From: an uncultured Acidobacteriota bacterium
Lineage (GTDB): Bacteria; Acidobacteriota; Thermoanaerobaculia; Thermoanaerobaculales; Sulfomarinibacteraceae
NCBI GenBank assembly: GCA_963823445.1
Contig: CAWGLT010000010.1
Location: 2,760 to 66,759, forward strand
Direction: 5' to 3'
DNA: 64,000 bases
The position numbers and the translations under genes were made by a program. Positions 1-64,000 of the stretch are shown here, in pieces; position 1 is the first letter of the stretch; each line of letters begins with the position of its first letter. Below the pieces are notes generated by a model. The model did not search any database. It was not told the DNA's origin and was given only the letters and a program-made list of their open reading frames with translations.

Positions 1-46
1 CAGCCGCCCGGCCCTCTATCGAAAGCTCGAGCGCTATGAGCTCTGA
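1..46 (+). CDS. 3' end of a sigma54-dependent response regulator (upstream duplicate copy, cut by window edge)
   Basis: Nearly identical to 4146-4191 (SRPALYRKLERYEL*, Fis-type HTH end). Confidence 0.85.
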   Translation, partial: SRPALYRKLERYEL

Positions 47-1397
47 GCTTCTCCGCAGCTTCCGCTTTGTAGTGGCGTTACGGATCACACTGATTGTTGC
101 CACGGCGTTGCTCCTTGCGGCCCTCCTGAGCGGACCCCGCCATGCCACCAGCCTGCTGTGCTGTCTTCTGCTCGCCGGCCAGGCATGGTCCCTGGTGCGC
201 TACGTGGAAACCAGCACCCGTCAGGTCGACCAGATGCTCGGCTGTATCGAAAGTGACGATCTGACGCTCCGTCCGGCCGGGCTGCCGGGCGGTCCGGCCT
301 TTGTCCGGCTGCAGTGCCGGATCGATCGGGTACTGAACAGCTTTCGTGAGCTCCGGCTGAGCCGGGAGGAGCACCTGCAATCCCTGCTTGCCGTAGTCCG
401 GCACATCGGTATCGGGGTCATCTCGTTTCACGAGGATGGTGCAGTCGAGCTGATCAACCCGGCGGCCAACACACTGCTCGGCGTCCCCATGTTGCGCAAC
501 ATCGACGATCTGGCCGGGGTCCATCAGAAACTGCACAGTCGGCTCAGGGAATTGACCCCGGGACAGCGCGACTTGGTGATCGTCACTGTCGACGGGGAGC
601 AGCGGCAGCTGGCACTGTTTGCCTCCGAGCTGCGCCAGCACAGCAAGCACCTGAACCTCATCACCATCCAAAACATCGGTCCGGAACTCAACGAGAGAGA
701 GAACGAGGCATGGCAGGATCTGATCCGGGTCCTGACCCACGAGATCAGGAACTCCCTGACACCGATCTCCTCTCTCGCTGCCAGTGTCGAGCAGCATTTC
801 ACCGCGGGTGCTGATGACCCTCCGGCGGCGCTGACTCCGGAGCGGCGGAAGAAGACCCGGGAGGCGCTCAGAGTGATCCAACGGCGCAGCCAGGGGTTGC
901 TGCAGTTCGTCGACACCTACCGCGATCTTGCCCACCTACCCCGCCCGGAGCTGCAGCTGTGCCGAGTGCAGGAACAGTTCGACGAGCTGGAGCGGCTGGT
1001 CACTCCGCAGATTGCTGATCAGGCGGTGACGCTCAGGACATCGGTGATTCCCGAGAGCATGCACATCACCGCCGATCCCAGAATGATCGGTCAGGTACTG
1101 CTCAATCTCACCCTCAACGCCATCGATGCCACTGCCGAGCGTGATGATGCCGAGGTGCTGCTGGCCGCTGTGATCGATCAGCAGGGACGACGTCTCATCC
1201 GGATCAGCGACAACGGCCACGGCATCGCTGCCGAGTCGGTGGAGAAGGTGTTCATCCCGTTCTACAGCACCAAGAGGACCGGTACCGGTATCGGTCTCAG
1301 CCTGTCACGCCAGATCATGCGCCGGCATGGAGGTGACATCACCCTGGTCTCGGAGCCGGGCGCCGGCGCCACCTTCACTCTGCGCTTCCCTCAGTAG
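36..1397 (+). CDS. NtrY-like sensor histidine kinase (2 TM, PAS, HisKA, HATPase), copy 1
   Basis: HEIRNSLTPI H-box, NLTLNA N-box, DNGHGI, FIPFYSTK, GTGIGL motifs. Confidence 0.93.
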   Translation: MSSELLRSFRFVVALRITLIVATALLLAALLSGPRHATSLLCCLLLAGQAWSLVRYVETSTRQVDQMLGCIESDDLTLRPAGLPGGPAFVRLQCRIDRVLNSFRELRLSREEHLQSLLAVVRHIGIGVISFHEDGAVELINPAANTLLGVPMLRNIDDLAGVHQKLHSRLRELTPGQRDLVIVTVDGEQRQLALFASELRQHSKHLNLITIQNIGPELNERENEAWQDLIRVLTHEIRNSLTPISSLAASVEQHFTAGADDPPAALTPERRKKTREALRVIQRRSQGLLQFVDTYRDLAHLPRPELQLCRVQEQFDELERLVTPQIADQAVTLRTSVIPESMHITADPRMIGQVLLNLTLNAIDATAERDDAEVLLAAVIDQQGRRLIRISDNGHGIAAESVEKVFIPFYSTKRTGTGIGLSLSRQIMRRHGGDITLVSEPGAGATFTLRFPQ

Positions 1398-2639
1398 CGG
1401 AATATCAGCAAACGGCTCGTATCCCGAGGTGATGACCTGCTCACCCGGCACAAGCCCGCCCAGGACCTCAAAGTAGTCGCTGCTCCGGCGACCGATGGTG
1501 ACCTGACGCTGTCGTGCCTCTTTGCCGTCGGAATCGAGGACATAGACCCAGCGCCCACCGGTCGACTGAAAAAAGTCGCCTACGGGCAGCAGCAGCGCCT
1601 GCGCAGGGTCGCTGAGCATGAGCCGCAGGTGAAAGGTCTGACCCCGCCGCAGGTCCTCCGGCTGATTGTCGTTGAAAACCAGGTCGACCTCGAAGCGCCC
1701 CTCGATGACCTCCGGGTAGACCTTGTCGACCCGAAAGTGGAAGGTGTTGCCGGTGTAGCTGAAGGTGCCGGTCAGACCGGAGCTGACCCGGCTGATGTAA
1801 TGCTCGTCGATCGCGGCTCGTAGCTTGAAACCGCTCAGAACGTCGACCTGTCCGAGGCGCTCGCCGCGGGCCTTGGACTGTCCCACCTCAGCGTTCAATG
1901 CTGTCAACCGTCCGGCGATCGGCGCCCGGATGACCAGGCTGTCCAGATGCCGCTTGACCACCAGCAGGTTCTCCTGCATTCGCTGCAACGACTCCTCGAG
2001 TTGCTTGATCTGCTCCTGCCGGAGGCGCTGCTCCTGATCCTGGGTCGCGAACAGCAGCTCACGCTGTTCGACCAGGTAGCCCAGCTCCTCGAGTGCCTGT
2101 TCGTGCTCCTGGCGGGAGACCAGGCCCTTCTCGAGCAGGTGCGTCGCATTGCTGCTGAGCCGCTTCTGGCGAGCGATCTCACGCCGGATCTCGAGCACCT
2201 GGCGCTCCATCTGCAGCCGGTGCTCCTCCATTGCCAGCTTGGTGCTGCGCAGGTTGTTGCTCTGCTGGAACAGCTCGGCCTCGCGGTACATGACGTCGAG
2301 CAGCAGGGAGGTGTTGGCGAGCCTCAGAATCCTGTCGCCCTGCTCGACCAGACTCCCGGCCTCGCGATAGATCTCCTCGACCCGACCGCCCTCACTGCCG
2401 TCGAGGTAGTGGGTGATCAGTGGTACGGTGCTGCCGACCACCGGAATATACTCGTGGAAAAGGCCCTGGGTCACGGTCGAAATCCTGAGACGTTCGCGAT
2501 CGACCCCGAGGGTACCGGTCCGCGCCAGCACGATGCCCCTGATTGCGGCGGCTGCGACCACGAAGGCGGCGACAACCATCAGCACCCTGGGCAGCGTCCA
2601 TCTCCGTCTTGCGATCCGTCGATCCATATCTTCGAGCAT
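1305..2639 (-). CDS. Efflux transporter periplasmic adaptor (HlyD/MFP family); native stop apparently lost at the duplication junction, reads through antisense into the kinase
   Basis: N-terminal TM, EGGRVEEI lipoyl half, coiled coil, IRAPIAG, GGLVPGEQVITSGY; start 2639 (AAGGA RBS) or 2627. Confidence 0.88.
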   Translation of the reverse strand: MLEDMDRRIARRRWTLPRVLMVVAAFVVAAAAIRGIVLARTGTLGVDRERLRISTVTQGLFHEYIPVVGSTVPLITHYLDGSEGGRVEEIYREAGSLVEQGDRILRLANTSLLLDVMYREAELFQQSNNLRSTKLAMEEHRLQMERQVLEIRREIARQKRLSSNATHLLEKGLVSRQEHEQALEELGYLVEQRELLFATQDQEQRLRQEQIKQLEESLQRMQENLLVVKRHLDSLVIRAPIAGRLTALNAEVGQSKARGERLGQVDVLSGFKLRAAIDEHYISRVSSGLTGTFSYTGNTFHFRVDKVYPEVIEGRFEVDLVFNDNQPEDLRRGQTFHLRLMLSDPAQALLLPVGDFFQSTGGRWVYVLDSDGKEARQRQVTIGRRSSDYFEVLGGLVPGEQVITSGYEPFADIPLLREAQSEGGAGARLRDQGDVTSMPAHDLA

Positions 2640-2669
2640 TGGGTCCGTCCTTTGCACGCAAGACCTATC

Positions 2670-2684
2670 GCAAGAGGTGTGCCA
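2670..2684 (-). promoter_or_regulatory. sigma54 -24/-12 promoter for the adaptor gene
   Basis: Minus strand TGGCACACCTCTTGC, exact GG-N10-GC consensus about 30 bp upstream of the start. Confidence 0.85.
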
Positions 2685-2737
2685 TGAATCCAGGTCCTTA
2701 CCTTTCAGTGTTTTACGGCAGCAGGCTGGAGTCCTGC

Positions 2738-2775
2738 TGTCAGTCATCGTTACACCACGTGTCCGCTGGCGGACA
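2738..2775. promoter_or_regulatory. Putative enhancer (UAS) sites for the adjacent NtrC-family activator
   Basis: Palindrome TGTCCG-CTGG-CGGACA (2760-2775) and TGT-N11-ACA (2738-2754), 55-90 bp upstream of the sigma54 promoter. Confidence 0.6.
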
Positions 2776-2805
2776 TATGCTATGGTGCTCGTTCAGCAGT
2801 GGTGA

Positions 2806-4191
2806 GTGGAGGCGGAGATGCAGCAACCAGGCCACATACTGATCGTTGACGACGACGAAGATGTCCTGTTTGCGGCTGAGATGCTGCTCGGAGAGCATGT
2901 CAGCCAGGTCCGAACCGAGACCAAACCCGAACGCCTGCCGGAGCTTTTGGCCGGAGAGCGCTTCGACCTCGTCCTGCTCGACATGAACTTCGTCGAGGAC
3001 CTCACCAGCGGCCAGGAGGGATTGCTCTGGCTCGACCGTATTCTCAAGCTCGATGCAACCATGAGCGTCGTGATGATCACCGCCTATGGAGACATCGAGT
3101 TGGCGGTACAGGCGATCAAGAAGGGTGCCTGCGACTTCATCGTCAAACCGTGGCAGAACGAGAAGCTGCTGGCCACGGCATTCGCCGCTTTGTCGCTGTG
3201 CCGCTCTCGCCGCGAGGCCCAGACGCTGCGTTCGCGCCAGCAGCGACTCAGCGCCGACCTCGATCAGCCGTACCAGGACTTTGTCGGCGACGCGCCGCCG
3301 ATCCGGCAGGTCCGGGAGGTCATCGACAAGGTCGCGACCACCGAGGCCAATGTGCTGATCACCGGCGAGCACGGTACCGGCAAGGAGCTGGTGGCGCGGG
3401 CGGTCCACCGGCGCTCGCACCGTGCCGGCGAGGTCTTTGTCAGCGTCGACGTGGCAGCACTCAGCGACACTCTGTTCGAGAGCGAGCTATTCGGCCATGT
3501 CAAGGGCGCCTATACCGATGCCCGGGAGAGTCGGCCCGGCCGTTTCGAGCTGGCCTCGGGCGGGACCCTGATGCTGGACGAGATCGGCAACCTGTCGCCG
3601 GCCTTGCAGGCCAAGCTGCTGACCGTCCTGCAGAGTCGCAAGGTCACGCGGCTCGGCTCGGCCACCGCCCACGAGATCGACATCAGACTGATCTGTGCCA
3701 CCAACGTCTGCCTCCCGGACAAGGTGGCTCAAGGTGAGTTCCGTGAGGATCTTCTGTACCGCATCAACACGATCGAGATCCCCCTGCCGCCGCTGCGCCG
3801 GCGCCGAGAGGATATCCCGGCCTTGGCTCATCACTTTCTGACCCTCTACTCCCGCAAGTATCAACGTCAGATCACCGGCATCGGCTCGGCTACCCTCAAC
3901 AAGCTGCGCGCCTACCACTGGCCCGGCAACGTCCGCGAGCTGCAGCACGCGATCGAGCGGGCGGTGATCATGAGCAGCTCGACCTCACTGCAACCCGGTG
4001 ACTTCTCGTTCGCTGACAGCAGCGACGGAGGTCCGAGCCTGCCGCTCGACACCTTCAACATGGAGGAGATCGAGGCGGTGGTCATCCGCAACGCCCTGGC
4101 CCACTTCGGCGGCAACATCAGCAGAGTCGCCCGTGAGCTCGGGATCAGCCGCCCGGCCCTCTATCGAAAGCTCGAACGCTATGAGCTCTGA
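2806..4191 (+). CDS. sigma54-dependent (NtrC family) response regulator
   Basis: Receiver (IVDDDE, LLDMNF), GEHGTGKE Walker A, ESELFGHVKGAYTDA, WPGNVRELQH, Fis HTH; start may be ATG 2818. Confidence 0.95.
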   Translation: MEAEMQQPGHILIVDDDEDVLFAAEMLLGEHVSQVRTETKPERLPELLAGERFDLVLLDMNFVEDLTSGQEGLLWLDRILKLDATMSVVMITAYGDIELAVQAIKKGACDFIVKPWQNEKLLATAFAALSLCRSRREAQTLRSRQQRLSADLDQPYQDFVGDAPPIRQVREVIDKVATTEANVLITGEHGTGKELVARAVHRRSHRAGEVFVSVDVAALSDTLFESELFGHVKGAYTDARESRPGRFELASGGTLMLDEIGNLSPALQAKLLTVLQSRKVTRLGSATAHEIDIRLICATNVCLPDKVAQGEFREDLLYRINTIEIPLPPLRRRREDIPALAHHFLTLYSRKYQRQITGIGSATLNKLRAYHWPGNVRELQHAIERAVIMSSSTSLQPGDFSFADSSDGGPSLPLDTFNMEEIEAVVIRNALAHFGGNISRVARELGISRPALYRKLERYEL

Positions 4192-5542
4192 GCTTCTCCG
4201 CAGCTTCCGCTTTGTAGTGGCGTTACGGATCACGCTGATTGTCGCCACGGCGTTGCTCCTTGCGGCCCTCCTGAGCGGACCCCGCCATGCCACAAGCCTG
4301 CTGTGCTGTCTCCTGCTCGCCGGCCAGGCATGGTCCCTGGTGCGCTACGTGGAAACCAGCACCCGTCAGGTCGACCAGATGCTCGGCTGCATCGAAAGTG
4401 ACGATCTGACGCTCCGCCCGGCCGGGCTGCCGGGCGGTCCGGCCTTTGTCCGGCTGCAGTGCCGGATCGATCGGGTATTGAACAGCTTTCGTGAGCTCCG
4501 GCTGAGCCGGGAGGAGCACCTGCAATCCCTGCTTGCCGTCGTCCGGCACATCGGTATCGGGGTCATCTCGTTTCACGAGGATGGTGCAGTCGAGCTCATC
4601 AACCCGGCAGCCAACACACTGCTCGGCATCCCCGTGTTGCGCAACATTGACGATCTGGCCGGGGTCCATCAGAAACTGCACAGTCGGCTCAGGGAATTGA
4701 CCCCTGGACAGCGCGACTTGGTGATCGTCACTGTCGACGGGGAGCAGCGGCAGCTGGCACTGTTTGCCTCCGAGCTGCGCCAGCACAGGAAGCACCTGAA
4801 TCTCATCACCATCCAAAACATCGGTCCGGAACTCAACGAGAGAGAGAACGAGGCGTGGCAGGATCTGATCCGGGTCCTGACCCACGAGATCAGGAACTCC
4901 CTGACACCGATCTCCTCTCTCGCTGCCAGTGTCGAGCAGCATTTCGCCGGGGATACCGATGATCCTCCGGCAGCGCTGACTCCGGGGCGGCGGAAGAAGA
5001 TCCGGGAGGCGCTCAGAGTGATCCAACGGCGCAGCCAGGGGTTGCTGCAGTTCGTCGACACCTACCGCGATCTTGCCCACCTGCCCCGCCCGGAGTTGCA
5101 GCTGTGCCGAGTGCAGGAGCAGTTCGACGAGCTGGAGCGGCTGGTCACTCCACAGATTGCCGACCAGGCGGTGACGCTCAGAACCTCGGTGACTCCCGAA
5201 AGCATGCGCATCACCGCCGATCCCAGAATGATCGGTCAGGTACTGCTCAATCTCACCCTCAACGCCATCGATGCCACTGCCGAGCGTGATGATGCCGAGG
5301 TGCTGCTGGCCGCTGTGATCGATCGGCAGGGACGACGTCTCATCCGGATCAGCGACAACGGCCACGGCATCGCTGCCGAGTCGCTGGAGAAGGTGTTCAT
5401 CCCGTTCTACAGCACCAAGAGGACCGGCACCGGTATCGGCCTCAGCCTGTCACGCCAGATCATGCGCCGACATGGAGGCGACATCACCGTGGTTTCGGAG
5501 CCGGGCGCCGGCGCCACCTTCACTCTGCGCTTCGCTCAGTAG
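4181..5542 (+). CDS. NtrY-like sensor histidine kinase, copy 2
   Basis: Same motifs as 36-1397; ATG overlaps the regulator 3' end. Confidence 0.93.
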   Translation: MSSELLRSFRFVVALRITLIVATALLLAALLSGPRHATSLLCCLLLAGQAWSLVRYVETSTRQVDQMLGCIESDDLTLRPAGLPGGPAFVRLQCRIDRVLNSFRELRLSREEHLQSLLAVVRHIGIGVISFHEDGAVELINPAANTLLGIPVLRNIDDLAGVHQKLHSRLRELTPGQRDLVIVTVDGEQRQLALFASELRQHRKHLNLITIQNIGPELNERENEAWQDLIRVLTHEIRNSLTPISSLAASVEQHFAGDTDDPPAALTPGRRKKIREALRVIQRRSQGLLQFVDTYRDLAHLPRPELQLCRVQEQFDELERLVTPQIADQAVTLRTSVTPESMRITADPRMIGQVLLNLTLNAIDATAERDDAEVLLAAVIDRQGRRLIRISDNGHGIAAESLEKVFIPFYSTKRTGTGIGLSLSRQIMRRHGGDITVVSEPGAGATFTLRFAQ

Positions 5543-5662
5543 CGGAATACCGGATGGGTGCCTCGTGTGCGCCAGGTGAAGCCTGGGAAAGGGGGAAGAG
5601 ATGACGTGAGTCAGAGATGACAGCGGAGTCTTGGAAACCTTCCGAACGGACATTGCGTGAAC

Positions 5663-5688
5663 GGTGCCACGTACACACTTCCACACTT
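5663..5688. repeat. 26-bp segment with an inverted copy at 11970-11995
   Basis: GGTGCCACGTACACACTTCCACACTT vs AAGTGTGGAAGTGTGTACGTGGCGCC (25/26). Confidence 0.8.
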
Positions 5689-5765
5689 GTCGCCAAACCG
5701 AATGTGGGCAAGAGCGACCGATGCTCTGTTCTCTGGCTTGGGGAAACCGCGACAATAGGTACCAA

Positions 5766-5842
5766 ATAGGTACCACGTATCACGTTGCGACATTCTCACC
5801 TGGGCAGAGGCAAAACGTGTGATTGTGATACGTGGCACCTAT
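5766..5842. repeat. GGTGCC-tagged palindromic element
   Basis: ATAGGTACCACGTATCAC...GTGATACGTGGCACCTAT inverted arms just 3' of the DUF502 gene. Confidence 0.7.
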
Positions 5843-5848
5843 CCATCC

Positions 5849-6448
5849 TCAGGAATCGGCTTTGACCCGCGCCTTCATCGCCGCCACCAGCTCCTTCGAC
5901 CCCAGCCCCCACCGCGACACGGACTTGATGGCCTGCGTGAAGGGCACGTCGAGCGGGTGCACCCGTTCCCGGCTCAACACGTAAACGGCTCCTGCGAGCG
6001 GCGTCGGCACCGAGGGCACGAAGACCGTGTATTGCCCGTCCTCGAGTTCTTCGATGATGAACGCGAGCACCAGCGCCTCCTCGATCTCCACCAGCGCCGG
6101 CTGCCAGGCCTTTTCGTCTCCTTTCCCCGCCATCTGCAGGGTCAGACTGCGCAGCAGGGCGTACCCGGGAATGCGCTCGAACAACGATCGTTCGATCCGC
6201 TCCCGGGACTTCCGCCCCACGGGGGTGCGGACGGCGACCCCGACCAGCAGACAGACGGCCAAAACCAGTAACAGAGCGAGGATGTTTCCGGCCTGCCAGC
6301 CGTCCGGCAGCAGCGCCGCGATCGGCCGCACCAGACCGGCGACCGAGCCCATGGCCCTGAGGAGCAGCAGGATGGAAAGATAGAGCGGGAGAACGATCAG
6401 AAGCCCGGCCGCCAGCGAAGTCGCCACGAATACGAGAGCTCGCTTCAT
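5849..6448 (-). CDS. DUF502 family membrane protein
   Basis: Two TMs, FERIPGY, VFVPSVPTPLAG motif; start MKRALVF. Confidence 0.85.
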   Translation of the reverse strand: MKRALVFVATSLAAGLLIVLPLYLSILLLLRAMGSVAGLVRPIAALLPDGWQAGNILALLLVLAVCLLVGVAVRTPVGRKSRERIERSLFERIPGYALLRSLTLQMAGKGDEKAWQPALVEIEEALVLAFIIEELEDGQYTVFVPSVPTPLAGAVYVLSRERVHPLDVPFTQAIKSVSRWGLGSKELVAAMKARVKADS

Positions 6449-6527
6449 TGTCGGTTCCTTTCGTGACCCAGATGATAGCAAGTGGCGCGGCCGAGCGGCG
6501 TCTGTCGCCCCGAAAGGTCGGGCGGAA

Positions 6528-6659
6528 TCACTCGTTGCCGACCTCGGGCACTCGTGCCGACGCCGTCAACCACTGTTCACTGGGCACCACCTTGAGCTGC
6601 TCGGTATCGCCCTCGTACGCGGGGGTCATGATCTGCACTCCGTCCTCGTTGAACACGTC
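6528..6659 (-). pseudogene. C-terminal remnant of an MscS-family mechanosensitive channel
   Basis: Manual translation DVFNEDGVQIMTPAYEGDTEQLKVVPSEQW...*, a typical MscS tail; no upstream part. Confidence 0.7.
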
Positions 6660-6668
6660 AGATGGGTG

Positions 6669-6740
6669 GGTGCCACCCTTAGCGTTCTTAGTATTGTTGC
6701 GTCGCCGAAACCGAACAATGCTGTGATTGCGAAGGGTGCC
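6669..6740. repeat. GGTGCC-tagged palindromic element (GGTGCCACCCTT...CGAAGGGTG subtype)
   Basis: Similar to 9042-9129, 13793-13878 and half copy 17242-17268. Confidence 0.7.
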
Positions 6741-6753
6741 TATTCGGCATTCA

Positions 6754-7575
6754 TCAGGGGATCGATCCGTAGACCCTAAGCCACCCCGAGTTGGAGATGC
6801 TGAACATCGTTTGCCCCGACACCGTATTCACGGGACCGACGATCTCCACGCAGTCACCGATCTCGAGTTGTTGACTGGTCCGAACGACTGAGGCGAAGCT
6901 GGAGAGCGGTCGTTCATGGGTCAATTCGAAGCATGTGAACGAGCTGCCACAAGCCCCAAGGGTTGCTGTCACCTCACCGTAAACTCTGTGGACTTCGCGC
7001 CCTTCGGAAGAATAGGAGAAGGGTACGGCGTTCGACTCGGGTACGAAGACAGGATTGTCAATGGAAACGATGGAAAGGTCCAATAGCGCAGTGATCTCCA
7101 ATTCCCCGCCAACGTTGCTGACCTCAGTCGCCGCAAAGGAAATTCGGTCACCTGGGTGAACCGCAAGCCCACTCGAGAGGAAGACTCTCATCGCGGCGGT
7201 AGCGTCGGCCACCCAGAAGTCGTGGAAGCTCCCGGGATTCGCGGCGTATCCGACGGTGGCGACAGTGACCTGTTCGACCCAGAAAAAGACTGACTGGGAG
7301 CTGCTTGATGGAAGCGTGGCGGCAGCGGCCTCGACAGCGCCGAGCGAGGAATCGTTGGCGTAACGGTTCAACGTCACAAGGTCCGGATCTATCGCACCTG
7401 CCCATGGATCGCCCCGGTCGATTTCGAAGCAGCCGCCGGGTGAGGGACAGCCGGAGCAGCTATTCCACGGGTAGTCTCCCGGTTCGAAGCCGTTGAAGAA
7501 AACTACTTCCTGCGCCGCCAGCGGAATCGCAAACAGACCAAACGCGAGGAACTTCACGATTGCGGACGCTCTCAT
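6754..7575 (-). CDS. Secreted hypothetical protein, possibly two OB-fold-like domains
   Basis: Signal peptide, VFFNGFE motif, paired Cys, RBS GGGGA; fold is inference. Confidence 0.7.
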   Translation of the reverse strand: MRASAIVKFLAFGLFAIPLAAQEVVFFNGFEPGDYPWNSCSGCPSPGGCFEIDRGDPWAGAIDPDLVTLNRYANDSSLGAVEAAAATLPSSSSQSVFFWVEQVTVATVGYAANPGSFHDFWVADATAAMRVFLSSGLAVHPGDRISFAATEVSNVGGELEITALLDLSIVSIDNPVFVPESNAVPFSYSSEGREVHRVYGEVTATLGACGSSFTCFELTHERPLSSFASVVRTSQQLEIGDCVEIVGPVNTVSGQTMFSISNSGWLRVYGSIP

Positions 7576-7954
7576 TGAATCCCCCTGAAAATAGGCTGGA
7601 ATTTTATTTTCTCACCTTCGAACGTACCACACCTCCCGGCCCGTGAGCTCGGCCCCGGGATGATCGACAGCCGCCCGATTTCCTCGACCTGACGGCCTAC
7701 GTCTCCGGATCTCGGGGACTTCTCGCCCTCCCTCTTCGGTGAACGCCCTCCCGTACCCCGAAACCGTGCCAGGTTTACACATTCGCAGGTTCGTAACCGG
7801 CCACCTCGTTGAATGTGTGAATATTCAAATCTGGCACCATTCAATATGGACGCCACTGCAAGGCGGCGATCGAAAACATACGGAATTCGAACGCGTACCT
7901 TTTCGAGAGGCGACGTCGAACATTCGGATTGTGAGAGGGAAGGGAGGAACGGCG

Positions 7955-8983
7955 GTGATTGGATCCAGGGGAAGGAAAAGCGTCATGGTGAGTTTGGCGA
8001 TGGTGATGCTGCTGTGCGGGGGGTGCGCTCAGCGCGAGGCGGTGACCGAGGCTCCCGCGGAGGTTTCGGCGTCGTCGCCGTATCTCGGAGCGAACCCGCC
8101 AGGGGACTCACCGGTGCTGTTTGCCCCCGGAATCGTGTCGACCGACACCCGGGAGTGGAGCATGGCCTCCACGCCGGACGGCCTCGAACTCTTCTTCGGA
8201 GTCGTCACGGACGAGCGGTCCTGGATTTTCCACACCAGGGAGATCGACGGGACCTGGACCGAACTCGCCGTCGCGTCGTTCAGCGGTGAGTACAACGACT
8301 ACGACCTCACCATGAGCCCCGACGGCAACCGCGTGTACTTCACTTCGAATCGGCCGCCCGACGGCGCCGGGCCCGTCCTCGAGAACTCGGATATCTGGTA
8401 CGTCGATCGCACCGGTGACGCTTGGGGCGATCCTGTGCGGTTCCCGGATCCCGTCAACTCCGAGGCGCGCGATCTCTATCCGTCGGAGTCGCGCGACGGC
8501 TACGTGTACTTCTTCAGCATGAGATCCGGTGGGTTCGGAGGGTTCGACATCTACCGCGTCGCGCCGCTCGGAGAGGGTTTCGGAGTCCCGGAGAACCTCG
8601 GCGCATCGATCAACACCGAGGAAAACGAGACCGACGCGTGCATTTCGCCGGACGGCGACTACCTGGTGTTCACCTCAACGAGAGAGGGCGGGTTCGGCAG
8701 CGGAGATCTCTACGTCAGCTTCAGGACGGACGACGGTGGGTGGACGCGTGCGGTGAATCTCGGCGAGACGGTCAACAGCGAGCACCTCGAGTTCTGCCCG
8801 AGCGTTTCCCGGGACGGGAAATTCCTCTTCTTCACCAGCAACCGGCCGAAAGAACAGGAGATCACGGGTGCGCCCGGCGTCAGAGACGAGCTCGGTGTGA
8901 CTCCGAGCGCCGAGCGCCCCGATATCGACATCTACTGGGTCGACGCGGGCTTCATCGAGCGCTTCCGGCCGGGTGTGGGGTAG
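7955..8983 (+). CDS. TolB-like/PD40 beta-propeller (lipo)protein
   Basis: Repeats SPDGNRVYFTSNR, SPDGDYLVFTSTR, SRDGKFLFFTSNR; lipobox-like LLCGGC; GGAGG RBS before GTG. Confidence 0.85.
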   Translation: MIGSRGRKSVMVSLAMVMLLCGGCAQREAVTEAPAEVSASSPYLGANPPGDSPVLFAPGIVSTDTREWSMASTPDGLELFFGVVTDERSWIFHTREIDGTWTELAVASFSGEYNDYDLTMSPDGNRVYFTSNRPPDGAGPVLENSDIWYVDRTGDAWGDPVRFPDPVNSEARDLYPSESRDGYVYFFSMRSGGFGGFDIYRVAPLGEGFGVPENLGASINTEENETDACISPDGDYLVFTSTREGGFGSGDLYVSFRTDDGGWTRAVNLGETVNSEHLEFCPSVSRDGKFLFFTSNRPKEQEITGAPGVRDELGVTPSAERPDIDIYWVDAGFIERFRPGVG

Positions 8984-9041
8984 CGCTCCGGATTCGAAGG
9001 GATCGGTACCACGATCGTTACCACACCGAATAGGCGCAATA

Positions 9042-9129
9042 GGCGCCACCCTTCGCTTTCACGCATTGTTCCTGGCCTGAGTTATCGGTGACCGAGGGTC
9101 AGCAATGCAACAATGCGAAGGGTGGCACC
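9042..9129. repeat. GGTGCC-tagged palindromic element
   Basis: GGCGCCACCCTTCGC..CACGCATTGTT...AACAATGCGAAGGGTGGCACC. Confidence 0.8.
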
Positions 9130-9163
9130 AATGGTGAATTTTTTGCGCGCGGGAGAATATCGA

Positions 9164-11623
9164 TCATTGCTTGAGCGCGACCGCTGGATGAATGTGCGAG
9201 GCCCGAAATGCGGGCATGCAGCATGCCGCCAGGGTGACGGTGGAGAGTGCGACGGTTACGACGGTCAAGATCACCGGATCGAGGGGGCTGATGCCGTAGA
9301 GCTGGCTGGCCAATGCCCCGCGCAATAGAAGCACCAACGGAAGGCCGGCCGCCAGTCCGAGGACCAGGATGCCGACGGCTTCCTTCATGACGAGTTGGAA
9401 GACCTGGGAGCGTGTGCTGCCGAGGGAGATCCGAATCCCGATCTCCCGGTTCCGTTGGGTCACCAGGTAGGCCACGATGCCGTACAGACCCACGGTCGCC
9501 AGGAAGAGCGCGATTCCGGCAAAGAGGGATGTCAAGAGCATGCATCCGCGCTGTGCCAGCAATGATCCCGAAAGGCGATCGGTGAGCGGCCTGATGTCTG
9601 AAAGCGGCAGCTCGGGATCGATCGAAGCGAGTGACGAGCGGAGGCTCTCGGCCAGGAGACCCGGATCGCCTGCGCTCTTGAGGATGAAGTTGATCTCTCT
9701 CTTCGGCTCCTGATCGAAGACAAAGAAACACGTTCCGATCCGATCGTCGGGCTCGACCAGACCGCGGAGGCTCAGGTGTTCGATGACGCCGACGATGGTG
9801 TACCACCTGGTGTTCTCATCGGTTTGGAATGGATCGTCGCCCGCTTGCGGCATGCACATCCGCTTGCCAACCGCCGATTGATCGGGCCAGAACCGCTGCG
9901 CCAGCGCCCGGTCGATGATCAACACCCGATTCGATTCGTTGGTGTCGCGTTGATCGAAGAAACGACCCGCATGAAGCTGAATTTCCAGGGCTTCGAAGTA
10001 GCCCGGCGCCGCGGCCACCCGGTTTGGCGAGAGCATGGCCTCTCCGGGAGCAGGCCGGTGGCCCTCGGCCAGCATCACACCGTCGGAGTAGCTCCCACCG
10101 AGTGGAATCGTGTCGGAGAGGGCCGCTGTCTCAACCCCTGGAAGGGCGCGAACGGTATCGAGGGCGCGCTGCGCAAAGACCCGCCTGTCGTGTTCTTCCG
10201 GGTAGCTCGACTTCGGGAGCATGACGGACGCGGTCAGGACGCCTTCAGGCTCGAACCCGGGGTCGATGGACAGGATTTCGCGAAAGCTGGTGAAGAGGAG
10301 GCCCGCGCCGATCAGCAGCGGGAAAGCAGTGGCGATTTGGACCGCAACCAGGGCTCGCCGCGCCAGATTGGCGGTGCGTCCTACGGTCACGCTCCGACCC
10401 TCTTCGCGCAGAACAGAGCCGGTATTGATCCGCTTCAAGTGCAGGACCGGAATCAGGCCGAGGATGCAACCGGCTGCCAGCGCAGCAACCATAGTCAGGA
10501 GGACCACCCACGCGTCGATGCCGACCTCGGTTCCACGGGGCAGCCTTCCCAGCCCGAACGCCGAAAAGACCCGCACGAAGGCCCAGCCGAGCCCGAGCCC
10601 GAGGATGGCACTTGCCGACGTCAACAGCACGGCCTCGGTCACGAGTTGCCGCGCAATCCGGATCCTGCCGGCCCCCAGGACCACGCGCATCGACAACTCT
10701 CTGAGACGTACGCTTGCCCGCACCAGGGAGAGGTTGGCGACGTTGACGCATCCCATGAGCAGGACAAAGACAACGCCGGCCCACAAGAGGTAGAGGGTGT
10801 CGGCAACGTGTCTGACCAGATCGGACTGCAGGTGGACGGCACGGGTGTGAAAGCCTGCTTCGATGAGCAGTTCCCGGTACTGCGGCACACGTTCGAGGTT
10901 TCTTTGGTTGAGGGCGTCAACCTGGGCCTGGACCTTTTCGATGGTCGCTCCGCGGGCGAGCCGGCCGATCATGTCCCAGTTGTTGCTGTGATATTCCTCT
11001 TTTTGTTCCTCGGTGAAGGACTGTGGGGTCCAGAGTTGAACATCCGGGCTGAGGAAGGAGAACCCGGGAGGCATCACCCCAACCACCCGGTAGGGATCCC
11101 CGTCGAGAGCGATCTCGGCGCCGAGGCTCTCCGAATCGGCGCCGTAAAGTTCCTGTGCCAGCGAGCTGCTCAGGATGACCCTCCGGTCATTTCCCACTTC
11201 ACCCTCGCTCTCCGTGAACGCTCGTCCCACTCGCGGCTGCACCCGGAGAAGGGGAAAGAACGAAGGAGAAACCTGCATCGCTCGGATCTGTCGCGGGATG
11301 CCGTCGAATCCCATGGCGTAGCCGCGGCTCCGATAGGTGGCCACGGCGTCGAGTGCGTCGATCGCCCTGCGTCGATCGAAGAAATCCGGCGCGCCGTTCA
11401 TCGCCCGTTCCACGCCGCTGTTGGGATAGCTGTTGAAGAGTCTGACCAGGTCGTCGGACTCGGGAAACGGCAGTGGGCGCAAGAGCAGCGAATTGACGAC
11501 GCTGAAGACTGCGACGTTGGCCGCAAGGACCAACGTCAATGTCAACAGGGCGGCGATTGCGTATCCCCGGTCTCTTACCAGTGCTCGGAACGCGTACTTG
11601 AGATCTTGACAAAATGAATCCAT
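9164..11623 (-). CDS. ADOP-type duplicated MacB/FtsX ABC permease
   Basis: QDLKYAFRAL start, CVNVANL, RQLVTEA, REIGIRISLG; two MacB_PCD+FtsX halves. Confidence 0.93.
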   Translation of the reverse strand: MDSFCQDLKYAFRALVRDRGYAIAALLTLTLVLAANVAVFSVVNSLLLRPLPFPESDDLVRLFNSYPNSGVERAMNGAPDFFDRRRAIDALDAVATYRSRGYAMGFDGIPRQIRAMQVSPSFFPLLRVQPRVGRAFTESEGEVGNDRRVILSSSLAQELYGADSESLGAEIALDGDPYRVVGVMPPGFSFLSPDVQLWTPQSFTEEQKEEYHSNNWDMIGRLARGATIEKVQAQVDALNQRNLERVPQYRELLIEAGFHTRAVHLQSDLVRHVADTLYLLWAGVVFVLLMGCVNVANLSLVRASVRLRELSMRVVLGAGRIRIARQLVTEAVLLTSASAILGLGLGWAFVRVFSAFGLGRLPRGTEVGIDAWVVLLTMVAALAAGCILGLIPVLHLKRINTGSVLREEGRSVTVGRTANLARRALVAVQIATAFPLLIGAGLLFTSFREILSIDPGFEPEGVLTASVMLPKSSYPEEHDRRVFAQRALDTVRALPGVETAALSDTIPLGGSYSDGVMLAEGHRPAPGEAMLSPNRVAAAPGYFEALEIQLHAGRFFDQRDTNESNRVLIIDRALAQRFWPDQSAVGKRMCMPQAGDDPFQTDENTRWYTIVGVIEHLSLRGLVEPDDRIGTCFFVFDQEPKREINFILKSAGDPGLLAESLRSSLASIDPELPLSDIRPLTDRLSGSLLAQRGCMLLTSLFAGIALFLATVGLYGIVAYLVTQRNREIGIRISLGSTRSQVFQLVMKEAVGILVLGLAAGLPLVLLLRGALASQLYGISPLDPVILTVVTVALSTVTLAACCMPAFRASHIHPAVALKQ

Positions 11624-11732
11624 GTGGCTCCCCCGACGGCGTCGTCGTCGAGAGAACTGACGGATACGACCCTCGAAAAGTTACAGTCAGCCGCGGTATC
11701 ATGCTGCATCCATTTCAAAAGAGGCTGCATGC

Positions 11733-11792
11733 GTGCCAGGTCCGCAGAACCGCGGGTGCGGGACCACAGCTGCGGAACTGCGGACCCGGCAC
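11733..11792. repeat. GGTGCC-tagged hairpin (GGTCCGCAG subtype)
   Basis: GTGCCAGGTCCGCAG...CTGCGGACCCGGCAC; sibling at 17076-17137, half copy at 12071-12092. Confidence 0.75.
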
Positions 11793-12179
11793 CCGTTCTT
11801 GTCATCGGGTCGCGATGAATGGGATGGTGGAGCCAACTAATCACTGAGTTATGACAAGGGAGTGGGCGAGGGATCAATCCAGAGCAGCGATTGCTTCGAC
11901 CTCGTCTCTGAAAGCTCAGGTCCTGTCCTGGTTCTCCGGGGTGTCGGTCCCTAAGACTGAGCGCGCAGGAAGTGTGGAAGTGTGTACGTGGCGCCCATCC
12001 ATCGATCAACAGCCTGACAACTGTGCAAATGTGTACGTGGTACCTGTCGAGCCTGTACCTATCCACAACCACGGAACTGCGGACCGGCACCCATGGTAAA
12101 CGCGCACCTTTTCAGGCAACTTTTCCCCTTTCCTTCGAACAGTTGCGCTCGCCGTGACGCCATCGTAGGCTGAGGCGCC

Positions 12180-13265
12180 ATGTTCCTCTTGGTGTTCTAC
12201 GTGGTGCTCGCGATCGCGGTGTCGTTTGTGTGCTCGGTGATGGAGGCGGTGCTGCTCAGCGTGACGCCCGGTCACCTCGCCATCCTGGAGCAGCAGCGCC
12301 CGCGAACCGCCGGCCGCCTCAAGCGATTCAAGGACAACGTCGACGAGCCGCTGGCGGCGATCCTCTCCCTCAACACCGTCGCCCACACCGTCGGTGCGGC
12401 GGGCGCCGGCGCCCAGGCGGCGCGGGTCTTCGGCGACGCCTGGCTGGGGGTGTTCTCGGCCGTCCTGACCCTGGCGATCCTGTTCCTGAGCGAGATCATC
12501 CCCAAGACCATCGGGGCGGTGTACTGGAAGAAGCTGACCCCGGCGGTGACCCGACTGCTGCACTGGATGGTGATCCCTCTCAAACCCCTGGTGTGGATGA
12601 GCGGCCTCGTCAGCCGGGCGATCGCGGCCTCCCACGTGCCGGTCCACGTCAGCCGGGACGAGATCGCGGCGCTGGGCGCCCTCGGAGTTCGGCAAGGCGT
12701 CTTGGACGAGGAGGAGTCGCGGGTGCTCAACGCCCTGCTCCGCTTCCGCTCCCTGCGGGCGAGCGACATCATGACCCCGCGAACCGTCGTCTTCGCACTG
12801 CCGGCGGACGACACCGTCGGCTGCGTGGTCGAGGCCCACCGGCCGATGCGATTCTCGCGGATCCCCATTCACGGCGGCGACATCGACGCCCTCCTGGGCT
12901 ACGTCCTCAAGGACGAGATTCTGGAGCGCGCGGCCAGGGGGGAGGCCGACCTTCCCCTGAGAGAGCTCCGGCGGGAGCTGCTCTTCGTGCCGGAGACCGC
13001 ACGTCTGTCACAGCTCCTCGACCGCTTCCAGTCGACCCGCGAGCACGTCGCCGCGGTCATCGACGAGTTCGGCGGCACTGCCGGTCTGGTCACCCTCGAG
13101 GACCTGGTGGAGACGGTCCTCGACGTCGAGATCGTCGACGAGGTCGACAACGTCGAGGATCTTCGCGCCGCCGCCCGCTCGGAGTGGCGGCGTCGGGCCC
13201 GCCGGCTCGGTCTGCTTCCCAAGGAGGCCCCGGCACCGTCAGCCGACACCGACGGCAACCGCTGA
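12180..13265 (+). CDS. CNNM/DUF21-CBS (hemolysin/CorB-like) protein
   Basis: SFVCSVMEAVLLS, EIIPKTIG, DIMTPR, FSRIPI, DEFGGTAGLVTLED. Confidence 0.92.
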   Translation: MFLLVFYVVLAIAVSFVCSVMEAVLLSVTPGHLAILEQQRPRTAGRLKRFKDNVDEPLAAILSLNTVAHTVGAAGAGAQAARVFGDAWLGVFSAVLTLAILFLSEIIPKTIGAVYWKKLTPAVTRLLHWMVIPLKPLVWMSGLVSRAIAASHVPVHVSRDEIAALGALGVRQGVLDEEESRVLNALLRFRSLRASDIMTPRTVVFALPADDTVGCVVEAHRPMRFSRIPIHGGDIDALLGYVLKDEILERAARGEADLPLRELRRELLFVPETARLSQLLDRFQSTREHVAAVIDEFGGTAGLVTLEDLVETVLDVEIVDEVDNVEDLRAAARSEWRRRARRLGLLPKEAPAPSADTDGNR

Positions 13266-13520
13266 ACCAACGGTAACGGTGCCGCCCATGAGCCTGGCAC
13301 CCGGGAATCCTCGGAAAAGGTGCCGGGTGTGCTCCATGCGAAGCCTAGGGGAAGGGGGAAGAGAAGACGTGGCGGAATGGTACGAATGGTACCGTACGAA
13401 TGGTACCGGGCACCGATCTGAGGACTTGTGCCGCTCCTGGCTCAGACCATGTCATCGAACCGATCGCGTGTTACTGTGCCAGGCTATTAGGAAGCTTCAA
13501 CTGCCCAACTTCCTAAAGTC

Positions 13521-13535
13521 TGGCACCGAAATTGC
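13521..13535 (+). promoter_or_regulatory. Candidate sigma54 promoter with no clear downstream gene
   Basis: TGGCACCGAAATTGC, GG-N10-GC. Confidence 0.5.
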
Positions 13536-13792
13536 CTATCACTCGGTCTGCCGCACGTAGCGAAACCTCATTCCGAGGAGCCGGATGCGGTAGTCCCGCA
13601 CGTCCGGATCTGTGGGGGGCCTGGATAGGCCTTCGAGGCACTGTTCGAAAGTCACCCACCTTTCAAGGGCGCCCTGACATCAGAAATCCACTGCCGTTGA
13701 TCGTGCAAAGATGTCGGCGAGAACTACCAGCCCATGCGCTAAAACGCCAAACCATGGCCTGGAACACCGGGCCATTCGCCAAAAAAAGGATA

Positions 13793-13878
13793 GGTGCCAC
13801 CCTTCGCATTCACGCATTGTTCAGGGCATGGGGAATCTGTGTCCAAGTGTCAACAATGCAACAATGCGAAGAGGCACC
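13793..13878. repeat. GGTGCC-tagged palindromic element
   Basis: GGTGCCACCCTTCGCATTCACGCATTGTT...AACAATGCGAAGAGGCACC, 10 bp from the ADOP stop. Confidence 0.8.
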
Positions 13879-13888
13879 CATTATCAGC

Positions 13889-16650
13889 TCACTCCAGCCG
13901 CAGCACCTTCATCGGATCTACGCACGAGGCGCGGCGTGCTGGGACGAACACCGCGAGCGCGGCGACTCCGAGCAGCAGAGCGGTTGCGGCAAGCGCACTC
14001 AGCGGTTCGATCGAGGCGAGACCGTAGACCATGTTCTTGAGCCCACGGGCCAGAGCCCAGGCGGCGACCAAACCTATCACGGCGCCGACTGCCACAGCAC
14101 GCATCTGCCGCATCGCCGAGAGCACGATCGAGCTGCGGCTCGCCCCGAGCGAAATCCGGATCCCGATCTCCTGAGTTCTGCGGCTGACAGCAAACGAGAC
14201 GGTGGCGTAGATGCCGATGCATGCCAGCACCAAGGCGAGCGCGGCCGCCACCAGGGACAGTCTCGCGAATTCGCGTTCCTGTTGCATTGCTTGATCGACA
14301 TGCTCCGACATCGTACGCATGGCAAAGACCGGAACGTTGGGTTCGATACCCCTCACGACATCTCTCACCCGAGCTGCGAGCATCTCCGGTCGACCTGCAG
14401 TGCGCAGGAAGTACGTCAGAGTGCCAAGCCGCGCAGCGTTCTGCCTGAGAGGAAGCAGCATCATCGGTTCCGGCTCGCTCTGCAGGCTGACGGTGCGAGC
14501 GTCCGGGAGAACCCCGAGGACCCGGGCGGTTGCTCGATTCTCGCCGCTGCCGAAGGAGAACTCAGCACCGATCGGATCCGAGTCCCCAAAAACGTCTCGA
14601 ACGAATGATTCGTTGACCACCGCGACCAACGGCGAGTCCGGGCCGTCATGGGATGTGAACGGCTGACCAGACAGAAGCGGAGCCTGCATCGTCTCGAAGT
14701 AGTGAGGATCGACCAAACCGATGTAGGAGTCGACGCGTTTCCCGTCCGGCATATCAATACGGTCCCACATCCCAGAGCCCGTGACGGGGGAGAATCCGGC
14801 CATCGTTGCTGAGCTGACCTCAGGAAGCGCAGCGAGGCCATCTCTGATCTGCTCGCTGAGACGAAGCAGCTCTTCGTTGCGGTAGCCGTTCAGGTTCGCC
14901 GAGATACGAAAGGTGAGGACGCCCTCGCACTCAAACCCCGTATCGACAGCACGGAGCTGACTGAGGGTCGTGAAGAACAGCCCGGCGAGAACGAGCAATA
15001 CGAGCGACACCGCCACTTGGGCGATGACAAGCATCGTTCCGAGCCGGTGTTGAGAACGGGTGGCGCCGAGACGTCCTCGTCCTCCTTCCCGAAGCACTTG
15101 CGGGATCTCGACTTTGAGAATCTTGAGTGCCGGAATGAGCCCAAAGACGAGGCCGGTGAGCAGCGACATCGCAGCCGAGAACGCGAGTACTACGGGATCA
15201 GGAGTCAAGTCGATCGCAAGCTCCACCCATGTCGTCGATGCCATGAGGGCTGCGAGGATCCGACTCAACCACAGGCTCAGGGCCAACCCGAGAATCCCTC
15301 CTATGAACGCGAGCATCAAACTCTCAGTCAGCAATTGCCTCACAATCCGAAATCGACCCGCACCGATCGCAACTCGAACAGCCATCTCACCGCTGCGGCT
15401 TTCGGCGCCGGAGAGCAAGAGCGTGGCCGCGTTGGCGCAAGCGATGATCAGTATCAGCACCGCAATGCCGAACGCAACGAGCAAAGGGTCGATCATGTCG
15501 TTTCGAGCTTCCTGCAACCCTCTCGCGCCGGAGCTCAGCCTCAGCCGCGGGACGTTTCGGGCTGCCTCTTCGCCCGCATCGAGGGATTGACCAAGATCGT
15601 TGGCAACCGTCGCCACGAGAACCGGATCGAGCATGGCTTGCGCCTGCTGCCGCTCAAAGCCCGGCGCCAGCCGACCCATGATCTGGATCCACCACAAGTC
15701 GACCGCCTCCGATAGATCTCCTCCTGCATGACCAGCCCATGCTGGGCAAGCGGTATGAAGACGGCCGGCGACCTGCCGACCTGAAGGGTCCCGGAGAATC
15801 CGGGCTGGACGATACCAACGACGGTGAAAGGAACGCCATTGATGTTGATCGCCTCTCCAAGGATGGCCGGGTCGGCGCCGCATCGGCTCTGCCAGAACGA
15901 GTAGGCCAACACCACCGCCGGCGGCGCCTCGCGCCTGTCATCTGTCGGATCCAGCAAGCGACCCCGGTGCGGCTGCAAGCCCAAGTCGCTGAAGAACGAA
16001 CCGCTGACCAGCTGCCCGCCCTCGAGCACGGCCTCGCCATCGAGATTGAGGTTCAGGCGACCCAGCTCGGTGAACGCAAACAAACCGGCGACGGCACCAC
16101 GCTTTTCGGCAAAGTTCCGGAAAGCCGAGTACGAGAAAGAGGTGCTGGTGATCTTGCCGTCATCGGTCTTTCGAATCCTACCGTTGACTCCGAAACCTGG
16201 CCGTTCGTCCGCCGCCCAGTTCAAGAGAATCAGCTCATCGGCTTTTTCGACCGGCAATTGGTCAAGAACCACCCTACTCGCCACTGTGAAGATCGCGGTG
16301 TTGGCTCCGATGCCAAGTGCCAACGACAGGACGACGACGATAGAAAGAACCGGTCGACGGATCGCTACTCGGGCGCCGAAACGCAGGTCCATCCAGAACT
16401 CAGCGAGCGCGGTGAGCCGTTTCGTCGATCGCTGAGTGCGCTTGCCGATCCGGACGCACTCTTGACGTACGTCTCGCGAATCGCCGAAGCATCTCGCCGC
16501 CTCGCGCCGAGCCGCCTCCGGCGACATGCCGCTTTGCTCGAGCTCTTCAGCTCGCATTTCGAGATGGAAATCGAGTTCGTCGTGGACATCGACCTCGACA
16601 TCCGGGCCCCACAATCGCAAGTAGCGGCGCCACGCCGGCGTGCGACTCAT
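13889..16650 (-). CDS. ADOP-type ABC permease with permease-prefix domain; single frameshift near 15725
   Basis: ELDFHLEMR/ARRCFG-like prefix and LALGIGANTAIF in ORF 15541-16719; continues (LWWIQIMGRL, ACANAATLL) in ORF 13889-15883. Confidence 0.88.
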
Positions 16651-17000
16651 GACTGGGCCCACACCGGCCGCTCGGTTGCACTGAGAATCTTGGCCAGAGC
16701 CTCGGCGAAGCTGACCCAACTAGATTCGCCGGCCTGGAGCTGCTGCCGACCGAGGTCCGTCAAACCGTAGAACTTGGCACGCCGGTTGTTCTCGGACAAA
16801 CCCCACTCGGCGGTCAACCATTTGCGTTCTTCCATACGGTGCAACGCCGGATAAAGAGCGCCTTCTTCGATCTGCAGTGCGTCGGTGGTGGTCTGGCGAA
16901 TCCAGCGCGACACGGCATAGCCGTGCATTGGACCCCAGCTCAGCGACTTGAGGATCATGATGTCGAGGGTTCCTTTGACGAGTTCGACTTTGGGCTTCAT
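16647..17000 (-). CDS. PadR family transcriptional regulator (acidobacterial type)
   Basis: GTLDIMIL, MHGY, EGALYPALHRME, NNRRAKFY; ATGA overlap with the permease. Confidence 0.93.
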   Translation of the reverse strand: MKPKVELVKGTLDIMILKSLSWGPMHGYAVSRWIRQTTTDALQIEEGALYPALHRMEERKWLTAEWGLSENNRRAKFYGLTDLGRQQLQAGESSWVSFAEALAKILSATERPVWAQS

Positions 17001-17006
17001 ACAGTC

Positions 17007-17060
17007 TCCCCTATGCCTCTTAGGGGAATATGAACCCTCTCCCCTAAGATGTCAAGGGGA
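17007..17060 (-). promoter_or_regulatory. padR promoter with two palindromic operators
   Basis: TTGACA(17055-17050)-N17-CATATT(17032-17027); TCCCCTA-N7-TAGGGGA (17007-17027) and TCCCCTA-N7-AAGGGGA (17040-17060). Confidence 0.8.
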
Positions 17061-17075
17061 AGTCTGAATCAATTG

Positions 17076-17137
17076 GGTGCCAGGTCCGCAGTTCCGTAGT
17101 TACGAGACCATAACTGCGGAACTGCGGACCTGGCACC
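17076..17137. repeat. GGTGCC-tagged near-perfect hairpin
   Basis: GGTGCCAGGTCCGCAGTTCCGTAGTTA...TAACTGCGGAACTGCGGACCTGGCACC. Confidence 0.8.
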
Positions 17138-17332
17138 TATGCAGGTCGCCCAGTTACTTCCCAGGTGTCTCCCGAGGATCCTCGGGTGTCGGGCTAATGG
17201 GTGGCACCCATAATCATCATCGGCTCGCTCGCTTTTGGATAGGTGCCACACTTCGCAATCACGCATTGTGTGAACGTCAATCTCTGACGGGGAAGAGGGG
17301 TTGATTTCTGTGGCTCGCGGGGCAACAAAGCG

Positions 17333-17662
17333 TTAATGCGAAGTGTGCACCAATCGGCACCAATCCAATCCGTGCGGATGCCAATTGGCCAGGTCGCCCG
17401 CGGTCTGGACCACGGTAACCATCCCCGGCCGTATGTCCTCGTCGCCGACCGCCGCCCGCATCAGCTCGAGGACGGTCTCCCAGGCCGTCCGTGCGAGCCC
17501 GCCGAAGAGCTCCCGGTGGTGAAGGAAGTAGGGCCGCAGCATCTTCGGGATCACGAACACCCACTGGCCCCGCGCCTCGTCGTAGTGAGCGTCGAAGAGG
17601 CGATAGAGGGGAGTGGCGCGGGGATTTCGGGCTCGGTACCGGGCCGCGCAGGCGGGCGCCAC
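17333..17662 (-). pseudogene. IS91-like (Y2 HUH) transposase remnant, internally deleted
   Basis: YRARNPRATPLYRL N-terminus joined directly to QWVFVIPKMLR...QTAGDLANWHPH; Zn-binding Cys region and C-terminus absent. Confidence 0.7.
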
Positions 17663-17751
17663 GACAACGTCTCAGGTGTGCCGCAGCGTGGACGGCTACC
17701 GTCAGCGTGAACTTTCCTGGGTTTGGAGTCAAGGTAAAGCAGCGTGGATAG

Positions 17752-18108
17752 CTACGACCGCTCGGGGCTCACCTGAGCAAGCACCTTTTCGAGCTGACCG
17801 AGGAGCACCGGCAGCTCGCGGTCGACGATGCCCCAGAGAATGTCGTGGTCGACAGCGTCGTAGCCGTGGATCAGCCGGTTCCGGGTGCCGATGATCTGCC
17901 TCCACGGAATCTCCTTGTGGGACTCCCGCAGCTCCTCGGAGACCCGCGCGGCGGCCTCGCCGATGATTTCGACGAGCTTGGTCAGGGCGAGAGCGAAGAC
18001 GCGGTCTCCGTCCAGATCGTCGCGTTGACGGTCAGCAGCCAGCTCGATCGCTTCTGCGACGTGGTCACGCATGTGGCGCAGTGCGACGGTTCCGTCATGC
18101 AGCGTCAT
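17752..18108 (-). CDS. hepT: HepT-like HEPN RNase toxin (DUF86)
   Basis: EIIGEAA, EIPWRQIIGTRNRLIHGY (RX4H-Y). Confidence 0.9.
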   Translation of the reverse strand: MTLHDGTVALRHMRDHVAEAIELAADRQRDDLDGDRVFALALTKLVEIIGEAAARVSEELRESHKEIPWRQIIGTRNRLIHGYDAVDHDILWGIVDRELPVLLGQLEKVLAQVSPERS

Positions 18109-18703
18109 ACAGATCCCGGGCGGATTCGAGCACATCGTCTCGGAAGTACTTGCTGAGGCTTGCCGGGGTGTGAAGATCGACAGGTTTGCCGAGAATCTCG
18201 GCCAGTTCGTCCTGGATTGTGATGAAACCGAATCCGGGTGTCTCGCCCGGTTTGAACTCCACGAGAACGTCAATGTCGCTCTCCGGCCGGTGGTCGTTGC
18301 GGAGCACCGAACCGAAGAGCGCCAATCGGCGGATGTTCCAACGAGTGCAGACGTCAGCGATCTCCGAAAGGACCGACTCGTCGAACGGAAGCGGGGAGTC
18401 CGAGTCGGCGATGGTTTCCGATTGAAAAACGCTGGTCGGGCGGTCGCGTCCCGGGGCCGTCATCAGCTCTTCGCGAATGACTCGCCGCAGGATCGCCTCG
18501 ATGGGCTCGGTCTTCGACTCGATGAATTCGCGCAGTGCCTGGTTCATCAGGGTCTGGTAGTTTCCTCCGCCGGCGAGGTGGACCTGCTCTTTGAACCAGG
18601 CGAGTACGTCGGCATCGATTCTGATAGTGATCCGGGTTTTCCCTGGTGGTAGTTTGACCGCGGGGCCGCGCTTGGCTTTGCTGAAATCGTAATCGTCTTT
18701 CAT
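18095..18703 (-). CDS. BrnA-like antitoxin domain fused to MNT nucleotidyltransferase antitoxin
   Basis: N: YDFSKAKRG...KTRITIRIDADVLAWFK...YQTLMNQALR; C: LFGSVLRND..PESDIDVLVEF...GKPVDL. Confidence 0.85.
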   Translation of the reverse strand: MKDDYDFSKAKRGPAVKLPPGKTRITIRIDADVLAWFKEQVHLAGGGNYQTLMNQALREFIESKTEPIEAILRRVIREELMTAPGRDRPTSVFQSETIADSDSPLPFDESVLSEIADVCTRWNIRRLALFGSVLRNDHRPESDIDVLVEFKPGETPGFGFITIQDELAEILGKPVDLHTPASLSKYFRDDVLESARDLYDAA

Positions 18704-18709
18704 GGTTTT

Positions 18710-18738
18710 AATGTATGTACGAATATGCACTGTGTCAA
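18710..18738 (-). promoter_or_regulatory. sigma70-type promoter of the TA operon, probably leaderless
   Basis: TTGACA-N17-TACATT followed by only 6 nt before the ATG; no SD. Confidence 0.65.
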
Positions 18739-18769
18739 GGATTCAATGAAAGGTCTCCATGAAATTGTC

Positions 18770-19075
18770 GCGTTGCGACGGGATGAAATCTGCGGTGATC
18801 TGCGCTGTCTGCGGTTTTTCCGTGCGACGACTTCGCGCCCCCTTTGTGACTTTGCGCCTTTGCGCTTGCGACGGTGCGATGTCTCCGTGCCTCTGTGTGT
18901 CTCTGTGGTGAAGTCACGGGCGCCCAGGTACTCGAGTGCGTCCACCAGGAACAAAATCGGGACAAGGGTTCACCGTGCCGGGTGGTGCCAAGATCTCTCG
19001 GCGAAGCGGAGCATTCGTGTGCGGCTCTGACGGGCAGGCTGGAAGCCCGCCCCCACAATGTGCGCTCAACCAGGT
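18770..19075. repeat. Partial CATCGCA/TGCGATG mosaic cassette plus a REP-like palindrome
   Basis: CTTTGCGC-type 8/9-mers, TGCGATG; GGCAGGCTGGAAGCCCGCCCCCACA also present inverted in the 296-bp unit at 54.6 kb. Confidence 0.7.
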
Positions 19076-19086
19076 TGATCACAGGA

Positions 19087-22000
19087 TCAGTAGAAGTCAT
19101 GACTCTCCAATTTCGTATCGGCCTCGACCTTTTCGAAGCGTTGAGCCTTGACCGATAATGTCCCGTCGGTTTTCTGTAGTGGGCCCTCGACGAGGATGAC
19201 TGGGGTGCTTACCAAGAAAGGCCGATGTTCTCTAAATAAGTCGGGTCGGATAATCGTCTGCACCATCCCGGTCTCGTCCTCCATGGTCAAAAACGTAAAC
19301 CCCTTCGCGGTCCCCGGCCGCTGCCTCACGATCACCGCCCCGGCAACCCTCACAATATCGTCGTCCTTCATGCCCTCGAGCGCCGACACCGGCACCGCTC
19401 CCCGCCGCTCGAGCTCGGGCCTCAGGTAGGCCATGAGGTGCGGACCGGTGGTGAGGTGGAGGCCGGAGTAGTCGGCGACGGTGGACTCGAGCTTGGTCAT
19501 CTCGGGCAGGGGGGACTTCTTCTCGGGGGCAGCTTGGCGAAGAGCGAGCCGTCGCGGCCGACGACCTCTGAGACCTGCCAGAGAGCCTCGCGGCGGGAGA
19601 GACCGAGTGAGCCCAGGGCGCCGACGTGGGCGAGGCGTTCGAGCTGGTCGGAGGAGAGGCCGCAGCGGCCGGTGAGATCGGCGGTGTCGGCGAAGGGGCG
19701 GATGGCCTGCTCGCGCTCGATGGTCTCGCCCATGGCCTTCTTGATGCCGTGGACAAAGCGCAGCCCGATGCGGACGCCGCCCGATTCCCAGCGGCAGCGC
19801 CAGCCCGAGCGGTTGACGTCGACCGAACGGAAGGCGACGCCGTGGCGCTGGCCGTCCTTGACCAGGGTGGCGGGGTGATAGAAGCCCATGGGCCAGGCGT
19901 TGAGCAGGCTGGCGTAGAAGGCGGTGGGGTGGTGGCGCTTGAGGTAGGCCGAGGCATAGACAATGAGGGCGAAGGAGGCCGAGTGCGACTCGGGGAAGCC
20001 GTAGAGGGCGAAGGAGGTGATGGCCTTGACGATCTCTTCCTGGGCCGCGGGTTTGATGCCCTTGAGGGCCATGCCGGCGCGGAGCTTGGCCTCGATGGAC
20101 ACCATCCGCTCGCGCGAGCGTTTGAAGCCCATGGCGCGGCGCAGCTCTTCGGCTTCGCCGCCGGAAAAGCCCGCCGCCACCATGGCGATGCGCAGCAGCT
20201 GCTCCTGGAAGAGCGGCACGCCGAGGGTGCGCGCGAGCACGGGCTCGAGGCTCGGGTGGGGGTAGGTGACGGCCTCGCGGCCCTGGCGGCGTTCGAGATA
20301 GGGGTTGGTCATGTTGCCGGCGATGGGGCCGGGGCGGATGATGGCGACCTGGACGACGAGGTCGTAGAAGTTTCTCGGCTTGTTGCGCGGCAGCGACGCC
20401 ATCTGCGCGCGGCTCTCGATCTGGAAGACCCCGGCGGTGTCGGCGGCGCGGATCATCTCGTAGGTTTTGGGGTCGTCGGGCGGCAGGTGGGCGAGGTCGA
20501 TCTCGACGCCTTCGTTGGTGCGGATCATGGGGATGGCCTGCTCGAGGGCGTCGAGCATCCCGAGACCGAGGAGGTCGACCTTGACGATCCCGAGATCGGC
20601 GCAGTCGTCCTTGTCCCACTGGATGACGGTGCGGTTCTCCATGGCGGCGGGCTCGAGGGGGACCACCTCGTCGAGCCGGCCCTGGGCGACCACCATCCCG
20701 CCCGAGTGCTGGCCCAGGTGGCGGGGGAGGTTCTGAATCTCCCACCACAGCCGTTTGAAGTGCTCGACCCGGGTCGAGGTGGGGTCGAGGCCGACGGCGG
20801 CGAGCTCGGTGTCGAACGAGCGGGCGCCGTCTTTGAACTCCGATGCGGCGTGGTAGCCGAGGCGCTTGGAGAGCCGGCCGACCTGGTCGAGGTCGAAGCC
20901 GAGGGCCTTGCCGACTTCGCGCGCCGATGAGCGGGCGCGGTAGGTGGAGACCACCGCGGTCATGGCGGCGCCGTGCGGGCCGTAGCGTTGATAGACGTGC
21001 TGGATGACCTTCTCGCGCTGGTCGCCCGAGGGCAGGTCGAGATCGATGTCGGGCCACTCGCCGCGCTCCTCGGAGAGGAAACGCTCGAAGAGCAGCTCCA
21101 TCTTCACCGGGTCGACGGCGGTGATGGACAGGGCGTAGCAGACGGCGGAGTTGGCGGCCGAGCCGCGGCCCTGGGCCATGATGCCCTCGCGCTGGCAGAA
21201 CCGGACGATGTCCCAGACGATGAGGAAGTAGCCCGCGAGATCGAGCTTTTCGATGAGGTTGAGCTCCTTCTCGATCTGGGCCTGGGCGCGGGCGGTCAGG
21301 GGCCGGTAGCGGGCGCGGGCGCCGTTCCAGGTGATCTGGCGGAGGTGGGAGATGGGGGTCTCGGTGACGGGCAGCGGGTAGTCGGGGAAGCGGTAGCCGA
21401 GATCGGACAGGGTGAACTCGAGCCGGTCGGCGAGCTCGGCCGCGGCGCGGACCGCGCGGGGGTGGTCGGCGAAGAGCGCTTCGACCTCGCGGGGCGAGCG
21501 CAGGTGGCGCTCGCGCTGGGCCTCGACGATGGCGCCGGCGCCATCGAGGGTGACGCCCTCGCGGATGCAGGCGAGGACATCGGCAAGCTCTTTGGTTTCG
21601 CGGCGGGCGTAGCGGATCCCGCCGGTGGCGACGACGGGCAGGCGGAGCCTGCGGGCGAGTGAGAGCATGGCGGTGTTGCGGTGCTCCTCGTCGCGGAGGT
21701 GGTGGCGCTGGATCTCGACGTGGAGCCGGCCGGGGAAGAGGGCGGCGAGGCGCTCGAGCTCGCGGCGGCCGGCGTCGAGCCCGCGGTGGAGGAGGCGCTG
21801 GTTGATGAGGCCCTCGGCGCCGCCGGTGAGGCAGTGCAGGCCCTCGGCGTAGACCGCGACATCAGTCATGGTGGCGCGGGCCTTGCCCTTGGGCCGGCCG
21901 CGGGCGGCCTCGGTGAGGAGGCGGCAGAGGTTGGTGTAGCCGCGGCGGTCCGCCGCTAATAAGGTCAAGCGGGGCAGAGGCGTGCCGGGTGGCGGTGGCG

Positions 22001-22350
22001 GCGGTACCAGGCCGAGAGGACCTCGGGGCGGCGAATTTTGAATTCTTAATTTTGAATTCTTAATTACATCGCATTCGGCGCTGGGGTGGGCTTGCGATGG
22101 TAATTGAGAATTAAGAATTGAGAATTGAGAATTTGCGCCGTCGTCGAGGACCACCTCGGCCCCGACCAGCGGCTTGATTCCCGCCTCACGCGCCGCTTTC
22201 CAGAAGCGGGGGGCGCCGGAGAGGGTGTTGCGGTCGATGAGGGCGACGGCGGGGAGGTTGAGCTCAACCGCGCGGTCGACGAGGTCTTCGGGTTGCGAGG
22301 CGCCTTCGAGGAAGGAGAAGGCCGAGGCGCAGTGGAGCTCGGCGTACTTC
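19087..22350 (-). CDS. dnaE2: Error-prone DNA polymerase DnaE2 (ImuC); frameshift near 19527, in-frame repeat insertion in the PHP domain
   Basis: YAELHCASAFSFLEGAS, GRGSAANS, PDIDLD, PRHLGQHSGG, YGFPESH; C-terminal OB (RQRPGTAKG) and SHDFY tail in the other frame; ORF track gives start 22352. Confidence 0.9.
22033..22133. repeat. AT-rich heptamer palindromic element inside dnaE2
   Basis: (AATTYTN)n-CATCGCA-spacer-TGCGATG-(NARAATT)n, encodes NSQFSILNSQLPSQ...IKNSKLRIQNS. Confidence 0.9.
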
Positions 22351-22364
22351 ATCGGTCAGGGTTC

Positions 22365-23076
22365 ATCGCGCATCGCAGGGTTGAACCGCGAGGACGCAAA
22401 GGGCGCAAAGCATCGCACCATCGCAGATATAAAACGCAGAGGCGCAGAGACGCAGAGACATCGCAAACACAGAGGCATCGCAACGTCGCAGGTTTGAAAC
22501 GCAAAGACGCAAAGGCGCGAAGACATTGCAAAGGGCATCGCAATTTTGATTCATCGCAGCATCGCACTCGATCCGGACGGCGGAGTTGTCGGTTTCGATT
22601 CTGGAAGGCAGGCAGGATGCCTGCCCCACAACGGGCCGAGGGTCTTGGGATGTCGATAGAACCCGGATCCAAGACGCCTGCATCAAAGCGTGCGGTGCAG
22701 GCGGGACGCCCGCACTACAAAGGCGCTCGATCCATTGTAGGGGCGAGCTTCCAGCTTGCCTTTCAGAGACCTCGATGCTGGCCTCATTCTTTCGGTCTGC
22801 ACGGGGGTGGCGATGCCGTCCAATCCACTGAGGCCGGGCGGGCGCGCCGTAGGTGCGACCCGAAGTCCGAAAGGTCGATTCGACAAACGCGGGCGTTTGG
22901 AGATCGGCCTTTCGGGCTTCGATGCCACGGCTGCAAGCCGGGGCTGCCCGGCCGGTTAGTCTCGAATCACCGTTGCGATGCCTCTGCGCCTCTGCGTCTC
23001 TGCGTCTCTGCGTTAAAACTGCGATGGTGCGATGTCTTTGCGCACTTTGCGTCTTCGCGGTGAAAAAATGCGATGC
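22365..23076. repeat. CATCGCA/TGCGATG mosaic palindromic cassette A with about 100-bp imperfect terminal inverted arms and REP-like core
   Basis: Left arm ACGCAAAG/ACGCAGAG units separated by CATCGCA, mirrored on the right; GTAG-tagged hairpin pair inside. Confidence 0.85.
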
Positions 23077-23084
23077 CCGCCGCA

Positions 23085-24695
23085 TCAGTCGTACATCCCA
23101 TCGGCGAACCAGTCGCCGGTCTGGCGATCGCGGTAGATGCGGTAGAGGCGGCCGCCGGAGAGCTCGACATCCCAATAGTCGCGCTCGACGGGGCGTTCGC
23201 TCCACCAGCCGTCCTCGAGGGACCACGGCCCGGCGGCAACGCGGATGAGACCCTGAATCCTGGGAGTCGCTCCGGGCTCGGAGGAGACGGAGACCAGGCG
23301 GCAATTCTTAATTTTTAATTTTGAATTCTTAATTGGGTTCTCCGGGGTGGCAGAGGGAGCTTGCGATGGTAATTGAGAATTAAGAATTAAAAATTGAGAA
23401 TTCTCTTCGTCATTGACCTCCTCAGTAATGACCTCGAGCGGCACCGACGGCCGCAGGACGCGGATGGCGAGAAGTCCTCGTCCGTTCTTGGGTTCGCGGC
23501 GAAGTTTGGGCGCCGGCGGGGGATCGAAGGTGGTGGTGTCGTAGCGTTCGGGGAGGTGGCCGTCGGAGACCCGCGGCGCGCCGACGTTCTCCGGGCCGAT
23601 CCGGCCGGCGATCCGGGCCATGGCGGCGGCGAGCTTGTCGGGGTGGATCTCGGGGGCGCCGAAGAGGGTGAGCTGGCCGCGCCGCGGCCGGTTGGGGTGG
23701 ACGAAGCAGGCGAAGGCCGCCACCGCGGCGTCGGGCGGGTGGGCCTCGAGCTCGAGCCGGATGAGGGCGACGAGGGCGTCGACGTCGCGGGTCGGGGCGG
23801 GCAAGCGGATGGCGCGGCGGGCGCTGCCCTCGGGCTCGAGCGCGAGCTCGATCTCGAGCAGGGCGCAGGCGAGATCGTGCGCCTCGAGCCGGCGCCGGAT
23901 CCGATCGAGGAGCTGGCGGACGGCGGCGAGGAGCGGGTCGACGGTGACCACCGGCCACTCGAACTCCATGCCCTCGGTCAGGGTCGGCGCCGGCTGGTGC
24001 GGCACCAGGGGTTGGGGATCGATGCCGCGGGCGGATTGGTGGGCCGCGGCGCCCGCCGGGCCGAGCCGGCTCGCGACCCGGTCGGCGGGCAGCCGGGCGA
24101 GACCGCCGAGGGTGGTGACGCCCCAGCGGCCGAGGGTCTCGGCGAGGCGGCGCTCGAGCCGGAGGTGGCGCAGGGGCAGGGCGGCGAGGAAGGCGGTTTC
24201 ACCACCCGGGGGCACCACCGTCGGCGAACCGGGCTGGCGGGCGGCGATGCGGGACGCGAGCTTGTTGGCGGCGATGCCGACGCGGATCGGCAGAGCCATG
24301 GAAGTCGCGGTGACCTCGGCGGCCTGGCCGAGATCGCGCTCGCCGTCGTAGAGCCGGTGCATCCCGTCGACATCGGCGAAGACGAGATCGAGCTCGGCGT
24401 CCTCGACCCGGGGCGAGAGGCTCCAGGCGGTCTCGAGAAGGGCTTCGTGGGCCGAGTTTTCGCAGCCCGGATCGCGACCGCGGGCGAGCAGGGCGGGGAG
24501 GATGCCGCGCGCCTGGGCCATGCTCATCCCCGGCTTGACCCCGGCCTTGCGCGCCGGGCGCGAGGCGGCGACGACGCGGGCGGCGGCGCCGTTGCCCTCG
24601 CAGATGACGACGATCTCGCCGGTGAGCTCGGGCTCCGCGCGGAGCCTCGCCGCGAGGGGGAAGAGGGGGACGTAGAGGCAGGCGATGCGGGTCAT
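23085..24695 (-). CDS. imuB: ImuB, catalytically inactive Y-family polymerase, with in-frame repeat insertion
   Basis: RIACLYVPLFPL, SPRVED, AANKLASRIAA, GPWSLEDGWW..ERDYW; lies between imuA and dnaE2. Confidence 0.9.
   Translation of the reverse strand: MTRIACLYVPLFPLAARLRAEPELTGEIVVICEGNGAAARVVAASRPARKAGVKPGMSMAQARGILPALLARGRDPGCENSAHEALLETAWSLSPRVEDAELDLVFADVDGMHRLYDGERDLGQAAEVTATSMALPIRVGIAANKLASRIAARQPGSPTVVPPGGETAFLAALPLRHLRLERRLAETLGRWGVTTLGGLARLPADRVASRLGPAGAAAHQSARGIDPQPLVPHQPAPTLTEGMEFEWPVVTVDPLLAAVRQLLDRIRRRLEAHDLACALLEIELALEPEGSARRAIRLPAPTRDVDALVALIRLELEAHPPDAAVAAFACFVHPNRPRRGQLTLFGAPEIHPDKLAAAMARIAGRIGPENVGAPRVSDGHLPERYDTTTFDPPPAPKLRREPKNGRGLLAIRVLRPSVPLEVITEEVNDEENSQFLILNSQLPSQAPSATPENPIKNSKLKIKNCRLVSVSSEPGATPRIQGLIRVAAGPWSLEDGWWSERPVERDYWDVELSGGRLYRIYRDRQTGDWFADGMYD
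23301..23402. repeat. AT-rich heptamer palindromic element inside imuB
   Basis: Encodes NSQFLILNSQLPSQ...IKNSKLKIKNC; same length, orientation and frame as the dnaE2 copy. Confidence 0.9.
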
Positions 24696-24704
24696 GAGCG
24701 GGGA

Positions 24705-25870
24705 AAAAACGCAAAGGCGCAGAGGCGCAAAGGCGCAGAGGTATCGCACCATCGCACGGAGAAACCGCAGATAGCGCAGATAGACGCAGATGACGTCGCA
24801 CATCGCAATTCAACGCAGAGACGCAGAGACGCAGAGACGCAGAGGCATCGCACCATCGCAAAGGGGACACGGATTTCACGGATCAGCACGGATTTGGTCC
24901 TCGGGAGGCGGAGTCGGCGACGGTCTCCGACCGCCGCCACCGTGGAATCGCCCGGCCGCTCCAAAAACGAGTTTTTGTCCCGTCCGGTCGATCCCACGGC
25001 CCGCTGTGCCAGGGGCACAGCGGCTCCGCCTTGGCGATGTCGGGACAGTAGTTTTGAAGATTCGAATGCCTTTGTAGCGCCGGCGTCTCGCCGGCGATGG
25101 GACATCGGTAGAATCCGGATCCAATACGCCCGCATTACAAAGGACCGATCGCCATTGTGTTGGGGGGTAGACTTGTGCCCCGCTGTCACCCTGAGCGAGG
25201 GAGCCTGACGACCGAGTCGATAGCTCGGAGAGCGACGTAGGCAGCGTCCCCCGAGGGTGCGATGATCGCGATTCCTGGGGCGTCGCTCCGAACTTCGGGG
25301 ATTCTTCGACTCGCTACGCTCGCTCAGAATGACAAACTTACCCGGAATGAAAAAATGGCAAGCTGGAAGCTTGCCGCTACAAAGGCGCTCGGCCCGTTGT
25401 AGCGGCAAGCTTCCAGCTTGCCATTCAGAGACCTCACCGTTGGCAATGTCGTTTCTCGTTCTGTCGACCCGCGCGGGCCCTGGATAGCTCAGGGTGACAG
25501 TGGGGGATGTCGGCGACCTCGAATCCATCGAGGCCGGGCGGGCGCGCCGTAGGCGCGACCCGAGGTCAAGGAAGACCGATCGACAAGCGTGTGCGTTTGA
25601 CGATCGGTCTTGCTTTGCCTCGATGCCACGGTTTCGAACCGTGGCTGTCCGGCCGGTTAGTCTCGAATCAACGCTGCGATGACTTTGCGTCTTTGCGCCT
25701 TTGCGCCTCTGCGTTGAATTGTGATGTGCGATGTCCTGGCGTTCCTTGCGCCCTTGCGGTTCTCTTCTGCGATGACTCTGCGCCCCTGCGTCTCTGCGTC
25801 TCTGCGTTAAATCTCTGATGGTGCGATGTCTTAGCGCCCCTTGCGTCTTTGCGGTTCTCTCCTGCGATGT
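24705..25870. repeat. CATCGCA/TGCGATG mosaic palindromic cassette B
   Basis: ACGCAGAG x4, CACGGATTT units, GTAG REP-like pairs, GTCACCCTGAGCGA...CGCTCAGAATGAC hairpin, shared structured modules. Confidence 0.85.
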
Positions 25871-25880
25871 TCCGACGGGC

Positions 25881-25991
25881 TCACACACAGAACGCGAAAA
25901 CCAAAAAACAGAACCCCAGAGCCGACAGCCCGATGGCCTCGCCGACGATGATGGGAAGATCCTTGATGGCGATTTCAGATGATTTGAACAT
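25881..25991 (-). CDS. Putative 36-aa membrane peptide
   Basis: AAGGAGG RBS, ATG overlapping the imuA end, hydrophobic C-terminal half. Confidence 0.5.
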   Translation of the reverse strand: MFKSSEIAIKDLPIIVGEAIGLSALGFCFLVFAFCV

Positions 25992-26793
25992 GACGTTGCC
26001 TCCTTGAAGATGGTGTTGTCGAAGTGGCGAGCGGCGCCCGAAACGCCGCCTCGGCAGTGGTGAAGACCGTGGCGGCACGGGGTGTCTGTCGGGTTCGCGA
26101 TCCGGTGTGCTTGTCGAGCTCGAGCTGCGCGGTGATGCCGTCGAGAAGACGCAGACCGCCGACGGCGCCCGACCACCGGCCCCGTCCGCTGCCGCTCGTC
26201 AGCACGGCGGTTGCCGCACACCCGCTCAGGCGGTAGGGCGATCCGACGAGGACCACGGCCTGGTGGTTGGCGGCCGAGCGGGAGAGCCGCAGCCAGGCGG
26301 CGAGGGGAGGGCGGCCGAGAACGGGCGGGAGACCGAGATCGAGGGCGACGAGCTTGAAACCGGTGGCGACGAGCATCTCGGCGGCCGCCAACGAGTCATC
26401 GAGGCGCCGGGGGCGCAGCCACAGCAGGCGATCGAGATCGATCCCGGCGGCCGCCGCGGCCTGCGGGTCGAGCTGCGAGCCCTGATCGACGAGGACCGCG
26501 GCCTCCCCGGCGCTGGTCATCTGCTGCAGGGCGGCGATGAGGGTCGAGAAGCGGCCGCAGGAGCCGCGTCCGACGAGCTCGACCAGGGCGCCGCGGGGGA
26601 GCCCGCCGCCGAGGATCTCATCAAAGGTCGCGACCGAGGTGGCGATGGACGCCTCGCGGAGCGTCGCCGCCCGCCGCCTGCCCAGCTCCGACGCGCGGCA
26701 GACGATCCGCCGAACCTCGTCCGGCAGCGTCGCGTGGACCGTGCCGGCATCGGTTGCGGTGGGGGTGTCGGGCCTGGTGTCGGGAGCCTTCAT
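25975..26793 (-). CDS. imuA: ImuA / RecA-like SOS mutagenesis protein
   Basis: DEILGGGLPRGALVELVG, degenerate Walker A, AGIDLDRLLWLRP; GGAGA RBS. Confidence 0.82.
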   Translation of the reverse strand: MKAPDTRPDTPTATDAGTVHATLPDEVRRIVCRASELGRRRAATLREASIATSVATFDEILGGGLPRGALVELVGRGSCGRFSTLIAALQQMTSAGEAAVLVDQGSQLDPQAAAAAGIDLDRLLWLRPRRLDDSLAAAEMLVATGFKLVALDLGLPPVLGRPPLAAWLRLSRSAANHQAVVLVGSPYRLSGCAATAVLTSGSGRGRWSGAVGGLRLLDGITAQLELDKHTGSRTRQTPRAATVFTTAEAAFRAPLATSTTPSSRRQRHVQII

Positions 26794-26829
26794 TGATGTC
26801 TCCGTCGGGAACTTTTCGGGTCCACTTTC

Positions 26830-26858
26830 AGTATAGGTGTAAATAAAGCATAAATCAA
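26830..26858 (-). promoter_or_regulatory. sigma70-type promoter of imuA-imuB-dnaE2
   Basis: TTGATT-N17-TATACT in an AT-rich patch. Confidence 0.65.
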
Positions 26859-27023
26859 CAGGAGGACTCTGAACCGCCGTTCGGTCATGCCGGGGAGAGC
26901 GAGTTAATTCTCTGATTTTGAGACACATGCTAATCCACTTTCGGTTGAACAGCCGACGACGGAGATGTAGAATGACGGATCGAATCGGCGGGCCGGACCG
27001 CCGTCTTTTTTGGGGGGAGTCCA

Positions 27024-27881
27024 GTGGCAAAGATCGTATCCATCGAAGAGATCGCGCCGGCCTTCAAGCGCTACGTTGTCGAGGCGCCCGAGATCGCGCG
27101 CAAGCACCAGGCGGGGCAGTTCGTCATCGTCCTCATGGACGAGCACGCCGAGCGCATTCCGCTCACCATCGCGGACAACGACCCGGAGGCCGGGACCATC
27201 ACCCTCGTGGTGCAGGAGGTCGGCAAGTCGACCATGCAGATGGGCACCATGAAGGCCGGCGACCCCATCCAAGTGGTCGGCCCCCTGGGGAAGCCGACGC
27301 ACATCGAGAACTTCGGCACCTGCGTCTGCATCGGCGGCGGCGCCGGCATCGCGCCCATGCTGCCCATCGCCCGCGCCCTGAAGGAAGCCGGCAACAAGGT
27401 CGTTTCCATCCTCGGCGGCCGCAACGAGGGTCTCGTCATCCTCCGCCCCGAGATGATCGAGGCGTCGCACGAGATGATCTACACCACCGATGACGGCAGC
27501 TTCGGACGCAAGGGCGTCGTCACCGACGCGCTCAAGACCTACATCGAAGAAAACGGCAAGCCGGATCTCGTCATCGCCATCGGCCCGGCGATCATGATGA
27601 AGTTCGTCGCGCTGATGACCAAGGACTACGAGATCCCCACCGTGGTGTCGCTCAACACCATCATGATCGACGGCACCGGGATGTGCGGCGGCTGCCGGGT
27701 GGCGGTCGGCGGCGACAGCAAGTTCGTCTGCGTCGACGGCCCCGAGTTCGACGCCCACGAGGTCGACTTCGATCTCATGATGAAGCGCCAGCGGATCTAC
27801 CTCGAGGAGGAGGAGATCGCGCGCAAGAGGTACCTGGAGCAGCACGCCTGCAGGGCCGCGAACGGGGTGGAGGTGAGCTGA
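27024..27881 (+). CDS. nfnA: NfnA/SudB-like FAD/NAD-binding [2Fe-2S] subunit
   Basis: GQFVI, ERIPLTI, GPLGKP, DGTGMCGGCRV, CVDGPEFD. Confidence 0.88.
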   Translation: MAKIVSIEEIAPAFKRYVVEAPEIARKHQAGQFVIVLMDEHAERIPLTIADNDPEAGTITLVVQEVGKSTMQMGTMKAGDPIQVVGPLGKPTHIENFGTCVCIGGGAGIAPMLPIARALKEAGNKVVSILGGRNEGLVILRPEMIEASHEMIYTTDDGSFGRKGVVTDALKTYIEENGKPDLVIAIGPAIMMKFVALMTKDYEIPTVVSLNTIMIDGTGMCGGCRVAVGGDSKFVCVDGPEFDAHEVDFDLMMKRQRIYLEEEEIARKRYLEQHACRAANGVEVS

Positions 27882-29324
27882 TGGCCCGAGAGAAAATCGA
27901 GAAGAAAGAGCGCATGAAGATTCCCCGGCAGCCGATGCCGGCGCAGAAGCCCATGGATCGGATCAGGAACTTCAACGAGGTCGCTCTGGGATTCTCGGAG
28001 GAGCTCGCCCTGCTCGAGGCCGATCGCTGTCTCGAGTGCAAGAAACCCAAGTGCATCGACGGCTGCCCGGTGGGCATCGACATCCCGGGTTTTGTCGCCA
28101 AGATCCAGGAAGCCGACTTCGAAGGCGCTCTCGCGATCATCAAGAAGGACAACACCCTGCCCGCCATCTGCGGCCGCGTCTGCCCGCAGGAGGACCAGTG
28201 CGAGGTCGTCTGCGTCACCGGCAAGAAGGGCGAACCCGTCGCCATCGGCCGTCTCGAGCGCTTCGTCGCCGACTGGGAGATGGCCCAGGGAGGCGAAGTC
28301 AGGATGCCCGAGCTGCCGCCTCCCTCCGGTTTCAAGGTCGCCGTGGTGGGCTCCGGACCGGCCGGTCTCGCCTGCGCCGCCGATCTCGCGCTCCGCGGCC
28401 ACAAGGTCACGATCTTCGAGGCGCTGCACAAGCCCGGCGGCGTGCTGGTCTACGGCATCCCCGAGTTCCGTCTGCCGAAAAAGATCGTCCAGGAGGAGAT
28501 CGACAACCTCGAGAAGCTCGGCGTCGAGATCCGCTGCAACTTCGTCATCGGCAAGACCGCGAGCGTCGAGGAGCTCTTCTTGGATTATGGTTTCGACGCC
28601 GTCTTCCTCGGTACCGGCGCCGGCCTGCCGTACTTCATGGGGATTCCCGGCGAGAACTATATCGGCGTGCTCTCGGCCAACGAGTTCCTGACCCGCGTCA
28701 ACCTCATGAAGGCCTTCGCGTTCCCCGATTACGACACGCCGGTTCGCCTCGGCGACAACGTGGCGGTGGTCGGCTCCGGCAACGTCGCCATGGACTGTCT
28801 GCGCACCGCCAAACGGCTCGGCGCCAAGAACGTCATCTGTCTCTACCGGCGCACCCGTGACGAATCGCCCGCGCGGCTCGAGGAGCTCGAGCACGCCGAG
28901 GAGGAGGATATCGACTTTCGTTGGCTGACGTCTCCGGTGGAGATCTACGGCAACGAGGACGGTCTCGTCACCGGCGCCAGGGTGCATAAAGATGGAGCTC
29001 GGCGAGCCCGACGCCTCCGGCCGCCGCCGCCCGGTACCCATCGAGGGCGACCAGTACGACATCGAGCTCGACCAGCTCATCATGGGCATCGGCCAGGGGC
29101 CGAACCCGCTCGTGACCAAGAGCACCGAGGGCCTCGAGCTCAACCGGTGGGGCAACATCGTGGTCAACGAGGAGACCATGATGACCTCCATCGACGGCGT
29201 CTTCGCCGGCGGCGACATCGTCACCGGGGCGGCGACGGTGATCCTCGCCATGGGCGCCGGCAAGAAGGCGTCCGAGGGCATCGATGCGTACTTGAGGGGC
29301 AAGGCCACGGCCAAGACCGCCTGA
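27881..29324 (+). CDS. nfnB: NfnB/SudA-like (GltD-family) flavoprotein; frameshift near 28980
   Basis: RCLECKKPKCIDGCP, CGRVCPQEDQCE, GSGPAGL, GNVAMD; C-terminus MELGEPDASGRR...GGDIVTGAATVILAMGAG in the next frame. Confidence 0.88.
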
Positions 29325-29497
29325 GCGACGGACCGAATCCGATTCACGGGCCGGACAGGGGATCCCTGCCCGGCTCGTGCTATACTTCCCGATGGAGCTG
29401 TACGTTCCGTGTTTGAAGTAAGTTATAGTCTTTTCAGTAGTTTCGGTTCGAGGCCGGTGAGGAAGGTCGCAGCTTCCCCGCCCGTGGACGTCGTCGA

Positions 29498-30607
29498 GTG
29501 ACGATCAGCGGCAACCTCCGGACGATGCCGTTCGCCGATCTGCTGCAATGGGTTTCCCAGAGCCGTAAGACCGGCACCCTGGCCATCGAGGGCGATCCCT
29601 ATAACAAGAAGATCTACTTCCGCAACGGTCTCGTCGTGGCGGGCTCGTCGGAAAGCCCGAAGGAGTTTCTCGGCTACTACCTCGTGGGTTGGAACCACGT
29701 CGGCGAGGACGAGCTCCAGGAACTCCTCGACATGCAGGAACAGTACAACACCCTGCTCGGCGAGCTTCTGGTGATCATCGGACGGCTGACCCGCGAAGAC
29801 CTCATGCACATTCTCCAGGTCAAGACCGAAGAGACCATCTACGACCTCTTCATGTGGGATGAGGGCGATTTCCGTTTTCTCGAGAACATCCTGCCGGCCA
29901 AGAAGTTCCAGCCCCTCAACCTGCCGGTGGACATGATCATCCTCGAAGGAGTTCGTCGCCGCGACGAGTGGATCAGGTGCGCGGAGAGCATCGCCGATGT
30001 CTCCTGGGTTCCGAAGCTCGTCCGCGCCGTCGATGTCCGCCAGATCGGTCAGACCGAGCTCGGGATTCTCCGCGAGATCGACGGCAGGAACAGCATCGAG
30101 CAGATCGCGTTGAACTGCCGGATCGCGACGTTTCACGTCATGTTCTTCGTCTTCCAGGGGCTCAAGCACGAGCTCTTCGAAATCCGTCCGCCCGACGAAG
30201 GCGAGTCGGAGATCCCCGGTTTTTCCTCCCGCGCCTGGCGGACCCTCATCCACGAGGCGGAGCTGCTCCTCGAGAGCGGCGATCTCGGTGGCGCCTACCG
30301 CCGGCTTTCCGACATTCGCGGCAAGTACGGCGGCCGACGCGAGGTGGGAGAGCTCGCGACCGGCCTCGAGGGGAACATCCGCCTCGCGGTCGACAGCCTC
30401 GACCTCGATCCGAGCGTCGTGCTCAAGTTGGCCATTCCCCCGAATGAGCTCACCTCCGTCCAGTGCACGCCGGAGGAGGGCTTTCTCCTTTCCCGGATCA
30501 ACGGCGTCTACAAGCTCGGCGAGATCCTCGCGATGGTACCGGGTCCCGACCTCGACAAACGGGTCATGGTCGCTTCGCTGGTGCGGCGGGAGATCGTGAA
30601 GAAGTAG
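29498..30607 (+). CDS. DUF4388 (PATAN-like) domain protein
   Basis: ISGNLRTMPFADLLQWVSQSRKTGTL, LFMWDEGDFRF, EGVRRRDEW. Confidence 0.85.
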   Translation: MTISGNLRTMPFADLLQWVSQSRKTGTLAIEGDPYNKKIYFRNGLVVAGSSESPKEFLGYYLVGWNHVGEDELQELLDMQEQYNTLLGELLVIIGRLTREDLMHILQVKTEETIYDLFMWDEGDFRFLENILPAKKFQPLNLPVDMIILEGVRRRDEWIRCAESIADVSWVPKLVRAVDVRQIGQTELGILREIDGRNSIEQIALNCRIATFHVMFFVFQGLKHELFEIRPPDEGESEIPGFSSRAWRTLIHEAELLLESGDLGGAYRRLSDIRGKYGGRREVGELATGLEGNIRLAVDSLDLDPSVVLKLAIPPNELTSVQCTPEEGFLLSRINGVYKLGEILAMVPGPDLDKRVMVASLVRREIVKK

Positions 30608-30611
30608 GAAG

Positions 30612-31003
30612 AAAACCGCAAGGACGCAGGGGACGCCAGGACATCGCAGCGTCGCCTCGCCGAAGCGTCGCAACCACGAAGACGCCAAGACGCGAAGACA
30701 TCGCACACGAAGCCATCGCAATGAACCTACTCAGAGATGCAGAACCGCCCTGCAGGAGCGGGCGGATTGTGGTGCGCGCGTCTCGCGCGCAGAGCTGACA
30801 TCGAGGGTCGGCAAACAACCTGAGCCGCCCGCGGGCGGGAAGCCCGCACCACAAAAGTCCTCGGCGCGGATTCGCGATCCTACCGGAGCCCCTACGTGAC
30901 CGCTTTGCGTCTTGGCGTTTTGGCGCTTGCGGCGGCGTGATGGTGCGATGGCTCGATGTTTCTGTGGTTTTCCCCTGCGATGTCCTGGCGTCCTTGCGGT
31001 TCA
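30612..31003. repeat. CATCGCA/TGCGATG mosaic cassette with central REP-like pair
   Basis: AACCGCAAGGACGC...CATCGCA left arm mirrored by TGCGATGTCCTGGCGTCCTTGCGGTT; TTGTGGTGCG...CGCACCACAA core. Confidence 0.8.
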
Positions 31004-31114
31004 CTTTGAGTTTGGCGGAATTTTTCCTCGCGAATGAGACTTGATTACAACAAGCCGAAGCAGACCATTCGGGTCCGGCCGAAAAACCAAGCTCATCATC
31101 AGGAGGAACCGACG

Positions 31115-31732
31115 ATGCCCAGATTCGAACTTCCAGCGCTTCCATACGCTTTCAACGCCCTCGAGCCGCACTTCGATGCCATGACCATGGAGATCCACCA
31201 CGGCAAGCATCATGCGGCCTATGTCGCCAACCTCAACGGCGCCCTCGACAAGCATCCCGAGCTCTTCGACCGTTCGCTCGACAGCCTGCTCGGCGATCTT
31301 TCGAGCGTTCCCGAGGACATCCGCACGGCGGTTCGCAACAACGGCGGCGGCCACGCCAACCACAGCTTCTTCTGGAAGCTTCTCAGCGCCGGCGGCGGAG
31401 GGAAGCCCAGCGGGGACCTCGCCGACGCCATCAACGGCGAGTTCGGCTCCTACGACAAGTTCAAGGAACTCTTCACCGCGGCGGGGATGACCCGTTTCGG
31501 ATCCGGTTGGGCCTGGCTCTCGGTGGATGGCGGCGGCAAGCTCGTCGTTTCCTCGACCGCCAACCAGGACACGCCGATCTCCGACGGCCTCAAACCGGTG
31601 GTCGGTCTCGATGTCTGGGAACACGCCTACTACCTCAAGTATCAGAACCGGCGCCCCGACTACATCGGCGCCTTCTGGAACGTGATCAACTGGAATCAGG
31701 CTGCGGAGAACTTCGCCAAAGCCCAGGGCTGA
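31115..31732 (+). CDS. sodA: Superoxide dismutase (Mn/Fe family, Mn-like signature)
   Basis: [39 protein letters not shown]. Confidence 0.95.
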
Positions 31733-31762
31733 TCTCTCAGTAACAGGAAACGAGGACCAATC

Positions 31763-31797
31763 ACCCCCGGCAGACAGCTGCCGGGGGCATTTTTTTC
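31763..31797 (+). terminator. Rho-independent terminator after sodA
   Basis: CCCCCGGCAG-ACAG-CTGCCGGGGG followed by a T run. Confidence 0.8.
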
Positions 31798-31799
31798 GA

Positions 31800-32330
31800 A
31801 AGCGCGAGGACGCCAAGACGTATCGTCATTGCAGCGTCGTGATTGAACCACAGAGGCAGCAGAGACACAGAGGAGGACACAGAGACATCGCATTTCTCAG
31901 CCATCGCACATCGCAAATGGGACACGGATTTCACGGATCCATCGCACACCGTACCATCGCACCGTCGCAAGCACGAAGACGCCAAGACGCGAAGGTAGCG
32001 CAAAGACATCGCATCAATTTTTGGACACGGATTTCACGGATGAATCGGATCTTTCAGATCGGACCCCATCCGGTGATTCAACGCGAACCGGCCGGGCAGC
32101 CACGGCTCGGAGCCGTGGCCTCGCGGTGAGGGAAGATCGATCGTCAAACCTCGACGCTTGCCGATCGACCTTCCCGCACCACGGGTCGTTCCTACGGAAC
32201 GCCCACCCGGCCTCGGTGGCTGCATGGATCCGTGTCATCCGCGAAATCCGTGTCCCATTTGCGATGTACGATGACTCAATAGTGCGATGTCTCTGTGTCC
32301 CTCTCTGTGCCTCCGTGCCTCTGTGGTTTA
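31800..32330. repeat. CATCGCA/TGCGATG mosaic cassette C
   Basis: AACCACAGAGG..CACAGAG..CATCGCA arm mirrored at 32283-32328; CACGGATTT units; inverted copy of the structured module. Confidence 0.85.
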
Positions 32331-32364
32331 TACGGGATGGCCTCGTGGTTGTGACGGCTTGTGC

Positions 32365-33192
32365 CTATTTGCCACCCCAGGGATCGGGAGCGAAGTCGAA
32401 GTCATCGAAGCTCAGCGCGCGTTCGCGTCGCGCGAGCGCCCGCTCTTCTTCGTACGACGGCAGCACGCCGAGTTGGACGAGCTGCTGGCGGTATTCGTAG
32501 CGCAGCCTGAGGTGCGCGGCAGGGCTCGACTCGAGCTCCATCCGGACTCGCGTGACCCGGTTGTCGATCCTGCGGCCGATCCCGGTTGCGGCCATGTCGT
32601 CGTCGAGGGTTTCGGTGGGCGCGGGCGCCGCCTTTCCGGCGGTCCGTGGTGCCGATGACTCACTGGAACCCATCCGGGCCGAGTCCTTCTTCTCCTGCTC
32701 CAGGTAGGGGCGACGCGGCGGGGGAGGGGGCAGGTACTCGCGGAAGGCGACCGCCTCGATCACACCGAGATTCGAGGTCTTGCCCAACCACGCGCCGTAG
32801 CTTCGGTCCTCGCTGGTGAAGAAGAACTTTCGAGCGGCGTCGGGGCCGATCTGCCAACCCTCGATGGTGATGGTCTGCCAGGGGTCGAGCACCCATTTGC
32901 TGGCCATTTGCGCGCTTCCGGTCTTGGCGTCGATGGTGTTGAGGCCGTCGACGGCGAGCGCCACCGCCATTCTTCGGCCGGTGCGGTTCTTCAGGCGGAG
33001 GGAGTACTCGGCGTGCTTCACCGCCTCGATGTAGGTGGCATTGCGGGCTGCAAGCTCGTTGAGCGGTCTGCCGTCGACGAGAATCTCGAGGGAAAGGGCG
33101 CTGTCTTCGATGGCGGATGCCTGTGGTACCCCCACGAGGGAGACGGCGGTGACGATGGCGATGAGCATGAAGTGGCGGGCGGCGTGTTGCAT
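32365..33192 (-). CDS. Conserved-looking secreted hypothetical protein
   Basis: Signal peptide, AAGGAG RBS, VALAVDGLNTID, TIEGWQ, LGVIEAVAFRE, ATGIG. Confidence 0.75.
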   Translation of the reverse strand: MQHAARHFMLIAIVTAVSLVGVPQASAIEDSALSLEILVDGRPLNELAARNATYIEAVKHAEYSLRLKNRTGRRMAVALAVDGLNTIDAKTGSAQMASKWVLDPWQTITIEGWQIGPDAARKFFFTSEDRSYGAWLGKTSNLGVIEAVAFREYLPPPPPRRPYLEQEKKDSARMGSSESSAPRTAGKAAPAPTETLDDDMAATGIGRRIDNRVTRVRMELESSPAAHLRLRYEYRQQLVQLGVLPSYEEERALARRERALSFDDFDFAPDPWGGK

Positions 33193-33280
33193 CGGCTTCT
33201 CCTTGTGCGTGTTTCTCGGACCCGCACAGTGAGAGGTCGACCGCGCCGAAGAGTTCCAAGATCCGTATCCGGGAGAGCTG

Positions 33281-33790
33281 GCATCGCACCATCGCATTTC
33301 TTCACCGCAAAGACGCAAGGGTCGCAAAGGCATCGCAAATCATCCCATCCGATCCGGACGGCGGAGTCGGCACCGGTCTACGACCGCCGCCACCGTGGAA
33401 TCGTGCTGTCGATCCGAAAGCCAGCTTTCGTTCCGCCAGCCCGATCCCACGGCCACGGTGCTCGGAGCACAGCGGCTCCGCCTTGGCGATTCCGGGAGAG
33501 GGGGCTCTCGATCTATTTTGAGGGGGGAGACCGCGGCGTTGTCGACTTCGCCGGTGCGCCTGAGGGATTCGAGGGTTTTTGTGGCGCCGGCGTCTCGCCG
33601 GCGATGGGACGTCGATAGAACCCGTATCCAATACGCTGCTTCAATGCGTGCGGTGCAGGCGGGACGCCCGCACTACAGAGGATCGAGCGCCTTTGCGTTG
33701 AATTGCAATGGGCGATGTCCTTGCGTTCCTTGCGCCCTTGCGGTTTTCTCCTTCGATGCCCGCTGTGTCTCCATGCCTTTGTGGTGAATC
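33281..33790. repeat. CATCGCA/TGCGATG mosaic cassette D
   Basis: Shares modules with A (22646-22725) and B (24907-25130). Confidence 0.85.
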
Positions 33791-33818
33791 ACGATCGCCG
33801 CAGAGAGCGGGATCGTCG

Positions 33819-35216
33819 CTACACCGTCCGGGAGAACCTGGGTGCGTCGGGGCCGGTGTCGCCGAGATACGCATCGAAAGGCATGCAGAGGTTCCGCAGG
33901 AAGAATCGACCCCGCGGCGTGACCGTGAGGCCGTCGGCGCTGATTTCCACCAGGCCGTCTCCGGCCATGGGCGCGAGATCCTCGAGAGCGTCGGCGAAGT
34001 GCTCGCGCGGGTCGATGCCGAACTTCGCCTCGACCCAGTCGTGGTCGAGGCGCAGGGTGCAGATGATCCGGTTGATGACAGCGCGCCGGAGCTCGTCCTC
34101 GGCTGTTCGCACCAGACCGCGTTCCACCGGGAGCCGCCCGGCCTCGATGCTGCGTTTGTAGGCCGGGAGCTTCTTCGCGTTGGCGGCGTAGGCCCCCGCG
34201 ACGTCACCGATGGAGGTCACGCCGACCCCGACCTGGTCGGCGGCGGGCATGACCGTGTAGCCCATGAAGTTGCGGTGGATCCGATCCTCGGTGAGGGCGC
34301 GGGCGAGGTCGTCATCGGGCCGGGCGAAGTGATCGAAACCGACAAAGGCGTAGCCGGCCTCGACAAACTCGCGGGCGGCGCCGGTGAAGAGCGAGAACTT
34401 CTCCCATCCGCCGGGCAGGGCTGTCTCGTCGAGCTGCTTCTGGTGCGGTTTGATCCACGGGACGTGGGCGTAGGAGAAACAGGCCACCCGGTCGGGCGCG
34501 AGCTCGGTGATCACCGAGCGGACGCAGTCCCTGAAGCCGGCCTCGGTCTGGAGCGGGAGCCCGTAGATGAGATCGATGTTGACCGAGGTGAAGCCGAGCC
34601 GGCGGGCTTCGTCGACCTGCTCCTTCGTGAGCTCGAGAGGCTGGATCCGCTTGACCGCCCGTTGGACCTCGGGGTTGGTGTCCTGGAGCCCCATGGAGAT
34701 CCGGTTGAAGCCGAGCCGGGCGAGGGTGCTCAGGTGATCCATGGTGGTCACGCACGGATCGACCTCGATGGCGACCTCGGCGCCGGCGGCGAGGGGAAAC
34801 CTGCTGGTGATGGCGTCGAAGAGGCGTTCGCACTGCTCCGGCGAAAGGAAGGTCGGGGTGCCGCCGCCCCAGTGGAGCTGGTTGAGGCCGCGTCTGGTTC
34901 CGAGAGCGGGGGCGAGGAGATCGAGCTCGCGCTCGAGGGTGTCCAGGTAGTCCTCTTCAGGACCGCGGTGGGGTGAGATGACGACGTTGCAGCCGCAAAA
35001 GGTGCAGCGCTCGTGGCAGAACGGCAGATGGACGTACATCGAGAGCGGCTCGTCCGCCCGCGCCGACGCCAGGCTCAGCCGTTCGCAGTACGCCTCCTCA
35101 TCGAATGCCTCGGAGAAGTGCGGCGCGGTCGGATACGAGGTGTAGCGCGGACCGGGACGGTCGTAGCGCCGCAACAGATCGGGACTCAGCCCATCAAGAT
35201 CGAGGACGTTCTTCAT
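33819..35216 (-). CDS. hemN: Oxygen-independent coproporphyrinogen III oxidase
   Basis: GPRYTSYPTA, CHERCTFCGC, WGGGTP, RNFMGY. Confidence 0.95.
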   Translation of the reverse strand: MKNVLDLDGLSPDLLRRYDRPGPRYTSYPTAPHFSEAFDEEAYCERLSLASARADEPLSMYVHLPFCHERCTFCGCNVVISPHRGPEEDYLDTLERELDLLAPALGTRRGLNQLHWGGGTPTFLSPEQCERLFDAITSRFPLAAGAEVAIEVDPCVTTMDHLSTLARLGFNRISMGLQDTNPEVQRAVKRIQPLELTKEQVDEARRLGFTSVNIDLIYGLPLQTEAGFRDCVRSVITELAPDRVACFSYAHVPWIKPHQKQLDETALPGGWEKFSLFTGAAREFVEAGYAFVGFDHFARPDDDLARALTEDRIHRNFMGYTVMPAADQVGVGVTSIGDVAGAYAANAKKLPAYKRSIEAGRLPVERGLVRTAEDELRRAVINRIICTLRLDHDWVEAKFGIDPREHFADALEDLAPMAGDGLVEISADGLTVTPRGRFFLRNLCMPFDAYLGDTGPDAPRFSRTV

Positions 35217-35242
35217 CGTGACACCGAGGCCCGGCGGGTACG

Positions 35243-35332
35243 TTGAATTTTTAATTTTGAATTCTCAATTTTAAATTTCCAGCGCAAATGCTGTCCGGAA
35301 TTAAGAATTAAAAATTGAGAATTAAAAATTAA
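35243..35332. repeat. AT-rich heptamer palindromic element; supplies the hemE stop
   Basis: AATTTT/AATTCTC arm, spacer, GAATTAA arm. Confidence 0.85.
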
Positions 35333-36365
35333 CATGGTCGTGCTCGTAGCGAAAACGTTGAATGGTCTCCACAAACGTCGAGACCGCGCGAACCGGGACG
35401 TCCGGCGTGATCCCGTGGCCGAGATTGGCGATATAACCTCGGCGTGGGGCGATGTCGAGCATCGCCAATGTCCGAGCTCTGATCGCATCGTCAGGACCCA
35501 TGAGCACTCCCGGGTCGAGATTGCCCTGGAGGACGTGGTCGGGCAGCGCCCGCGCCGCCATGGCCAGGTCCGCACGCCAGTCGAGACCGATGACCTCGCA
35601 CGGCAGCTCGCGCATATCGTGCAGCAGGTGTGATCCGCCGTTGGCGAAGTAGATCCTCGGCACTCCGAGATCGGCGGTGGCCTCGAGCAACCGCCGCGCC
35701 GGCCGCAGCGCCCACCGTCGAGCATCCTCGGCGCCGAGCGCCCCGATCCAGGAATCGAAGATCTGGACAGCCTGCGCCCCGTGCTCGACCTGATCGCGGA
35801 GATAGACCGCCATGGCGTCGGCGATCCGGTCGACAAAGGCGTCGAAGATCTCGGGGTGGTGGTGAGCCAGGGCCTTGGCTCGGGTGAAGGACTTCGATGT
35901 TCCCCCCTCGACGAGGTAGGTGGCGAGGGTCCAGGGAGCGCCGCAGAAACCGATGAGCGCGGTCTCGGGTCCGAGGCCGGCCCGCACGCGTTCGAGGGTT
36001 TCACCGAGAAACTCGGTTCCCCGCCACGGATCGGGAAAGCGCAAGCGGTCGAGATCGTCCGGTTTGCGAATGGGGTTGGCGATGTGGGGGGCGGGGCTGA
36101 AGGTGAGCTCGATCCCCGCGGGCACCAGCGGCGTCAGGATATCTGAAAAGACGATGGCGGCGTCGAAGCCGAATCGTCGGATGGGCTGCAGGGTGACCTC
36201 GGCGGCGATCTCCGGGTTGCGGCACATGGTCAGAAAGTCGCCGGCCTGCCTGCGGATCTCGCGGTACTCAGGCAGGTACCTCCCTGCCTGCCGCATCACC
36301 CAGACCGGCGGGCGATCGACCTCCTCTGAAGCACACGCCCGTAAGAAGCGGTTCATTTCCGGCAT
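35322..36365 (-). CDS. hemE: Uroporphyrinogen decarboxylase
   Basis: PVWVMRQAGRYLPEY, FSDIL, QGNLDP, NLGHGI. Confidence 0.96.
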   Translation of the reverse strand: MPEMNRFLRACASEEVDRPPVWVMRQAGRYLPEYREIRRQAGDFLTMCRNPEIAAEVTLQPIRRFGFDAAIVFSDILTPLVPAGIELTFSPAPHIANPIRKPDDLDRLRFPDPWRGTEFLGETLERVRAGLGPETALIGFCGAPWTLATYLVEGGTSKSFTRAKALAHHHPEIFDAFVDRIADAMAVYLRDQVEHGAQAVQIFDSWIGALGAEDARRWALRPARRLLEATADLGVPRIYFANGGSHLLHDMRELPCEVIGLDWRADLAMAARALPDHVLQGNLDPGVLMGPDDAIRARTLAMLDIAPRRGYIANLGHGITPDVPVRAVSTFVETIQRFRYEHDHVNF

Positions 36366-36388
36366 TGTGTCATCTCCGATCCGCTAAC

Positions 36389-36534
36389 GAAATTCTCAAT
36401 TTTGAATTCTAAATTTTTAATTGACATCGCACGGGTCGACCGACCCCGAAGGAGCAGTCCTGAGATTCTGGAATATCTGATATTCCTCCCAAGAACATTC
36501 CGCAATTAAGAATTAAGAATTGAGAATTAACAAT
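36389..36534. repeat. AT-rich heptamer palindromic element; supplies the hemL stop
   Basis: Heptamer arm-CATCGCA-long spacer-heptamer arm. Confidence 0.85.
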
Positions 36535-37837
36535 TGTCTCCACCGATCTCCGAAACCGCCTCATCCATGGCTGCAATCGTCTCGTCGATGACCGCCTCGT
36601 CATGCGCCGCCGAAACGAAGGTGACTTCATACGCCGACGGCGCCAGATACACCCCACGCTCGAGCAGTGCCGCGTGGAGCTTGGCGTATCTGGCGGCGGC
36701 GCCCGAGTCGATCGCCTCGGCGGTGACCGGGGTCGGGCCGTCCTGCAGAGCCAGCCACAGGATCGAACCCCGGCGGACCACGGTCCAACCGAGATCGTGG
36801 TCCTCGAAAACCCCACGGATGCCGGTCTCGAGCCGGGCGCCCAGCGCTTCGAGCTCGGTCCACACCCGGCCGTCGTCGGCGAGGAGCGTTTTCAGCGTTG
36901 CGGCGCCCGCCGCCATGGCGACGGGGTTGCCCGACAGCGTTCCCGCCTGGTAGATCGGACCGAGCGGTGCGAGCCGTTCCATGTGCTCGCGCTTGCCCCC
37001 GTAGGCGCCGACCGGCATCCCGCCGCCGATGATCTTGCCGTAGGTCACGAGGTCCGGCTCGATGCCGTAGTACCCCGCGGCGCCGTCGGGGCCGAGCCGG
37101 AAACCGGTGATGACCTCGTCGAAGATGAGCATGGAACCGTGCTTCGTGCACTCGTCGCGGAGCGCCGCGACATACTGCGCGGTCTGCGGGAGCAGGCCGT
37201 TATTGGCGGGGATGCCCTCGATGATGACCGCAGCGATCTCGCGGCCGTGCTCGGTCATCAGCTTTCTGAACGCGGCCTCGTCATCGAGGGGCAGCAGCAG
37301 GGTGTGTCCCGCCGACGAAGCAGGAACCCCTGCCGATGACGGGGTGCCGAAGGTGGCGAGGCCCGAGCCGGCAGCGACGAGCAGGTAGTCGGCGTGGCCG
37401 TGATAGCAGCCGGTGAACTTGACGATGGCGTCGCGGCCCGTGACGCCGCGGGCGAGCCTGACCGCCGACATCACCGCCTCGGTTCCCGATGACACGAATC
37501 GCACCATCTCGAGGAAGGGCACGGTGTCGACGACCATCTCGGCGAGGGTGATTTCTTCGATGCACGGCGCGCCATAGGAGGTGCCCTTGGCGGCGGCGGT
37601 CTGAACCGCCGAGACGACCGCGGGGTGGGCGTGGCCGAGGATCAACGGACCCCAGGAACCGACGTAGTCGATGAAGCTCCGCCCGTCGGCGTCGGTGAAA
37701 CGGCAGCCGGCGGCCGCGGCGAAGAAGATCGGTTCGCCCCCCACCGAGCCGAAGGCGCGCACCGGCGAGTTGACGCCGGCCGGCATGAGCCGGCAGGCCC
37801 TGGCGTAGAGCTCCGACGAACGCGGCCCGGCGGTCAC
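36527..37837 (-). CDS. hemL: Glutamate-1-semialdehyde 2,1-aminomutase
   Basis: GVNSPVRAF, SGTEAVMSA, FDEVITGFR, GKIIGGG; GTG start overlapping the hemB stop. Confidence 0.94.
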   Translation of the reverse strand: MTAGPRSSELYARACRLMPAGVNSPVRAFGSVGGEPIFFAAAAGCRFTDADGRSFIDYVGSWGPLILGHAHPAVVSAVQTAAAKGTSYGAPCIEEITLAEMVVDTVPFLEMVRFVSSGTEAVMSAVRLARGVTGRDAIVKFTGCYHGHADYLLVAAGSGLATFGTPSSAGVPASSAGHTLLLPLDDEAAFRKLMTEHGREIAAVIIEGIPANNGLLPQTAQYVAALRDECTKHGSMLIFDEVITGFRLGPDGAAGYYGIEPDLVTYGKIIGGGMPVGAYGGKREHMERLAPLGPIYQAGTLSGNPVAMAAGAATLKTLLADDGRVWTELEALGARLETGIRGVFEDHDLGWTVVRRGSILWLALQDGPTPVTAEAIDSGAAARYAKLHAALLERGVYLAPSAYEVTFVSAAHDEAVIDETIAAMDEAVSEIGGDNC

Positions 37838-38818
37838 AGCCAGCCCTCGGCAAGCGCCATCCGGCCGTGGTAGGTGATGAGGATGTCGGCGCCGGCGCGG
37901 CGGATGGCGTGCCAGTTCTCGAGCACGATGGCGCGCTCGTCGATCCAGCCCCGTTCGGCGGCGGCCTTGACCATGGAGTACTCGCCCGAGACGTTGTAGA
38001 CGGCGAGCGGCAAGGGGAAGGCCTCGCGCGAGATCCGAGATCACGTCGAGATAGGCCAGCGCCGGTTTGACCATGAGGATGTCGGCGCCCTCGTCGACGT
38101 CGAGCTGGGCTTCGCGCAGGGCCTCGCGACGATTGCGGGCATCCATCTGGTAGGACCGTCGGTCGCCCATGGCGGGCGCCGAGTCGGCGGCCTCACGGAA
38201 GGGTCCGTAGTAGGCCGACGCGTACTTGACCGAGTAGGACATGATCGCGGTCTCCACCAGACCGTGACCGTCGAGGACGTCGCGAATCGCGCCGACGCGG
38301 CCGTCCATCATGTCCGACGGCGCCACCACGTCGGCGCCGGCGCGGGCGTGGGACAACGCCATGGCGGCGAGGTGGGGGAGGCTGGAGTCGTTGTCGATCC
38401 TGCCTTCTTTGATGAGCCCGCAGTGGCCGTGGTCGGTGTAGGCGCAGAGACAGACATCGGTCATCACCGTGAGATCCGCGCCGAAACGGTCCTTGAGCGC
38501 GGCGACCGCGGTGGCCACCACATTGCCGTCGGCCGCCGCCGCGCGCCCGTCGGGACTCTTCTCGCGCTCGTCCGGGACGCCGAAGATGAGCGCGGCGCGG
38601 ATCCCGAGATCGTAGTCGGCGGCAACCGTCTCCACCAGCCTGTCGACCGATTGGTGGGCGATCCCGGGCATGGCGTCGATGGGGTGGGAGACATTCTTCC
38701 CGGGAACGACAAAGTGCGGCTGCACGAGCATCTTCGCGTCCAACCGCGCTTCAGCCACGAGGTCGCGCAGGGCGGCGGTTGTGCGCAAACGGCGCGGTCT
38801 GACGATCAAATCCGACAT
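37834..38818 (-). CDS. hemB: Porphobilinogen synthase; frameshift near 38030
   Basis: RPRRLR, DVCLCAYTDHGHCG, APSDMMDG, MVKPAL; AVYNVSGEYSMVKA...ITYHG in the other frame. Confidence 0.9.
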
Positions 38819-39531
38819 AGCTCCTCCGCTAGGGAATCAAGACTGGGTTCGGGCGGAATCAGACAATCGATGCCGAGGGACCGCGCGGCATCGCGGGTCG
38901 TCGGTCCCAGGGCCCAGTGGGGGCATGGGAGCGGCAGCCCGCCGACGCCCTCGAGATAGAGCCGGGCGGCGCGGGGCGAGGTCACCACCACCGCGTCGAG
39001 GCCGGGCCCGAGGGGCGGCAGCTCACGCGGCGGCGTCGCGCGCATGCGGTAGACCACCACGGGCACCACGGTGTGGCCGGCGGCTGCCAGCGCATCCGGC
39101 AACTCGGGCCGGCGGTGATGGCCGCAGGCGTAGATCACCGTGGCGGGCGCGGCCGGTTTGGTGCTGAAGACCTCGGCGAGCCCGATGCCGGTTCCCGGCC
39201 CGATGAGATCCGGCTCGAGGCCGGCCGCCGACGATGCGGCGGCGGTGCCGTCACCGATCACCGCGACGGGGATGTCGAGCAGCCGCCCGGCGCCGCGTCG
39301 GCGACACTGCGCGACAAAGCGCTCGGGGGCCCGGGGCGAGGCCATGACGAGCCACACCGGCCGGCCGTCGGCGCCGGTGATCTCCTCCACCGCGGCCCAG
39401 CCCGCGTCGTCGTCCACATCCTCGAGCCGAAGCACCGGGTACGGGCGGAGGGTGATGCCGCAGGGAGCGAGCTTTTCCTGAAGCTCGGCGCAGTCGGCGG
39501 GGTGGCGGGTGATGAGAACGAAGCGGTTCAT
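38806..39531 (-). CDS. hemD: Uroporphyrinogen-III synthase
   Basis: VLITR, ASPRA, IGDGTA, VVVYR, TSPRAA, LGPTT; lies between hemC and hemB. Confidence 0.85.
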   Translation of the reverse strand: MNRFVLITRHPADCAELQEKLAPCGITLRPYPVLRLEDVDDDAGWAAVEEITGADGRPVWLVMASPRAPERFVAQCRRRGAGRLLDIPVAVIGDGTAAASSAAGLEPDLIGPGTGIGLAEVFSTKPAAPATVIYACGHHRRPELPDALAAAGHTVVPVVVYRMRATPPRELPPLGPGLDAVVVTSPRAARLYLEGVGGLPLPCPHWALGPTTRDAARSLGIDCLIPPEPSLDSLAEELCRI

Positions 39532-40463
39532 TCGGAATCGGTGAGAGCGCCGGCCAAACGAAGCGCCTCGAAACAGGCATCGGCGGCCAGCGAGGAGCTC
39601 GGCGAAACCGCGCCGACCCGAGTGACGGCGGCGTGGGTCACATCGTCGTCGATTCGGCCGAGGACCGCCTGGAGCCGGATCCCGCCGCCGGCGGATCCGG
39701 CGAGACAGCCCAGGGGGAGGTGGCAACCACCGCCGAGGAGTTGGAGGAGGCGCCGTTCGGCGGAGACGTGGTCCGCCACCGTGGCGTCGTGGAGCTGCTG
39801 CAGGGTCCGTGTCCTCTCGTCGGCGGCGCGGGTCTCGATGGCCAACGCACCCTGGCCCGGAGCGGGGAGCATCACCTCGGGGCGGAGCTCGACGATGTCG
39901 AGGCCCGTGAGGTCGAGTTCGAGCCGACCGACCCCGGCGGCGGCGAGGAGGATGGCGTCGTAGCCGCCGTCGCGGAGCTTGCCGATCCTGGTCGGGACGT
40001 TGCCGCGCAGGGCCTTGACTTCGATGCCCGGACACAGCGCGAGAGTCTGGGCCGCCCGGCGCAGGGACGACGTGCCGAGAACCGCTCCCTCGGGGAGCCC
40101 CATGGGGTTGTCCGGAGCGATCTTCAGCAGACCACTGCGGGCGAGAAGCAGATCGGCCGGGTTGGTCCGTTCCGGGATGGCGACGACCTCGAGCCCCTCG
40201 GGTTCGTCGGTGGGGAGATCCTTGAGCGAGTGGACGACGAGATCGACCCGCCCGTCGAGGAGGGCGTCCTGGAGCTCTTTGGTGAAGAAACCCTTGCCCT
40301 CCATCTTCGAGAACGCGACATCCTGAATGCGGTCGCCGCGGGTCTTGATGATCTCGATGGAGGAGGCGACGCCGAGGCGGGCTTCGAGCATGGCGGCGAC
40401 GTGGTGCGCCTGCCAGAGCGCGAGGTCCGAACCGCGGGTCCCCAAGCACAGCGTCGTGCTCAC
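39528..40463 (-). CDS. hemC: Hydroxymethylbilane synthase
   Basis: GTRGSDLALWQ, VHSLKD, GTSSLRR, RGNVPTR, GGGCH. Confidence 0.95.
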   Translation of the reverse strand: MSTTLCLGTRGSDLALWQAHHVAAMLEARLGVASSIEIIKTRGDRIQDVAFSKMEGKGFFTKELQDALLDGRVDLVVHSLKDLPTDEPEGLEVVAIPERTNPADLLLARSGLLKIAPDNPMGLPEGAVLGTSSLRRAAQTLALCPGIEVKALRGNVPTRIGKLRDGGYDAILLAAAGVGRLELDLTGLDIVELRPEVMLPAPGQGALAIETRAADERTRTLQQLHDATVADHVSAERRLLQLLGGGCHLPLGCLAGSAGGGIRLQAVLGRIDDDVTHAAVTRVGAVSPSSSLAADACFEALRLAGALTDSE

Positions 40464-41791
40464 GATCTCTCCCCCGAGTCGTTGTCGGCGTCGCCATCGA
40501 GTCCTTTGATGAAGCCGTCGATGACGGCGCTCGAATGGTGCCACGCGGCGCCCTTGAGACCTCTCACCGGAACCTGGACCAGCCGTTTGACGAGCCCCTT
40601 GGCCAAGCGCTCCACGGCCTTTCGATCCTTGGCTTCGAGATGGGCGAGATCCTTGCCGAAACTGTGTTTGACGGCGCGTTCCGCGACCTCCAGAAAGCTC
40701 TGCTGGAGGGTCTGGGCGGCTGGGGACAGGGCGCGGTCGAGGAGGTGGCGGCGGAGGGTCTCGATCTGGTGATCGACCATTTTCTCGCAGCGGTCCATCT
40801 CGGCAAGCCTGAGTTGGCGGTTGTTTTCGGCCTCCTCGCGCATCTCCTCGATGCCGTGGAGCTCGACGCCGGCGATCATCCGCGCCGCGGGGTCGAGATT
40901 GGGCGGCATGGCGAGATCGACGAGGAGCAGGGGTTCGTCGTCGTCAAGCTGCGACCGCAGGGATTTCACCTGCGCTCCGGTGAGCATGATCTCGTCGGAC
41001 GAGGTTGCGGCGACCACGAGGCCGACGCCCGGCGGGTTGGCCAGGGTCGCATCCATGAAAAGCGCCTCGGTGTTGGGGTCGCCGGCGGCCAGCTCGCGCG
41101 CTCGCTCGGGGGTTCGGTTGGCGATGAGAACCCGCCGGTTCGAGTCGGTGTTGCGGATCAACCTCAGGGCCTGTGAGGCCATTTCGCCGGCGCCGAGGAT
41201 GAGTACGGGCGCCGAGCTCTTCTCGAGGTGGTCGTGAAGACGGCGCTCGACGAGGGTGACGAGCGACACCGGTCGCCGGGTGAGATCGGTTTCCGTCCGG
41301 ATTCGCTTGGCGAGGTGGAAGGCCTCGTGGAAGGTCTGGTCGAGGATGCCGCCGAGGAGGTTGATGTTGTGGGCGCGTTCGTGCGCTTCCTTCGCCTGAC
41401 CCGCGATCTGGGCTTCCCCGACCATCATCGAGTCGAGCGCCGAGGTCACCCGGAAGAGGTGGCGGACCGCGGTGGGACCGAAGTGGACATAGAGACGGTC
41501 GTCCTCGGGGAGCTGAGTCGAGCCGTCGGTGAGGTCGGCGAGGGATCGGCGAAGGTGGAAAAGCAGCGGGTTGGTGTGGATCCTGGTCTCGCCGCGGAAG
41601 TAGAACTCGACGCGATTGCAGGTGCCGAGATAGACCAACTCCGAAAAGCCCGCCAAACGGGCGAGTTCGACGAGCTGCACGTGCTCGAAATCCGCGGGCA
41701 GCGCCGCCGCCGCAAGCTCGTCGATGTGGGTTGTTCGGTAGCTGGTACCGACGACTCCGATACGATCCAAACCCGCTTCCCTCCGGGGCAT
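40460..41791 (-). CDS. hemA: Glutamyl-tRNA reductase
   Basis: TCNRVE, HLFRVTSALDSMMVGEAQI, GAGEMA, DLAMP. Confidence 0.93.
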   Translation of the reverse strand: MPRREAGLDRIGVVGTSYRTTHIDELAAAALPADFEHVQLVELARLAGFSELVYLGTCNRVEFYFRGETRIHTNPLLFHLRRSLADLTDGSTQLPEDDRLYVHFGPTAVRHLFRVTSALDSMMVGEAQIAGQAKEAHERAHNINLLGGILDQTFHEAFHLAKRIRTETDLTRRPVSLVTLVERRLHDHLEKSSAPVLILGAGEMASQALRLIRNTDSNRRVLIANRTPERARELAAGDPNTEALFMDATLANPPGVGLVVAATSSDEIMLTGAQVKSLRSQLDDDEPLLLVDLAMPPNLDPAARMIAGVELHGIEEMREEAENNRQLRLAEMDRCEKMVDHQIETLRRHLLDRALSPAAQTLQQSFLEVAERAVKHSFGKDLAHLEAKDRKAVERLAKGLVKRLVQVPVRGLKGAAWHHSSAVIDGFIKGLDGDADNDSGERS

Positions 41792-42181
41792 GATGATAAC
41801 CGAGATGGCCTCTCAGTTGGTCACGGGGGAGTAAATCTTCGGACCCAGGCGGTGGCGGCATCTGTCCGCTTTTCCCCTCTCCATGGGATCGATGGAAAGA
41901 GCGGGTTAACGGTGGAGCAGCCGCCACGTCATCGCGCCGGCTGCTCATCACTTGATGAACAATCCGGTGGTGACCATGCCGTGGCAGCGTCCGTGGCAGC
42001 GGCTCGGTCACGGTCACTGTTGTTGTACCGCTCCGTCGGGAGTGGGAGCGGGAGCGAAGAGGGAACCGGAGGGGAACAGGCCCGGGATCGGGTAGAGGCA
42101 AATCACCCGGTTCGAATGGTTCCTGATACCATGCGCAACGGTGATTCGCATCGACTCTCGACGGGAGGCTCAACGCGGACG

Positions 42182-42838
42182 ATGAAACTGATCACGGGTT
42201 TGTACGGTTCGACGCTCGGCAAGAAATACCTGATGGCCTCCACGGGCTTACTCCTTTTCGGTTTCGTTCTCGGCCACATGGCCGGAAATATGCAGCTCTA
42301 TCTCGGCGCCGAGATCTACAACGCGTACGCCCACAAGCTGCAGAGCCTGGGAGTTCTCCTGTGGCTGATCAGGGGTGTGCTGCTGAGCATCGTTGCGGTG
42401 CACATCTTCGTCGCCGTGCAGCTCTGGCTGCGAAACCGCCGGAGCAGGCCGGTCAAGTACCGGGTCTTCAACCCGCCGGCGGTCGACTACGCGGCGCGGA
42501 CCATGGTCTGGAGCGGACCGATCATCGGCCTTTTCATCGTCTATCACCTGCTGCATTTCACGGTGGGATCCGCGCACCACGATTTTATCCGTGGCGATGT
42601 CTACCACAACGTTGTCTCGTCGTTTCAGATCTGGTGGGTCGCAGGCTTCTACATCCTCGCCAACTTCCTGCTGGCGATCCATCTTTATCACGGCCTTTGG
42701 AGCCTGTTTCAGACTCTCGGCTGGGACCACCCGCGTTTCGGCGGCGTTCGGCGCGGAGTCGCCGTCGCCTTCGCGCTCCTCATCGGAGCGGGGAACATCT
42801 CCATGCCGCTGGCGGTGCTCACCGGCGTGGTTCGGTGA
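42182..42838 (+). CDS. sdhC: Succinate dehydrogenase/fumarate reductase cytochrome b subunit (5 TM)
   Basis: [28 protein letters not shown]. Confidence 0.92.
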
Positions 42839-42851
42839 GGAGGGTAGGACG

Positions 42852-44761
<1,910 letters not shown>

Positions 44762-44765
<4 letters not shown>

Positions 44766-45532
44766 AACTGACGCTTCATGTCTGGCGGCAGAGCAACGCC
44801 CAGGACACGGGTGCGTTTGCAACCTATGAGCTGGAAGACGTCAATAGCCACATGTCTTTCCTCGAAATGCTCGATGTCCTCAACCAGGATCTCATTGTCA
44901 AGGGTGAGAAGCCGATCTCCTTCGAGCACGACTGCCGGGAGGGAATCTGCGGCGCCTGCGGGTTTGTCATCAACGGCGTCGCTCACGGCCACCAGAAGGG
45001 GAGTACGGTCTGCCAGCTCCACATGCGGCACTTCTCCGATGGTGACGAGATCACCATCGAGCCTTGGCGGGCCAAGGCGTTTCCGGTGCTCTGCGATCTC
45101 GTCGTCGATCGCTCGTCCTTCGATCGAATCCTCCGGGCGGGTGGTTTTATCACGGCGAGAACGGGCAGCGCGCCGGATGCGAACGCGATCCCCATCCCGA
45201 CCGAAACCCTCGAGCACGCCATGGATTTCGCCGAGTGCATCGGTTGCGGCGCCTGCGTCGCTTCGTGCCCGAACAGTGCCGCGATGCTCTTCGTGGGTGC
45301 CAAAATTGCACATCTCGGCATCCTGCCCCAGGGTCAGCCGGAACGCCACAGACGAGCCCTCGCCATGGTCGAGGCCATGGAGGACGAGGCGTTCGGCGCC
45401 TGCACGAATTTCAGGGCGTGCGAGGCGGTGTGCCCCAAGGAGATCTCCATCTCGGGCATCGCTCGAATGAACAAGGACTTCCGGAAGGCACTTTTTTCGG
45501 GGGTGGGTTTCGCCGGCGGGAAGAAGCGATAG
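44762..45532 (+). CDS. sdhB: Succinate dehydrogenase/fumarate reductase Fe-S subunit
   Basis: [27 protein letters not shown]. Confidence 0.96.
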
Positions 45533-45543
45533 TCGTTTGGAAT

Positions 45544-45584
45544 TTGAGTCGCAACTGCATTGTTACAAGCCAGTTGCGACTCAA
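45544..45584. terminator. 14-bp perfect inverted repeat between convergent genes
   Basis: TTGAGTCGCAACTG-N13-CAGTTGCGACTCAA. Confidence 0.6.
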
Positions 45585-45594
45585 GTCATCGCGA

Positions 45595-45768
45595 TCAATC
45601 GCCGATCAATGAGGTGATCACGATCCCGACGAAGAGGACGATGAGGAGCGCCCCGCAGCCGGCCATGAAGAGCTCTCCCGCGGTGTAGTACTCGCCGCGT
45701 CCCCACCTCGGTTTCTTCGAGGTGTTACGAATCCTGGACGCACGATTGGGTGATTTTCTTCTCGCCAC
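45595..45768 (-). CDS. Putative 57-aa single-TM protein (not in ORF track)
   Basis: GTG...MARRKSPNRASRIRNTSKKPRWGRGEYYTAGELFMAGCGALLIVLFVGIVITSLIGD*; coding-like codon use in the 3' half. Confidence 0.5.
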   Translation of the reverse strand: MARRKSPNRASRIRNTSKKPRWGRGEYYTAGELFMAGCGALLIVLFVGIVITSLIGD

Positions 45769-46340
45769 GTTTCGATTCTATCCCACCCGGCCGATCGGCC
45801 GGTGTGAATTCCCGGCTGGTTCCGAGGAACTTCACAGGGTTCGACGACTCACCGACCCGGCGGCAGCCCGCTGGAGCCATCGTTGATTGTGCGAACGAGA
45901 AGACAAATACGAATTCAATTTTGTATACAATGAAACGACTTTTACGTGGCACATTTCGAGTGAAGAGAAGTTTTCTCTACCTGAGACTGTCGTTCACGGA
46001 TGGAGTGCTGGCTGAAAAACGAAATCGGTGGGTGGCATCCCCCGGATTCCCTGATTCCGGAGGTGCCGTGATATGGTGGGCCATTAGTAGGTTAAAATTG
46101 GTGGGATAAAAATGGTGTGCGGCAGATGATCCGCCGATGCAAGGTGGGCATGTGATCGGTTCTTGAAGCCTTCCGGACTCCCTCGACAATCGACGAGCAG
46201 GGTTTGAAAACCATAGACCACATGATGCCAGTGTTAATGCAAACGCCATGCCAACTCCGCCCCATGAAACAGACCCGTGGATTGTCGCGTATGGCACACT
46301 AGGATGCGTGGGTGTTCCAGATGTACACAAGGAGGCAGAA

Positions 46341-46862
46341 ATGAACATTGGCGTGGAAGGTGCGCGAGAACGTCGCAATCTTCTTGAGCGGATCGGAGCC
46401 AAGATACCGGGATTCCGGGGTTATCTCGAAGCGGAGCTCCGCCGGGATGTCGACAAAATGCAACGTGATTGGCTCGCGGCCGAGGTCGATCGGGGGCGCG
46501 GGGCCCTGCAGGAACAGGTCCGCGATTGGAGCCGTTCCGGCAACCTCGCCAATCTCGATCTGGCTTCGAGCGCCGACAAAGGCCTCGATCGTCTGGCCAA
46601 CAGGATCCGCCATGCAGACTACGGCTCGAGCGGTTTCTTCGATCCGGTCAAGATTCGGGAAGCCGAGCTCGATCGTCTCTACGCCTTCGACCTGGCTCTC
46701 ATCGCCACCGTCGAGAGTCTCGCCGACCGCATCGAGATGCTGCCTTCCACGGCGGCGGAGCCGGATCTGCGGACGCTGCTCGACGCGGTTCATGCGGCGG
46801 ACCGCCAGTTTGACGAAAGGTCGACCGTCTTCGAAGATGTGACCCAGAAGGGAGGCCTGTGA
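46341..46862 (+). CDS. Helical hypothetical protein, first gene of the SPFH operon
   Basis: [31 protein letters not shown]; overlaps the next start. Confidence 0.8.
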
Positions 46863-47944
46863 TGGCTCTGCTCGAAATCATCGAACACCACGATCCCACC
46901 GGTGAGGAGATCGTCTACCGGTTTCCACCGCAGGGCAGCGCGGACATCAAGCTCGGCGCTCAGCTCGTTGTGCACGAAACCCAGGAAGCGGTTCTGTTTC
47001 GCGATGGCAAGGCCCTCGATGTCTTCGGTCCCGGGCGCCACACCCTCAGCACCCAGAACATCCCGCTGCTCGGCAAGGTCATCGGGGCGCCGTTCGGCGG
47101 CGAATCGCCGTTCCGGGTGTCGGTCGTCTTCGTCAACAAGAAGACCTTCATCGATCAGAAGTGGGGCACGCGCGAACCGGTGGTCTTTCGGGACACGGAA
47201 CTCGGGATGGTCCGACTCCGCGCTTTCGGAAACTACGGCTACCGCATCGCCGACAGCCAGCTCTTCGTCAACACCGTGGTCGGATCCCAGGGCCTCTTCG
47301 ATACCGATCGGCTCAAGGATTTCTACCGCGATGTCATCGTCTCGAGGCTCAACGATCTCCTCGGCGAGACGCTCAAGACGATTTTCGACCTCGCCCGCTA
47401 TTACGACGAACTCGGGACAGCGGCCAAGGCGCGTCTGGCGGAGGACTTCGCCAAGTATGGTGTCGATCTCACCGATTTCTACATCAACTCCATCACCCCG
47501 CCGGATGAGGTGCAGGAAAAGATGGACGAGCGCTCGGCCATGGGCGCGGTGGGCGATATGAACACGTATATGCAGTTCAAGGCCGCTCAGGCGATCCAGG
47601 ATGCCGCTGAAGGCGGCGGCGAGGGCGGCGGCGCCGCCGGATCGGGGATGGGCCTCGGTCTCGGTGCGGGATTCGGCGCCATGATGCCGGGGATGATCGC
47701 CAACGCCATGAACCAGGCGTCTCAGGGGGGCGGCCGGGCGCAGGGCGGCGGCGCCCCGGCGGCTGCAGCCGCAGCGGCGGCGGGCGGGTTCTGTTCGGAC
47801 TGCGGGACGCAGATTCCGAAGGGGGCGAAGTTCTGCCCCGGATGCGGTCAGGCCCAGGTCAGCTCGGGATGCTCGGGGTGCGGGCAACCGGTGCCGGGCG
47901 GCGCCAAGTTCTGTCCCAATTGCGGAACGAAACAGGGCGAGTAA
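46862..47944 (+). CDS. SPFH/Band-7 (YdjI-like) protein with C-terminal double zinc ribbon
   Basis: [39 protein letters not shown], four CxxC pairs (KFCPGCG, KFCPNCG). Confidence 0.9.
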
Positions 47945-48002
47945 AGGGTTTCCTCGACCCCGATGGAATGCCGAATGGTGTTCAGGATCTCTACGGCGAG
48001 CG

Positions 48003-48090
48003 TGAGTCAGGAGTTAAGAGTTAAGGGTAAGGCGTGCGCCCTCACGTCCGAAGCGCCCAACCCTTCAGTCCTAACTCCTAACCCTTCACC
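48003..48090. repeat. Second heptamer-type palindromic element
   Basis: GAGTCAG GAGTTAA GAGTTAA GGGTAAG ... CCTAACT CCTAACC CTTCACC. Confidence 0.6.
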
Positions 48091-48153
48091 AGTTGATCGG
48101 TGCGCCCTCGCGCTTCCGGCGCGGCCCGGTCTATGAAGGGAGGAAGCGCTTAG

Positions 48154-48906
48154 ATGTCGGTCTCCTGCACCCAGTGCGGGGCCGCCATCGAGCCGCGGGC
48201 GGACGAGCGGCTTCTCGTCTGCCCGTTCTGCTCGACGGCGCTCGTTCTCGATGGTTCAGCGACCCTCTTCCACGAGAAAATGCTGCCGACCATCTCGGCC
48301 GATCAGGTTCCCGCGCATCTACGGCGCTTTCTCGGCGGCAGCGCGACGGTGGCGGATCTCGACCGCAAGGCTCGTCTCGAGGACCCGCGCCTCGAGTACT
48401 TCCCGTTCTGGGCTTTCACGATTTCCGAGACCGGGCGCGAACGCGTCGTACTCGAACCGGCTGCGCCGTCGTCGTTGCAGGGTCTTCAGGGGCTCGAGCT
48501 TCCCGCCGGGACGACGATGCCGATGACCGATCTCGAGCCTCCGGGGATTCCCGTCATCGAACCGGAGGTGCCGGCGGATACCGCGCGCGGGTGGTTGCAG
48601 GCGCGGTTTGGCGATGGAGTGTCCGTGAGAAAAACGGTGCTCTATCACCTGCCGCTCTATCGCACCCCATACTCCTGGCAGGGCCGGACCTATCAGGCCG
48701 CGGTGGACGCCATCTCCGGCAAGGTCTTTCCGGCCGATTTCCCTTCCAAGGCGGAGTCCCCGTTTGTCCTCGTCGCGGTCGTCGCGCTTGTCATTTTCGG
48801 CATTGAAGGCCTTCTCATCAGCAATCTGCTGGTCAAGGCCGTGGTCTATCTGATCACTGCGGCGCCCATCCTCGGCATCGCGTGGCTGACGAGTCGAAAG
48901 GTCTAG
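48154..48906 (+). CDS. Zinc-ribbon membrane protein (YdjG-like)
   Basis: CTQCG/CPFCS, EYFPFW, VDAISGKV, two C-terminal TMs. Confidence 0.78.
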   Translation: MSVSCTQCGAAIEPRADERLLVCPFCSTALVLDGSATLFHEKMLPTISADQVPAHLRRFLGGSATVADLDRKARLEDPRLEYFPFWAFTISETGRERVVLEPAAPSSLQGLQGLELPAGTTMPMTDLEPPGIPVIEPEVPADTARGWLQARFGDGVSVRKTVLYHLPLYRTPYSWQGRTYQAAVDAISGKVFPADFPSKAESPFVLVAVVALVIFGIEGLLISNLLVKAVVYLITAAPILGIAWLTSRKV

Positions 48907-48908
48907 CT

Positions 48909-50030
48909 GTGTCGCGACCGCAGATCCCGCCGCCACCGCCGCCCCTGCCCGGCGCTGCTGCCACGCCGACGGCCGATACAACGCGGCGGGAGAAACGACC
49001 GGACCGGAAACCCAGGGTGCTGACCGGCCTCACCTGCGCTTCGTGCGGCGGTACGGTCGATGTTGAGGAAGGCAGGACCAACGTCGTTTGCCGTTATTGC
49101 GAAACCCCGCAGGCGGTGATCGGTGATCGCGGGATCGCCAGGGTGATGGTGCTCAATCGGCTCGAGAGGAGCCAGGCGAGCGATGTGGTTCGCCGCTGGC
49201 TGACAACCGGTATTCGCAAGGAGCCCGCATTGAAGAGGGAGGCCGCGGTCCAGGAGGCCTTTCTCGCCTGGTTTCCCTTTGTCCGCGCCCGGCTCGACGC
49301 CATCGGGTGGGTCCTCGGGATCCGGCAGCGAAAGGTCAAACGAGGCAAACGTTGGGAGACCGTCAAGGAGCCGGTGGAGAACGTCATCGAACGATCGGTC
49401 GATTTCACCATGCCTGCAGCCGATGTGGCCGAGTTCGGGGTTCATCGCGTCAATCTCTCGGGGGACGAGATCCTGCCCCTTGACGACGAGGTCCTGCGTT
49501 CGCGCGGGATGGTCTTCAGACCGAGCCGGTCGCTGGAAGAAATCGGCGATCGTCTCCGTGAGCGGGCCCTGGCGGACGCCGAACGCAGCAACAGCCTCGA
49601 CCGGGTGACGTTTTCGTGGCTGACCTCGGTGCGACGCCGAATCACCCTCGTCTACTACCCCTTGTGGGTCATTCGTTACGGCTTCCGCGGCCGGACCTAC
49701 CAGGTGCTCATCGACGCCGAGGACGGCAATCTGGCCTACGGCAAGGCGCCGGGGAATCACCTCTGGAGGGCTTTCTGTATCGTTGGTTCGTGCGCCGGCG
49801 CGGCGTTTCTCGGGACGACGGTCCTGCAGCATGCCGATGTGATTCTCAGATCGGATGACGGGCTTCAAGGGCTGGCCGTCATCGGACTCGTGCTTGCAGG
49901 GCTGGTCTACTGGGGCTATCGCCAGTTCCGCCACGGCGGAGTCGTGGAGGAGGGCACCGGTCTCGATACCGGCAAGGAGCAGACCGGGCTCGCCACCACC
50001 GTCAAAGAGATGATGGGACGGATTCAATGA
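48909..50030 (+). CDS. Zinc-ribbon membrane protein (YdjG-like)
   Basis: CASCG/CRYCE, WFPF, YYPLWVIRYGFRGRTYQVLIDAEDG, two TMs; start uncertain. Confidence 0.78.
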   Translation: MSRPQIPPPPPPLPGAAATPTADTTRREKRPDRKPRVLTGLTCASCGGTVDVEEGRTNVVCRYCETPQAVIGDRGIARVMVLNRLERSQASDVVRRWLTTGIRKEPALKREAAVQEAFLAWFPFVRARLDAIGWVLGIRQRKVKRGKRWETVKEPVENVIERSVDFTMPAADVAEFGVHRVNLSGDEILPLDDEVLRSRGMVFRPSRSLEEIGDRLRERALADAERSNSLDRVTFSWLTSVRRRITLVYYPLWVIRYGFRGRTYQVLIDAEDGNLAYGKAPGNHLWRAFCIVGSCAGAAFLGTTVLQHADVILRSDDGLQGLAVIGLVLAGLVYWGYRQFRHGGVVEEGTGLDTGKEQTGLATTVKEMMGRIQ

Positions 50031-50617
50031 GTCTGCGATTGGTCAATCTCGACTGCCCGTCGTGCGGTTCGGCCATGCGGGGCGAAGGTCTCGACACGAT
50101 CTTCTTCTGCGGCCACTGCGGCGGCGCGGCCGTGCTCGACGACGAGCGGCTCGAGACCGTCGAGGGCACGGCGTTGCTCGCGGCTCCGGGTCGTCATCCG
50201 CGTCTCTGGCGTCCCGCCTGGAGGCTCGAGGTTGAGATCCGGGTCCACCACCGGGTCAGGGCGGATGGCCGAAGCACGCCCGACTGGGAGGGGAGAAGGA
50301 CGTTCTACATCCCGGCTTTCGAGCTCTCCCTGGTCGATCTGACGCGACTCTCACGCGCCTTGTCGAATGTCTCCGAGGCCACTAGAGAGGTGCCGAAGGA
50401 GCCGATTCACGGCGGTACTCTGGCCGTCGACGACGCTCTGACGCTGGTCCGCCACATCGTCATCGGCGATGAGGTCCACCGTGCGGACATGCTCGCTTCG
50501 GTGATGGTCGAGGTCGAGGAGCGCGGCCGAAGCCTGGTTGCCCTGCCCTTCGAAGAAGCGGGGGGTGATCTTCAGTGCGCGGTCACCGGAATAAGACTGC
50601 GATCGTCATTCGGCTGA
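50027..50617 (+). CDS. Zinc-ribbon protein
   Basis: CPSCG/CGHCG, WRPAW; ATGA overlap. Confidence 0.75.
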   Translation: MSLRLVNLDCPSCGSAMRGEGLDTIFFCGHCGGAAVLDDERLETVEGTALLAAPGRHPRLWRPAWRLEVEIRVHHRVRADGRSTPDWEGRRTFYIPAFELSLVDLTRLSRALSNVSEATREVPKEPIHGGTLAVDDALTLVRHIVIGDEVHRADMLASVMVEVEERGRSLVALPFEEAGGDLQCAVTGIRLRSSFG

Positions 50618-50736
50618 TTCGCATCTCTTGACAACTTGGCTGCTACTTTCACAAGAAGTGACAGCATCCTCCGCCAATCTGCCATACAACTGTAAGTATT
50701 GAGATCGCTGACCTTGCAGAGAGGGGGAATTTGCGA

Positions 50737-51312
50737 ATGAGAAGGACGTGCTTTGTCGTTTTGATGGTGGTCGTGGCGATGGCAGCGCCCGCGGCGGCGA
50801 CCGACCCGGGTTTCTACGTCGGGGCGGGTCTCGGGCTGACCAGCCTGGACGTTCGCGACTTCAATCCCGATTTCGCCGATCTTCGATTTGAAGACGAGAG
50901 CGTCGGGTTCAAGGTCTTCGGCGGTTACCGCATTCTGAAGTACCTCGCCGTGGAGGCCGGATACACCGGTTTCGGAAACGTCCGGAGTTGGGAAGGCGGC
51001 AACCTGCAGTTCTTCAAGGAGGCCAATATCGACATCTCGACGTGGAGCGGCTACGTCGTGGGCCTCATCCCGGCGAGCGACAAGGTCGACTTTTTCGGCA
51101 AGATCGGGTACGGGTCGTGGAACCTGGACAACACGACCACCTCCGACGGCGTCACCGAGGACCAGTCGAGAAGCGGCTCCGATCTCGCGTTCGGTCTCGG
51201 GATGAACTTCAGGTTCAAAAAGATCGGCATCCGGGTCGAGGGCGAATGGCTCGAGATTCCCGACACGAGTGGCGTGTTCATGGTCTCGACCAGTTTGATC
51301 TACATCTTCTAG
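50737..51312 (+). CDS. Outer membrane beta-barrel protein (OmpA-like TM domain)
   Basis: Signal peptide, GFYVGAGLG, FKVFGGY, AVEAGY, C-terminal aromatic YIF. Confidence 0.88.
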   Translation: MRRTCFVVLMVVVAMAAPAAATDPGFYVGAGLGLTSLDVRDFNPDFADLRFEDESVGFKVFGGYRILKYLAVEAGYTGFGNVRSWEGGNLQFFKEANIDISTWSGYVVGLIPASDKVDFFGKIGYGSWNLDNTTTSDGVTEDQSRSGSDLAFGLGMNFRFKKIGIRVEGEWLEIPDTSGVFMVSTSLIYIF

Positions 51313-51564
51313 CCCGCACTTCTCACCAGGTGTCTGCTGCGGCCGGCGATGCACTTCCCCTAGCTGGGTTTTCTCACCTCCGGGTGCTCCAGCCCACGCC
51401 GACCCCTGCGGGGTCTCCCGACTCCGTCGGATCCGCCCTCGCGGGCGGTGCGCGAGGTCCCTACGTACTGTCAAGTACGCCTCCGCGCCCCTCGGATCGA
51501 AAACCCAGCTGGGCACAGCACCTCGCCGACCTCGCGACGAAACCCGGTGAGAAGTGCGGGCTGG
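51309..51564. mobile_element. 256-bp MITE-like element
   Basis: Terminal IR CTAGCCCGCACTTCTCACC (18/19), inner IR AGCTGGGTTTTC/GAAAACCCAGCT; overlaps the OMP stop. Confidence 0.65.
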
Positions 51565-51768
51565 CCGGTTTTCACGGAGGCAGCCGAGATCCGTCATCGG
51601 AAGCGGTGGTCCACGGCGCCGACCGCCGCTCCAGGATCCGTGCAGGAATCGCGAGGTCCCGATATGATGGGGCCATGCAGTTGGTGAAACACGAGGATGC
51701 GCGACGCGTACTTCTCAACATGAGTAGCTGACTATTGTGCATGATCGCGATTTCCTGGAGGTGCTCTC

Positions 51769-53262
51769 GTGACCACGACGATTCTGATGTTGGCCGCCGT
51801 CGTCATCCCGGTTCTGGCTTTCTTCGCGTACCTCGTCATCAGGGTTCGCTACAAGAAGGCGGGTCCGGACGAGGCGCTCATCGTGTTCGGGCGGCGCAAG
51901 CTGTTCGGGAAGAAGGTCCGCACCGAGAAGGGTGAGATCGAAGGGTTCCGGATCATCCGCGGGGGCGGCACCTTTGTCTGGCCGGCATGGGAGCAGTACG
52001 AGGTGCTCTCGCTGCGGATGATGACCCTCGAAATCGACCTCCACCACGTCTATACCGTGCAGGGCATTCCCATCAACGTCAAGGCGGTCGCCCAGGTCAA
52101 GGTGCAGGGGAACATCAACCATATCCGCAGCGCCGCCGAGGGCTTCCTCGGGGTGCCGGTGGATGATGTCAAGGCCACCATCAAGGAGACCGTTGCCGGT
52201 CATCTCAGGGGGATCGTCGGGACGCTGACGGTTGAAGAGCTCTATCGTGAACAGAAGCTCTTCCAGGACAAGGTGCGAGACGAGGCGCATGTCGATCTCG
52301 ATGGGATGGGCTTCGAGTTCCGCTCCTTTGTCTTCCAGGCCATCCAGGACGACGAGGGCTATCTCAACGCCCTCGGCCAGCCCAAGATCCAGGAGGCGCT
52401 CAAGAACGCCCGCATCGCCACGGCCGCCGCCGACCGCGACGCAGCCATCGAGGAAGAGCAGGCGAGACAGCAGAAGGAACAGAAACGGATCGGCGTCGAC
52501 ACCGAGATCGCCGAGGCCGACAAGGCCCTGAGCCTCAAGGTGGCCTCGATCAAGAAAGAGGTCGATGTCGCCGATGCGCAGGCCGTCAAAGCGGGCGAGA
52601 TGGAACTCAAGGTCCAGGACATCCGGATCGCCGATCAGGAGGTCCAGCGCCAGAAGCTCGAGCTCAACGCCTCGATCCGCGAGAAGGCCGACGCCAAGAA
52701 GTACGAGGCCGAACGACTCGCCGACGCCAAGAAATACACCGTCGAAAAGGAGGCGTCAGCCGAGCGGTTGCGGCGCGAGGAAGCGGCCAAGGCGCTCCAG
52801 GCCGAGGGTATCGCCAGGGCCGAGGCGGAGTCGGTGCAGCGCCGCCAGATCGGGCTTGCCGAAGCCGAGGCCATTCTGGCAAAGGGTGAAGCGGAAGCCG
52901 AGGCGCGGCGAAAGCTCGCCGAGGCCCTCAAGCTCTACAACGAGGCCGGTCTCTCCATCGAGGCCCTCAAGGTGCTGCCGGAGATTGCGGCTGCGGTGGC
53001 GGAGCCGCTGTCGAGAGCCGGTGAGACCACCATCATCTCCAATGGCGGAAGACCCGGGGACGGAACCGGCGCCGCCCGGCTCACCGATGATGTGATCCAG
53101 GTGATGACCCAGCTCGGGCCGATCATGAAACAGCTCTCGGGAGTCGACATGCAGCAGATGCTGCGCGATATCTCGAGCCTGCCCGGGGCGGTGGCCAAGG
53201 GAGTGGGCGGCGGCAAGGACGAAACTCCGGTGAAGGGCGCGGGCAAGGTCTTCGGAGAGTGA
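51769..53262 (+). CDS. Flotillin family protein
   Basis: N-terminal TM, GPDEALIVFG, GGGTFVWP, GHLRGIVG, DDEGYLNALG, AEA-rich coiled coil. Confidence 0.92.
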   Translation: MTTTILMLAAVVIPVLAFFAYLVIRVRYKKAGPDEALIVFGRRKLFGKKVRTEKGEIEGFRIIRGGGTFVWPAWEQYEVLSLRMMTLEIDLHHVYTVQGIPINVKAVAQVKVQGNINHIRSAAEGFLGVPVDDVKATIKETVAGHLRGIVGTLTVEELYREQKLFQDKVRDEAHVDLDGMGFEFRSFVFQAIQDDEGYLNALGQPKIQEALKNARIATAAADRDAAIEEEQARQQKEQKRIGVDTEIAEADKALSLKVASIKKEVDVADAQAVKAGEMELKVQDIRIADQEVQRQKLELNASIREKADAKKYEAERLADAKKYTVEKEASAERLRREEAAKALQAEGIARAEAESVQRRQIGLAEAEAILAKGEAEAEARRKLAEALKLYNEAGLSIEALKVLPEIAAAVAEPLSRAGETTIISNGGRPGDGTGAARLTDDVIQVMTQLGPIMKQLSGVDMQQMLRDISSLPGAVAKGVGGGKDETPVKGAGKVFGE

Positions 53263-53266
53263 AACC

Positions 53267-54331
53267 GTGAACGAAGATCTCACGGCGCTGGTCTTCGAAC
53301 TCCGTCGGGCGGGATCCCCGGCGGACAAGGCGCGCGCTCTCGCTCGGGCGTGGCGTACCATTCGCAGGCTCAGTCCGGTCGATCGGCGGTTGCTGGTGCG
53401 CGAGGTGGGCTTCGACGGCGCCGAGGATTTGATCGAGGGTCTCGCCGGCAAGAGCGGCGGTGCCTTCGCCCCGGCCGCCGTACTCGAGGCGTTGGGAAAG
53501 ATGCGGCGCGACAAGAGCCTCTCGGTGAAGACGATCCTCGCCGATTTCAAGAACTCCGATCGGCGCGACGATCTTCTTCTCCAGGGCATGGAAATGGCGG
53601 CCGGCTCGTTCGCTTCCGGGTTGGATGACGATGAGGCGGCGGTCGTGGAGGCGCCGGTGGTCAATGACATCCCCACCGTGCAATCCAGCGCTGAAACCGA
53701 GGCCGGTCTTCCCGAGCCGGAGATCGTCGAAATCCGCGAGACTCCGCCCCCGCCGTCGATTCGATCGGCCGACCGGGATCGGCCGTCGGTTGCTCCCGCT
53801 CGTCGAGAGGAGAAGTCGGCCCCGACAGAGGAGACTCCCGCCATCGAGCCGACGGCGCCGCCCGAGCCGACAGCTACGTCGTTGTGGGACGCCGACTGGC
53901 AGCGGCCGCGCGAGACGGAGAAGGAACCGCGGGCTCGTTGGAGCCGGAGCGCGACGGCGGCGTCGGAGGCGGTCGAGCCGCGGGTCGCCGGCGGGACGGT
54001 GCTCGACCGCATCCGTCAGGTGCGACAGGCGATCCCGCAACTTGAAAGAGCGAGCCCGAGAGAGATTCAGCGGGCTCTCGAAAATCTCCCCGAATTGTGG
54101 GCTCGGCGCCGCGCGGCGGTGGCGCTCATCGAGGCCGGCGTCCCCGACGGCGTGGGCGATGCGCTCGATCTCATCGAGGACTTCGACCGACCGCTGGATC
54201 GAAGCTGGTGTCTGGCCGCGCTGGCGCGTCGAGGAGGACTCGAAGGAGACGATCTCGAGCGAGCCCTCGAGATGCTCGCCTCGCCGGCCGCGAGGCGACG
54301 GATCGAGCACTTGGCGAGCCGGGCGGGTTGA
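53267..54331 (+). CDS. Hypothetical protein, two helical domains with a Pro/Glu-rich linker
   Basis: 4 bp downstream of flotillin, coding-like codon usage. Confidence 0.7.
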   Translation: MNEDLTALVFELRRAGSPADKARALARAWRTIRRLSPVDRRLLVREVGFDGAEDLIEGLAGKSGGAFAPAAVLEALGKMRRDKSLSVKTILADFKNSDRRDDLLLQGMEMAAGSFASGLDDDEAAVVEAPVVNDIPTVQSSAETEAGLPEPEIVEIRETPPPPSIRSADRDRPSVAPARREEKSAPTEETPAIEPTAPPEPTATSLWDADWQRPRETEKEPRARWSRSATAASEAVEPRVAGGTVLDRIRQVRQAIPQLERASPREIQRALENLPELWARRRAAVALIEAGVPDGVGDALDLIEDFDRPLDRSWCLAALARRGGLEGDDLERALEMLASPAARRRIEHLASRAG

Positions 54332-54364
54332 ATCCGACGTCGGACAATCCTCAGTCCGTGAGCC

Positions 54365-55680
54365 CCGGCCGCTGGCCCGGACGCTGCCGCTGCCCCCGAC
54401 AGGCTGGAAGCCTGTCGCTACACAGCGGCCGTTCTTGAATGTGTAGCGACAGCCATCCTGGCTGTCGTCGGTGACGTACCCGAACGCGGTACCCGGACGC
54501 TGCCCCGGACGCTGCCCCGGCCGCCGCCCCGGACGGCGTGCGGGAGGGTCGATCCGGCACAATGCCGAACCCGGCACCCCGAGGCGGCGCGGTTTTCCGC
54601 GTGTCCTCATCGGCTTCGGTCCCGTTTCCCACCAGGTTGGGCGGACATTGTGGGGGCGGGCTTCCAGCCTGCCCGTCAGGGTCGTTGGAGTCGGCCGGGC
54701 ATTCCCGAGAGAGTGCGGGGTTTCGGGCACTGTGGGATCCCCGGTTCCCGGCGGCCTGCCTCGTAACCTGGAGAACCAGGCAGAAGCGCGCGTCCCGGGG
54801 GAGCCCGGTACGGCATTGTGCGCAACGGACGGCGTGCGGGAGGGTCGATCCGGCACAATGCCGAACCCGGCACCCCGAGGCGGCGCGGTTTTCCGCGTGT
54901 CCTCATCGGCTTCGGTCCCGTTTCCCACCAGGTTGGGCGGACATTGTGGGGGCGGGCTTCCAGCCTGCCCGTCAGGGTCGTTGGAGTCGGCCGGGCATTC
55001 CCGAGAGAGTGCGGGGTTTCGGGCACTGTGGGATCCCCGGTTCCCGGCGGCCTCCCTCGTAACCTGGAGAACCAGGCAGAAGCGCGCGTCCCGGGGGAGC
55101 CCGGTACGGCATTGTGCGCAACGGACGGCGTGCGGGAGGGTCGATCCGGCACAATGCCGAACCCGGCACCCCGAGGGACGCTTCTTTCCCTCCGACCCAG
55201 GGCGGCATCTGCCGCTGCCCCGGACGCTGCCTCTGCCCCCGACAGGCTGGAAGCCTGTCGCTACACAGCGGCCGTTCTTTATTGTGTAGCGACAGCCATC
55301 CTGGCTGTCGTCGGTGACGTGCCCGAACGCGGTACCCGGACGCTGTCGCTGTCGCTGCCCCGGCTGCGGTCGCTGTTCCCGGTTCTGACTGTTCCGGCCT
55401 TCCGGCCCGCTGTGACGCCAAGGCGTCCCGGCGGCCCGGCGTCGCCCCATCGGCGGGGTCGCGTAGGTGGTGAATTGGAAGGGCTGCGACCCCGCCGATG
55501 GGACGCCGGCGGCCTGCTTCTGAGCCGGAAGAGCCAGGCAGAGGCGCGCCTCCCGGGGGAGCCCGGTACGGCATTGTGCAGTGCGCACCGCGTGCCGGAG
55601 GGTCGAACCGGCACAATGCCGAACCCGGCACCCCGAGGGACGCTTCTTTCCCTCCGACCTGGGGCGGCATCTGCCGATCG
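54365..55680. repeat. REP-like cluster with a 296-bp tandem unit
   Basis: Unit starts at 54531, 54827, 55123 (partial), degenerate copy near 55535-55680; GTAG hairpin doublet repeated at about 54378-54505 and 55220-55345. Confidence 0.9.
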
Positions 55681-55728
55681 AGAACTCGGCAACGATTGCC
55701 CGCGGGCGCATGTATCCTTGAGGCGAAG

Positions 55729-57864
55729 ATGCGAGCAACCGAAGTCGTCGAGAGATGGTATGCCGAGGCACTGGCGCGGCCGGTGAACATCCTGCGTTCG
55801 TACAAGAAAGCCCGGATCCGTCCCGATGCCGTTGCCGGTCTCACGGTGGCGGTGGTGGCGATCCCGCAATCCATCGCCTATGCCTCCATCGCAGGGTTGC
55901 CGCCGGCCTACGGGCTCTATGCCGCTGCGGTGGCGGCCATCGTCGGTTCGCTCTGGGGTTCGTCCCGCTATCTCAACACCGGGCCGACCAACGCCATCTC
56001 CATCCTCGTTCTGTCGATCCTGACCCCGCTGGCGGCGATCGGCTCGGCCGAGTACCTCATGGCGGCGTCGTTGATGGCGGTGATGGTGGGGGTGTTCTGC
56101 ATCATCTTCGGCTTTGCCGGGCTCGGTGTCCTGGTCAACTTCGCATCGCGGGCGGTGCTGCTCGGTTTCACCGCGGGCGCCGGGGTACTCATCGCCGCCG
56201 GTCAGCTGAAGAACCTCCTTCGCCTGGATGTCCCCCGCAGCCCCCACCTCTGGCACTCCATGACCGCGGTGTTGGAGCACATCGGGGAGACTCATTGGCC
56301 GAGCCTGCTGCTCGGACTCGGAACCCTCGCCGCCATGGTGATCATCGCCAAGACGGCGCCGCGGCTCCCGGCCGCCCTGATGGCTCTCGCCGGCGCCGGG
56401 GTCCTGGTGGCTGTGGTCGGGGTCGATCGCCTGGGTGTCGCGGTCATCGGTCAGATCCCGCGAGAGATGCCCAATCTGACCTCGTTTTCCCTCGGTTGGA
56501 TGTGGGAGAACGATCTCGTGGGCGCCCTGGTCATGGGCTCCATGGCGGTGGCCGCCATGGGGTTGGTCGAAGCGGTCTCCATCGCCCGCGAGATTTCTCG
56601 CCAGAGTGGAGAGCGCCTCGACGTCAACCAGGAGCTGGTCGGGCAGGGAATGGCCAACATCGCGTCGGGCCTGTTTTCCGGCTACGCCTGTTCCGGATCG
56701 TTCACGCGATCGGCGATCAACTTCCAGTCGGGGGCGCGGACTCAGGTTTCGGGAGTCTTCTGCGGTGTCTTCGTGCTCGCCGGGGTGCTCGCGTTCGGTC
56801 CGGCCGCCGGCTATCTGCCGAACGCGGCGCTCGCGGGGATGATCATGGTCATCGCCTACCGCATGGTGGATTGGCACGGCGTCCGGCGGGTGAGGATGAC
56901 GTCGCGCAGCGAAACCGGAATCATGGTTTCCACCTTCGTCGCGACCCTCGTCTTCCCCCTCGAGTTCGCGGTCCTCGCCGGGGTCATCCTGTCATTGGCC
57001 ATTTACATATACAAATCGAGCCTGCCGACGGTTCACACCGTCGTGCCGGATCGGACGTTCCGCCATTTCGTCGAACGCGAAGACGCGCCGTGCTGCAACC
57101 AACTCGGTGTGATCAACATCCGCGGTGCGCTCTTTTTCGGGGCCGCAAGCCATGTCGAGGACGAACTTCTCGCCAACTACGAGGCGAATCCGGGGCAGAA
57201 CAACCTGCTGTTGAGGATGCACGGAGTCCACCAGTGCGATCTCTCCGGGATCGATGTCCTCGAGGGCATTGTCCGGCTCTACCGGGATGCCGGCGGAGAC
57301 GTGTACCTGGTGCAGGTGCGACCCGAGGTGCGCACGATCATGGCGGCATCCGGGTTCGAGCAGTTGTTGGGGGCCGACCGTTTCCTCAAACAGGAGGAGG
57401 CCATCGAGTGGCTCTTCGAGAACGCCATCGATCCGGCGGTGTGCATCTATGAGTGCGAACACCGGGTCTTCGCCGAGTGCCAGCCGCTCGAGAAACACCC
57501 GTACGACCTCCGCCTGCCCGCCTACCCGACACGATTTCGCTATCCCGAACGCCAGTTGACCGTGCCCGAGTTCGAGGACGCCCTCCGCGCCAATCGAAAG
57601 ACCGGATTGCTCATCGATGTGCGCGAGCAAGCGGAGTATCTCAATGGGCACCTGGCCGGCGCCGAGCTCATTCCACTGCGCCACATCATCGAAGACGCCG
57701 AGCAGTTGCCGCGCGACCGGCCGATCCTCCTCATCTGTCGCTCCGGGCGCCGGTCGACACGGGCGATGCACTGGCTGCTGGGTCTCGGGTTCGAGAATGT
57801 CGCCAACCTCAAGGGGGGGCTCCTGAGTTGGAAGGCGATGGGAAGGCCGGTCGAAGTCGACTGA
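55729..57864 (+). CDS. SulP family anion transporter with STAS and C-terminal rhodanese domain
   Basis: IPQSIAYA, GLY, GPTNA, NQELVGQG, SGSFTRS, GALFFG, IDVRE..EY..GHL, CRSGRRS. Confidence 0.92.
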   Translation: MRATEVVERWYAEALARPVNILRSYKKARIRPDAVAGLTVAVVAIPQSIAYASIAGLPPAYGLYAAAVAAIVGSLWGSSRYLNTGPTNAISILVLSILTPLAAIGSAEYLMAASLMAVMVGVFCIIFGFAGLGVLVNFASRAVLLGFTAGAGVLIAAGQLKNLLRLDVPRSPHLWHSMTAVLEHIGETHWPSLLLGLGTLAAMVIIAKTAPRLPAALMALAGAGVLVAVVGVDRLGVAVIGQIPREMPNLTSFSLGWMWENDLVGALVMGSMAVAAMGLVEAVSIAREISRQSGERLDVNQELVGQGMANIASGLFSGYACSGSFTRSAINFQSGARTQVSGVFCGVFVLAGVLAFGPAAGYLPNAALAGMIMVIAYRMVDWHGVRRVRMTSRSETGIMVSTFVATLVFPLEFAVLAGVILSLAIYIYKSSLPTVHTVVPDRTFRHFVEREDAPCCNQLGVINIRGALFFGAASHVEDELLANYEANPGQNNLLLRMHGVHQCDLSGIDVLEGIVRLYRDAGGDVYLVQVRPEVRTIMAASGFEQLLGADRFLKQEEAIEWLFENAIDPAVCIYECEHRVFAECQPLEKHPYDLRLPAYPTRFRYPERQLTVPEFEDALRANRKTGLLIDVREQAEYLNGHLAGAELIPLRHIIEDAEQLPRDRPILLICRSGRRSTRAMHWLLGLGFENVANLKGGLLSWKAMGRPVEVD

Positions 57865-57876
57865 GGTCGACTTCGA

Positions 57877-57974
57877 AATTCTCAATTTTGAATTCTTAAT
57901 TCTAAATTGCATCGCATATCCAAGAGGGACGGTTGCGATGTCATTGAGAATTAAGAATTTAGAATTAAGAATTG
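57877..57974. repeat. AT-rich heptamer palindromic element between convergent genes
   Basis: Heptamer arm-CATCGCA-spacer-TGCGATG-heptamer arm. Confidence 0.88.
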
Positions 57975-57978
57975 TGTT

Positions 57979-58770
57979 CTATTCAAGCGTGACGAAGTCC
58001 TTCCCCTCGAGGTTCCTGATCCTCCGGCAGACCTCGTGGCCTTCGCGGGAGCCGCCCTCGTTGGTGTTGCCCTCGATGGTCTCGATGATCTCGTCGACGG
58101 CGGCGGCGACGATCCCGACGTGATTCCAGTCGTCGGCGGATCGGCGTTGGACAAAGAGCGAGCCGCGCGGCAGGTCATCGAGGGTGGCGGGGTCGGCGGC
58201 GATCTCCGATTTCGCGATGAACCGTCCTTCGGTCTGTGCGTCCCGCGCGATGACGTCGCAGGAAAAGGTCGGTTGCATGGGAAGTGGAACACCGGCGTGC
58301 CACGCAGCCTGGCGGACGAGAAAACTCACGAAGCCTGCACACCAGAGGCACCCGGCCCCGTCTGCGCCGTCCATGTAGACCCTCACCCAGGGGCCGCGGT
58401 TGGCGCCGCCGACCTCGCGGGGGCGCTCCCTGAAGTGTTGCCGAGCGGCGGCGGCGACCCCTGATGAGATTTCGGAGGACACCGTCCGGGGTGGGGCGAG
58501 TGCGCGGTAGAGAGGTTTGGTGAGCGTTTCGAAGGTCGGCTCGTCCACGATGCCGGTCTTGGGCAGCCCGCGACGGCCCTGAAATCGACCGACCGCGTAT
58601 GCGGTGGCGGGGCCGAATCGGCCGTCCACCACGACTGCGATTCCATTGAGTGTCAGCCACTCCTGGACCCGTCGCACGGCGATGCCGGTGGCGCCGCGTT
58701 CGAGGGGGTGGGCGAGACGAAGCTCCTTCCGCACCCAGGTGAAGGGGATGTCGTCGATGGTGAGACCCAT
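57979..58770 (-). CDS. Peptidoglycan-binding domain + CHAP amidase-like protein
   Basis: VDGRFGPAT..AVGRFQ, WCAGFVS, HVGIV, TIEGNTN. Confidence 0.88.
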   Translation of the reverse strand: MGLTIDDIPFTWVRKELRLAHPLERGATGIAVRRVQEWLTLNGIAVVVDGRFGPATAYAVGRFQGRRGLPKTGIVDEPTFETLTKPLYRALAPPRTVSSEISSGVAAAARQHFRERPREVGGANRGPWVRVYMDGADGAGCLWCAGFVSFLVRQAAWHAGVPLPMQPTFSCDVIARDAQTEGRFIAKSEIAADPATLDDLPRGSLFVQRRSADDWNHVGIVAAAVDEIIETIEGNTNEGGSREGHEVCRRIRNLEGKDFVTLE

Positions 58771-58853
58771 GGTCTACGTCTCCTTCCGCGTGTGTCGAAG
58801 TGATCCTGTTGCACTGAACGTACCACGCGGGATCGAGAATCGGAGTTGTCGGC

Positions 58854-61016
58854 TCAGCCGACTCGACCGGCCAGGCGGTCGGCGAGGAGGGTGAACCGCG
58901 CGCGTTGGGTCGCGTTGTCGACCGCCCGCGCGAGGGCCCTCCTGCTGCCGACGATGACGACCAGCCGACGGCCTCGGGTGACCGCGGTGTAGAGCAGGTT
59001 GCGCTGCAGCATGATGTGGTGCTGGTGGTGGAGAACGATGACGACGGCGGGGTACTCGCTGCCCTGGCTCTTGTGGATCGTGCAGGCGTAGGCCGGGATG
59101 AGGTCATCGAAGTTGTCGTGCGGGATGGCCACGGCGCGACCATCGAAACGGACCACCATCTCGTCGGACTCCTCGTCAAAGAACTCGACGCGGCCGATGT
59201 CTCCGTTGAAGATCTCGAGATCGTAGTTGTTGCGCACCTGCATGATCTTGTCGCCGAGGCGAAATCGCCTCGGACCGATGGCGATTTCGGGGCCCGTCGG
59301 CGTCAGCTCGGCCTGGAGGCGTTCGTTGAGGCGCCTGACCCCGAGCTCGCCCCGGTGCATCGGCGTGAGGACCTGGATGTCGTCGACGGGATCGAGGTGG
59401 AAGTGGTTCGGGATGCGCCGGCTCGCGAGATCCACCGCCAGCTCGGCGGCTTCGACCGGGTCGTCCCTGACGACGAAGTAGAAGTCGGCGTCGGGGTTGT
59501 CGGCATCGGAGATCGGCATCTGCCCCGAGTTGATCCGGTGGGCGTTGACCACGATGCGGCTGGCCTCGGCCTGGCGGAAGATGTGGTTGAGCCGGACGAA
59601 GGGCACGACGCCGGATGCGATGAGATCACCGAGGACATTGCCGGGACCCACCGACGGCAACTGGTCGGCATCGCCCACCAGGACCAGCCGGCATCCGGGA
59701 GGGATGGCTTCGAGAAGGTGGGCGGCGAGCTCGATGTCGAGCATGGAGACTTCATCGACCACGACGACGTCGGCTTCGAGGGGATTTTCGCGATCGCGGT
59801 TGAAGGTCCAGCTGCGCGGGTTGAACTCGAGAAGCCGGTGGATGGTCCTGGCGTCGCTGCCGGTGGCCTGGGCGAGTCGTTTGGCTGCTCGGCCGGTGGG
59901 AGCGGCGAGCAGCACCCGCTGCTTCCGCGCGTCGAAGATCTGGGTGATCCCACGCACGAGGGTGGTTTTTCCGGTCCCGGGACCACCGGTGACCACGAGC
60001 GCCCGGCCGGTGAGCGCGGAGGCGATCGCCTTTCGCTGGTTGGCGGCCAGCTCGATGGAGGCCCGCCGCTGATACCAGGCGACCGCCTGATCGACATCGA
60101 TGCCGTCATCCGCGGTTGCGTGACCGAGGAGTTCGCGGATGTGCCCGGCCACGGCGGCTTCGGCGGCTTCGAGGCGGAGACTGAAGATCGCGGTCTCGTC
60201 GTCCGTCCGGACAACCGCCACCACCGATTGTCGTTGTTGGAGCTCATCGAGCACCGTCTCGAGGAGGGGCATGTCGATCTCGAGCAGGGCCGATGCTTCT
60301 TCGAGGAGTCGAGACCGGGGGAGAAAGACGTGCCCTTCCACCGAGGCCTCCGAAAGCGCGAAGAGCAGGCCCGCGCGGAGACGTTGCGGCGAGTCCGCCG
60401 GGATGCCGATGCGCTGGGCGATGCGGTCGGCGGTGCGGAATCCGACCCCGAAGACGTCTTCGGCGAGTCGGAAGGGATCATCCCGCACCACATCGACCGC
60501 GGCCGCGCCGTACTTGCCGTAGGCCTTGACGGCGACGCCGGGAGCGATCCCATGGCCGGTGAGAAAGACCATGATCTGTTGGATGCCGCGGTGCTTCTCC
60601 CAGGAGGCCCGGACCTTGGCCAGGGTCGCCCGGCCGATGCCGTGGATCTCGAGCAGCCGACCGGGGTCGCGATCCATGATCTCGAGGCTGTCGAGTCCGA
60701 AGGCGTCGACGATCCTCGCCGCCATGGTCGGGCCGATGCCCTTGACGCGTCCGGTGCCGAGGAACTTGCGGATTCCCTCCAGGGTCGACGGCGCCACCTG
60801 AACATAGGACTCGGCCTCGAACTGCTCGCCGAATCGTGGGTGTTCAATCCACTTTCCGGTCAGCCGAAGCTCGTCGCCCTCGCGGACCCCGAGCAGCGGG
60901 CCCGTCGCGGCGAAGCTGCCCCGCTCGTCATTTTCGAGGCGGACGGCGCACCAGCCGCTCTCGTCGTTTGAGTAGAGCAGGCGGGTGACGGTGCCGTTGA
61001 TGGACTCATGAGGCAT
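58854..61016 (-). CDS. recD2: RecD2-like ATP-dependent DNA helicase
   Basis: HPRFGEQF, KGIG HhH, TGGPGTGKTT, APTGRAAKR, DEVSM, TIHKSQGSEY, LLYTAVTR. Confidence 0.95.
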   Translation of the reverse strand: MPHESINGTVTRLLYSNDESGWCAVRLENDERGSFAATGPLLGVREGDELRLTGKWIEHPRFGEQFEAESYVQVAPSTLEGIRKFLGTGRVKGIGPTMAARIVDAFGLDSLEIMDRDPGRLLEIHGIGRATLAKVRASWEKHRGIQQIMVFLTGHGIAPGVAVKAYGKYGAAAVDVVRDDPFRLAEDVFGVGFRTADRIAQRIGIPADSPQRLRAGLLFALSEASVEGHVFLPRSRLLEEASALLEIDMPLLETVLDELQQRQSVVAVVRTDDETAIFSLRLEAAEAAVAGHIRELLGHATADDGIDVDQAVAWYQRRASIELAANQRKAIASALTGRALVVTGGPGTGKTTLVRGITQIFDARKQRVLLAAPTGRAAKRLAQATGSDARTIHRLLEFNPRSWTFNRDRENPLEADVVVVDEVSMLDIELAAHLLEAIPPGCRLVLVGDADQLPSVGPGNVLGDLIASGVVPFVRLNHIFRQAEASRIVVNAHRINSGQMPISDADNPDADFYFVVRDDPVEAAELAVDLASRRIPNHFHLDPVDDIQVLTPMHRGELGVRRLNERLQAELTPTGPEIAIGPRRFRLGDKIMQVRNNYDLEIFNGDIGRVEFFDEESDEMVVRFDGRAVAIPHDNFDDLIPAYACTIHKSQGSEYPAVVIVLHHQHHIMLQRNLLYTAVTRGRRLVVIVGSRRALARAVDNATQRARFTLLADRLAGRVG

Positions 61017-61058
61017 CCCGGAGATGATAGCTCGATTTCGGTGGACAGCGGCAAGGGC

Positions 61059-61140
61059 GGCAGCCGGGACAGTGACCGCGTCAGCAGCCGGGACAGTGAC
61101 CGCGTCAGCGGCTGGGACAGTGACAGTGGCCGCGACAGTT
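61059..61140. repeat. About 3 copies of a 24-bp tandem repeat upstream of recD2
   Basis: GCAGCCGGGACAGTGACCGCGTCA repeated. Confidence 0.8.
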
Positions 61141-61216
61141 TTCAGCGGCGGCTGCAACACCGGAAACCCAAATCACAGGCTCTCAAGACCCCAAAAATTC
61201 AATCCCGCGATTCTGA

Positions 61217-63148
61217 TCAGTCGACGTGGGAAACCGGGATCTCGCGTTCAAAAGGCTCCCTACACGGAGTGTTCGGATCGTAAATCCGGAAACCCCCGGC
61301 CTTGTCCGCGATATAGAACAACCCGTCGGCGGCCTTGACGTTCGTCGTGTCGATGGGCAAGCGAGATCGTTGGTGAGGGGCCGCGGGATTTGAAACGTCG
61401 ATGACGTGGACGAACTGTCTGAAGGTGAAATAGTCCCCAGAGTCCGCCACAAGCACGACACCGTCGGAGACCGCGACGTCGACCGCTCTCGGCCACTCGC
61501 CCTCGAGCCGGATCTCTCCGACCTGGAATGGTTGGGTAGGATCCGAGACATCGACGATGCGGAGCAACCAGTAGTCTGCGATGTATGCCAGTGGACCGTC
61601 AACGGCGATCGCTTCGGCGAAGAGCGGAGTTTGAAGTGATCCGACCAGCGTCGGTTCCGCGGCGTTGCCGACATCGAAGATGTACAGTCCGCCGTCGGAA
61701 TCGTCCAAACCGTCTTCGCTGATGACGAATACGAGATCGCCGTCGACGGCAAGATCCATGGAAACTCCGGGGACCGGGGCGCTCGCGATGAGCACTGGCG
61801 CCGCTGGATCGGCGAGATCGTAGACCTCGAGATCGCTCGCTTCGAACCAAGGTAACGACGTGGTGAAGAGGTGGCCCGCGGAGACCTCGATCGCCGCCGC
61901 CTGGTCGTCGAAATAGGCGGCAGGGAGAGGCGCCGCCGGGTCGCTGACATCGATGGCGGTGAGAGGCCAGACGGAGTAGAGATAGTCGCCGGCCGCGGCG
62001 AGATCCCAAAATCCTCTGGCCGGATCGAGATCGAGGGTCGAGCCGAGCAAGACCGGTTGGGACGGCCGACTGGCGTCAAACACTCGAATCCCGTCTCCGT
62101 TCTCGAGTGCTGAGCCGAGATAGACGTTGGAGCCGGAAACTACAAGCGCGTTTCCACGTCTTGGTACGTCGTACGATCCCGTTTCCGACAGGTATTGGCC
62201 GGAGCTGAAATCGAACACAAGCAAGCCGTCGCCCTCGTTGGCGGCGAGGAGCAGATTTCCAACCATTGCCAGCCCTCTGGCGTAGTTCCCGTTCGAACCG
62301 GTGCTGCGATATGTCGTCCTGATGGGATCGGTGGGATCCGAGATATCGAGGACGCTCACACCGAGAGGACCGAGGAACACGTGGTCGCCGCGGACCACGA
62401 TCGCTTTGTACTCGTCCTCGATGTTGTTGTACTCGCCAAGCCACACCGGATCGGTGGGGTCGGCGGCATCGTAGATCTGGAGGCCGCGATAACTCGTCCC
62501 GATCAGAGCGAGGTTGTCGTGGATCGTGATGACGTTGACAATGGTGTTCGGCTGGAAAGAACCGACAACCACGGGGTCCGATGGTCGACTGATGTCGACG
62601 ATTGCAATCCTCCAGCCCGTCGCGACGTATGCATAGCCGCCGATGGGGACCGCCTCGTCGACCGGGCGGTCAAACGCCATGGAAGAGACTTCTCGCGGAG
62701 CTCGAGGATCACCGATGTCCACCAGGCGTAACCCGCCCCAATGGTCGGCGACGAGCGCGATCTCGCCGGTCACGGCGACACGAACGGCGTTGCCCGGGGT
62801 GTCGACCCTCCCGATGAGCACCGGGGAGTCCGGTTCGGTGAGATCGACCAGCAGCAACCCGGCGTTCGATGCGGCGATGAAGGCGATCCCGTCCCGGACC
62901 TCGAGATCGAGGATGATGTCGGGCAGTTCGAGTTCGGCCAGGATTGCAATCTCCCCCGTGCCGTGAACTGTCGCCACCACGAGGTAGATTCCGGACCCGA
63001 AATAGACGAGCTCTTCGGATGCAGCGACGGCGCGCGAGGGCCCGTAGCCCCAGCGACCCACCATCGATCCACAGTTGCCTCCGGCTGAGGCGGTCAAGGC
63101 AAAGAACACAATGCCGATGCAGAACAACCCTCGACCGATGTCATGCAT
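61217..63148 (-). CDS. Secreted LVIVD-repeat beta-propeller protein
   Basis: Signal peptide; many GLxxxDxSDPxxP repeats. Confidence 0.88.
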   Translation of the reverse strand: MHDIGRGLFCIGIVFFALTASAGGNCGSMVGRWGYGPSRAVAASEELVYFGSGIYLVVATVHGTGEIAILAELELPDIILDLEVRDGIAFIAASNAGLLLVDLTEPDSPVLIGRVDTPGNAVRVAVTGEIALVADHWGGLRLVDIGDPRAPREVSSMAFDRPVDEAVPIGGYAYVATGWRIAIVDISRPSDPVVVGSFQPNTIVNVITIHDNLALIGTSYRGLQIYDAADPTDPVWLGEYNNIEDEYKAIVVRGDHVFLGPLGVSVLDISDPTDPIRTTYRSTGSNGNYARGLAMVGNLLLAANEGDGLLVFDFSSGQYLSETGSYDVPRRGNALVVSGSNVYLGSALENGDGIRVFDASRPSQPVLLGSTLDLDPARGFWDLAAAGDYLYSVWPLTAIDVSDPAAPLPAAYFDDQAAAIEVSAGHLFTTSLPWFEASDLEVYDLADPAAPVLIASAPVPGVSMDLAVDGDLVFVISEDGLDDSDGGLYIFDVGNAAEPTLVGSLQTPLFAEAIAVDGPLAYIADYWLLRIVDVSDPTQPFQVGEIRLEGEWPRAVDVAVSDGVVLVADSGDYFTFRQFVHVIDVSNPAAPHQRSRLPIDTTNVKAADGLFYIADKAGGFRIYDPNTPCREPFEREIPVSHVD

Positions 63149-63283
63149 GGGAGTCACCTCAACCGGTGATACGTTCGGGATTGGGAGTTTGTTTTGTTCG
63201 AAGGCCAAAAAGAAAACGGCAGCGCTCAACGTCGAACGTCTAACGTCTCACTCCTGACCCCCCGCCGATCACCGGAATCGCGT

Positions 63284-64000
63284 TCACCTCCGGTCGATCG
63301 CTTCGGGAAAACGCGAACACAGATGCTCGGCGAGCGCGGTGATGGTGAGCGACGGATTCACTCCGAGGTTGGCGCCGATCACCGATCCGTCCATGACATA
63401 GAGACCCTTGTGGCCGTAGACCTCGCCGTTGGGGTCGATGACGCCGGTCTCGGGCCCCGATCCGATGGCGCACCCACCGAGGATGTGCGCGGTTGACCCG
63501 GTGTTGAGAAAGACCTCGTTGACGCTGTTCTGGGCGACGCCGTCGAGCTCCACCGCAACTTCACGGGCGACCTCGTTGGCGACCGGAACATAGGATGGGA
63601 TCCCCGGTTGACCGGGTTGGGGTTGCGAGGTCAGCGCCCGGCTGAAGGGCCAGAGCCACTGCCGCTCACGGACGAGTCTGGTGTGGTTGTCAACGGTCTG
63701 CATGGCCATGAGGACAACCGAGTGTTCGGCCTTGCCCCAAGGCTTGGTCACCCTCCAGAAATCGAGGGGGTGGCGCAGGACGTTCCAGAGCCACCGCAGC
63801 GGCCGGGGAAGCCCGGGACCGCCGTCGGCGAGCATGGTGCCGAGGAGGAGCATGACGTCGGAGCCCTTCGAAAAACGGACCGCCTCCATGTGGGTGACAT
63901 CATCGACCTCGACCTTGGCGGCGATGGCGACGCCCTCCCAGAGATCGTTCCGGCTCCGGGATGTCATCCCCAGCAGGGCCTCGGAGTTGGTTCTGACGAC
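63284..64000 (-). CDS. GMC oxidoreductase, cholesterol-oxidase-like (3' part; start outside window)
   Basis: TAHILGGCAIG, GLYVMDGS, NLGVNPSLTITALAE. Confidence 0.88.
   Translation of the reverse strand, partial: VVRTNSEALLGMTSRSRNDLWEGVAIAAKVEVDDVTHMEAVRFSKGSDVMLLLGTMLADGGPGLPRPLRWLWNVLRHPLDFWRVTKPWGKAEHSVVLMAMQTVDNHTRLVRERQWLWPFSRALTSQPQPGQPGIPSYVPVANEVAREVAVELDGVAQNSVNEVFLNTGSTAHILGGCAIGSGPETGVIDPNGEVYGHKGLYVMDGSVIGANLGVNPSLTITALAEHLCSRFPEAIDRR

Follow-up and report, generated by a model that had tools for sequence, protein, structure and literature searches.

Why do two genes of a single mutagenesis operon carry the same palindromic repeat, each copy lying in frame within the coding sequence? 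The question was raised by an earlier note on a window of 64,000 nucleotides (the whole stretch of DNA that was analyzed) from the genome of a sediment acidobacterium, the assembly of which is 91% complete. In that note, an AT-rich element in dnaE2 and imuB was thought to be a mobile repeat that creates a shared new peptide in two subunits of one mutasome, or that acts as an mRNA hairpin or as a DNA site regulating mutagenesis. In the present study, the two copies were compared with the repeats of the same genome, with the corresponding genes of relatives, and with repeat families described in other bacteria. None of the conclusions draws on the unpublished genomes G063 and G088.

The host operon

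The features of the locus are as follows.

25975..26793, minus strand: imuA, RecA-like, in-frame array absent
24693..25974, no strand: imuA-imuB gap, a mosaic of repeats from the same tagged family
23085..24692, minus strand: imuB, Y-family-like, with an ImuB-C domain
23303..23402, minus strand: imuB element in the ImuB-C domain, residues ~430-463, with arms at 23371-23402 and 23303-23334 and one tag
22353..23084, no strand: imuB-dnaE2 gap of 732 nt, a mosaic of tagged 8-/9-mer arrays and other repeats, with 12 tags; in several relatives imuB and dnaE2 adjoin without such a gap
19087..22352, minus strand: dnaE2, an error-prone C-family polymerase, with a 1-nt frameshift near 19527
22034..22133, minus strand: dnaE2 element, residues ~74-107, with arms at 22102-22133 and 22034-22065 and the spacer tags TGCGATG and CATCGCA

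The three genes lie in one orientation and have the composition of an imuA-imuB-dnaE2 mutasome. In Pfam comparisons, a RecA-like ImuA is encoded upstream of imuB, ImuB is Y-family-like (IMS and IMS_C) with a C-terminal beta domain, and DnaE2 contains the PHP, DNA_pol3_alpha, finger and HHH_6 domains. PMC6511836 presents ImuB-C as a beta domain that is a candidate partner of DnaE2. In database records, related loci are assigned to Candidatus Sulfomarinibacteraceae or Thermoanaerobaculia. The frameshift in dnaE2 is likely an assembly error, since an extra base is present near this position in the contigs of 4/4 runs, which also differ elsewhere, and the dnaE2 frames of congeners are open over approximately 1,090-1,195 codons. 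A search of positions 18500-27100 against Rfam revealed no structured RNA or self-splicing intron at the gathering score.

The two in-frame elements

The element described in the earlier note is real in both genes, and each copy spans 100 nt from arm to arm, with approximately 4.6 heptamer units per arm. The equal orientation and reading phase of the two copies were verified, as were the two tags in the dnaE2 copy and the single tag in the imuB copy. First, exactly one of the six reading frames is open through each element, and this is the coding frame. The 61 remaining two-armed copies of the genome have a mean of 0.23 open frames of six, and therefore only ~1.3% of random insertions would be expected to be open and in phase. 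Second, consistent with the surface loops anticipated previously, both inserts are predicted to lie in low-confidence loops between beta-strands, in structure models that are of modest quality (mean 70 for ImuB and 62 for DnaE2). The imuB insert falls in a predicted loop of pLDDT<50 between two strands of ImuB-C, and the dnaE2 insert in a predicted loop of pLDDT<50 (residues 73-119) between strands of the PHP domain, where a distant family has a two-residue turn. A Foldseek comparison of the ImuB-C model with the PDB gave no match at E<=0.001, and the complex prediction for the DnaE2 PHP domain and ImuB-C gave a score of 0.00, which speaks neither for nor against a contact.

Third, short-read contigs from two studies continue across the boundary between flanking gene sequence and element and show 0-2 differences, each reaching in from one side and none spanning an element together with both flanks; X1, one of the runs, possibly represents the source sample itself, and the contigs of the RNA runs are those of relatives. 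Misassembly, which had been named in advance as a reason to withdraw the claim, has a probability that is practically nil, even though dnaE2 of this assembly probably contains one indel error or more, as the junctions recur in the contigs of two studies and inserts are found at the same sites in dozens of relatives.

A genome-wide repeat family

As a correction to the earlier note, the two copies belong to a genome-wide family of 226 AT-rich arms at 150 loci, 63 of which are two-armed; a TGCGATG-like tag accompanies 172 arms. In the repeat listing, further two-armed copies of the window include the following.

35246..35330, no strand: two-armed family copy, intergenic
36391..36528, no strand: two-armed family copy, intergenic
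57877..57973, no strand: two-armed family copy, intergenic

The TGCGATG tag also precedes arrays of 8- and 9-nt units, and the arrays measure approximately 30 nt irrespective of the unit (7, 8 or 9 nt); the 182 tagged period-7 arrays have a median length of 32 nt. Arms are complementary within this genome, and in relatives they are often of different types within one insert. The usual site of the family is just behind stop codons. With gene calls from our own caller (3,675 genes, 78% coding), 71 of 89 stop-facing element ends lie no more than 16 nt from the stop codon, compared with 3 of 35 start-facing ends at the same distance, and the elements occupy convergent gaps in 29 and divergent gaps in 2 of 62 cases. 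Of the 2,022 background gaps, 363 are convergent and 501 divergent.

A target-site duplication of the kind that accompanies MITEs was not detected, as the longest direct repeat in the flanks of 62 elements averaged 3.35, versus 3.24 +/- 0.11 in shuffled flanks. No consensus 4-mer was found outside the arms, whereas REPs are 20-40 bp palindromes that end in a GTAG or CGTC tag, and the tag of the present family is the internal TGCGATG. None of the 15 matches to the Y1 transposase (PF01797) in this 91% complete genome lies within 4 kb of an arm locus. Quadruplex-capable G-tracts were not found in the units, which are AT-rich. The four-helix-bundle genes (PF05635) were also considered as partners, and a general link was rejected because the distance to an arm locus is at most 200 nt for only 2 of the 17 genes and exceeds 1 kb for all others.

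Coding copies of the repeat

Among the ~3,675 called genes, two-armed copies were found only inside dnaE2 and imuB, and internal arrays only in five genes, namely these two, a gene that presumably encodes an E2-type linker, and two genes for Ser/Thr kinases. The last three carry single arrays, and these likewise lie in loops. A broad scan for tandem repeats yielded 110 candidates, nearly all of which are chance matches in GC-rich genes. According to the earlier note, the operon would lose its special significance if in-frame copies were common and random; they are instead rare and non-random. The probability that two random genes are neighbors is 0.0005, a figure to be read with the reservation that events in dnaE2 and imuB are not independent. 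Moreover, the operon is the densest TGCGATG window of 512, with 26 tags versus a mean of 2.8 per 10 kb. A general hot spot at SOS genes, which were located by sequence motifs, was rejected because the surroundings of recA, lexA, recN and ruvB have background tag density; the density is raised around uvrB and mfd (7.5-8.5 per 10 kb).

In relatives, in-frame period-7/8 arrays were observed in ImuB (12/30) and DnaE2 (10/29), compared with DnaE1 (0/30), UvrA (1/30) and MutS (0/30), the sets being the best-scoring 30 per search, which disfavors inserted copies; match lengths are nearly constant in all full-length matches listed. The single UvrA array is a GC-rich chance run. Among the best 80 of 502 ImuB-C loci, imuB contains 51 arrays (127 kb, 25 loci) and dnaE2 contains 33 (92 kb, 16 loci), with none in imuA (46 kb) or in 344 neighboring ORFs (270 kb), a count that ignores kinship and overlaps the 30-gene sets. 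At least five different loops carry arrays in different lineages. When the insert profile was searched elsewhere, such peptides were also met in loops of unrelated proteins. Among the best 150 of 227 hits, 16 had a Pfam family (PHP domains in two cases, and a kinase and a poly(A) polymerase/CCA enzyme among the others), and the remaining hits mostly look like translated repeats; among the best 150 of 946 matches, none of the seven stop-free long-frame hits in congeners reads as a real gene on inspection.

These counts bear on the possibility that the mutasome itself makes or copies the arrays, preferentially in cis at its own locus, the two genes being the hub of the family. The possibility is favored by the contrast between imuB and dnaE2, with 84 in-frame arrays in total, and imuA and the 270 kb of neighbors, with none, by the 46 arrays against one in DnaE1, UvrA and MutS, and the use of at least five separate loops in different lineages; an array length of ~30 nt for 7-, 8- and 9-nt units is also what a fixed synthesis tract would give. 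However, searches did not reveal dnaE2 in G003 (99% complete) or G006 (91%) and detected only a remnant in G007 (65%), and these repeat-rich congeners, the fragmented assemblies of which break at such repeats, still hold 86-127 arm matches, although the loss may be recent. The background tag density around recA, lexA, recN and ruvB also indicates that no general SOS effect is involved. Activity in cis is quite unlikely in our estimate, and the same holds for the broader proposition that bacterial heptamer arrays are in general copied by ImuB-DnaE2, which would write or overwrite templated tracts of ~30 nt with a preference for its own operon. If true, such a machine acting at its own operon could explain how two loops swap repeat type in step and in frame.

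Reading frame and peptide

The reading frame between fixed anchors is preserved in 95 of the 97 distinct loops of imuB, which have 49 different lengths, and in 47 of the 48 distinct loops of dnaE2, which have 24, in sets that include outgroup loops without repeats and that derive from homology searches, which favor intact genes. These results agree with the earlier suggestion that the frame is filtered by selection. Of the intergenic units, 57% would create a stop codon in one particular phase, whereas none of the 71 coding units read in this phase contains one. The variants of the unit are distributed over the phases in a way that avoids stop codons. A 7-nt unit shifts the frame, and the arrays might be slippage (contingency) tracts in which the gain or loss of 7 nt switches the mutasome off and on. 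Such switching is very unlikely, since only 3 of 145 loops are broken, none of them by a one-unit slip on inspection, the units are degenerate, which limits slippage, and the contigs of two runs are without indels in the arms, although contigs hide rare alleles.

The shared new peptide proposed in the earlier note was not supported. The ImuB loop measures 8-126 aa in 119 of 120 homologues and contains unrelated peptides from about ten heptamer types (our own reading of the homologue listing, on which the turnover described here rests), and it comprises only 11 aa in two homologues that are 82-83% identical to this ImuB. No invariant column was found among 29 aligned inserts. The pN/pS ratios of the inserts are 0.62 and 0.52, versus 0.106 and 0.082 for the flanks (8 and 6 disjoint pairs). 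A 34-residue peptide that functions in both subunits would be consistent with ratios below 1, and with the equal phase and the resemblance of the imuB and dnaE2 peptides, which this genome shares with several congeners. Nevertheless, this function is highly improbable in view of the absence of any invariant residue, the range of lengths with unrelated sequences, and the predicted lack of structure.

The mRNA hairpin was likewise unsupported, as the mRNA strand is the weaker-folding strand in 25 of 27 inserts (in the two inserts of this genome, -23.9 versus -51.8 and -18.0 versus -34.9 kcal/mol for the mRNA strand and its complement), a strand bias not seen in intergenic copies (9/19). A strong fold was obtained for the non-coding strand (-51.8 kcal/mol, z -10.4), and the elements might instead have been selected, at the level of DNA or transcription, as dampers of the mutagenic operon, hairpins of the template strand and the gaps lowering or delaying the synthesis of ImuB and DnaE2 without abolishing it. 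In addition to the strong fold, this explanation would account for the rank of the operon as the top tag window of 512, for the imuB-dnaE2 gap, which is enlarged in most repeat-rich relatives, and for a synonymous divergence inside the inserts that is below that of the flanks in most pairs; the targeting of repair genes is also argued to be hardly fortuitous in PMC3733652. Despite these observations, we consider selection as dampers unlikely, because the two arms of an insert are often built from unlike heptamer types, close relatives exist without the insert, and the strand asymmetry may simply follow from the avoidance of stop codons.

Probable copying between the two genes

Inserts occupy the same two sites in dozens of relatives, in changing versions. 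The imuB and dnaE2 inserts of one genome are more alike than cross-genome pairs in within-clade permutations (16 pairs, p ~0.0003; 29 pairs, p 2e-5), also when arms and tags are masked (p 0.009, a test that rests on few pairs). Several own-genome pairs are unlike, and the pair of the present genome has no masked 8-mer in common. In this genome, a 16-mer occurs twice, only in the dnaE2 and imuB copies, and each copy ranks first or second of 62 as the match of the other. In the relative G016, exact matches to a 23-letter pattern are confined to the two inserts. The imuB and dnaE2 inserts of another relative, G010, have in common a spacer of 29 nt that occurs nowhere else in the five genomes searched, which points to copying between the inserts of one genome. 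As related spacers are present in imuB, and not in dnaE2, of congeners, the comparison suggests that the G010 spacer was copied from imuB into dnaE2. The earlier argument that differing spacers rule out copying was not borne out, since the copies exchange sequence in relatives.

Comparison with known repeats

Four families resemble the elements in different respects. First, the GGGAATC/GGGGAYT heptamer repeats of Xanthomonas and Nostoc (PMC4692102) also form arrays that favor four units, are frequently paired in inverted orientation, and are mostly non-coding, close behind stops and rare between divergent genes. Judged from sequence, the anatomy of the elements matches that of these four-unit repeats, minus the G-tracts; the elements are AT-rich and thus without a quadruplex, and they differ further in the genus-specific TGCGATG tag, the many interchangeable unit types, and the fixed coding sites with turnover. 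Second, the GTAG/CGTC REPs (PMC3733652) are small palindromic repeats that likewise sit, with the frame kept, within repair genes including dnaE2, which are sometimes the only tagged ORFs of a species, and their ends lie near or supply stop codons. In contrast to these REPs, the elements have no GTAG/CGTC end tag and no adjoining Y1 transposase, and their arms are tandem heptamers; with respect to the accessible text, the presence in imuB, the fixed sites, the arm replacement and the copying between two genes are features of the present elements. Third, the Rickettsia palindromic elements (PMC10969869), of ~150 bp and with a conserved peptide, are found nearly half in the ORFs of unrelated genes. 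The analogy drawn previously fits, in that a palindromic repeat is translated in frame inside intact, working genes; however, only 2 of 63 two-armed copies are coding here, and these belong to a single operon and lack a conserved peptide. Fourth, the TAACTGA repeats of Beggiatoaceae, cyanobacteria and Bacteroidetes (PMC4679880) are also AT-rich heptamer arrays, and the stop codons that they contain determine whether they are present in ORFs, but most of these repeats precede start codons and inverted pairs of arms are rare. Heptamer arrays in imuB or dnaE2 were not found described in the open-access literature, where Additional file 3 of PMC3733652, a list of target ORFs, may name imuB.

Discussion

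Herein, we propose that the two elements are tolerated passengers in predicted flexible loops, which are selected for frame and refreshed by conversion-like copying, and we regard this explanation as reasonably probable. First, each loop would have been colonized once, in an ancestor of the repeat-rich genera, and other loops of ImuB and DnaE2 would have been colonized separately in other lineages. Second, the arms would then have been exchanged wholesale, with selection on the reading frame alone likely keeping the copies, and with transfer in the manner of gene conversion, between the two copies as well as from further members of the family, likely refreshing the inserts. Third, the operon might serve as a sink, being dispensable and presumably silent without DNA damage, with a catalytically dead ImuB and with local copying that feeds on the repeats already present. 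The operon looks dispensable, and the failure to find dnaE2 in G003 and G006, with a remnant in G007, fits such a sink and weighs against a mutasome that is needed for the arrays.

Several observations weigh against the passenger explanation. Many genes are dispensable and contain loops, and few have arrays, so that the specificity for the operon is left unaccounted for. The pN/pS ratios are below 1, and the low synonymous divergence could reflect constraint at the DNA level and not conversion. Each genome has a prevailing arm type, which inflates the likeness within genomes, and intergenic copies that lie close together are only modestly alike (0.21 for 10 pairs less than 3 kb apart, versus 0.13; 0.09 at 3-10 kb).

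Three findings appear to be new: fixed orthologous sites with wholesale arm replacement, measured selection on frame together with weak constraint on the peptide, and probable copying between two genes. The ImuB-C and DnaE2 PHP-domain loops tolerate large natural insertions, and caution is required with NSQFSILNSQ-type peptides in databases, which are mostly translated repeats. The origin and spread of long heptamer repeats in bacteria is an unanswered issue in the field, and a bias toward dnaE2 has been noted without explanation (PMC3733652). Two fixed, orthologous and frame-checked sites that record repeated arm replacement across dozens of genomes make this turnover measurable and the link to the mutasome testable.

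Discussion

Several features of the repeats are revealed by the genome-wide survey. First, the TGCGATG tag of the heptamer family is present in 1,472 copies, at a density approximately 8-fold higher outside genes than inside, and stands at the head of 7-, 8- and 9-nt arrays, all approximately 30 nt long. Around the mutasome operon of a related genus (G016), the AT-rich arms are found without this tag. Second, the PF05635 four-helix-bundle domain has 19 matches in the genome (e.g. G000:C13:190172 and C23:419259), and most of these genes are near-identical, preceded by a common hairpin and followed by a structured repeat, an arrangement resembling a mobile unit. The window also carries a 300-nt duplication (1-300 and 4146-4445, 98% identity), with two gene pairs alike, and a cluster of a 296-nt tandem repeat (54368-55676).

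The assembled dnaE2 contains a 1-nt frameshift at window position 19527, N-terminal to the OB-fold; since contigs from four runs have one additional base there, an assembly error is likely. Among congeners, the imuB loop of G001 (L007) is occupied by an unrelated structured insertion containing stops, and dnaE2 of G007 survives only as a remnant (G007:C2:173264-173689). Some congeners may thus be losing the operon through decay; alternatively, both observations may reflect long-read errors.

In-frame arrays were also observed in other genes. The protein at G000:C7:79406-80833, which we take from its motifs to be of the dehydrogenase E2 type, has two such arrays in its linkers, one of 7-nt and one of 8-nt units, and two kinases of the same genome use one and the same variable loop:

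G000:C4:792049, Ser/Thr kinase with in-frame 8-nt array
G000:C23:319240, Ser/Thr kinase with in-frame 8-nt array

Because the two-armed heptamer insert of a database kinase (P0150) occupies this loop as well, the loop is a second recurrent sink.
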